DNA of 40,114 bases, taken from contig JYFJ02004355.1 of assembly GCA_000934665.2 (NCBI GenBank), positions 1 to 40,114 of the forward strand, given 5' to 3'. Below, one piece after another: positions 1 through 40,114 of the stretch (positions are counted from its first letter, which is position 1; each line of letters begins with the position of its first letter). A program made the position numbers and the translations under genes. The stretch comes from Catajapyx aquilonaris. Its lineage: Eukaryota. The notes below the pieces were generated by a model that saw only the letters and a program-made list of their open reading frames with translations, made no database searches and had not been told where the DNA came from.

Positions 1-57
1 GAGGGGGGGAGGTAAAAAAGTGAAAAAATCTGTCCGCGCGGATTATGGACGGCCCCT
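1..57. mobile_element. Terminal inverted repeat end of a PIF/Harbinger-like MITE, truncated by the window edge
   Basis: The reverse complement reads AGGGGCCGTCCATAAT..., resembling Harbinger-type MITE termini, with a G-run internally. The partner TIR is not visible. Confidence 0.35.
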
Positions 58-221
58 TTCGTACCTATAAAGTTCAGCCTTAGTCCGGTAGGGTCGCCAC
101 ATAAATGCTCTGGGAAATGTCTCGTGGCGGTCTCAGGTGAGCACCCGGTGCATAATCCCTCGGCAGGGGGTGGGTGGGGAGTGACCTAACCTGAGTCTTC
201 TACAGCCATGCGTGAGGTTGT

Positions 222-450
222 CACATCGCTACACATCTCCGTCGCTACTTCCTCCACATCATCGGGAGGTAGTCACGTGATTGGCTGTGTTCGCTACCTC
301 CCTACCATCTGGCGGTAGTAGTCACATGATGGGTGAATTTGCAACTTCCATACCTACTAGCGGTAGTAGTCACGTGAGTCGGTCCCTTGCCCCACCATCT
401 ACCGGTGGGTATTATTACACGCTTTATTATTATTGTTGTTGTTGTTGTTG

Positions 451-538
<88 letters not shown>

Positions 539-1122
539 ACGCTTTATATTATCTTCACTCGGTTGTCTGTGAGCGGATTTGTGTGTGTGTGTTCACCCCT
601 CTGTTCGCCATTGCCCCACCATCTATCGGTAGGTATTAACGTTAGGGGTGATTTCGCGCCTTCCCACACCATCTAGCGGTTGGTATTCACATTAGGGGTG
701 ACTTTCCTACATCAACGCCAGATGGCGGCAGTAGTCACCTGAGTTTCGCACATCGCTGCACATCTCCGTCGCTACTTCCACTACATCATAGTGAGGTAGT
801 CACGTGATTGGCTGTGTTCGCAACCTCCATGCCATCTAGCAGCAGTAGTCACGTGTGTGGGTGGATTTGCAACTTCCACAATTAACGTTAGGGGTCACTT
901 CGCAACTTCAACGTCATTTGGCGGTAGTAGTCACTCTAGTTTATGAGGTCGCTTCGTCTTCCACCGCATCGTTTGGGTGTCATCCGCCACTTCCACACCA
1001 TTATCTGGAGGCAGTCACGTGAATGGGTGTGTTCGCTACCTCCCTGGCGGTAGTTGTAGTCACATGATGGGTGAATTTGCAACTTCCATACCTACTAGCG
1101 GTAGTAGTCACGTGAGTCGGTC
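222..1122. repeat. Degenerate ~45-50 bp satellite with higher-order duplicated blocks
   Basis: Recurrent unit ...ACTTCCA..CCATCT(A/G)GCGGTAGTAGTCACGTGA.... Block 222-350 recurs at 749-880 and block ~290-384 recurs at ~1027-1122. Confidence 0.8.
424..537. repeat. (TTA)n/(TTG)n trinucleotide microsatellite
   Basis: Directly visible. It generates the poly-Y/I/L ORFs in the track. Confidence 0.97.
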
Positions 1123-1308
1123 TGTTAGCAATCTCCACGCCAGTCACCGGAGTTACATACTGGCTCTCAGTATCCAGTTCGCTTCCTCCAAACTACAGGG
1201 CGGGAGTAAATACTCCAGACTGTTTTTTTAGTGACAAAGTGAAAAGATTACAAATCACAGTCTGCTGGCACCATTCCTTCCACTTTATCACTAAAAACCA
1301 GTTAAAAT

Positions 1309-1811
1309 AAAAATATATAAAAAACCTTTTTAAGAACACGCTTTATATTTCCAAGTGCACTAAAAAGTAGAAAATAATTTCTTCCTCAATCTTCAGCTTT
1401 CTCTTTTACCTTGAACTGAACAGAAGATTAATTACTTTCTTTCCATGGAATTCAGCTACTGCAGTATTGTCTTGCTTTACTTATATTCTTATACGGCCTA
1501 CATGACGAAAAATAAAGCATGGGCACTAAATGACACATTATCTACTTCCATGGCATGAAATATAACCATGTACAGTATTAAAATTTTAGTGCCACGCTTT
1601 ATTTTTCGTCATGTAGGCCGTATAAGAATATACTGTAAGTAAAGCAAGACAATACTGCAGCAGCTGAATTCCATGGAAAGAAAGTAATGAATCTTCTGTT
1701 CAGTTCAAGGTAAAAGAGAAAGCTGAAGATTGAGGAAGAAATTATTTTCTACTTTTTAGTGCACTTGGAAATATAAAGCGTGTTCTTAAAAAGGGGTTTT
1801 ATATATTTTTT
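1309..1811. mobile_element. Foldback/MITE-like long palindrome (~220 bp arms, ~55 bp spacer)
   Basis: 1309-1530 is the near-perfect reverse complement of 1585-1811 (AAGAACACGCTTTATATTTCCAAGTGCACTAAAAAG... vs ...CTTTTTAGTGCACTTGGAAATATAAAGCGTGTTCTT). Confidence 0.85.
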
Positions 1812-1954
1812 TATGATAGTCAAGTAACCTGCGACCCCCCTCCCTCCCCGAGTGTTAGTAGATGTCGAAAAAAAAACCTTTGTGATGAAATATCAAATAA
1901 AATTTATTTTGCTAATTGTTTAAATTTTAGTTATTTTTAAATTTATAATAATAA

Positions 1955-2032
1955 CTGCGGCCTATCACGGCCCCCCTGGACCTGCTCCATGGCCCCCTTG
2001 GGGGGTGGCGACCCCCAGGTTGGGAACCCCTG
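1955..2032. mobile_element. One end of a hAT-Charlie-type MITE
   Basis: Ends in GGTTGGGAACCCCTG (reverse complement CAGGGGTTCCCAACC, a Charlie-type TIR), followed by CGCTAGAC, a Charlie-like target site. Confidence 0.65.
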
Positions 2033-3264
2033 CGCTAGACTAATCCACCCGGGGGAGTTCACAAAATGACCAAGCAACGGCATTGCACTTGCACTTTGCA
2101 CATCCCCTCCTACTTACCCTTGGAACAATTAAATAATATAAATATTATATGGTTCCAAATATGGTGGTATTCCCATCCCCCTAAGAGGGCTTCGGCCCGA
2201 GCACGGGGTAGCTGAAAAAAAAAGAAAAAAAACTGCGACAATTTACGCGTCGAGGGCCATATTACACAATGCACAATTCAATCTCGAACAAAATGTAACT
2301 CTCGTCGTTCTTCATTTTAGGTCTTCATCTGTATACTGCATTTTCAGCCTGCTGCCATGTGCTAAAAAGAATCGCACGGTACAATGCAGTGGCGTAAGGG
2401 ATCATAGTGATTCTAATAATAATAATAATTTGGCCTCTGCAGGCCTGTAACGCAGATGTCAGTTACGTCATGCAAGGCAATTACTTATTGTAATACTGGA
2501 CGCTATTTTTGCACTATCTGTCAAAAACGTTTTGGTCAGACGTTTCCTGGCGCGATATAACCATCAGCATTAGCCCAGAGTGAAGTTTATGGGGAGAAAA
2601 AATACCATAGTGCTGATGGGTGCATAGAGGCAAGATGGCCTACGTGGAAAAACGTTTTTTTTTTAAATGACACGACTGTAAAATTAATTATGAAAGGGAC
2701 GGTAGAATCAAATCGAATTCAAAAATTTGGAGTCATTGTTTCCGTTTGAAAAATATATTAGTATAGAAGACAATGATAATAATATTGTCACTTTGCTTAA
2801 GTCATACATGATTGTACAGTACAGTACAGTACGTTTAATAATACTTCCACTATACCGATTAACCTATTTATCTTGCCAATAAGTGCAGTGTACGTATACA
2901 GTATATGTTACATTTAGGATGGCACGGTGGTGTATAGGCCACTGGTTAGTATAGTGTCACAGACTTCCCACCTAAAATACGGTATGCCATAATTTTCTCT
3001 ATAAGTTTATAATGTACGAGTACATATTTTAAATATACCGTATACGTATTTTGCATATACGCTATTTTTTTATTACACCTCAGTTGAGCATAGTTCATAG
3101 GACGAGGTAGTTACCCCACCAGAATATACCGTACATAAAGAGCGATTACAATATACGAGTACGTAATACCACAATATTTTAATCTATAGACACAAAACCA
3201 ATAAAAAGAGTGCATCAGGTTCCGTATTTTGTAATGTAGGTATTTCTGCACATTGGTCAGCGGA

Positions 3265-4356
3265 TAGTCCGGGACCTAAGCGCAAAATACAGACCGAACT
3301 TTGTACTTTGTGATAAGAAGGTGCCACCTGGTATCAACATTTCAAAAAGAACTGTCCCGTCGAGCGGGTAGCCCACACGTCGGGATGAACGGAACGGGTT
3401 CCATTCATCCTGAAGTGTGGGCTACCCTCTCGACGGGACAGTTCTTTTTGAAATGTTGATACACATGTTCCCTAGACCTATATGAGTCATTTCAGAGTTG
3501 GCGGCACCTGATCGGCCCCTTAGGTCACGAGTAATTATTCGGTGTTGCCAACTCTAGCTATTAAAGCTAACCTAAGCGTTTTTAACTTTGCCTTTTGTGA
3601 TAAGAAGGTACCACTTGGCACATAACTTCCCTAGGCCAATAGGAGCCATTTGAGAGATGGCGGCATCTGATCGGCCCCTTAGGTCAGGAGTTATGAGGCG
3701 TTGTCAAGAATGCCAACCCATGAGGCGCAAAACATGGACATGTCCTAAAAGTCGGATAAAACCGCATGAGAATGGCAGAAAATGACACAGATCCACTCTG
3801 CCGATGTATTACAAGGTACTGAGGTGACACCTGTCCATAATGGACCCTGCTGATTATAGTGAAACCCTGTCAATTTATTAAGAAATTCAATGGAAACTGA
3901 GGTATATGCAGAGGGCATGATTTTTTTTTTCATTTTGACATAGGGGACCGATCAGGTGCCGCCAACTCTCACATGAATCCTAAAGGCCTAGAAAACGTAT
4001 GTATTACCAAGTGCAAAGTTAAAACGCTTAGGTCCCGGACCAGGTTGGCAACACCGCGTAACTTGTGACCTAAGTGGCCGATCAGATGCCTCCAACTCTG
4101 AAATGGCTCATATATACCTAAGTAACATGCGTGCCAAGTAGCACCTTATCACAAAATGCAAAGTTAAAAACTGTCAAAAACGCTTAGGTTAGGTTAGCTC
4201 GAGTTGGCAACACCGTATTACTCGTGACCTAAGGAGCCGATCAGGTGCCGCCAACTCTGAAATGGCTCCTATAGGCCCAGGGAACATGTGTGCCAAGTGG
4301 CACCTTCTTATATCTTATCACAAAGTGCAAAGTTAAAACACTCAGGGCCCGGACTA
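3265..4356. mobile_element. Foldback element whose inverted arms are built from ~150 bp tandem sub-repeats
   Basis: Unit ...GTGATAAGAAGGTGCCAC...GAGTTGGCGGCACCTGATCGGCCCCTTAGGTCACGAG... occurs twice forward (3300-3700) and ~2.5 times inverted (3940-4356). Termini TAGTCCGGGACCT / AGGGCCCGGACTA. Confidence 0.8.
3334..3459. mobile_element. 126-bp near-perfect hairpin MITE with TA target duplication, nested in the foldback element
   Basis: TCAACATTTCAAAAAGAACTGTCCCGTCGAG...CTCGACGGGACAGTTCTTTTTGAAATGTTGA, flanked by TA/TA. The other sub-repeat copies lack it. Confidence 0.9.
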
Positions 4357-4421
4357 AGACGATCCCAGGCAAACATTCGCCAACTACAGTAGCTTCATTA
4401 CATTTAGATATATGGGATATA

Positions 4422-5910
4422 CACGGTGAAGGGAAACTCGCGCCCAATTGCCAGGTAGACTGAATGGCTGATAGTACTCGCAAAACTAATATAGGGATGT
4501 GCAATTAGTTTTTGGCTCCTTTGCGTAGTTAATGCGTCTATGGTGCCCTTAACCTGTTGAGTACTGGGTTTTCTTTTCAAGTGCAATACCCACGCCCCCC
4601 CCCCCCTTATTTCGGAAATGCGAATAGGAGTTAGACTACTTGAAATACCTGTTACTTGAAGTAAATTACTTGAAGTAACTTACTTGAAATAACAATTACT
4701 TGAAACAACTGTTACTTGAAACAACTGTTACTTGAAACAACTGTTACTTGAAACAACTGTTACTTGAAATAACAGTTACTTGAAACAACAGTTACTTGAA
4801 ATAACAATTACTTGAAATGCATGCGAACAAGGGCACGCGCAATGCGCAACTCTCAGGACAAAGGTCCGTCGTCGGACCAGTGGAAATAACAGCTACTTTG
4901 CAATAACAGTTGAAATAGCTGCAACTCAGTCGCAGTTACAGTTATTAAGCTATTTTCGACTCAGTAGCAGCTAATGCGATTCCGCTATGACGTTATTCTA
5001 CTATTTTGGTCGTGATGTTGGTACACTACAGCGTGCCCCTACCCCTGCCACAGTTAGTCTCTCCCATTACTTCTCACTTTTTTCAATATTTTCAGTGCTC
5101 GAATATAGCAGAATATTTATAGCTGCTCCTGAGTTGCAATTATTTTCAGTAACTGTAATTTAAATAACCGTCATTGCAAAGTAGATGTTATTTCTACTAC
5201 TCCCGACGAGGGGAGAAGATCCGCGCTGATAGGGGCCCATCTCTGATTGGCCGGATAGCTTCCAAGATCCTCTCAACCATGGCTAAGGTCTGGTCTGGTC
5301 ACTCGCTCTTACCGCCTGACGCCAGAGATTTGTCTCTCAGGCACCAGGGGGCAGCAGGATCCATCTTACCTCGCTGATTCAAGCCACTCAAGCAGTGCGT
5401 GATAGTTGAACTACCAACCACGAGATGGAATGGCAAGAGCAGCTTAAAAGTCATTGGCGCCTTTTTTATGCGAAGAAATGAGCGCGCAAGTAGCAAACCA
5501 TCATATGATGGCCGTAGGCCCTGGCCGGGCACGTCATGCTCGGCCATCATATGACGGTCGTCGCCCTCAACATGTTAAAGTGTAGAGGGCCGGATGGTAC
5601 AATACGAGGTAAAAATGACGAAGTCCACGGGTGTCGTACCAGGATTCTTGCTTTGACGGGATTTGATCGCCTTTTGCACATGGGCGATGTGTTACGGGAC
5701 CAAGGCAAGGGACCGAAGCAGACCGGAGGCCCTCGAACTGACTTTTTGCTTCTTAGAATCAGGCGGAACGGATGTGACGTCACGAAACTTTGTCGGTGCC
5801 GTACGTATTAACTACGCAACGGAGCCCAAAACTAATTGCACATCCCTATATTAGTTTTACGAGTGATAGCAGTCTACCTGGCGATTTGGCGCAAGTTTCC
5901 TTTCACCCTG
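4422..5910. mobile_element. Non-autonomous Tc1/mariner-type element with ~115 bp TIRs and internal cargo
   Basis: TA|CACGGTGAAGGGAAACT...GCGTAGTTAAT (4422-4537) is inverted at 5803-5910 (...AGTTTCCTTTCACCCTG|TA). Confidence 0.8.
4626..5202. mobile_element. MITE-like insert with a 16-bp tandem array (CTGTTACTTGAAACAA)n, 4637-4817, and related inverted termini
   Basis: About 11 tandem units. 4879-4930 (GGAAATAACAGCTACTTTGCAAT...GCAACTCAG) is inverted at 5129-5199. Confidence 0.6.
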
Positions 5911-8763
5911 TATAATAAAAATAAAGCTATAAACACAGTACGTTATACATGAGCTAATTGCAGTGGGATAGAGAATTATATGCCAGACTTATAAAATATG
6001 GCTGGATAATACGGTCTTCCTACCCGTTGAAAGCTGGAATGAGCTACTCTCACTGAATGACTCCTGTGGGATTGCGAATGAAATTCTCTGCTTTTGCAGC
6101 AACAATGAGAACAGCAGTTTTACTCCTTCTCTACCTCTCCTCCTCTACCTCTCCTTCTCCCCCTTCTCCTCTCTCCCCTTCCTCGTCCGAGATGAAGTTG
6201 AAAGAGTTCAGTCCCATGGGAAATGTGACTTCAAAATGGATCATAAGTTTATGTCCTTCAATCTCGGCCTTAGCTTCTTGCCTTATTTTCTTACTGGTTA
6301 GGGGATAGTAGGAGACCTCAAAGGCCCATATACAGTATATGGTAGCAATTCAGTGAAATGATGGACATGAGTGCACGGCTATAGGACTTCTTAAACGCTC
6401 ACCTCGACACTTTTGTCATTGATGCGGTACACTATAAGCACACATGTTATGAACATGCCTCAGCTGTGCTGCCGCTAACAAGATTATACGCATTTGCAAG
6501 CGGTGCTCTTGAGTAATGAATCTCGTCCAATCTACTGTACTTTCACTGATTAATTATCGATCTCTGTAAGTCCGTGCTCCGGGAAACTACCGTACATCGA
6601 ATTTGTGAGAGGCCGGCTTAAAATGGAGAGTGCCACAAAAATAGGACAAAAGAATATGCAGCGAACGCAGGATGTCATATACACGGCATGTAATTTTACC
6701 TAATGCTCTTGTTATTAACTGGGTGATAAAGTACAAGTCAATTTGCCCCTGATCAGCACATTTAGGACCACTCACTTCTTGATGTTATGGGTCAGTTGGA
6801 CTAAAAATTTGTCAATTATTTGCATTTAGCTTTTTTTGTGATCCTTCAATCCAATTAGGTGAATAGACGCAATAACCAACCACAAATGATTATCATTTAC
6901 CTAGTTATTTTAATGAGCGTATTGGCACCGAGAATAAATTATATGAAAAAACCCTGAGTACTTTTGGCTCCATAATGAGGTGGGAACACATTTCATCATT
7001 ACGGGACTAAAGCTGGAATGGCGTCAGTAAATCGAGTTTCGTGCAACTTCCTTGAAACTGCCTTAGTAGGTTTTACCACTGCACAGTAGGAGAGGGATTA
7101 GCAAATAACCCGAAGATATTGCGGTTAGGGCCTTACTGCACTCGAGCAGCTTATACATTTTTAAAACCAGGATAAGCCTATAGCGCATTATTTGATCCCA
7201 AAGAAGTGCAGATGAAGGAGAAACGCCCAACATGAGTTTGAACATGTGACATTTTGCAAGGTGACTCATATATTGACCTAGTTTGTGTGGACTCGCGTCC
7301 TCCAAGACATCTTCCCAGGGAAATGCATGAGTATCGCAATTGTCTCATCAATAATGCAACACCATTGCCATGACCACGGAAAAATACAACCGAATTTTGG
7401 TTCGAGATCAGTATCGAAAATCAGAGACCATCCTCGTGACATGCGAGAATTGAACACGGTAATCTTATACCATTTACACACAAAAAAAGGTAGGTGGGAA
7501 TATTTTGCTCGTCGTTGGGAAACGAAAATGTGTTGAGGCGGCTGACACATGGTACGGAAGACAATATTCATTATTTTCCAATGCGGCGTTAGGGACTACT
7601 GTCGCCTAGGTGACGAATGCGCAATATGAGCACCCCCACCCTCCCTTCCCACGTTTCCATTTTGTCCCCCCTGTCTCCCCGTCCTTCCCCACCCAACACA
7701 CACACAGACCTTACCACAGCACCCTTGGCACCTAACGTATTTTGCCAATATTCCATGCTGCAGGAGTTGGATAATGCGATTTGAACAGTGTCGCCTTTAG
7801 CGTCATATAATGAACCTCATCCATATAGAAGCTGGCAAACAATAATAAAATCTTCCACCTGAATTCTGGATATTACACGCCTATTCGAAGCAAACTGAGG
7901 CGACAGATCAGGGTTGTGTATGACATGGTTGTTCTGTTATACATTTTGGCTCATTTTGTTAATCACATTAATAATGTCGCAGGAGCCAGAATAGTCTAAG
8001 GGGAGACATGTTCTCCTATACATGTAAGTAAGTGATTAAGGGGCCTTTTTAAAAAGAGTTACTTCTGAACGAATAGGTGCTCGACAGTGATCGATATGAA
8101 GGTAGCATGTACTGTTGGCAGGAAGGGTGCCAAGTTTCTGTAGCATCTTCGTGACGTCATGTGACCAGCATACAGCTTTGCGCAGCAAGGTGGGCGACAG
8201 GTTCACCTGAGTGTCTATATCACTATACAGTAGGTGGTCGGAAATGATCGTGTCACACTAAAAGAGTCATAACAACAATTGCGAAGTCAAATGTACTGTA
8301 ATTTTGCACATCCACAAGCCTTTGCGCTTTGAAACAGCACCTCAAAGACAGTGCAGAAATTCAAGGCAAACACTTAGAAGTATTGGGCGGAAGAATAGTA
8401 GGCCTGTCGTTAGTATTTCCCGTGGATTTGCCAAGCGGAACGACTATCAGTGACGTAATTAGATTTCAATGGCGTCTGAAGTGCAAGCATCTGCAAAATT
8501 GCGACCTGCAAGGTCTTTCTTGAATGGGTGCTTTTGATTTCTCGTAGGCGGTGTTTCCGCCTGACTCATGCTGAGATTAACTTGCACAAAGAGAAGACAG
8601 TTTAGACTAAAGAAAACGAACCATTAAATATCTAGGATCTATCCATGAATAACGTTATTCACGACACGTGTTTCAACTTGTTCAAGAGACTCGTCTATGC
8701 TGTATAGAGAGGTGTGATCTTGAGAGCACAGAAGGCGTAAAATAATGAGATTATGGCGTCAAA

Positions 8764-9123
8764 CAGGATGGTGACAAAGGTGCGCACTTCCGCTCGTACC
8801 TAGAGCAAGTTATTCTAAGGTGTAATTACCTAGTTGACTTGGACGATTTCGTATCCATTACGGAGATAATGGCATGCTAAGGTTATACACGTAAGCAAAA
8901 GCAATGGGGGTCATCCTGTGTATCAGGTGACACATGTCGCAAGGGAGGTTGTGGGTTGGAATACCATCAGCAGGAAGACCCCTATTACGTACGTCTGTAA
9001 CCTTATCATGCCATTATCTCCGTAATGGATACGAAATCGCCAAAATCATCTAAGGTAATTTCGTCTTAAAATATCTTAAGAAACCGGATCCGACAGGAAG
9101 TGCGCACATTTGTCATCACCCTG
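8764..9123. mobile_element. Tc1/mariner-like MITE with ~150 bp TIRs
   Basis: CAGGATGGTGACAAAGGTGCGCACTTCC...CGATTTCGTATCCATTACGGAGATAATGGCATG is inverted as ...CATGCCATTATCTCCGTAATGGATACGAAATCG...GGAAGTGCGCACATTTGTCATCACCCTG. Confidence 0.8.
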
Positions 9124-9266
9124 CATATTGGCGATTCGGTGGGTTTTCCTAGCATCCTAGGCAAATGATTATTGGACTAATTTGTTTCTGAATATATGGT
9201 ACGTAATTTGAGAACCATTTTGAGTCCGATTCTCCAGCCTATAACGTCCTCTACTGATATGTCATA

Positions 9267-10119
9267 CAGTAAAACTTATATTTAAGTCGAATATCCATGG
9301 AACCGGAAAAAAACATCGAGTTATAGAAGATTCGAGTTAAAGAAGTTTGGATTTTTTAAAGCACAGAACTCTATAAGGAAGCCTACCTTTATATCCAGCG
9401 ACTAAAGGTGTTCAAAACTTTAAAATACCTGTAACTATCACACTTACAATGTTCCTCATCGTTTTGTTGTAAAAAAAATCTCCGTTATGGACATTTGCCT
9501 ACTCTTAGATTCAAGGATTCAATTGTCCCAATCGAGTAAAACACTTCTTTCGATACTTCTGGTAGACGGAGATCAGGAAATTGAGCCTTTCTGTAAATGT
9601 GGCCTACTCTCTACCCTTCGGCTGGGAAATTCGAAAATTTTCGTACTCACCATCATGAACTTCGACTTAGGGAGGCTTTATAATTGATATTAGGGAGGTT
9701 GGCCCCTGCATTGTCCCTTCAACCTCCAAGGATATGGAAGGAAGGAAGGAACCGGCTGTGGCCTATATTATATACGGAAGGGATCCCGGAATCATCCTAG
9801 GAAGACCGTGGAAAACCACAGAAAGCCACGGTCAGGATCGTCGGCCCCGGGATTCGAACCCAGGACCTCCCGATTAGCAGTCGGACGCCTTATCCACCAT
9901 GCCAACCTTCTTTGGTACTTAGGGAGACTGAAAATGCATTGATATCCCATCGTAAGGCCCTGCCTGCACTTCGAGTTATGGAGAACTTCGAGTTATAGAA
10001 ATTCGAGTTAGGGAAGTTTATTTCCTATCATTTTACATTGTGACCAACCAAGCTCATCATTTTCTTCGACTTATAGAGAACTTCGACTTAGGGAAGTTCG
10101 ACTTATAGAAGTTTTACTG
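9267..10119. mobile_element. pogo/Tigger-like MITE with TA TSD
   Basis: TA|CAGTAAAACTT...AAGTCGAA and TTCGACTTATAGAAGTTTTACTG|TA, with subterminal TTCGA(G/C)TTA repeats. Confidence 0.85.
9675..9916 (-). mobile_element. tRNA-derived SINE (family A, copy 1) nested in the pogo-like MITE
   Basis: Minus-strand A box TGGCATGGTGG and B box GGTTCGAATCC. 10-bp TSD ACTTAGGGAG at 9665-9674 and 9917-9926. Highly similar to 14671-14905. Confidence 0.9.
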
Positions 10120-13100
10120 TATTTATTTAAAAAAATTGCTGAGTAAGCCGCGAGCCGCATGCGGGCACAAAATTTACTATAGGCGAAAATATCCCGTATT
10201 ATACTTTCAGCCTCAGTCGAAGCGCAGATTAAAATATTAAACAGAAAGTAAATTTAAAAACTAGGGCATTTCAACAAATTAACCACACTTACTTGAACAG
10301 TGGGTCAGATATAGACTTGGTTATGCCTTGAGCACAATCGGTAGCTTTTGCCCTAAGTAACCTATTCAAGCCGAATCTGTTGGCCTGTCGGTTAAACATG
10401 TTGTCAACTGGATGACAGATCATAAAACTCCGCAGAAAATATACTAGGTCGACCTGGTTTTGCGACTACGTAAATAATAAAACAGGCCATAACACTCTTT
10501 TCCTGTCCAAACAGCCCTATTGCACCTTTAAAGTAATGCCTTCCAAAACTATGAAGTGTAAACCCATAATCATTATCAACAAGAATATCCCGAAATACAA
10601 ACATATAGAAACTAACCAGCACAATCGAGCATGAAATGTCAGCAAGCTGACTTATTAAGCCCCCACGTTAGAGCAATAGGCACTCTTTTGAATCCTAACT
10701 GGAGGAGGATAATATAGACACTGTGGGGTCAAAGTTGACAATCGTGCTGGAAATTCCAGCACAAACGTAGTGCTCACAGCAGGGATCGCACATGTAGAAT
10801 ATTTGAATCTGTAGTTTTAAAAAAAATCACTCTTTGACATCACCTTTTGCTTCCCCCTACACAAAGGCAAGAGCCTGTGCTGATGCTGCACATGGCGGCA
10901 CATCTTCACTGTAGTTATGTTTTTTTGAAAGAAAAAGTGTTGTGGGTCCCCAGCAGCGACAGCCAGCCTGCAGTCATAGCAGGAGTGCCGAGGAAGCTCG
11001 GGCCAAGAGTAGCTTCCTGCTGTCCCGCCCTTATCGATCTAGTAGAAAGAGATATATTTACCACGAAGGGGGAGGGAAAGAGGAGGCTCTCGCCTTATTG
11101 CAGAAACCTTTCATTCGCAGAGATGCTGGATGCAGAGGGAGGAAAAAGAAGCCACAGATGTCCTCAAACTTGGCTGAAAAGAATATATGCTTTTTTTTGT
11201 CCAAAAGTGTCACCTGGCGGCAGATAAGTTGACCGAAAGGAAGATGGTAGCTTGTAAAATTGCGTTGTGCGTATTGGAACACTACTTTATTTGTTATTTG
11301 CAGTTGTGCGAATATACATGCTCAATAGCTTGGAAACCGCGGCTTTAAACCATTCTGTAGAAAGATATTTACCTTCCGTCATAAAGTGCAACGAGGTTTA
11401 AGTTAGCATGCCAAGGCGCGCTCGTAGGTTTTATATCGTCATGAAATGCTCATATCCACATAGATGCATTCCATTTTAGTACCTGCTAGTAGGATGGTAC
11501 GTATTTATGATGTGGATGCGTTCCAAGCACATTTAGTCAATAATGCACAGCTTAAATATTTCAGTTCGTGCTTGTCCGCGTCACCTACAAACTGACGAGA
11601 GAGGCTGCAAGTAACCAGGCGGGAATAACAAGACGGATTTATCCACGCTTCTGCTCGTTGCGTTATGGATGCTGCACTGCATTGCAGCTATACTTGCCTT
11701 TGACAACATGCTTGGCAAACACGGTGCACAGTTTAACTATAATTGCTAATAAACCTGTTGATACCCACGTATACGGTTGAATTCCAGAGATTGTAAATCA
11801 CGTGAGGTCAATCGGCTCGTTTGTTCATAATGAGGGTTTGAAAGTGATATATAACCTATCGTATAGACAGACTTGAGTACGTTACAAAGTGGGCGTTAAA
11901 AAAGTGGAAAAACTTACAAGTGAGATGTTCTTTCTGTGCGAGAACGATTTTTTTAAATGAGCACAGTAGGGACTCTAAGCCTGCTTTATACTAGGAAAGT
12001 ATGTTTCATTTTTGAAATGAAAGTGTGCAGTTCTTTCAAAAGTTGGTAGCAGTCACTTAACGGAAATACGGATCGCTTAAGAAGGAAGTTAAGAAACGTA
12101 CTTTTCGACTATCGATTTTTTACTACCCCTTGAAAAAAAAAAAATCTTCTGCCCACTTCTCCATGATGTAGAAAAAGAGGAGAACTATATAGAAATTAAT
12201 CTGATTGAATGCATATTATACAGCCATGATTGGGGCGTATAGCAAGGATATCAAGTAACTTTACAAATTACAATAGCTGCATTATCTACCTCTATTTAGG
12301 TCAGAGCATCCTTCTTCATACTGTAAAGTACTTCTATTGGCCATTTTTAAAAAAGAGGTCTTATAAGCACACTTTGTCTGTTATTGAAGTCAAAAACACT
12401 GATATAATGCGGGAACTAAAAGTAAATTTGAACTGTTGTTTTTATGCCTTGGGATATTAAATAGAAAGACCTGAAGTGCAAAACAATATATTAGGGTCAC
12501 ATTTTGGGCAAAATTGAGTTATATATAGATATCCCCGCATCAGCAAGTCTTGGAATGGTACGTTCTTGTGGTAGAGTGAATTTTTTAATAAGCTTAGAAT
12601 ATACGGTATTGTAGATTGAGTGGGTGAGAATTAAAAGGGCACAAGATCACCTCTTTTTTCAAAATGAAGGTGCTGGTTGGTAAATATAGAAAAGATGAAA
12701 AAGATGAAGAGGCAGCAGTGAATAGGGTGATTATGTTTTAAATCCCATTGAAGCTAATAGAAACCTCCAGCACTTCAAGAAAGGGAGCCTATTCAGATAG
12801 AAAAGAGTTCACATCCGGCTTGGTTATTGTTCTAAAAGGGGCGGAGAGAGAATGAAGCACCAGGTGATCAGGTCTGAAGGTAAAAAGAATCTTGACTGGA
12901 AAGTTTAGAAATAGACTGCTTATATCCGTTTAGCGGCGGTTTTTTAAACCCTTCTGTGAAGTTGAGAGAAGTGGATTTGGGCCCTTTTCATTTTCACAGA
13001 CTCAATTACAGTCCTCTTCAGAGAAATTTTAGAAAAAATAATAAATCTCGTAAGAGAAACAGAATCTTTAAATGTAATAATAATTCATACCCCGTTATCA

Positions 13101-13180
13101 GCCATTTTTCGGCTCTTTAGGGGGGAAGTTTGTTTTGCCTGGAACTCTTTGCATGCTTTTCATTTTACTGTGCTCTTTGG

Positions 13181-13296
13181 GATAGGATAGGGACGGAAGG
13201 AAGCGGCTGTGGCCTATTGATTACGGAAACAACTCCGGAATTTTCCTGGAAGGACCGTGGGAAACCACAGAAAACCACGTTCAGAGTTGCCGGCCA
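13181..13296 (-). mobile_element. Diverged partial copy of SINE family A (body only)
   Basis: GGAAGGAAGCGGCTGTGGCCTA...CCGTGGGAAACCACAGAAAACCACG matches the bodies of the two full copies. Confidence 0.75.
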
Positions 13297-13536
13297 TTAT
13301 GCACTGCAAATACATTATTAATTTATTATTAAAATGAGTATTCAAAATACGCAAACTTTTCTTCAAAAAAGACGCTCACAATATACGGTAATTTTTTTGT
13401 GCCTCATGTTTATCTCTTTCTTGCTCCCGTGTGGCTATGGAGCTGAGATGGAAGGACTGCGTGACTACAAGTAATGGCGGAGGACGTTTGTGATATTATT
13501 ACGATAACCATTCACAGTAGTAACACAGGCCTAGAG

Positions 13537-13568
13537 CATAGATATTAAAGGTAACCTTTAATATCTTG
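13537..13568. mobile_element. 32-bp TIR-only hAT-like relic with 8-bp TSD
   Basis: CATAGATATTAAAGG-TAA-CCTTTAATATCTTG flanked by GCCTAGAG / GTCTAGAG. Confidence 0.55.
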
Positions 13569-14670
13569 GTCTAGAGAATAAAAGAGAGGCGTCCCCTGGC
13601 GTCCCTGTGTAAACACTATGCTTTTAGCTAGTCGTCCTAATCTTACTGGCCTTCTACTCGATGAGACATGATGTTCACATAATTGCACATAAGTTCAGGA
13701 GAAATATTGAAAACTAACAAATAGGAGGGCGACCTGGTGTAGAGGCGCTGCATCTTTTGGTAAGTCGTGAATAAAACAAAACACGTAGTTCTGCACGTCA
13801 TTTTGGCCAAATCCACTTTGCAATGCCATAGATAGAGTAGCCCAAGTCCCGCTCAGCGACGCAAAACAAAAATGGTGCTAAGAATATAGAAGGAAGGACA
13901 AGGAGGTCTGGGCCTATATAAAAAGTGATTTTTAGAAAGGTTTTGGAGTCCCTCTTGAAAAGTGTGCAAAGTGCTTGGACATGGGCTAGTTCTGATGCGG
14001 AGCGGCGAGCAGAATCCCGCAGTATTAAAAGTGCTCAATATTGACGCTTTTTCCGAAGGAAATATTGTTCTTTCAGAAAATGCACTCTCTGCATTCGATG
14101 TCAGGCTCGACTGCTCATCTCGGAATTATTTATGGCACTTGAATACACGTGCGTGCTATAGAGAATGTCACAGAAAATACTCGTACATCATTTAAGCGAC
14201 TAGATCGGAAGCTTCTATACCTGTGACGTAATCATGCCACTTCACGGGTTTCCAATAAGGCACGCTGCATCACTTACATGCCATCACAGAATATGTTAAT
14301 GCATGCGTAGTTTCTAGATGCAAGGGGCAAATTCGCATGTACTGTCATTCCCACTCTGGAGACGGGGAAAGTGCTCATTTTTTCCGTCTCCAGTTACGGT
14401 TTGGTGACGGGTCATTATTATGTGGACATTCCCGGCCTTTTCTTATTTTCATTGTGGGTTCTTATCTCGGCGATGAAATAAATTTAACGGTCATAATAAT
14501 TATAACACTGTGATATGAGGCCCCGTACCAATGCCGTAGTGCCAAAAATGTTATTGTATAATGTCCCGTCCGAGGTCCCGTCTCTAAGCCGAGACCCTGG
14601 CCTAGAAAATTCGAGTACTTGTCTCTTCTCCCATATCGAAACACGGATTAGACTGCAGGCATGACGTTAC

Positions 14671-14905
14671 TTTATACAGTAATTGATATTGGGGAGGTTG
14701 GCCCAGCATTGCCTTTAAACCTCCAAGGATAGGGAAGGAAGGAAGCGGCTGTGGCCTATTATACGGAATCGACCCCAGAATTATCCTAGAAAGACCGTGG
14801 AAAACCACAGACAACCACGGTCAGGATCGTCGGCCCCGGGATTCGAACCCAGGACCTCCCGATTAGCAGTCGGACGCCTTATCCACCATGCCACCCTGCT
14901 TCGGT
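14671..14905 (-). mobile_element. tRNA-derived SINE (family A, copy 2)
   Basis: Same A and B boxes as copy 1. Perfect 13-bp TSD GGCATGACGTTAC at 14658-14670 and 14906-14918. Confidence 0.92.
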
Positions 14906-15349
14906 GGCATGACGTTACCAGAGCTAATTTATTATCTCAAACAAAAGTTCAATTTCCAGTTAGGAGCCGTAATTGTAGTAACTTTAAAAGAACACCGTCC
15001 TGCTGCGTTTATGGAACAAACAAAACAAACAACCCATCACAACATTTCCGGCCTATAAAAGGAATAGTCACTGATGAACCAAGTGACGCAAGGTATAACT
15101 TACAAACATCCAGTGGACTTAGAAAAACCCCAACCTAGACTTGAAATTAGCCTATCATCAAAGACGTAAATATACTGGGTAAGGCACATTATTTTTAAGC
15201 AAAATGAAAGGACATTCTCAGAAATTACTGATCACCACCCTTAAATAACTTACTCCAATTACACCTACCCAAACACATAACCGTAGCCTATGCCTTGTCC
15301 ATGGTCCTCTACGCAAAGACGAAGCTTTAGCATAGTATAGGGCACAGGC

Positions 15350-15720
15350 ACACCCTTACACTTTTAAAAGAGATTCACATGGTCCAGTCATGTTTTTCTA
15401 GGTGTCTACTCCGTCCCTTACCAATATTACCTTCAAGGGGGTAACCACTTCGGTGCTCCGGTGCATACACATGCGAGTGGTACTCCCATGTACTCCTTAG
15501 GTACACTACCTTACTCTTTGATACTCCTTGGTACCCCTTGAATTTGGTACTCCAGTGTACACTTTTCAGTAGAGTGGTTACCCCCTTGCTTACCTTATTA
15601 CATCAGGGTAAACCTTCTTCACAATTATTTCCTCCTCCTTAATCCTCTTAGAAAGACGGAACCATCCTGCACTCCTTATCCTCGCTGACACCACACCTCT
15701 GCAAGCTCTCATTCCTATAA
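15350..15720 (-). mobile_element. Degraded 3' fragment of an RTE-clade LINE ORF, interrupted by a MITE
   Basis: Minus-strand translation ...AGWFRLSKRIKEEEIIVKKVY... resembles the RTE ORF2 C-terminal LRWFGHVxRM...VKKVY motif, followed by a degenerate GxRxRGRP-like region. Confidence 0.45.
15434..15588. mobile_element. 155-bp MITE with 16-bp TIRs and 8-bp TSD (hAT-like)
   Basis: CAAGGGGGTAACCACT / AGTGGTTACCCCCTTG, flanked by ATTACCTT / CTTACCTT. Internal GTACTCC repeats. Confidence 0.85.
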
Positions 15721-15726
15721 GCATTA

Positions 15727-16606
15727 TCTCTATCTCTATAAATAAGGAGAGTTTGTTTGTTTGTCCCTTATAGAAATTCAGGGGAAAGCCCCTACACCGC
15801 CTTAAATTAGCATATCGGGGGTTACATTTTCCCAAGGAATCTAACGCCGCATGTTTCAGCTTCCGAAAATGTACCTAACTCCCACAACACACATATTCCC
15901 GAATCTTCTCTCTTCTCGGGCCTTAACAATTAACTTACATAAAAATCAATTAACAACATATCAATTCACATTCCCATGGAAATGCCCTTATGCAACTTCA
16001 ATACCTAGCAAATTAAACCATCGCCGGTAAATTCAACGCATGCACCAATTACGCTAATAATTGGCCACCTCACGTGAGTTCGTATCGTATGGTCATTCCG
16101 GGATTTCGTGGGATTAGAAAGTAGACTTCCAGACAAAAATAAATACAATAAAATAATACAGTATTTACTAATATTACTCCGTGTTGAAAATATTTCTTCC
16201 ACCATGCATCTGTACGTCTGTACGTACATTTCTAGAGTTCTTCAAAGCAAACATATGGAACGAGATGGAGGTGTGAAGTGGGGTTGGGGGGTCAAGGGGT
16301 CAAAAATGCAGGGGGGAAAAACACACGGCTGTGCAGTCTTTTCTTGGGCCAACTCCATCCGCAATCCTCTTTTTACACATCCAATCAGAATATCTGTGTC
16401 GACTACACTATAAGACAAGCAGGTAATCTATCACAGAGAGTGACAAACTTTGGCTTATTGCAACTTATAAGGCCTATTTTAAGACATATCGAGTTTCGAG
16501 TGTACGGAAGGGAAATTTTTACAAACAAACACACTTCCTAAAATAGTGTATATGTACCCCTTACCAGCACCCCAACATACCCGGGCAACGCCGGGTAACC
16601 TGCTAG
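15727..16606 (+). mobile_element. Non-autonomous Helitron
   Basis: 5' A|TCTCTATCTCTATAAAT...(TTTG)n. 3' hairpin CCCGGGCAACGCCGGG followed by CTAG|T. Confidence 0.8.
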
Positions 16607-16739
16607 TACATTATAAGAGCAAAAACATTCCCTTCAGTAAAAAAAGGTAGTAAGAACTCCATGGGGGAATGAAAGTACTGAAAGAAACGTAAGACCTTCA
16701 CCAATTGATTTAAGCTGTACCATAGGTCTTAAGGTGTGT

Positions 16740-18207
16740 TTACATGAGAACGATTTGACGAACGAAATCTTCGCCGAGGCAGTAGGAATACTTACTCTGC
16801 GTAGAAATTGATGGACTTTTTGGTGCCTGCTGAGTGCCAGACAGAGGTGGGAGGGAAGGTTGAGTAGATGGAGACTGAGATGATTGAACCTGAGGTGCTG
16901 GAGGATGAGGAGAGGTGGGTGGAGGCGCCCATTGCTGCAACATGGCCCGAACAACCTGCAAAGAATGAAACAATGATATTTGCATGAGCTAACAACTTCT
17001 CGTTTCCCTCAAAAGGAGCTTTTGCAATATACTGTCTCAGGCAATTCCTAACAACATATTGACATGTGCAGAAACATGTTGATAAATATTGGTTAAAATT
17101 TGCAGTGAACCAATGAGGAGCAGAAACGACACGCATCCTTTTCCTTTTGGTCCGCCCTACACAACATCCTAACCGCAACAGATTTTAAAGCAAAGAAACA
17201 AACTGCAAGGTACAGGGAACTAAGGTGAGATATTCCCCACACACCTGTGCATGTGCAACTCGATGTGTCTTCTCGTGTGTGCGAGCATTTGCTGGCTGGG
17301 CGAACCTCTTGGTGCAGAAGCGGCATTTAAATGGCCTGTTCCCAGTGTGGACATTGAGATGGTACTTCAGGTACCATTTCTCTGGAAAGACCTTCCCACA
17401 GAAGGGGCATGGATGTGACCCATTTTGTGGGGGAGGTGCTGTTGACACACTGGGAGGGGGAAGGGTCGGCCTGACCTCAGACAATGGAGATTCCAGAGGA
17501 GGTGTGACAGAATTTTCCGATAAAGATGCTTCAGCCTGGTCTGCCACATCATGTTTATCTTCTCCGTGGTCTTGTTCGAGTTGCTGTGGAATTTCAGGTG
17601 GTGGTCCCATTGTGCCAATACCTCCATTCCCAGCTGAAAGTATTGCAGAAGCTAATTCAGTTTTACAGTACATAGCAATAATTTTCATTCCCTTATGTCT
17701 AAGAAAATTCTGAATTACTCATTGAAATTGTCAAAAAATTGCTTGGGAATCTCTGCATAATATTCACTCAACCTGCAGAGTGTAATTTTTATTTCTCTCA
17801 TAAGTAGTTATTATGGCTCTGATGCAAATGAACATGATCATCACAGTCTTACCTCCAGCTAGCTCAAGCCTAAGCATGGCTCCCAATGCAAAGATGTCCC
17901 TAATTTCTGTGAGAGATGCCTTGAGGCACCCACTATAAAGCAGCTCCACCAGCTTTTTCGCAGTGGAAACAGACACACCAGGTAACACCAACGTGGCGGG
18001 GTCATCTGGAGCACCTTCCGCAGCCCTCTCTTCGAGGATCTGCTTCAAAAAGGGGCTGACAGATGCCAGCACCAGCCGGTGTGCTTTTACCCTCCCCTCT
18101 TCACACGCCAGCTGAACATCAACAAATGACCCTTCTTCAAGCAGACCACGGAGACTCCCATTGAGGGCACCACATCCGTCACTACTGTGCAGCCACACAC
18201 GCTCCAT
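16740..18207 (-). CDS. BTB/POZ (tramtrack-type) C2H2 zinc-finger transcription factor
   Basis: Coding exons: 18207-17853 (BTB: FVDVQLACEEGRVKAHRLVLASVSPFL), 17633-17245 (two C2H2 fingers with TGNRPF linker), 16955-16740 (Pro/Ser/Gln tail). Phases 1 and 0 are consistent. Probable non-coding first exon ~22870-22379 (donor GTGAGT) spliced to an acceptor at 18230. Confidence 0.9.
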
Positions 18208-19663
18208 CTTATGGCAGGTCACAAACTGTTCTGCAATAGAGTTCTAAATATTACAACCTTGAATTTATCATCATCCATTTTTATAAATGATTTGCAGAAA
18301 AAATGCATGCAAAATAAAGTGACATGGTGTCAATGCTGGCTGCAGGTAGATTATTATTACCCTAATTATTAAATCATTAGAACTTTGCGCAGACTCAGTT
18401 CATATCATTCATACAAGGGGAGTTCAATAATTTATTTTACTCCACTCAAACCATGTGGTAAGGAAACTAGGAGGTAACAACTATTTGCTGTATCAATGTA
18501 ATTAACATAATGTAAAATGCAAAGCAAGCTAAGCAATTAACAATGTGGTGTGGGTAAATTCATGTTTTTAACCAAGAAGGAAAAAAAGGCAGATGCCAGC
18601 CGAATCCTGCACCCTTATTTTCTGAAGTACTACTGAATCACTTTAAAAGTAAACCTCCAAAAATGTAGAAGGTCCACCCTCCAGCAGTACATTCCCAGAA
18701 TGTGTACATGTAAATTTCTACAGTTGCCACTACTGCCTTATGCTAAATAATAATAACCTCTTATAAAGGGATATACCGTGTTACTTTCAACCTACCCCTA
18801 CGTCAATGTAAAGGAGCACCAATTGATCCTGTTGAAAGCAATTGATGGCAGACACTGATTGGCACAATTCATGACAATTCACAAGGGCTTGCCACACCAC
18901 CTATAAAAAATATCATCCATTGCCTGTGATATCTTGTCAAGACCTATATAAAATATCAAGTTTAAGCCCTGCGTCTTCAACATTCAAAAATCCAGCTAAT
19001 ATATTATTATAAAATGATGTATGCTAAAACTGATGGAAAACATCTAGAAACATTCCATAACACTGGAGAATTGCATTATATTCCTTTCATAGTGATATAG
19101 GTAATACTTCGTTACACAGCGCAATAAAATAAAAGCTGCCTTCTTTGAAACCGTTTTTATCCTATTGCAATAATGCTGGATTGGGAAATTGCTGGTTCTT
19201 TGCTTGCTGTATAATATCATAAACCTTTGGAAGGAAAGAGCAGCCTGCACCAATTGGTGACCCTTAGCCCTTACGACTGCGACTGAAACTGGTGATAAAA
19301 CCTCCTTATGTAGATCACTTTAGAGGTACGTGCAATGATGATTATCCTGATCCCTGTGCCCTTTACAAATTCTCACAATTTTTTTCCATGTCAAAACCAA
19401 ATAATTTCAACTCGATTAGTAAATCAAACCATTTTATGGAATAACAGGCGATAATTTTTAAAGATCCACCCTCAATGGCCTCTGTAATTTACTGCCAACT
19501 TAATCATCCTTACAGTAATATAATGTTCTTAGATTTTACTTGCCTAATACCTAATCTCGCTACATATACATTAACCACCCCCACTTTTCAATGCAAATTA
19601 TGTGAAATGTCCATTGTACAGATTGTCCATTGTATTGAAGAGAAAACATGTATTATAAATTAA

Positions 19664-20172
19664 GGGCCTATTATAACTTGAAGTCTGCAATTGTAAATTT
19701 ATGCTATGTATAATATTTGACATTATGCAATTCTAAACTGATGGTCTATTATAATTTGACATGTCCAATTATTATAAACTGACAGCCTATTATAACTTGA
19801 TGTCTGCAATTATGACTTGATGTCCGAATATGTAATTTGACATCCACAATTATTTAAAAAAATTGGTGGCCTATTATAACTTGATATCTGCAATTATAAA
19901 TTGACAGTCTATTACAGGGCTTCCCAAACTGTGGGTCTTGGGGGTTGCAAGAGAGGGTAACAAAGTATTTTTACAAAATTATTCTCTCTCTCTGAAGAGA
20001 TATGCCCATAAATGACAAGATGTGTTAATTTAGCTACTATTGTCACTGACTACAGTTCAGGTGGGTAGGGTTGAATTGTAAATTAGCGGTTGCGAATTTT
20101 ACAAGACAATTTTCTGGGGTCGCCAACGAAAAAGATTGGGAAGCACTGGTCTATTATAACCTGACGTCTGCA
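19664..20172. repeat. Degenerate minisatellite (CTATTATAACTTGATGTCTGCAATT-like) interrupted by a hAT MITE
   Basis: Several imperfect units at 19664-19914, resuming at 20149. Confidence 0.65.
19915..20148. mobile_element. hAT-Charlie MITE (234 bp) with perfect 8-bp TSD
   Basis: TIRs CAGGGCTTCCCAAAC / GATTGGGAAGCACTG. TSD GTCTATTA at 19907-19914 and 20149-20156. Confidence 0.92.
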
Positions 20173-22294
20173 TACACATGTAAATGGCCATTTGCCATTC
20201 AGGGCTTCCATGCTTTTAAATATTGAACAATATTACATGCAAATTCCAAATAAGATGACAAAAAAATCCAATCAAAAGAGTGTTCCTCCTACAGTATTTC
20301 TCTCTGCTACTAGCCCTTCCTTCAAAAGCACTGTCATTACTCAATAATGATCTGATCTCTTGCACAAAAATCACCATTGCAATTAAAGTCCTTATTGTTC
20401 AGAAGGACCTAATTTGAAATCAAAAAGATCCAGGTAACAACAGAAGTCAATGTATAAAAAAACGGTTTCAAGCTGTACCATCCAAGAGAGTAATCCTGAC
20501 ACACTTTCCATAATTAATAGACATTAGCACATTATATTTAAGAGCTAGATGTTTAAAAGAAATCCATAGTGGCATAGTGTAACATGAAATGACTTACATC
20601 TTAGCAAAACATTCATAGTTATGTCATTAGAATTATTATTTTTCTTTAAAGTAACACAACACAGTTTTACCCCACAGGAAGGGTAATCCTGTTAAAGATT
20701 ATCATGTTGTGCTAAAGAAAGCCCAGCATAGTGGCATATCTTTATACAGTCTTAAAGAGCATGAAAAGCCCTTTCATTTAATACATGCTACACGCCTAGG
20801 CTACCATTTTAATTTCTAGCTTAAGGCAGGTAATAACAATTTTGTAGTATGACTAATGCTACATTTAGGCTTTACACATACACTATTCATGACTTCCAAA
20901 GGCGAATGATTCACTGGATTGGAGGCAGGTGAAATGAACTACCAAATGAGCTAAAAATATATCAGGGGTACTGTATCAGCAATGCTTCAGTAATGTATAT
21001 ACAAATCTGTAATTTTGTATTATCAATGGTCACGCTATGCAAATTTAACTGAATACTGAAGCCATGAAATTTGACTTCAAAAGTGAACATTGTTCCTCAT
21101 CTGTCTGTCACAGGTTGAGTTATTTCAGCATACAATATTTGGAAGGTCTACTGTGTCAACATCTTCCTTTTCAGGCCACACAAACTTTCTTTGTTTATGA
21201 CAAGTAACACATACACATCAATAAACTTCTCTATCACCTGCACCACTGCTCCTACCTATAACATCTAACAGATCTCTTGGCTGCATATTTCAGTAAAACA
21301 TTTAATTTGTGAAATTTCTGAATCACATTCACTAGAACTACAGTATATTAAACATTGATCACCTGCCAGCAGGCACATGATGCTATAATGCTCACATGGA
21401 AAGCTTCACACTCTTGACTTACTGCAACTGTCTGTAAATATGGCCAGGCATGAAATGCACATAGATTGTGCAGTTAACCAAGTTAAGTTTTCTACCTCTA
21501 AAATGCCACTTTGTCATGGTTTTCATGGTGGTTCAAAACTGTGAAGTACTGGGTAAACTTTTTGGCCCAGTGCTACATGGAAGAGTAGGTCTCTTCCCAG
21601 TCAACCATGCAGGTTTTCAGTGCAATTATTGCAGGCCAATGTGAAAGAATACATGCAAACCTTAGTTGTGGTGACTGATATTTGCTCATGTATATTGATA
21701 TTTGGTGTACAGAATGGGAGAGGCACTGTGGCCTCTATTTACTTGCTTTTGATTCATTCTGTCTGAGCCCCCTTGAAACACAGCATCCTATGACATGAAC
21801 ACGTTACATTCTGACACGCCGGCTAGGAAAATTGTCTTTGTCAGCTCCAACAAGAAAGCATTAGTGCCAATAATAGTGTGTACTATCCAGTATACTGCAC
21901 AAGACCGTGGTGCAATCAACAACAAAAGTTACACAGGGGCAACATTACCATAAGCACAAAATGTAGCACGTTTCAAAATTTAGCTCACCCTCACATCAGT
22001 ACTAATCTTGTGGATGCTAATTTCCACATGCTCCTGTTGCTTCTCCTTCAAAACCTTTGAAAAGCTGTTATGTGAGCTCCAATGATATACGATTCCATGA
22101 CATGCTGGAAGTCCACAGGAGTGAATATCTACAAAATTTCCACCGATACAGTTCAACTGTGAAACACACACTCATTCTATGATCATTTCCATGGCATGTG
22201 CATGCCACACTATTTGTTTGACATGACGATGCCACATGCTCTCACTTTACTTGGTTGTAACATGCCCATGGGGTTGGACATTCAGACAAAAGCA

Positions 22295-22368
22295 TACTAT
22301 CAGCACAGAAATGGTCCGGACACTTGTCAATGGTCACAAGTGTCCGGACCATTTCTACGCTGATAGTA
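22295..22368. mobile_element. Short TA-bounded hairpin MITE
   Basis: TACTATCAGCACAGAAATGGTCCGGACACTTGT-CAATGGTC-ACAAGTGTCCGGACCATTTCTACGCTGATAGTA. Confidence 0.75.
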
Positions 22369-22378
22369 CAAGACTCAC

Positions 22379-22930
22379 CCACGATTCCCTATGACTACAA
22401 GGCGAATTCGCCCTCCAATTTCGCCCGATTGTCACACTCTTGTCCAATTTTGGCTGTCAACTACACACCTGTCACTTGACGCTGACACTAGTGTGCCGAA
22501 ATGTCTTTCGGAGTGTCACACACACACACCTGGTTACACCCTGCGGCCCATCACATGCACATCACCATGGACTAGTCTGGTTCCTCCGTGTGTGTCCTCT
22601 TTTACTCCGAGTGTCAGGCCGAACGACGAGTGACGGGCGGGGGTTGTTCGGCAGGCAGCAGATGCGAGGGTCGGCTGCCCGTCGTCCAGCCCCTTCCCTC
22701 CACCTGCTCTCTCCCTCTGCCGCCCGCCGTCCGTCTCCCGCCTCCCTGCCCTCACTCCGCCCCTCCCCGCGCTGCCCCTGGGCCGCCCCCTTCGCCCGAC
22801 CCAGACCAATCCGACTCCCAGACACCAACCACCGACCCAACAGAATCAGCCATCTTGAAACTACCATGGGGTCGAATCTAGCATCGCTGCTGCGTTGGTT
22901 GGGCCACCCCCACCCCCTCCCTCCACCCCA
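22379..22930 (-). promoter_or_regulatory. CpG-rich promoter and 5'UTR exon of the BTB-ZF gene
   Basis: GC/CpG-rich island, YY1/Pho-like CAGCCATCTTG at 22847-22857, splice donor GTGAGT at 22378. Confidence 0.55.
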
Positions 22931-23043
22931 CTAGCAGCTACTAGCTATAGCTACTGGTAATAACATAAACTTGGAAGTAAAAAAAGACCAATCTTTACTC
23001 GAGACAAATTATTATATACAAATAATATATAAAATTACAGGGC

Positions 23044-26000
23044 TCAAGAAGCATCTATGACGGCCTGTAACGATGAAGGCCCCCATACCCCGTCCCTGAA
23101 AGTGAATACTACGTTGCGATCAAGGTAGACCATGAGCCGTCCACAACGGTACACCTGCTTCCCTTCCTGCCATCTGTTAGGCACAGGCACGAAGAGGATG
23201 CCTCTCTCTGCGCATTTCCGCTCCAGCATTTCCTTGTACCCGTGTGGCGCTGGAGGGATCACCGGTCCGGATATTATGGGAGGAGGAGGTGGAGGAGGAG
23301 GCACCATCCCTCCTCCGTCCATGGTTCCCATAGTGGGGGGTGCACCTTCCACTGCTCTATTCATAACATCCAGGGCCCTCTTGAATTGATCCTTTATGAC
23401 AGGCTGGCTAAGAAGAGACTCGGGAAACATGCGTTTCCAGCCCCGATACCACTTTCCGACCTCCTCGTAATTGACTCCATCAGCAGAGGCTGTGCCCTGC
23501 GCCAGCCAGGTCCCAAGAGCAGTCAGCCATTTAGGAAAGAAGTGCTTGTCTAGAAGTGAGGCCATGGCTGCTGGAGGCAGGAGGGGTTCCCATTCCATCA
23601 CCCAATGCCACTGATCTGCAGGTGTACAAGAATACGACATGAGAACAATGATCATTGAATTTGTGATTTAGGATTCTAAGAAATGAGCTCACCTAGGTGC
23701 TGCTGATGTGGGCTGATGACAAACTCATTGAGTGCCACCTGCAGTTTGGGCACAACATGCTTCATCAAGAATGCCTCTGTGGCACCTTTGGTGAATACAG
23801 CCAGCCAAGGCTGCAGGATCATCTTGGCTGAACGGTCAGATGGGTGCCATGCTCCCAGAGCAGCACCCAGTTTCTGCCTGATGGTAGGGTACACCGCCTC
23901 CAGTCGAGCACCCAGCAAGGGCAGCCAAGGGTGGATCCATGCGTGGATTGGAACAGTGTCTGTCAATGGGTTCCACTCCTCAACCTCTGCCTGTCCACCA
24001 AAAAAAAAAAAAAAACATTCATTTTGGTAACACCGTTAACTTTGCCACGAGATTAGAACAAACATGTTTCCAAGGCATACCTGTATCTTAGGGAGTACCA
24101 TCTGCTCACACACGTGATCAAGAATCCAAGCAGGCATCAGAGGCACCCATCTCTCCAGAATAGCAATCATGGCTTCGCATCTCCTGCATTCCCAGGCCCC
24201 AACAGCTGCTCTAATGGACGGCACCCAGGCCTCCCAAATCAGGCGCTGATACGGATCCCCTCCCTCACTCTCGTCCACCTCAGAGCTGCTTACATCTAGC
24301 ACATCCCTCCATTGCCTAAACAACTCTACAGCCTTGCCCCCTGGAGTCTCCAGAGGTTTCCATGAGGTGAGCTCTGATTTTACCAATGGGGCAGCTATGC
24401 AGGCAGCCAGGGAGGCAAGAGAATAGGAGCGGTACTCTCGAGGGTGGCTGGACTTGAGTATCTGGAAGCACTTGAGGGCTTCTTCTGGGGTTAAGAGAGA
24501 GGAAGGATCAAGCAGTTGGTCCACTGCCTCCATGACTACTTCCAAGCCTTTTAACTGTAATAAAAATGAGTACATAATCAATAAAAAGTTGAATCAATAA
24601 TAGTTGAAATGAATTACCTAAAGAAATAAATAGCCATTAAATATCACACTTGTGCATACATGATAAAAAAAATAAAGGCAAACATAAATAGTAAACAAAT
24701 ACCAATTTTGTGCCGCTATGTGCAGTGAACCAGATTTATGCGACTTGAAAGGACAAGCAGTTTAATTTCATAAACGTACCTGCTCTTCTTCCTGATCAAG
24801 AAGCTGATCAAGCCTCTGCTCTTCTTGGTGAAGAACCACTATCCTGTCCTGTGCATAACGCATCTTCCTGTCATTCCTGACTATGTCCTGCTCACACATG
24901 TCCACTACCAGGTCTAGGTTGTGACTCAACTCTGGGAGAGAGAAGTGAGACAAACGCCTCTCTGATGACCATTTAGCCTGACTGCTGGACCTGTTGGTTG
25001 ACAAAATAGTTAGTATGTGCTGGTGGCAGTGATGCAGCGTGCATAAGTACAATGCACTCCCAATTATCCAGGTGTGAATAATTATATGTTGCGAATTATA
25101 TGTGCATCACCTAAAAATAAGACTAAAAAGAAGAGTCCGAAAAAATGTCAATATGTCTCGCAAACGAAGAAATATAACAAGGTTTTCCTAGAAGACAAAC
25201 TAAAAGTTTATGGGAAGTTTTCTTATTTTGATTAGACCTTAAAGCAGCATACACTATGTACTATCAGTCCAACAAGAATTGTCGCAGCGGCAGCGCACGA
25301 ACTACAATCTACGAGCACAGGTATACGAGAGACTGTAGTTCGTGCGCTGCCGCTTGCGACAATTCTTGTTGGACACCAGGTACAGTAGTAGTACATTAAA
25401 ACCATGTGAACAGCTCATTTTTACAGTATCTAGGACAATTTTAATATCCTTGTTTTCCAGTTATCCAGAAACACTGGTGCATTCATTAGCCTGGGTAATT
25501 GGGAGTACAGTGTACATGACTTCCCCAAACCTAACACAGTGAAGAACCATATGTGTATGCCTTGTTATCCACTAACCTCACAGCTTCATAATCTTCCGTA
25601 GGTGGCCTCTGATGCCCATGAGACAGTGCTTGGTATCCACTGAACACCCTCTTCTCAGGTCCAGTCATGTCTATGACTTTGACTTTGGTGAGATAGCTGT
25701 CCTCTTTACTCCCCAGAGAAAGGCTTAATCCTCCCATGCTCCCTACCCTCTTCCCTTCCTCCAGGACCTCCTCCACACTCTTCAGGACATACTGGCCCTT
25801 TCTGGTAGAGCCAGCCTTACGCCACCGGGACTGCTTGTTCCCATCTTTGTTCTGCAGGGCTTTTCTCCGATCTTCTTCGGTTTCCTCAAGTACTGCTGGT
25901 TTGGCAGCTGTTTCTGGCCCATAAGCACCTGCACACAAGCAACACATAAGTCTAATTATGTAATCTCTGGATGTAACTCACATGAGCATTGCAACAGAGA

Positions 26001-29000
26001 CTCCACAACTCACCAATTGCTCCTCTTCCTTTCCTCCTTTCAGCTACTATTGGTGCTGCAATACCCTGCAGGTCTTTACCAAGACCTCTTCCTGGTTTGT
26101 AACCCATCTGCAAGGTGCAAAAGTCACAATTCCAAATATTAGCATGTTATAATGTTCATTGATGTTCAATGGGATCGAGAAATTGACTTATGCACTTTAT
26201 TCACCAGCAGTGCATGAAAATAATTATGTCAATGAACTGGCAATAGCAGACTCTTGAAATTACATGGTAGTCATACCACCATGTAGCGTTACATTAATCA
26301 ATATAGAAATTAACTGACCATTTAGCACAATCAACAGCTAATTAAATCTTATTTAACAAATTTCCCACTAGTCTGAATGACACAAAAATGGCAGTGCCTG
26401 AAAGATGACAGTTGAATTAAGTGTGATATCATGAAAAAACATCAAGTGAGGGGCCTTGCTCTATGCCTGAATGCCATTACTTACTCACAAGTCGATGGCA
26501 TCCCATTCAAACAATTTTTTACTGCCATCACAGCATGAACTCTGACCACAAGAGTCTTTGGCATAGGATTTCATCAAGGGTGTGCCTAAAGAGAGGCCAA
26601 TGATGTTTTCTATCCTGACAGGTCGTGCCTTCAAGGGGTTAACCGTGACCCACAACTGGTTATTATACAGGGTAGAACATCGTGGGTGAAAGATCAGAAG
26701 GGCGGATGAACAATGCTTAACCCTCGGACGGTGACGTGGGCACTTTTTGTGACCAACGACCCTTTTTTTGCTATAACTTGGCAAATTTAGGACATTCGAG
26801 ATTCATCTTTGAGAACATTTTCGTTTGACTATTTCTGTGATGAATGACGTTTAGTTTAAATTTTTTGAGCAAATAGCGCGACCAGGAAAAAATAAATTAG
26901 GCGGCAATGCGTAGTTGGGGCCTGACCAAGGTCCGGTCTGGCGGCTCCCTGTGGCATACCAGGCCGCCAAGGGATGGAATCCCCCTACCCCCGGGAATTG
27001 GCTCCGACTGATTTTCTTTCCGATTTTTTTCTGATCGAACTATTTTCTCAAAAAATGTAAACTAAACACTATTTGTCGTAGAAGGAATCACACTATGATT
27101 GTCTCAAAGGTGAAGCCCGAATGTGGCCCCCCGATGGTATCTCCACCTTATCGTGGTGGTGGGGTTTGCGTTTCTCCCATGACCCCAAGAGCTATACCGG
27201 CGGTAGCTTCGTCTACTGGTAGGGCCACCCAAGCCGGACAGGTCTTTGGGATAGGAGACAGACTAAGAGAGATGCCAGTCTTTCCTCTCTTCTTTTTCCT
27301 CTTCGTTTCTCCCTCCATCTGTCCCACCTTTGCTTCTTCTTACAGCCAGATAGCCACAGTTGCTTTGGCTTCTTCCAAATAAACCAAACCAAACCCGAAT
27401 GTGGTATATTTCGCCAGATGTAACAAAAAATACGGCTTGGTCACAAAAAGTGCCCATGTCACCGGAGAGCGAACATTTCGCACGTCACCGTCTGAGGGTT
27501 AAGCATTGTTCATACGCCCTTTTGATCTTTCCCCCTCGACATGATATTACCATCCCTTTATGTTCTACATTTACACATGTACATTCTTGATAACTGACCT
27601 GTAAAAGCAGTTTGGCTCCAATTCCTTTGGTATGTCTTTCCCAGTTTCCAAGTCCTTTACCCACATAAGATGGGGCTGATCTCTTTCTAAGTCCAGCAAT
27701 CACGTCATCTTGGACAGACTTGCTCTTTCCCGACAGCTTTGACAAACCCAGGCCTGCATTTCTAGGTCGAAACGAGCCTTCATCGCTGAAAGAAATGACA
27801 TGCAGAAATGAATGCACAAAATTTGTATAACACTAGCAACCTAAAATGATGTCTAAATATATTCGTTCTGAGAATATCCACCAATATGTTAATAATAACA
27901 CTGATCTTATTTAGCAATATAATCTTGGTGTCAAAATCAAAGAATCTCTTCAAAAATCACTGTATATGACTTATGCTTGCTACATGTCACGCTGGACAGA
28001 AACTCACCTTGAAGATGAATTTGCATATTCATCATCACTCTTTCCCCTCTCTGCATCTTCCTCATCAGCATCCTCCTTTGCACCTTCCCCTTCCTTCTTC
28101 TTCCCTGCTTGATGGACCCCGCCAGACACAAAACTGACAGGCGTGCTGTAATTTTTCCTACCAACAGATCCAGAAAATCCTGGACGGGGTCTGGAATCTC
28201 CATCTTCCTCATCTGCCCAAATTCCTAGAAATGTTTCAAAGTTTTGTCACACTAATTCCAAATGCATTCACTTCTTCACTGCAGCAATCGCGAAGACATA
28301 AGCACAGAATGTGACTGTGTATGCTTAGAAGTGGTTCGACAACTCTCTGCAAGGGCTTTGTATTTGTGGTAAAAAAAATTAATGTGTAAATCATTTTGGT
28401 AGGGCCCTCATAGGGTTAGTTACCATATGTTTACTTCCTTTCCCATTACTGTACAGCTCTCAAATAATAATTTATGCCATGAACACCATAGAGCAATGGT
28501 TCCCAACTCCCTTGGGGGTCTCAAAGGGTTTCCTGAGGGGTCGCCGCGGTTGTTTTTACATTTAACAAACACTCAGCCGCGAATTATGGAGTTGTTTGCC
28601 CGATGCAAGTGCAATAATCTAATTAAATGTTAGGTTAATTAAATATTAGGTTATAATTTATTTTGTTATGAAAATATTTTGTTTTCTTTACCCTATTAAA
28701 ATGCCTTTTTGCTCAAATGTGGGGTGCGGAGGGGTCGCAGGTTACTTGGCGATTTTTATATTATTTTTTATATATTTTTAAAATACCCCGTGATAGGGCC
28801 ATGGGCCCTCATGGTGTGTGTGGGTGTGTGTGGACGCGTTTTTCCTATCCTTGTGAGGAATTTTGTCATTACGAGGTAGTTTTCCTGTACCTCATAGTGA
28901 ACACAAGCCTCACAAGGATAGGGAAAAATCGAAAAATACCTCATAAAGACAGTAAAAATATATTTCACCAAAATTTCGTGTGTTTCCTTGTAGGTTAAGT

Positions 29001-29634
29001 TAGGTTAGTTTTAAATTTTAAATTTTGGAAAAACCTCACAAGGATAGGAATGCGCACCTGTGTATGTGTGTGTGAAACACCACCATTTTTCACTCCAATT
29101 TTTCTTCAATCACGATTCAGGGAAGAAAGGATGTGAGGTAGGGATAGGGGTTTTGTGGGAAGGAGACACAGGTGCAAGTGCAATGTCGGTAAAGGGTCAC
29201 ATCTCCCGTGAAAAGTCAAAACCGTCTATCTGTCTATCTGTCACTTAGAGGGTTTTGACTTTTCATGGGAGACATGCAGTCTCCCTGGAGGTTAGGTTGC
29301 CAGACACCTCCATGGAGCGGGTCCGAGACCATCCTGATGCAGGCGAAAGGAACTCCCAGGCGGGGATTGAACCCTGGACCTTTCAAACAGTGAGCCGAGT
29401 CGTTACCAACTCGGCCACCCCGCCTCCACGTTACGTGGCTATTATAAAAGGGGGTTGCGACTCGAGAAACTTAAGTTGGGAACCACTGCCATAGAGGGTG
29501 CCAGATTCCCCACGTGGTGCTTTACCATAAATCTGCTGGTTTTTCGTTAGTCGTCTCCTGGGTCTGTTGATGTTGAACTCATTCTCAAGGTCATAATCAG
29601 TGATTTCAAAGCTTTCCACCTCATTATCTGACAT
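23044..29634 (-). CDS. TFIP11: Tuftelin-interacting protein 11 (Sip1/Ntr1 spliceosome disassembly factor; TIP_N, G-patch and GCFC domains), 837 aa
   Basis: Exons 29634-29526, 28224-28008, 27785-27599, 26107-26014, 25928-25577, 24990-24780, 24554-24081, 23990-23693, 23615-23044 are all GT-AG and in phase (2514 nt). Motifs: [86 protein letters not shown]. Confidence 0.97.
25268..25374. mobile_element. Intronic hairpin MITE (~40 bp arms)
   Basis: GTCCAACAAGAATTGTCGCAGCGGCAGCGCACGAACTACA / TGTAGTTCGTGCGCTGCCGCTTGCGACAATTCTTGTTGGAC. Preceded by TACTATCAG, the same start as the 22295 element. Confidence 0.75.
26721..27498. mobile_element. Non-autonomous piggyBac element
   Basis: TTAA|CCCTCGGACGGTGACGTG ... 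CACGTCACCGTCTGAGGG|TTAA, with subterminal inverted GGGCACTTTTTGTGACCAA. Confidence 0.85.
27127..27393 (+). mobile_element. RTE-derived short retroposon (RTE-like 5' region, (AAACC)n tail)
   Basis: 11-bp TSD CCCGAATGTGG at 27116-27126 and 27394-27404. The 5' part CACCTTATCGTGGTGGTGGGGTTTGCG...GAGCTATACCGG...GGTAGGGCCACCCAAGCCGGACAGGTC resembles RTE/BovB-type 5'UTRs. Confidence 0.75.
28833..29058. mobile_element. MITE inserted within a (TG)n microsatellite
   Basis: TTCCTATCCTTGTGAGG / CCTCACAAGGATAGGAA inverted repeats with an extra internal copy, flanked on both sides by (TG)n. Confidence 0.7.
29240..29427 (-). mobile_element. tRNA-derived SINE, family B
   Basis: Minus strand GGAGGCGGGG-TGGCCGAGTTGG (A box)...GGTTCAATCCC (B box), then a non-tRNA body ending near a (CAGATAGA) repeat. 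Confidence 0.75.
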
Positions 29635-29896
29635 CTTGGTGGCTTTTCCCTTGCTCCCAACAGCTCCTCACTGGGGCCAGCTAGAAACCTTGATGGGGAG
29701 CTCAGCACGAGCTGGGGGGAAAAAAGACTAATAAATACCAAACACTTTTAGGTGCATTCTAAAAGGAACCTTGTGCAATCCTTAAAAAGGCGCAATAGTG
29801 GTCTTTCCATGACAGGATTTCCTGTTATCACAAATTTGTTCACTAAATAATTTATTGTCCAATAGTATGCTTCTGGAAATTTGTCGCCTCCTTACC

Positions 29897-30638
29897 TAAA
29901 CAAGACTTGATTCCACAAACCCGATCCGATTATCAACGTCGTGTCTGCAGTGCCTCCTCCTATGCCAACTAGAGCATCCGCGTCCCCCCACACAGAAACT
30001 TCTTCCGCCCCCAGAGAAGCACAAGCCGCAACACTACCTACGACGACTCGGCGTCGATTCCGGTTCTACAATGAGCAGCAACGCACGCCAAAGGCCGCCA
30101 TCTTGCCTCTTCGACAACTGACGACAGCTACTACGTTCAAAATAACCGCTTGTTCAACGGAAGTAACGGCTACAAATCACGGCTCATTCAAGTCACTGTT
30201 AATTGAGACCTTATGCGCTAATTTGCGAGTTGGGATGGTCACTTATTACACTGGGGAATAATATGCAAGGCAGACATTCTCGTCAATGGATAAATCTGTA
30301 GAAAAAATTAGGATTCTGCACCTACACACTGGTTGGTGCATTTGCTTTAAACAAAAAATGTACACTAGTCTACTTTATTCATACATCAGCATAGCACAAT
30401 GCAATGATTGTATGATGTTAATCAAGAGTTAACACCATTACAATTTATGGTCAAAGAAACTGCAAGGAAATGAAACAGTGCACATGACCCTCGATATGGA
30501 TTCGCAGTACTGGTGGTTGCCATCCTCGTTGCCATAGCATTTCATTATTATTTATTTATTTCTATCTTTTGCCTCATTCAGTCTGACACAAATTTTTATC
30601 AGAACGGTCAAGGAAAGTAAATTGGGAAAAAAGTGAAA
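29897..30638. promoter_or_regulatory. Divergent promoter region between TFIP11 and the 344-aa gene, including the TFIP11 5'UTR exon
   Basis: CpG-rich 29940-30200, YY1-like GCCGCCATCTTG at 30094-30105, minus-strand donor GTAAGG at ~29896 and acceptor TTTTTTCCCCCCAG at ~29713. Confidence 0.55.
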
Positions 30639-32398
30639 ATGGAGGGTAAATTGGATGTTAAGAAGGTAAGTTTTATCAGCTCCATAAGTCTGCAGTGAAA
30701 TTTGGTTATCGCGGGCACTCATTTGGTAATGTCAAAATATTATTTTTCTAGGATGACTCACATATCGATGTAATTCTGGAGCCATTGATAGATGACTTTC
30801 CAGCACGAGTGTTTCTTGGAAGATTTCTGTCCTTCACCAATGCAAGTAGCATAATCACCTATGAGTTGATCGACAAAATAAGGGTGAGTGAATCGTATGT
30901 ATACAGGCCTGCAAAAATGTCAGGCATTAAAGTGTATGGAGCCCTGCAATGCAAAGTGATCTGAGTCACACTAGATTGATTTAATTAATGGATGTTAGAG
31001 TAAGTTTGAAGATTGTATTACCCTTTATGTGTTACGTACTTACGTGGCGTCCAGGACTTAATTACACAATGCCTTACTCAATTTCATCCAAAATGTGACT
31101 CTAATCTTTATGAAATTCAAGTCTTAATATTATAGATTATCAGACATTGGCAGTACAATTAATTAACACATCAATAGTGGTGGTAGTTTATTGGTATAAA
31201 TTTGTTGTTCCTATTTTTGTATCAATTCAGACTGAATCAGCTGACTTGGTTGAAAACTTGGAATCACGAATCCATGATAAGGAAGAAATACCATTGGAGG
31301 ACATTGTACGGTTGATCAAGAAAGCCATGAACGTGGCTGAAGAAGTCTGCAAAGCAGTTGACACCTCCCTGGATCTATTCAGGAATGAAACCCATAACAA
31401 ATGCACATCCGACTTCTTGCGTTTTGTTCAAGTTTGTCATTTTATTCATCCTTAAAAACATGCGTGAAGGTTTAAATACTGATGGACACATTTCTCAAGC
31501 ACAAATTATTATACCCTTATTCCAGCGCATTTTGGCTGATAAGCGGCACAGCAATGCCACACTCTGCCAGGAACACCATTTCGTGAAAGACATGCTTGAG
31601 CAGATCCACAAACTGTTGTTCCTCCACTGCAAGAGTGTGCAAAGGCTGTATGAAGATGAGGAGGGAAACCGCATGGAAAAATGCAGCGAATTGTCCCTTG
31701 AAATAAGGGAATTTGTTACCTCAAATCACGAAATCCTTCTGAAGCAGCGTGAGGACTACAACGGGTACATCAAGGGGAAAACTCAAATTGTTCTCCAGAC
31801 TATCATGGACAAATTCAATGAAAACATCGACGCAAACCTGACAAGGGTGAGTAAAGTGATGATTCTCTCCTGATATCCTTCTGGATTAGGCACATAATAA
31901 TTATGTTAGCTCATAAATACTGTGAGACACTATAGGTATGTTGAAGTATGTACTTTAATACAGGTGATTGAATCTCGTGAAACCATGAGTCATGTAGGCA
32001 AGCCTTCTCAGATGATGTTTGAGGATGACCTGATGAGATGCCAGAATGAAGTTGTAGAGACCATTTCAACATCTCTGGTAGATGCTGACGGACTCTGCAA
32101 TAAGCTACTTATGGAGGCCAAGGCAGAGGTCGAAGCAGAACAGAAACATCGCAGGGGGACCATAATGACTGAGTTCAAGTCTCAGGAGAAGTGGAGCCTG
32201 TACTTCTGCACCATGACTCTAAGGGGGCTGGCAATAGCATTAGCTGGACACCTGAACATGCTGGAGGACCTAGTTGACGTCATTCATGTAAGTAGAATTT
32301 ATTACAGCGTCCAATTAATTTTGTCTCCAAATCTGTATTATTCTTATTCCTGTTACCATTATTTGCAGGATGTCATACGGAAGTACAACACCACCTAG
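30639..32398 (+). CDS. Uncharacterised alpha-helical/coiled-coil protein, 344 aa
   Basis: Exons 30639-30665, 30752-30883, 31231-31431, 31526-31846, 31964-32287, 32369-32398. All five introns are GT-AG and phase 0, giving an uninterrupted 1035-nt ORF (MEGKLDVKKDDSHIDVILEPL...DVIRKYNTT). Confidence 0.85.
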
Positions 32399-33287
32399 AT
32401 CAATATGTCGCTATCTTAAAAATTCTGAGTGTAGATAAACATATATTATCTGAAATATCAAGAAGACAGCTTTCACACAATTCAGTTCATATTTTGAGTA
32501 CCTATATCATGAAAATAACAAACGGAAATCAGCATATGGCACCACATCCAACTACAATCTTTCTTCAGTACCTTTCCGAGCCAGCCCCAGAAGTGTGAAA
32601 AGAATTGTGTAGATTAATTTCACAAATTGCACACTGTAAATCTAACAAATGTGTCTAGAATCAATAAACATGTTAAAATGCCAATTACACTTCAATTTTA
32701 TCCTGCTGCGCATGAAAGTTACCAGTAATTTTCTACTGTCAACATGGCCGCATGCTCGAGTGCTTAAAGTGTGAAAATTGGCCGCGGTGTGCGCCGTGCG
32801 GGCCATCCCCAGGCACTCTTTGCCTAGGACCGCATGCCTAGGACCTAGGACCTTATCTTTGCCCGTCTTTGCCGGATGAACAGCGCAGCCTGCGGCCAAT
32901 ATCGAAACTGATATGGAAGTGGAAAAAGGCTTTGGAAAGAGACACCAGTGCACTCTCCATACCCAACGTTGCCAAATCTGGTATCTTTCAGTACTTCAAT
33001 GGCGTTTGTGGCCTGCCTGCCTGACAGCGTGTGGGCTCCTCTCTCATTTGCAGTCCACTTTCGGCATACCTGAAACCTGAAACTGACTTTTTTTTTTAAA
33101 TAAAAAAAGGAGGTAATGTGTACAGAAATTATAATAATGGGAGAGTTATGCTAATAGAGCGATATATTGGATTTGATGCAAAAATTCAGGACAAACCTGC
33201 GGGTCATGTTGGGAATCCGGCACCCAGATTTGTGTCAGCTTGGACATCTCATGACTTGAAGGATGTCCATTTTTTTGTTGTCTAGAA

Positions 33288-35508
33288 ATGGGTAGTCTGA
33301 ACTGCCCCCTCTGCTGCGGAGCATCGTTTGAAACGCTGCAGCTCCTGAGTGACCACCTGGAGTTGCAGGCGACCAAGACGGTCAGGTGTCCCATTTGCCA
33401 GCTGATGCTGACGTCAGTTGTGGACCTGGCCTCCCATGTGAAGGCGCATTGCATCCTCAGCATGGAGGCCACACCCAATGTCATGCTTGTCCAGGAGCCT
33501 GAGACTCCTCCATCAACTTCCCTGGATCATTCCTACGTGTCTGATAATAATCGACAGCACTCCCAAGTAAGGCATGCTGCTTACATTAATTTCAAGGATG
33601 TGTTACACATGTGCATCTTCATTTGTTGTGTCTCATTTGGTGAAATGCCTTTTTGCAGATCGTTGAGCAAAAAGAGTCAGCTGGGGATGATGGGGTGAAG
33701 AAGTGTCCTCATTGCGACAGATGTTTTCGGACTGCCAGCAAGCTCAAGAGTCATATAGTGCTGCACAGTGGGGCACGGCCATTCAAGTGCACAAGATGCA
33801 ACAAGTTCTTTGCAAGACTGGAACAGCTGCAAGTTCACATTGCATCTCACAGCACTAGCTCCCAAGTCTCACGAGAAGTGGCACGGAAACGTAAAAATAC
33901 CAGGCAAGAATAACAAATGACTCTTCATGGCAAGTTGCAGGAAGTCATGTTAGCATTACTTGCAGATGGGGAGAAATGTCACAACTTGCTTTGTCTCATC
34001 CCCATTGCAACTTGCATGGGTACCCAATTTATTGGTCTGATAATGTATAATAACAACATCGTATTAATAATTCTAATAATTCTCAACAGGAAAGCCTCGT
34101 CCGCACCACGCATGGCCGCATGTGGGAAGTGTGGAAAGATTTTAAAGTGCGAGTCTCTTCATCAGCATGAGCAGCGGCATGCTTGCAGTGCCTTGAAATC
34201 ACGCAGAGACAAAGGCACCTCTGCACCTACAGAAGAGTTGCAGCCCCATAAATGCCACATGTGTCCCAAGGCATACAGCAGCAAGACTCGCCTGTCGTAC
34301 CACCTCCTCACCCACACTGGGGAGCGTCCCTTTCAATGCAGCTACTGTGGGAAGTGCTTTCGAGATTTACAGTCTCTTCGATCTCATGAGCGGATACACA
34401 CTGGAGAGCAACCATACATGTGTTCTAAGTGTGGAAAATGCTTTCGCACAGCATCACAAGTAAGGTCTTTATAATACATAAGAAGTGCATTACATTAACG
34501 AAGTCAATTTTATTTTTTTAAAATTGATCATTCAGTCTTATCCCTGCATGTTATTTCCTCATAAATCAGTTACTTGCAGAGTAAGACGTTTTGTATAATG
34601 TTAAGGCCATTTCACAAAAAAAAGTCGCGCGGCAAACGGCGCGCGTTGCGGCATATTTCTTATTTATATTTATTATTGCCAATAATTAATAACAATTGGC
34701 GGGGCACGCGCTTGTCGCTTCCGCAAAATCTTTTTGTGTTTTGGCCTTCAGTCTTCATTACTTCTGCGACAGGTGACTTCACACAGGCGTGTCCATGTGA
34801 GGGGTAAAACTGCATCATACTGTTGTCAGCCCTGTGGGAAGACATATCGCAGCTATTCAGGCTACTCATACCATCTGAGACAACATGGCGAGGGAATGAT
34901 ATACACTTGCAGTAAATGCAACATTGACTTCAGGACCTTGGCAAAGTTGACACGTCACAAACGGCTTCATTCGAGGGCGTTTACCTGCGGGGTCTGCAAG
35001 AGGTTGTTCTACACGCTGCAAGAAACACACCAGCACTTGCTCTCACACACTGCCGGTAACGTTAGGAAAAAAATGGTTTATCTTAGTATTAAGAAGTACA
35101 GCTTTTAATTATTCTCTTCTTTATGAAAATACAGGAAAGCTTCGACAAGTGTGTGATGTGTGTGGAGAAGCTTACAACCATCCAGCAGCACTTCGCAGTC
35201 ACAAGCAAATACATGAAGGAGAAGAAGAAAGTGTGGTTGAAGAAGAAGAGGAAGAGGAGGAGCATGAGGCAACTGGGGAGAGGATCGAGGACATACCATT
35301 GCAGAATTTTGTTGGAGTTGTTGGAGGGGTGGACTTGGTAAAGGAAGTGGGAGGCGGGAGTTCCATGGACGACGGTGGTGTTGTGGAAGTCATTGAAGAG
35401 GATAATGAGCAGCAAGTGGTCGTAGTGGAAGACCTTCTGCTCGACTTTGCAACAGGACTGGTGTCTGATCCTAACCACCTCTTGGTTGTCACAGAAAATG
35501 CCACATAA
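33288..35508 (+). CDS. Multi-C2H2 zinc-finger protein (~12 fingers, acidic C-terminus), 516 aa
   Basis: Exons 33288-33566, 33659-33903 (GC donor), 34090-34459, 34773-35055, 35135-35508. HTGERPF and HTGEQPY linkers. N-terminal CPLCCGASF module. Confidence 0.92.
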
Positions 35509-35525
35509 TGTTCCTACTCTTTACA

Positions 35526-35674
35526 TAATGAAGGAGGAAACGAGAGAACGATCTGACGCCATCGTTCCTTCCATTGTTGCTTTTTGATGACACTGTTTAC
35601 CCATCTTGTTATGTGGGGGTATTTACATGGAAGCCTCGATGGCGTCAGATCGCTCTCTCATTTTCCGTACATTA
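35526..35674. repeat. Imperfect inverted repeat just 3' of the ZF stop codon
   Basis: GAGAGAACGATCTGACGCCATCG..CTTCCAT / ATGGAAG..CGATGGCGTCAGATCGCTCTCTC. Confidence 0.75.
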
Positions 35675-35724
35675 CTTTTTTTCATTGTTTCCTTTTGTAT
35701 TTTAATATGTGGAAGCCTGGGAAA

Positions 35725-36234
35725 CCCTTTCATTCCTGAATTTTTTGGGCCGTTTCTTCTCTTTTTGAAAAAAATTTGTAGTAGGAGTGATATAATGAAA
35801 AACAATATTCTTCATTATTTATCATTTTTACTCGTGGTGGTCCTTCGGAATGTAAAAATGCCGAAAACATTCCCCTACTGGGTGTTCCAGAAAAAATTTT
35901 TAAATGCAATTAACTTTAAATGCAATTAAATTAATTTAAATTTTTAAAATCACTACAAAATTGTTACGATGGTTGCAAAATAATACTAAAACACTGCACT
36001 ATGAGAAATTCCTAAGAGTCCAGACTTATGGGACACCCTGTAATTACGCGGCCGGGTGGGGGGTTGTTTACCTTTCAAGGGCGCGAGCAAAATATAACAA
36101 TCCGACTTTGTGGGTGCTGAGTCACCATCCACTAGATGGCACAAGAAGTTTGACCCACAAAGTTTGCCTTCTGCATGCGAACGCTTTGCCGCCAGATTAA
36201 TTGTTGCCATATGGCAACAGTGGGAATGAAAGGG
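35725..36234. mobile_element. piggyBac-like MITE, with a nested mariner-like MITE at 35878-36040
   Basis: CCCTTTCATTCC ... GGAATGAAAGGG|TTAA (left TTAA degenerate as GAAA). Inner TA|CTGGGTGTTCCAGAA ... TTATGGGACACCCTG|TA. Confidence 0.6.
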
Positions 36235-36294
36235 TTAAAGTGCACATGATCTGACTTGTGAGTCATATTTCATGCATAATTTCTGTGGGATAAG

Positions 36295-37201
36295 TTACCA
36301 TGTACCATATCGTACCTGAATACTGCCTTGCATTGTTTTGGAACAGACGTTGGGGTTTCTTTTCCTAACGTCACTCAATGTTCCCGTTTGGACACCTTTT
36401 GGGATGCAAAGAGGAGGGCTCGTTTGAGTGCGCCTATTCACTGTCTCCTTTATGTCGCAGTTACACTGGACAGATGCATTTTTAGTCATAATTGCGACTT
36501 GCACATGGACACTTTTGCATTTCTTTTCAAGATGTGCTGTGTTCTACAAGGAGCAAAAAGAAGAAACCAATGTCAGAACGTGCTATTGAGTCTGTAAATA
36601 AACATCACCTGCACCTGTGTGGAGGTCGACTCATCATGACTGGATATTCTTGTACCATAACTCTCAGATGTGTTCTGAAATAAGTAGGTGCACTTGGAAA
36701 TTTGTATGTGCGAAATGTACTTTTGAGTCTGTAAATAAACATCACCTGTACCTGTGTGGAGGTCGACTCATCATGAGTGGATATTCTTGTACCATAACTC
36801 TCAGATGTGTTCTGAAATAAGTAGGTGCACTTGGAAATTTGTATGTGCGAAATATGTACAGTAGGTACATCTGCTAATGCCTCTACCTGCAGTTTCGGAA
36901 CGGCGTTGGGCTTCAGTCTCCGTGTCTGCTGGTCTGGTCTAAAGGGAAATATAGACTGCCTTTCAAAGTGATCTAGACACACCCGATGATGTGCCTTGGG
37001 TGCGTACGTTGGCGGCAAATTCACCGATGCTCTCCATTGTTGCATCAAGTCTTCATTTTCACGGGGGAATGAGAAGAAATGGACACCCTGACCACTTGAC
37101 TGACGACGCCCACAAACTACGCAAATGCGTCCTACCGGAGGATTCCCGATAGGGGCAGCTCCTTGCTCAGCCATGTATGTGTCCGGTCGTCGTTTCGCCA
37201 T
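36295..37201 (-). CDS. THAP-domain protein with a low-complexity tail of TQT-like motifs (~231 aa)
   Basis: THAP signature CVVC...FFSFP...W...RVCLDHF...LKPNAVP. Phase-0 exons 37201-36887, 36811-36746, 36674-36609, 36543-36295 with GT-AG boundaries. Confidence 0.8.
36586..36853. repeat. 137-bp tandem duplication comprising one 66-nt exon plus intron
   Basis: 36586-36716 is nearly identical to 36723-36853 (two substitutions inside the exon). Confidence 0.95.
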
Positions 37202-37738
37202 CCACCCGAGTGAGGCGCCACTTACGGCGAGTCGGCGATTGACACGCCTCCCGTGACGTCACTCCGCAAGCGGGGGATACGAATGCTGCCAACTTTGACC
37301 TTCTCTCCGGGCCTTACGGTTCTGTTTTGAGACAAACGGATTTTTGCGTTGGAGTCAGGATTTTTTGTCTGATTTTTAGACATCAACTTGTCTTCAGACT
37401 GGAGTGTCCCTTTAAGCAAATTGCAGCCAGCAGCAGCATTTTATTCCGATTTGAAACCCGCGCCATTTAGCCGCCTGATGGCGCTGCTGTTCGACAATTG
37501 TGAAATACGAAGCACCCTCACTCGGCACAGCGAGAGGGGGAGTGAGTTGCAGTCCCATTCGTCGACGCCTCACTCTTCATCTCTCCATTTCCCATTCTCC
37601 ATATTTCCATTTGGGATTTCGCTGCCGGTCTCCCCTTGGCGCCCACTACGATACATATCTTCCCCACAGTCCACCCTACGTACGTACAATCTCTGGCTGT
37701 CAGCGGCCCACAGCCAAAGCAAGCTGGAGGAAAGAACC
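37202..37738. promoter_or_regulatory. Bidirectional promoter between the THAP gene and the second ZF gene
   Basis: Head-to-head ATGs are 538 bp apart. CpG-rich, with a perfect CRE palindrome GTGACGTCAC at 37253-37262. Confidence 0.55.
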
Positions 37739-38919
37739 ATGTCCTGTGGCGCCCACCTCCTGATTTGCCCCTTCTGCTGCGGCAGCCAGTTCAAGAGCAT
37801 CTCTGAAATGGTGGCCCACCTGGAGTGCTGGTCCTTCTACGTGGACTGCCCCTTCTGCCCCTTGAGAAACCTCGGGGGGCCAAAGAAGCTGGCGCAGCAC
37901 ATCAAGGAAACACACCTCAAAGAGACTGAGCCCACCTATGTGAAGATGCCAACCACGTTAGCTCCTGGAAGAATGGCCAGTGTGGTAGTGCAGCAGTCTG
38001 GAGATTTCTTGGTGATCGACAAGGTATATGACAAGAAAAATCCTCCCTGGTATTTAATAATTAGAGTATTAATTAATACTGTGTGATTTTTGCACATGTT
38101 TCAGGTGATACAGGAGGTGGCACACCAAGAGGTGGTTGTTGGGGAAGTTATGGTGGTTGCAGACGTGATGGGAGAAGTGTCCCATTTGCAGGAGGAGAAG
38201 GCTGAAGACATGGGAACGGACGTAGCAGGAGGAGGAGGTGTAGAAAGCGAAGGAGTTGCAGAAGGAGCAGTTGCAGAAAAAGAAGGAGTTGTAGAAGGTG
38301 AAGGAGACTTCATCTGCACATCATGTGGATTGCTGGTGGTAGATATTGAACAGCACCATAAGGATGCACATCCAGGAGAGGAAATGGTCACTGGTATTAT
38401 CACAGAAGGAGCGGATTCATCAGAAGGTATGACGACCTGGCTGCCAATAAGTAGCCATCTTATGGTCACATTTATTTGCACACAGTTCACAGGTTATAAC
38501 TTTTTCTTATAAATTTTTCAGCTCCTGAGAGAAGGAGTAGTAAGCGCACATATGATGGTCATTATGTATGTCGCACATGCTGGGCCAGCTTCAAGCAGCG
38601 ACTGGACCTGCACCACCACTACAAAGTTTGCTGCAAGAGCAACAGTTCTGCACAAGCACCTCAGCCACCAGGTGCCAAACCACCCAGAGGAAAATTCATA
38701 TGTGACGAGTGTGGGCATATGTACAACCTGTCCTATCGCAAAATGCACATGAAGATGCATGAGGGAGACCCATCTTACACTTGTCCTGTTTGCAAAAAGG
38801 GATTTTTCTCCAGGTCTAATCTCAACAATCACCTCAAAATGCATGCAGCAGAGTCATCAGAAGCAGCTAATGCTGTGGTTGCATTGATTGTCAGTGAAGA
38901 ATTCGACAAAAACAAGTAG
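37739..38919 (+). CDS. C2H2 zinc-finger protein, 334 aa, paralogue of the 33288 gene
   Basis: Exons 37739-38023, 38105-38426, 38522-38919 are in phase. N-terminal CPFCCGSQF module, acidic linker, C-terminal fingers (CDECG..H..H, CPVCKKGF..H..H). AATAAA at 39481. Confidence 0.9.
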
Positions 38920-39859
38920 TACTCATTGTACTCTCATCATACTGCCAGTGATTTAAAGGATGTAATTAGTTATCTACCAATGATAACTCCCATTAAATAT
39001 GATATTTCAGTAGTTAAGATTTCCAACCTGATGTGGTACAGTACTTGCTGATCATGCTGTTATGTCTGTGCAAATTTTCCCTTAGGTACTGGTATGCACT
39101 GTTTTATGGTCAGGTCTTTGCCCTTGACACCCCAAGAAAACTGGTCCCACAGCCTGGAATTGTTGAGGGTGGGAGTGGTTTCTTCTTTAAAAAAACAATA
39201 GTTTTCCTCACAGTTGATAACCCATATTGGCACTATCATTATTATTAAGATTGTGGTTACTCCCCAAAACTTGTAAGGTTTCCTGCCCTATGATCTTGAA
39301 CCAAAAGATGTTGATTCTGGACCTGTTTACTTCAAAAAAATCAAGTGCATTATGATTATTATTGATTGATTGAATGATGACGTACAAAATCAAGAAGGAG
39401 GCACTCAACATATGTTATCGAAACTTACTTTCTTATTTATTGTACTGATTTTACATTGTCATATTGTACCTTTAAATGTAAATAAAAAGAACAGAAATCA
39501 GGGAGCAACCTGAGTAATCTGCCTTGAGCAATATTTGGGGATGCGGGCAGGAGGATTTTTACTTTTACCCCTTATTTATGTACCCTCATTATGTTCACTG
39601 CACGCGTGGACAAGCTGGCTTTCCTGGGTGTCATACTTTGTAAGGCACTGCAGCCTGAAGTATGTGCCCATTACATGCGGAAGTGTGATTGACCAAGGCA
39701 GTGAAACACATCACAACGAATGGATGTTTCCGTTTGAAAATAAAAATGGCACCTTAGGCATGTAGTAATTGCAACTCTGGAATCCATGCAATGTAGAATT
39801 TATTAATATGGAAATAATAAGTTACTGGCAGGGCCTTGTTTATATTGGGAGAGCACGTG

Positions 39860-40069
39860 TTCGAAATGTCCCGCGCCTTGTGCAGGGCAGCCAACAGGCG
39901 AGAGTGGGCCTTACACAGTTGGCACCCCTGCCCAAGCCAAAGATGGCGTGTCCTGTGTGCTGAAGTTGCCTTCGGATCTTCTTTCTGTGGTTCCCCCCTT
40001 GGATATTATTAGCCCGTCAGACAGGCGTGCCGTTTGAATATAACTCGTCCGGCGTGTGTGACTACCAAG
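39860..40069 (+). promoter_or_regulatory. Possible promoter and first exon of a downstream gene
   Basis: CpG-richer patch, YY1-like AAGATGGCG at 39940-39948, possible donor AAG|GTGTGA near 40070. Confidence 0.3.
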
Positions 40070-40114
40070 GTGTGAGAATACATTAATTATTGGTCATACA
40101 GAAATATTGACTGA

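Follow-up and report, generated by a model that had tools for sequence, protein, structure and literature searches.

Does the minus strand of this contig carry a dead gene, was that gene TOP6BL, and what would its death mean for meiosis in the animal? In the literature, TOP6BL is regarded as indispensable for meiotic breaks in organisms that have it. The original prediction for this locus of Catajapyx aquilonaris saw a TOP6BL-like gene with six disabling lesions among intact neighbours. The analysed window is the entire contig (JYFJ02004355.1, 40,114 nt). All six listed base features were located where they had been placed. The sequence supports a single-copy, intron-containing gene remnant on the minus strand with about nine coding exons, whose predicted borders are as follows.

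11373..11382, minus strand: putative first coding exon (ATG plus 7 nt), ending in phase 1, which fits exon 2; donor 3.6 bits.
11094..11173, minus strand: putative exon 2 with an open frame, an acceptor of 4.6 bits and a codon score of 0.12 (P=0.004 by shuffle); GC donor at 11094 or GT donor at 11062.
10844..11038, minus strand: putative exon 3 of 195 nt with one frame open; its codon score of 0.10 gives P=0.005 against the genomic null and P=0.06 by shuffle; single copy.
10617..10698, minus strand: putative exon 4 of 82 nt, with stops in every frame and a G5 run at 10664-10660; sites of 5.6 and 4.7 bits; codon signal not significant; identical in read runs X1 and X2.
8063..8257, minus strand: putative exon 5 of 195 nt, open and in phase 0-0, with a codon score of 0.05 (P about 0.03); single copy.
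7715..7831, minus strand: putative exon 6 of 117 nt, with stops in every frame; sites of 6.5 and 3.8 bits; no codon signal; identical in X1-X3.
7120..7315, minus strand: putative exon 7, which has a single open frame and lacks a usable AG acceptor; the shuffle gave P=0.035 over 7316-7137.
6054..6289, minus strand: putative exon 8, with a purine-repeat expansion (6183-6123) and TAG 6133-6131; codon signal on either side of the stop; identical in X1-X3.
2247..2361, minus strand: putative exon 9, closed in all frames, with in-phase TGA 2327-2325; the last recognisable part; phase fits the 6054 donor; the 40 best candidates scored included no second genomic match.

Codon signal in the stop-free frame was observed for five of the nine segments (P<=0.035 by shuffle or genomic null), all on one strand, and was missing from the other four. 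The segments were picked after inspection. The codon model, built on as little as 9.6 kb, in part follows GC content; tested on 38 control exons, it chose the correct frame 37 times. Six acceptors of at least 3.3 bits lie within 900 nt, compared with a maximum of five in 48 null windows and one on the opposite strand. The reading phase chains across exons 1-6 and across exons 8-9. Together, the splice-site cluster, codon signal and phase chain suggest that the exon-intron structure is kept. That intergenic DNA present in one copy yielded open frames and splice-like sites by chance is an improbable explanation: the choice of segments after looking, the four signal-free segments and the ability of repeat-derived DNA to score as coding would suit it, yet it would have to produce five open-frame signal segments on one strand together with an acceptor cluster and a phase chain. 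Exons 4, 6 and 9 may never have been exons, since these closed segments show no whole-segment codon signal.

The six lesions proved to be of unequal weight. At the exon 2/3 junction, the TAA is present (11033-11031) but does not force a break, because two introns bypass it in frame: a 55-nt GC-AG intron (11093-11039; donor context 5.7 bits before the GC penalty) or, alternatively, a 94-nt GT-AG intron (11061-10968). The splice controls comprised 29 introns, the shortest of 57 nt, and 35 acceptors, the lowest scoring -0.3. In exon 4, the G5 run is real, the 82-nt segment has strong splice sites, and its frames contain 1, 2 and 2 stops. When exon 4 is skipped, exon 3 joins exon 5 in phase. The third lesion, TAG 7734-7732, is real, but it lies in a frame that does not continue the open one of 8257-8063; the exon 6 frame that is in phase carries another stop, TGA 7819-7817 (stops per frame 1, 1 and 2). 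The expected acceptor before exon 7 indeed reads CCCTG (7320-7316), and no usable acceptor lies nearby: the closest AGs, at 7310 (-3.4) and 7343 (-7.0), are weaker than every one of the 35 control acceptors. TAG 6133-6131 was likewise found as described, inside a purine-rich repeat of period 14 (6123-6183), with codon signal that keeps one frame before and after the stop (P<0.001 and P=0.024 by shuffle); it could alternatively be a natural stop. Finally, TGA 2327-2325 is present and in phase with the 6054 donor, and the segment after it has codon signal at P=0.003, as one of 26 segments tested.

These observations bear on whether the gene still works. A very divergent functional gene would use unusual sites (a GC donor, a minor intron, a non-AG acceptor), skip the closed segments and end at TAG 6133 with an acidic tail. 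In its favour, all five coding-like segments are stop-free in their frame except for that TAG, lesion 1 can be bypassed, exon 4 can be left out in phase, and a candidate intron with an AT start, described below, would solve the junction of exons 7 and 8. Entry into exon 7 would nevertheless require an acceptor worse than every control, and the codon signal persists beyond TAG 6133. Furthermore, a splice-path search found no credible open path through the locus. The best open path with near-control splice sites skips three of the five coding-like segments and crosses a SINE, and the best open paths here score 43-64 versus about 85-321 for well-modelled genes, in a crude search that recovered 12 of 15 internal control exons exactly and whose first run barred a 10-nt first exon. 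We consider a working gene unlikely.

Assembly error was examined with contigs built from sequencing reads. Over 5900-8873 the contigs of runs X1, X2 and X3 show no difference from the assembly; over 10130-13100 those of X1 and X2 again show none, and X3 has three substitutions and three gap letters. Lesions 2-5 are therefore not consensus errors, since they are repeated in the read contigs, and assembly error is unlikely for them. The three runs come from one sample, possibly the assembly's own source, and contigs drop rare variants. An origin of the lesions in assembly error, or in heterozygosity with one allele assembled, would draw on this loss of rare variants from a single sample and on the gap letters of X3, which fall somewhere in 10130-13100, a region with 27 homopolymer runs including the G5 run; against the exact match of independent contigs from three runs in one region and two in the other, it is extremely unlikely. 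A further run, X5, covered nothing but repeats.

The original prediction described the locus as packed with transposable elements, and repeat insertions in its introns were confirmed. The following elements, given without strand, were delimited.

9300..10130: insertion of a high-copy repeat whose ends are approximate, with contig depths summing to about 1e5.
About 9703-9917: SINE-like element nested in the preceding insertion; second copy at 14712-14905 (146 nt at 92% identity).
8764..9123: intronic inverted-repeat element, arms 8764-8796/9091-9123 and 8831-8901/8982-9052.
4418..5914: intronic element with terminal inverted repeats, arms 4418-4537 and 5803-5914.
3250..4350: intronic repeat-rich element, approximate ends, with internal direct and inverted repeats.
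2050..2232: dispersed repeat with a poly-T edge directly after exon 9, 92-96% identical to its nearest copies.

In the codon-model profile, repeat-derived DNA was able to score as coding. A candidate transducer exon at 2211-2118 was rejected: it is a dispersed repeat that mimics a strong exon, with 148 other protein-level matches among 150 scored. As this by-eye match proved to be a repeat, homology judged by eye is unreliable at this locus.

The neighbouring genes had been called intact. This holds for five of them, which have open spliced paths (TFIP11, a BTB-zinc finger gene, two zinc-finger genes and the gene at 31-32 kb); the THAP gene is one open frame of 217 aa, but the path search gave it no model. 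An intact paralogue of the remnant, which the original prediction had proposed to look for, was not found by DNA or protein search of the fragmented assembly, in which old or short paralogues would escape. With a single copy, an apparently kept exon-intron structure and lesions 2-5 repeated in the read contigs, an unprocessed pseudogene is the best reading.

The label TOP6BL-like was recognised by no search. Pfam gave no match for eight open frames and 12 read-through frames of the locus. PF15091, tested exon by exon and with read-through, did not match the locus, and a genome search with PF15091 and PF09239 gave no match there and two PF15091 matches elsewhere at E 1.6; in both cases the positive controls were also silent. 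Phmmer found no match among 1.84 billion proteins for one read-through frame of 8401-7001, and a word search with 40 residues of exon 8 yielded three candidates and no match. A search of PDB sequences with the locus returned nothing. The same search with SPO11 returned four matches, and as mouse SPO11 was not among them, the TOP6BL chain is probably absent from the sequences searched. Atlas and fold searches recognised nothing. The single-sequence model of 6292-6053 consists of three strands followed by a helix (pLDDT 62; best fold Z 6.0), with neither TopoVIB nor Rec102 among the listed fold matches; of the three transducer helices (3H) by which TOPOVIBL binds SPO11, the later ones were not located. 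The model of 8257-8063 reached a pLDDT of 42.

In mouse the REC114-binding helix at the C-terminus contains W562, V566, L569 and W572, and the corresponding pattern W-x3-V-x2-L-x2-W is absent from the six frames of 1-16500, where the 3' end of the gene enters repeats and the contig end. The degenerate GHKL-like fold of TOPOVIBL retains mainly the W of WKxY; a W codon at 7317-7315 is a candidate remnant of this motif without discriminating power. By eye, the order of strand- and helix-like segments appears to resemble that of mouse TOP6BL. The blank identity searches say little, because the databases hold no near relative (the best match is 81% for DMC1 and 45% for a TFIP11 exon). The exon-wise profile searches are weak as well, since the TP6A_N profile missed the SPO11 that is present in the genome.

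An intronic feature provided a further clue.

6290..7119, minus strand: candidate degenerate U12-type intron of 830 nt with an AT start, joining exons 7 and 8 in frame, as judged from sequence.

A branch-like 9-mer ends 7 nt before its 3' end; the branch has two mismatches, a level matched by none of the 29 control introns. The 5' site is off consensus, and the branch lies 8-9 nt from the 3' end versus an optimum of 11-13. RTATCYT occurs four times on the 40-kb minus strand, and the U12 snRNA is present in the genome. An exact U12 donor as a rescue of lesions 3 and 4 was tried and discarded, because no exact U12 5' site occurs at any exon border. Human and mouse TOP6BL carry an AT-start minor intron, and minor introns are reported to make up <0.5% of introns. 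The candidate intron, a marker rather than a defining trait of the family, is indirect support for TOP6BL.

Compared with metazoan TOPOVIBL/TOP6BL (mouse Top6bl = Gm960, human C11orf80; PF15091, DUF4554), the locus is alike in its several exons, in a size that fits and in a candidate minor intron with an AT start. It differs in its stops and frameshift, in matching no profile or sequence and in the missing REC114-binding pattern within 1-16500. The remnant is probably TOP6BL, an identification that is unproven and indirectly supported. It is unlikely, though to be taken seriously, that a gene of another, unnamed family decayed here, with a TOP6BL likeness seen by eye and minor-intron-like sites arising by chance or from another minor-intron gene. 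In its favour, no tool named TOP6BL, the C-terminal pattern is missing and one by-eye match failed. Yet the relatives in the databases are too distant for any fast-evolving gene to be named from them, TOP6BL itself is among the fastest-evolving meiotic genes, and the rarity of minor introns speaks against a coincidence.

Decay of the meiotic recombination machinery, as suggested originally, was not borne out. SPO11 (from its first located exon), DMC1, HOP2, MND1 and the examined exons of MSH4 and MSH5 contain no internal stops when spliced. Decayed duplicates of MND1 (contig C7931) and of the SPO11 3' end exist as extra copies beside whole genes. Profile searches for REC114 and MEI4 gave no match, and their controls were equally silent. 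As the recombination genes checked are whole, the locus points to the loss of one helper protein, not of sex. An asexual or parthenogenetic lineage is thus unsupported, and nothing at this locus justifies describing the species as asexual, although very recent asexuality would leave meiotic genes whole. General recombination decay in an asexual lineage could cite the decayed duplicates and the silent REC114 and MEI4 profiles; it is very improbable, as the stop-free genes show and as in the reported animal case spo11 and top6bl decayed together.

That case is the nematode D. dipsaci, in which both genes are pseudogenised (PMC9665070); top6bl would be caught mid-decay there as here, whereas SPO11 is intact in the present genome. 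In Caenorhabditis, top6bl was lost in 50 of 54 species, with DSB-1/REC114 replacing it (bioRxiv 10.64898/2026.07.30.741518; PMC9665070). If the remnant is TOP6BL, Caenorhabditis and the present animal would both have retained SPO11 without it, with a substitute cofactor identified in the former and not here. A transducer-only TOPOVIBL occurs in Drosophila, some other insects and chelicerates, and the GHKL-like part was lost repeatedly in arthropods (PMC9665070). Unlike in these, this locus has stops in its 3' exons too and therefore shows no evident short product. A limited literature search turned up no arthropod in which TOP6BL was reported as lost or decaying.

Our tentative preference, held at somewhat less than even confidence, is that a full-length TOP6BL became a unitary pseudogene not long ago, in a lineage that continues to recombine as Caenorhabditis does, or that has an undetected short homologue elsewhere. 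The locus would once have encoded the GHKL-like part and the transducer and would no longer yield the full protein. Its death may be recent, with very roughly 1-19% substitution since, as estimated from two to three stops in about 400 codons. SPO11 would still cut DNA without TOP6BL, another cofactor promoting the SPO11 dimer as in C. elegans; mouse SPO11 alone is reported to cut DNA in vitro. Alternatively, SPO11 may act with a short transducer-only homologue elsewhere that is invisible to the searches run. TOP6BL-independent meiosis is possible, as is such a homologue. The more specific claim, that an arthropod-like animal keeping SPO11, DMC1, HOP2, MND1, MSH4 and MSH5 recently lost its only TOP6BL while the dead gene is still readable, is doubtful, though well short of far-fetched.

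Should the remnant be another gene, or should the genome contain a short homologue at another site, the locus is an ordinary pseudogene. If the more specific claim is true, it would add an independent animal case of TOP6BL-free meiotic DNA cutting beyond nematodes and placozoans, and the loss would be young enough to trace a compensating change in SPO11 or REC114 among close relatives. If the gene was indeed lost recently and independently while the DMC1-HOP2-MND1 pathway stayed intact, the animal would offer a natural test of what takes the place of TOP6BL.

Splice-site and codon models were trained on nine genes of the same genome (31 donors, 35 acceptors and 9.6 kb of coding sequence). With each gene left out in turn, the codon model was right about the reading frame for 37 of 38 exons. 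Along the putative nine-exon gene on the minus strand (11382-2247), five of nine candidate segments carried a codon signal, and the best-scoring frame was the stop-free frame in each of them. The signal was absent from the remaining four.

Coding-like segments (codon signal P ≤ 0.035, shuffle or genomic null)
11173-11062, minus strand, coding-like segment
11038-10844, minus strand, coding-like segment
8257-8063, minus strand, coding-like segment
7316-7137, minus strand, coding-like segment
6293-6185, minus strand, coding-like segment

The region 10550-11450 contained six strong acceptors on the minus strand and one on the plus strand, with at most five in 48 null windows. Exon phases chain from the ATG at 11382 to exon 6; exons 8 and 9 are likewise in phase with each other, with 3.7 kb of repeats between them. 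Among the four segments without codon signal, 2211-2118 was rejected as an exon because it is a dispersed repeat. The locus very probably holds a real gene remnant; we go no further because the segments were chosen after inspection and the codon model partly follows GC.

The base features of all six lesions in the original prediction were found in the sequence: a TAA at the exon 2/3 junction near 11038 (lesion 1), a G5 run at 10664-10660 (2), a TAG at 7734-7732 (3), CCCTG near 7316 (4), a TAG at 6133-6131 (5) and a TGA at 2327-2325 (6). The assembly comprises 285.6 Mb in 20,583 pieces, and the window is one entire contig. Independently built contigs of three DNA runs, all from one sample, were identical to the assembly over 5900-8873, which spans lesions 3-5. 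Over 10130-13100, spanning lesions 1-2, contigs from two runs were identical to it; the third run showed three substitutions and three gap letters somewhere in this interval, which contains 27 homopolymer runs of ≥5, including the G5 run. Contig depth was slightly raised in bins 10868-11695 in all three runs, with the site estimated at ~11250-11310. This suggests a short second match or an allele; a DNA search of the genome gave no matching second copy. At 14865-15430, 10-12 letters and four gaps separate all three read sets from the assembly, which therefore represents another haplotype or copy there.

The TAA of lesion 1 does not force a disruption, since the frame is preserved by an intron of either 55 nt (GC-AG) or 94 nt (GT-AG). 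None of the three frames is open across 10698-10617, 7831-7715 or 2361-2247, and strong splice sites flank the first two on both sides; the first is the exon claimed to be broken by lesion 2. The TAG at 7734 exists, but its frame does not continue exon 5; the in-phase stop is a TGA at 7819-7817. As lesion 4 implied, exon 7 has no AG matching control acceptor quality. Codon signal persists past the TAG at 6133 (P = 0.024) and the TGA at 2327 (P = 0.003), both among 26 segments tested. When splice sites of near-control quality are required, the best open path omits three coding-like segments and crosses a SINE. On the other side, the segments closed in every frame show no whole-segment codon signal and the coding-like segments are clean, a pattern that a functional gene with odd exon borders would produce as well. 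Our preferred reading is a unitary pseudogene. Supposing the gene is dead, its 2-3 stops in ~400 codons translate into some 4-6% substitution since it died (interval 0.5-19%), given that 3.9% of substitutions create a stop. The repeat bordering the locus on the 3' side shares 92-96% identity with its nearest copies.

Elsewhere in the window, an inverted repeat at 1309-1810 (175-nt arms, 98% complementarity) probably represents a MITE-like element of recent origin. At 36586-36853, a 137-nt unit is present as two tandem copies (98% identity) that overlap the THAP open frame towards its 3' end; they reflect a recent duplication or an assembly artefact. A gene of ~300 aa with strong splice sites lies at 30917-32398 on the plus strand; its DNAAF5-like TPR match is weak (E 0.001).

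The name TOP6BL-like was not returned by any sequence, profile or fold search, and the C-terminal pattern described for TOP6BL (PMC9671922) was absent from window positions 1-16500. These blanks are weak evidence because the gene is reported among the fastest-evolving meiotic genes (PMC12642689), the queries were unspliced pieces only, and an exon-wise search of the same kind missed the N-terminal SPO11 profile although the SPO11 gene is present. The protein collections contained no near relative: the TFIP11 exon in the window best matches insect proteins (45%), and the genome's DMC1 has many animal matches with identity ≤81%. The DNA comes from an animal that is probably an arthropod. By eye, the segment order resembles that of mouse TOP6BL; this likeness is given little weight because a by-eye match at 2211-2118 turned out to be a repeat and was rejected.

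What favours the name is a candidate minor intron (7119-6290). Its 5' site, ATATCTTCG from 7119, lies at the end of the exon 7 open frame and is one of four matches to RTATCYT on the minus strand of the 40-kb window. The branch-like TCCCCTAAC ends 7 nt upstream of an in-frame AG at 6289; it differs at two positions from the branch consensus, a level reached by 0/29 control introns. The resulting junction of exons 7 and 8 would be phase 0 on both sides, at a place that lacks a good major-class donor, and U12 snRNA is present in the genome. The 5' site is imperfect and the branch distance is under the 11-13 optimum. By rough arithmetic, such sites would coincide by chance less than once in 100 cases when eight introns are considered. 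Another RTATCYT at 11368 (minus strand), 4 nt into the putative first intron, had no suitable branch site or partner. An AT-start minor intron is known in human and mouse TOP6BL (PMC6717393). Overall, the locus is rather probably TOP6BL.

DNA queries (11450-10600 and 8400-5950) and protein queries from three exons returned the locus itself; the sole other match had E 2.6. SPO11, on contig C884, has seven exons that are free of stops from the first located one; it carries EKD and DAD motifs, and an FY pair stands at the catalytic position. Complete reading frames without internal stops were obtained for DMC1 (341 aa), MND1 (204 aa) and HOP2 (213 aa). MutS-domain exons are open at five loci, two of which we assign to MSH4 and MSH5 by their motifs, and RAD51 exons are present. 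Profile searches for REC114 and MEI4 gave no match, and their controls were equally blank. Since the partner genes examined are open, the proposed general decay of the meiotic recombination machinery was not seen; a lineage that turned asexual very recently would present the same picture. The last exons of SPO11 recur 3 kb downstream of the gene as a partial tandem copy (86% identity with gaps; L005:8838-9330, equal to G000:C884 ~51840-52330). A decayed MND1 duplicate with frameshifts and an insertion (87% identity over the first 1.4 kb) lies on contig C7931 (L019 ~460-2900); the whole copy is on C1008.

As a unitary pseudogene, the remnant would yield no full protein, and the intact SPO11 would presumably still make breaks. 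Mouse SPO11 is reported to cut alone, requiring dimerisation (10.1101/2024.11.20.624454), and in Caenorhabditis, where top6bl is reported missing in 50 of 54 species, DSB-1/REC114 is said to replace it (10.64898/2026.07.30.741518). Alternatively, a short transducer-only homologue may lie unseen elsewhere in the genome; according to PMC9665070, such forms have evolved repeatedly among insects and chelicerates. Nematodes and placozoans are described as having lost top6bl while retaining SPO11, whereas in D. dipsaci both genes decayed jointly (PMC9665070); here SPO11 is intact. A limited literature search found no arthropod case of top6bl loss or decay. Tentatively, and with considerable doubt, the locus may record the recent loss of the only TOP6BL of an arthropod-like animal that kept SPO11, which would be an independent case outside nematodes and placozoans.

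Follow-up and report, generated by a model that had tools for sequence, protein, structure and literature searches.

Minus-strand exons of a probable, possibly decaying TOPOVIBL gene in Catajapyx aquilonaris

Introduction

TOPOVIBL (TOP6BL) is the non-catalytic B subunit which binds SPO11 and connects this enzyme with REC114 so that meiotic double-strand breaks can form. The mouse gene is Gm960 and the human gene C11orf80. In all cases in which TOPOVIBL is present and has been tested, meiotic breaks require it (PMC12642689); repeated shortening or loss of the protein across animals has been reported (PMC9665070). A preliminary description of a Catajapyx aquilonaris contig had proposed an unannotated, vertebrate-like TOPOVIBL orthologue within the window, by which we mean the whole stretch of 40,114 nucleotides analysed here. 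The question is therefore whether these exons belong to TOPOVIBL, and in what state the gene is found.

Results

A chain of small exons on the minus strand

Among the 13 peptide motifs listed in that description, 11 are present as written, on the minus strand and in the order given. Their literal matches are:

11382, minus strand: MTE
11174, minus strand: AKFEDICGFFFLPL
10978, minus strand: YDCRLAVAAGD
10677, minus strand: IALTW
10453, minus strand: VDLVYFLRSFMICHPVDNMF
7830, minus strand: FYMDEVHY
7314, minus strand: EDVLED
7236, minus strand: LMLGVSPSSALL
near 6316, minus strand: SYYPL core
6259, minus strand: EGHKLMIHFEVTF
6073, minus strand: NPTGVI

The remaining two are produced by splicing only: VEVSYYPL spans the junction 6402/6316, and the N before ESTVDWTRF is supplied by a micro-exon (6800-6776). 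The exons and neighbouring elements, with percentiles for their splice sites, are as follows:

11373..11382, minus strand: exon 1, 10 nt; ATG at 11382; phase-1 donor, 99th percentile
11094..11173, minus strand: exon 2; acceptor 96th, donor 97th percentile; top ab initio exon
10844..11038, minus strand: exon 3, ending at 10910 or 10844; acceptor 98th percentile
10617..10698, minus strand: exon 4, 82 nt, with IALTW; acceptor 99th, donor 96th percentile
10293..10465, minus strand: exon 5, FLR..HP helix; acceptor 97th, donor 99th percentile
7832..10292, minus strand: intron 5, 2461 nt; contains inverted-repeat elements as well as a SINE-like copy of tRNA origin
7715..7831, minus strand: exon 6, putative linker region; acceptor 99th, donor 7714 99th, donor 7736 69th percentile
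7137..7343, minus strand: exon 7, putative first transducer strands; GAG acceptor, 40th percentile of background AGs; donor 94th percentile
7003..7078, minus strand: exon 8, preceded by a 58-nt intron; acceptor 99th, donor 7002 71st percentile
6800-6776, minus strand: micro-exon, alternative to exon 8, 25 nt; phases fit; donor 98th percentile
6490..6545, minus strand: exon 9, VDWTRF at 6535-6518; donor 6489 15th percentile
6403..6431, minus strand: exon 10, 29 nt; donor 100th, acceptor 79th percentile; chosen ab initio
6054..6316, minus strand: exon 11, putative last beta-strands, a repeat, then the NPTGVI piece; GAG acceptor, 33rd percentile of background AGs
4418..5914, no strand assigned: element whose termini are inverted repeats (I6 and I11), immediately following the last recognised exon

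The minus-strand exon chain is genuine. Both splice sites lie at or above the 94th percentile in five of ten introns. Over the 1116 nt of exons the coding score is 6.8 bits, whereas the null median is -44.9 and 1 of 300 null draws is as high; here the exons had been picked in advance, and the null DNA is rich in repeats. The chain found ab initio scores 47.9. Five non-genic controls range over 6.6-30.1, but antisense strands of real genes reach 65.8 and 91.1. An alternative exon at 10548-10463 was rejected, its coding score being poorer than that of 10658-10617. The splice sites had been described as mostly canonical, which is true of the GT/AG dinucleotides but hides two GAG acceptors, three weak donors (7736, 7002 and 6489) and a GC donor at 11093, behind which the intron is 55 nt long. 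For exon 3, the donor at 10843 scores 2.9 and that at 10909 is at the 70th percentile. Although the chain is real, good sites do not join all of its motifs in a single open frame, because of a frameshift in exon 4, a TAG and the poor sites.

Resemblance to TOPOVIBL

The spliced models were compared by hand with the mouse TOPOVIBL reference sequence (PMC11347134 Fig. S1). This comparison suggests that the locus is probably TOPOVIBL (TOP6BL) by origin, which is the most likely reading, and that its exons are most likely the present or former coding sequence for the front two thirds of the protein. DWTRF does fall at the WKxY position as had been noticed: VDWTRF occupies residues 285-290 of the spliced models where mouse has IDWKKY (W280, WOC/WKxY). 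The colinearity with vertebrate TOP6BL is borne out in part, as eight hand-scored blocks follow the mouse order but none is significant alone. Between the start codon and residue 345, their offset against mouse, taken by hand, does not exceed ~25 residues. The highest score (29) belongs to the FLR..H helix of exon 5, which resembles the last helix of a GHKL(-like) domain and has its counterpart in mouse 126-137; the VDWTRF block of exon 9 scores 24, the SPSSAL block of exon 7 scores 21 against mouse 221-229, and a Cys block in exon 3, aligned with mouse C53, scores 16. From the D of the W motif to the last beta-strand we count 47 residues by hand in the candidate and in mouse alike.

Two hallmark patterns, for motifs to which the literature or the TopoVIB set draws attention, were written after the locus had been seen. 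The pattern [IV]DWxx[YF] has its sole match among the window's six frames in exon 9, and the end-helix pattern of exon 5 occurs stop-free once in the same six frames; the W match is stop-free too, and the two follow each other in the right order in the chain. Among 70 prokaryotic TopoVIB sequences the patterns match 11 and 32, respectively. For a single protein to have both motifs close to where they are expected, the probability is at most 6e-5, before alternative splice models are considered.

It is rather unlikely, yet conceivable, that the exons come from a different gene, fast-evolving or dead, and that the TOPOVIBL likeness consists of short chance blocks obtained with fitted exons and frames. 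The best block has a gapped E of ~4, and within the 25-residue band 0.25 chance blocks are expected at a score of at least 29 and 1.2 at a score of at least 24. Off-register blocks in the same locus are equally good, with scores of 27 (7370-7334) and 17+16 (7780-7724). A mid-gene register using IALSN at 7780 and GNGVALL near 7370 was rejected, as it needs two frameshifts and a nonexistent acceptor and breaks the spacing, and it shows that such blocks arise easily. Against this explanation, TOP6BL, unlike prokaryotic TopoVIB, agrees with the candidate in the two hallmark motifs, in the order of these motifs, in how far they lie from the start codon and in the 47-residue spacing behind the W motif; moreover, conserved GHKL families such as MutL would be expected to match Pfam.

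Database and profile searches

A profile match to TOP6BL or TopoVIB, proposed earlier as the test of the assignment, was obtained for none of the single-frame or read-through pieces searched. Pfam gave no TOP6BL-type family in 90 single frames, which are short pieces, and no family at all in 7 read-through frames, which are padded with intron; stray matches in 7 of the 90 frames (E 0.01-0.24) were all unrelated. PDB sequence searches returned weak unrelated chains or none, word searches gave 33 and 2 candidates of which none scored, and an atlas search produced no usable match (three matches below 0.8). A TopoVIB profile made from 70 of 113 prokaryotic loci (length 450-760 kept) scored 21.5 against a 95th percentile of 23.1 in 150 shuffles, which is not significant; HMM and hhalign comparisons gave single-comparison E values of 0.036-0.044 with negative bit scores and an hhalign probability of 0.7%. 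The same profile detected no ATP-binding boxes (N, G1, G2). An H2TH domain was not found, and the locus does not qualify as a canonical TopoVIB.

Among 1.84 billion protein representatives there was no TOPOVIBL match, and the sole database match, to the 3' part, was a protein in which the cathepsin propeptide (I29) is repeated six times (E 1.1e-5 for six stretches taken together; Crammer itself matched at E 0.11), which speaks for a different gene. A Crammer-like cathepsin propeptide inhibitor was nevertheless rejected and the match taken as chance, as ~40 residues of one exon align out of a full domain of ~59, the best single stretch reaches 25.8 bits and Pfam I29 is silent on the same frame.

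Lesions in the exon chain

In exon 4, IALTW and the next strand lie in different frames across a five-G run (10666-10662), and inclusion of this exon leads to a stop at codon 93. When exon 4 is skipped, a stop-free 10-exon reading of 368 codons is obtained with no repair, in which the W motif starts at residue 285. This open reading also requires both GAG acceptors (7343 and 6316), and since the strong donor of exon 6 lies behind an in-frame stop, it requires the weak donor at 7736. In exon 11, an in-frame TAG (6133-6131) stands between EGHKLMIHFEVTF and NPTGVI, within a 14-bp GA-rich tandem repeat (6123-6183).

The neighbouring gene TFIP11, present in the same window, is intact. It encodes 837 residues stop-free, each of its eight introns pairs a GT donor with a CAG or TAG acceptor, its splice sites are all at or above the 84th percentile, and its best database match has 47% identity; an exact-sequence look-up of a TFIP11 exon gave no match. 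Per 100 nt, the candidate has a coding score of 0.6 bits and TFIP11, excluded from the training, one of 5.7, with the caveat that fast-evolving genes score low too and two of nine real training pieces fall below zero. Other points against decay are the stop-free reading obtained when exon 4 is skipped and the position of the exon 4 frameshift in a homopolymer, the usual site of assembly errors. Taken as a descendant of TOPOVIBL, this copy may well be decaying, a reading that we put forward tentatively. Pseudogenisation of top6bl has been documented in a nematode (PMC9665070).

The SPO11-binding part and a minor intron

The transducer of TOPOVIBL ends in three helices that bind SPO11, described as the most conserved feature of the protein (PMC9665070). 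No such helix was found in 6050-1 by three-frame reading, short patterns and an insensitive exon scan, and a weak three-helix likeness, seen at 6090-5992 in a different frame, does not exceed chance. No candidate for the C-terminal REC114-binding helix, a short and divergent feature, was found in the window. With its lesions and with the three-helix part not found, "unannotated orthologue" is too strong a name for this locus.

Could the gene still be a working one? Its breaks would then be assembly errors or unusual splicing, with SPO11-binding exons that are too divergent or lie beyond the window start, past which a TOPOVIBL gene could extend; alternatively, a globular half of 368 residues would be expressed and the helical half encoded separately. 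We consider this unlikely. The stop-free reading described above is available to such a gene, the NPTGVI piece ends at a donor (6053, 83rd percentile) as though further exons came next, and a split form exists in yeast as Rec102 and Rec104. Moreover, TOP6BL is reported among the fastest-evolving meiotic genes (PMC12642689), and human and mouse genes contain an AT-AC minor intron (PMC6717393), so that unusual splice sites have a precedent in TOP6BL. However, no exon end of the candidate carries an exact minor-spliceosome donor; the sole one within the gene span (9735) lies inside the SINE-like copy, and a scan of minor-intron donors and branch sites with mismatches found none convincing. A working gene must also skip an exon with strong sites on both sides and use two GAG acceptors, of which TFIP11 has none in eight. 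Furthermore, the 13 in-phase candidate exons in 6050-1 show no resemblance to the three helices, and nine of them have negative coding scores.

Discussion

The decay of a TOPOVIBL gene could have proceeded as follows. The ancestral locus would have been a gene for TOPOVIBL (TOP6BL), in which exon 4 acquired a one-base shift, splice sites eroded around exons 6-7, 9 and 11, and expansion of the tandem repeat introduced a stop. Mobile elements may have come to occupy the place expected for the SPO11-binding exons. Given these lesions and elements, a protein able to join SPO11 would probably no longer be made. The partner of SPO11 might then be another copy, a three-helix-only form, or no TOPOVIBL at all, and each of these states is described in animals.

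More speculatively, the locus could be a snapshot of the TOPOVIBL front being lost in a deep-branching arthropod lineage. The globular part (~mouse 1-385) would have been severed from the SPO11-binding helices by the stop and the mobile elements, and would be decaying or kept as a separate protein of 368 residues, with SPO11 served by a helices-only gene or by REC114 alone. We regard this as improbable; literature searches on TOPOVIBL with insects or pseudogenes brought up no such arthropod intermediate.

An arthropod TOPOVIBL as such is already reported (PMC9665070), and a vertebrate-like arthropod form with a GHKL-like domain is implied by the legend of Fig. 5 in the same source. An intact long form in this poorly sampled lineage would be one more instance of a known pattern. 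A decaying or split form, if confirmed, would carry greater weight because it would be an intermediate of TOPOVIBL loss and raise the question of the SPO11 partner. At present, the locus is valuable mostly as a lead.

Comparison with known systems

The candidate is similar to mouse TOPOVIBL in its many small exons, in the block order and rough spacing over mouse residues 1-335, in the place of the W motif (285-290 against 280 in mouse) and in that no ATP-binding boxes are detected. It differs in that its similarity is below significance, in its reading-frame and splice lesions, and in that no SPO11-binding helices, REC114-binding tail or exact AT-AC donor were detected.

Within arthropods, TOPOVIBL is reported in Insecta and Chelicerata, with the GHKL-like domain described as absent in some species only (PMC9665070). 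The arthropod TOPOVIBL of Brinkmeier et al. 2022 and Drosophila Mei-P22 would share clade and role with the candidate; reduced arthropod forms retain the three helices and the tail only (PMC9665070), whereas the candidate locus shows the opposite part.

Archaeal and bacterial TopoVIB show a short resemblance to the candidate at the GHKL end helix and the VDW..Y motif, but their consensus spacing behind the W motif is 18 residues as compared to 47 in the candidate, and there is no profile match. The decaying top6bl of D. dipsaci and the lost top6bl of Caenorhabditis provide precedents for pseudogenisation and loss. In D. dipsaci spo11 decays as well, and in C. elegans DSB-1/REC114 has been proposed as the replacement for top6bl.

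Exon chain and the TFIP11 control

An 11-exon model could be built on the minus strand from the ATG at 11382 down to 6054, where the preliminary description had proposed a gene for TOPOVIBL (TOP6BL). Eleven of the 13 peptide motifs claimed for it are present as written and in order, the other two only across splice junctions; the chain is partly confirmed, and the damage in it had gone unreported. When splice sites were ranked by a simple score among every GT and AG on the minus strand, both sites lay at or above the 94th percentile with agreeing phases in five of ten introns, and in a sixth if donor 10843 is used. Under a codon-position model trained on the neighbouring genes, the exons score 6.8 bits over 1116 nt, a value reached in 1 of 300 draws of equal-length stop-free stretches from nearby non-coding DNA (median -44.9). 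Of the eight best exons from an unguided scan, five are in the model frame, two overlap the model in a different frame and one lies outside it.

The best unguided chain at the candidate scores 47.9. Five non-genic controls score less (6.6-30.1), whereas antisense strands of real genes score more (65.8 and 91.1) and TFIP11, which was in the training set, far more (357.5). Because of these splice-site, coding and unguided-scan scores, we conclude that a gene exists, or once existed, at this locus, with weak signal. Inside intron 5, the stretch 8257-8063 (minus) is stop-free and mildly coding-like with usable splice sites; its phases misfit the flanking exons.

Neighbours of the candidate are a BTB zinc-finger gene, TFIP11 and a zinc-finger cluster. 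TFIP11 (29634-23044, minus; nine exons, 837 residues) is intact with no internal stops and served as control for splice sites and coding signal; all eight introns pair a GT donor with a CAG or TAG acceptor, the shortest being 77 nt. Upstream of the candidate on the same strand lies 18207-16790, presumably a BTB and C2H2 zinc-finger gene judging by its motifs. An ORF at 37258-36605 (minus) runs antisense inside the zinc-finger gene cluster (33000-39000) and has a Cys/His pattern that we take to be THAP-like.

Comparison with mouse TOPOVIBL

The mouse sequence (supplementary Fig. S1 of PMC11347134) was compared by eye in ungapped blocks under BLOSUM62; numbering of its tryptophan (WOC/WKxY) motif is fixed by K281 and K282 in that source.

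Hand blocks shared with mouse TOPOVIBL (mouse residues, score)
C53: 16
C106: 12
126-137: 29
221-229: 21
265-272: 19
278-283: 24
303-306: 14
322-334: 18

These blocks follow the mouse order, and from the start codon onwards their offset relative to mouse stays within about 25 residues. The aspartate preceding the tryptophan is 47 residues away from the last strand in candidate and mouse alike, as against 18 in the prokaryotic TopoVIB consensus. Patterns for the tryptophan motif and the GHKL end helix, composed after the locus was seen, each have one stop-free match when all six frames of the window are taken together, and both matches fall in the candidate; they match 11 and 32 of 70 TopoVIB proteins, respectively. 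The human protein seems to us a somewhat better fit than mouse, an impression left out of the count.

Order and spacing therefore lend the TOPOVIBL proposal partial support, whereas no block or profile match is significant: the best block reaches a gapped E near 4, and chance blocks expected per size within the 25-residue band number from 0.25 to 30 or more. An unrelated gene is an unlikely alternative, which draws on these sub-threshold scores and on off-register blocks of similar size (27, and 17 plus 16) that the locus yields in its other frames and that we regard as misleading chance likenesses. On balance, the candidate is probably of TOPOVIBL origin.

Damage and the open reading

Exon 4 comprises 82 nt between two strong splice sites, yet a run of five G separates its IALTW part from the following strand, which is in another frame; a stop at codon 93 results if the exon is included. 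In exon 6 the strong donor 7714 sits behind an in-frame stop, and therefore an open reading needs the weak donor 7736. Exons 7 and 11 both follow a GAG acceptor, a form used by fewer than about 1% of introns; the exon 9 donor ranks at the 15th percentile. Ahead of the last claimed motif, a 14-bp GA-rich tandem repeat (3.4-3.8 copies) contains an in-frame TAG at 6133-6131; this region is followed directly by a 1.5-kb element that has terminal inverted repeats.

A decaying copy from which a useful protein is no longer made is the likeliest reading, and we hold it tentatively. We consider it unlikely that the gene works, with errors in the assembly and some exons beyond the window, or that a globular half is expressed; in favour of this reading, ten exons stay open without repair for 368 codons, ending at the same TAG, provided that exon 4 is left out, the GC donor is allowed and so are both GAG acceptors.

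Other repeats in the window
9700-9910, 13190-13295 and 14690-14893: tRNA-derived SINE-like repeat, three copies, two with Rfam tRNA matches
1309-1810: hairpin-type element, nearly perfect; its 175-nt arms are 98% complementary, and a second pair lies inside
4637-4839: 16-bp tandem array within the 1.5-kb inverted-repeat element
3300-4350: repeats of about 160 bp, clustered and present in either orientation

Search for a SPO11-binding part and a minor intron

Likeness to mouse ends at about residue 335-370, and the candidate would encode only the globular part of TOPOVIBL. In the complex that makes meiotic breaks, TOPOVIBL is the B-like subunit. It is described as having lost ATP-driven dimerisation (PMC11922745), as binding DNA partly via the WOC motif, and as holding SPO11 by three helices, the family's most conserved feature, and REC114 by its tail (PMC9665070). 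No three-helix exon was found in 6050-1, where nine of 13 in-phase candidates score negative for coding and none is alike; such exons may sit past the window start. A 51-codon frame at 6144-5992 (minus), which shares sequence with the end of exon 11 but is read in a different frame, lies where the first SPO11-binding helices are expected; its hand scores of 13, 17 and 18 against mouse 390-420 are at chance level.

An AT-AC minor intron is described for this gene in human and mouse (PMC6717393); no exact minor donor occurs at candidate exon ends. The SINE-like copy at 9735 contains the exact donor word by chance.

Database and profile searches

Among 90 single frames and seven frames read through stops, none matched a related Pfam family. 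Searches of PDB sequences, of 1.84 billion representatives and of the atlas, together with two word-based protein searches, likewise produced no relevant match. The anticipated profile match also failed to appear: the spliced models went unrecognised by a TopoVIB profile built from 70 prokaryotic proteins, which were selected from 113 loci (hhalign 21.5; 95th percentile of 150 shuffles, 23.1). These blanks are weak evidence against TOPOVIBL, since the Pfam queries were unspliced frames and the spliced models were compared with a prokaryotic profile. The best of 11 matches to TFIP11 in the protein collection, a beetle protein, is only 47% identical; the animal thus lacks a close relative there, its lineage is poorly sampled, and close relatives of a fast-evolving gene are not to be expected.

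The sole significant match is a protein with six I29 repeats; its score adds up several weak stretches, which cover roughly 40 residues in exon 11. The likeness between this part of the exon (6349-6134, minus) and cathepsin-propeptide inhibitor (I29, Crammer) domains, in their second half, we judge to be chance.

Relation to known TOPOVIBL proteins

That the candidate represents an intermediate in repeated loss of the TOPOVIBL front part is quite improbable. Decay or loss of TOPOVIBL is known in nematodes (PMC9665070). The legend of Fig. 5 in the same paper reports TOPOVIBL in Insecta and Chelicerata, with the GHKL-like domain absent only in some species, and thus a long arthropod form would at best extend a known family.
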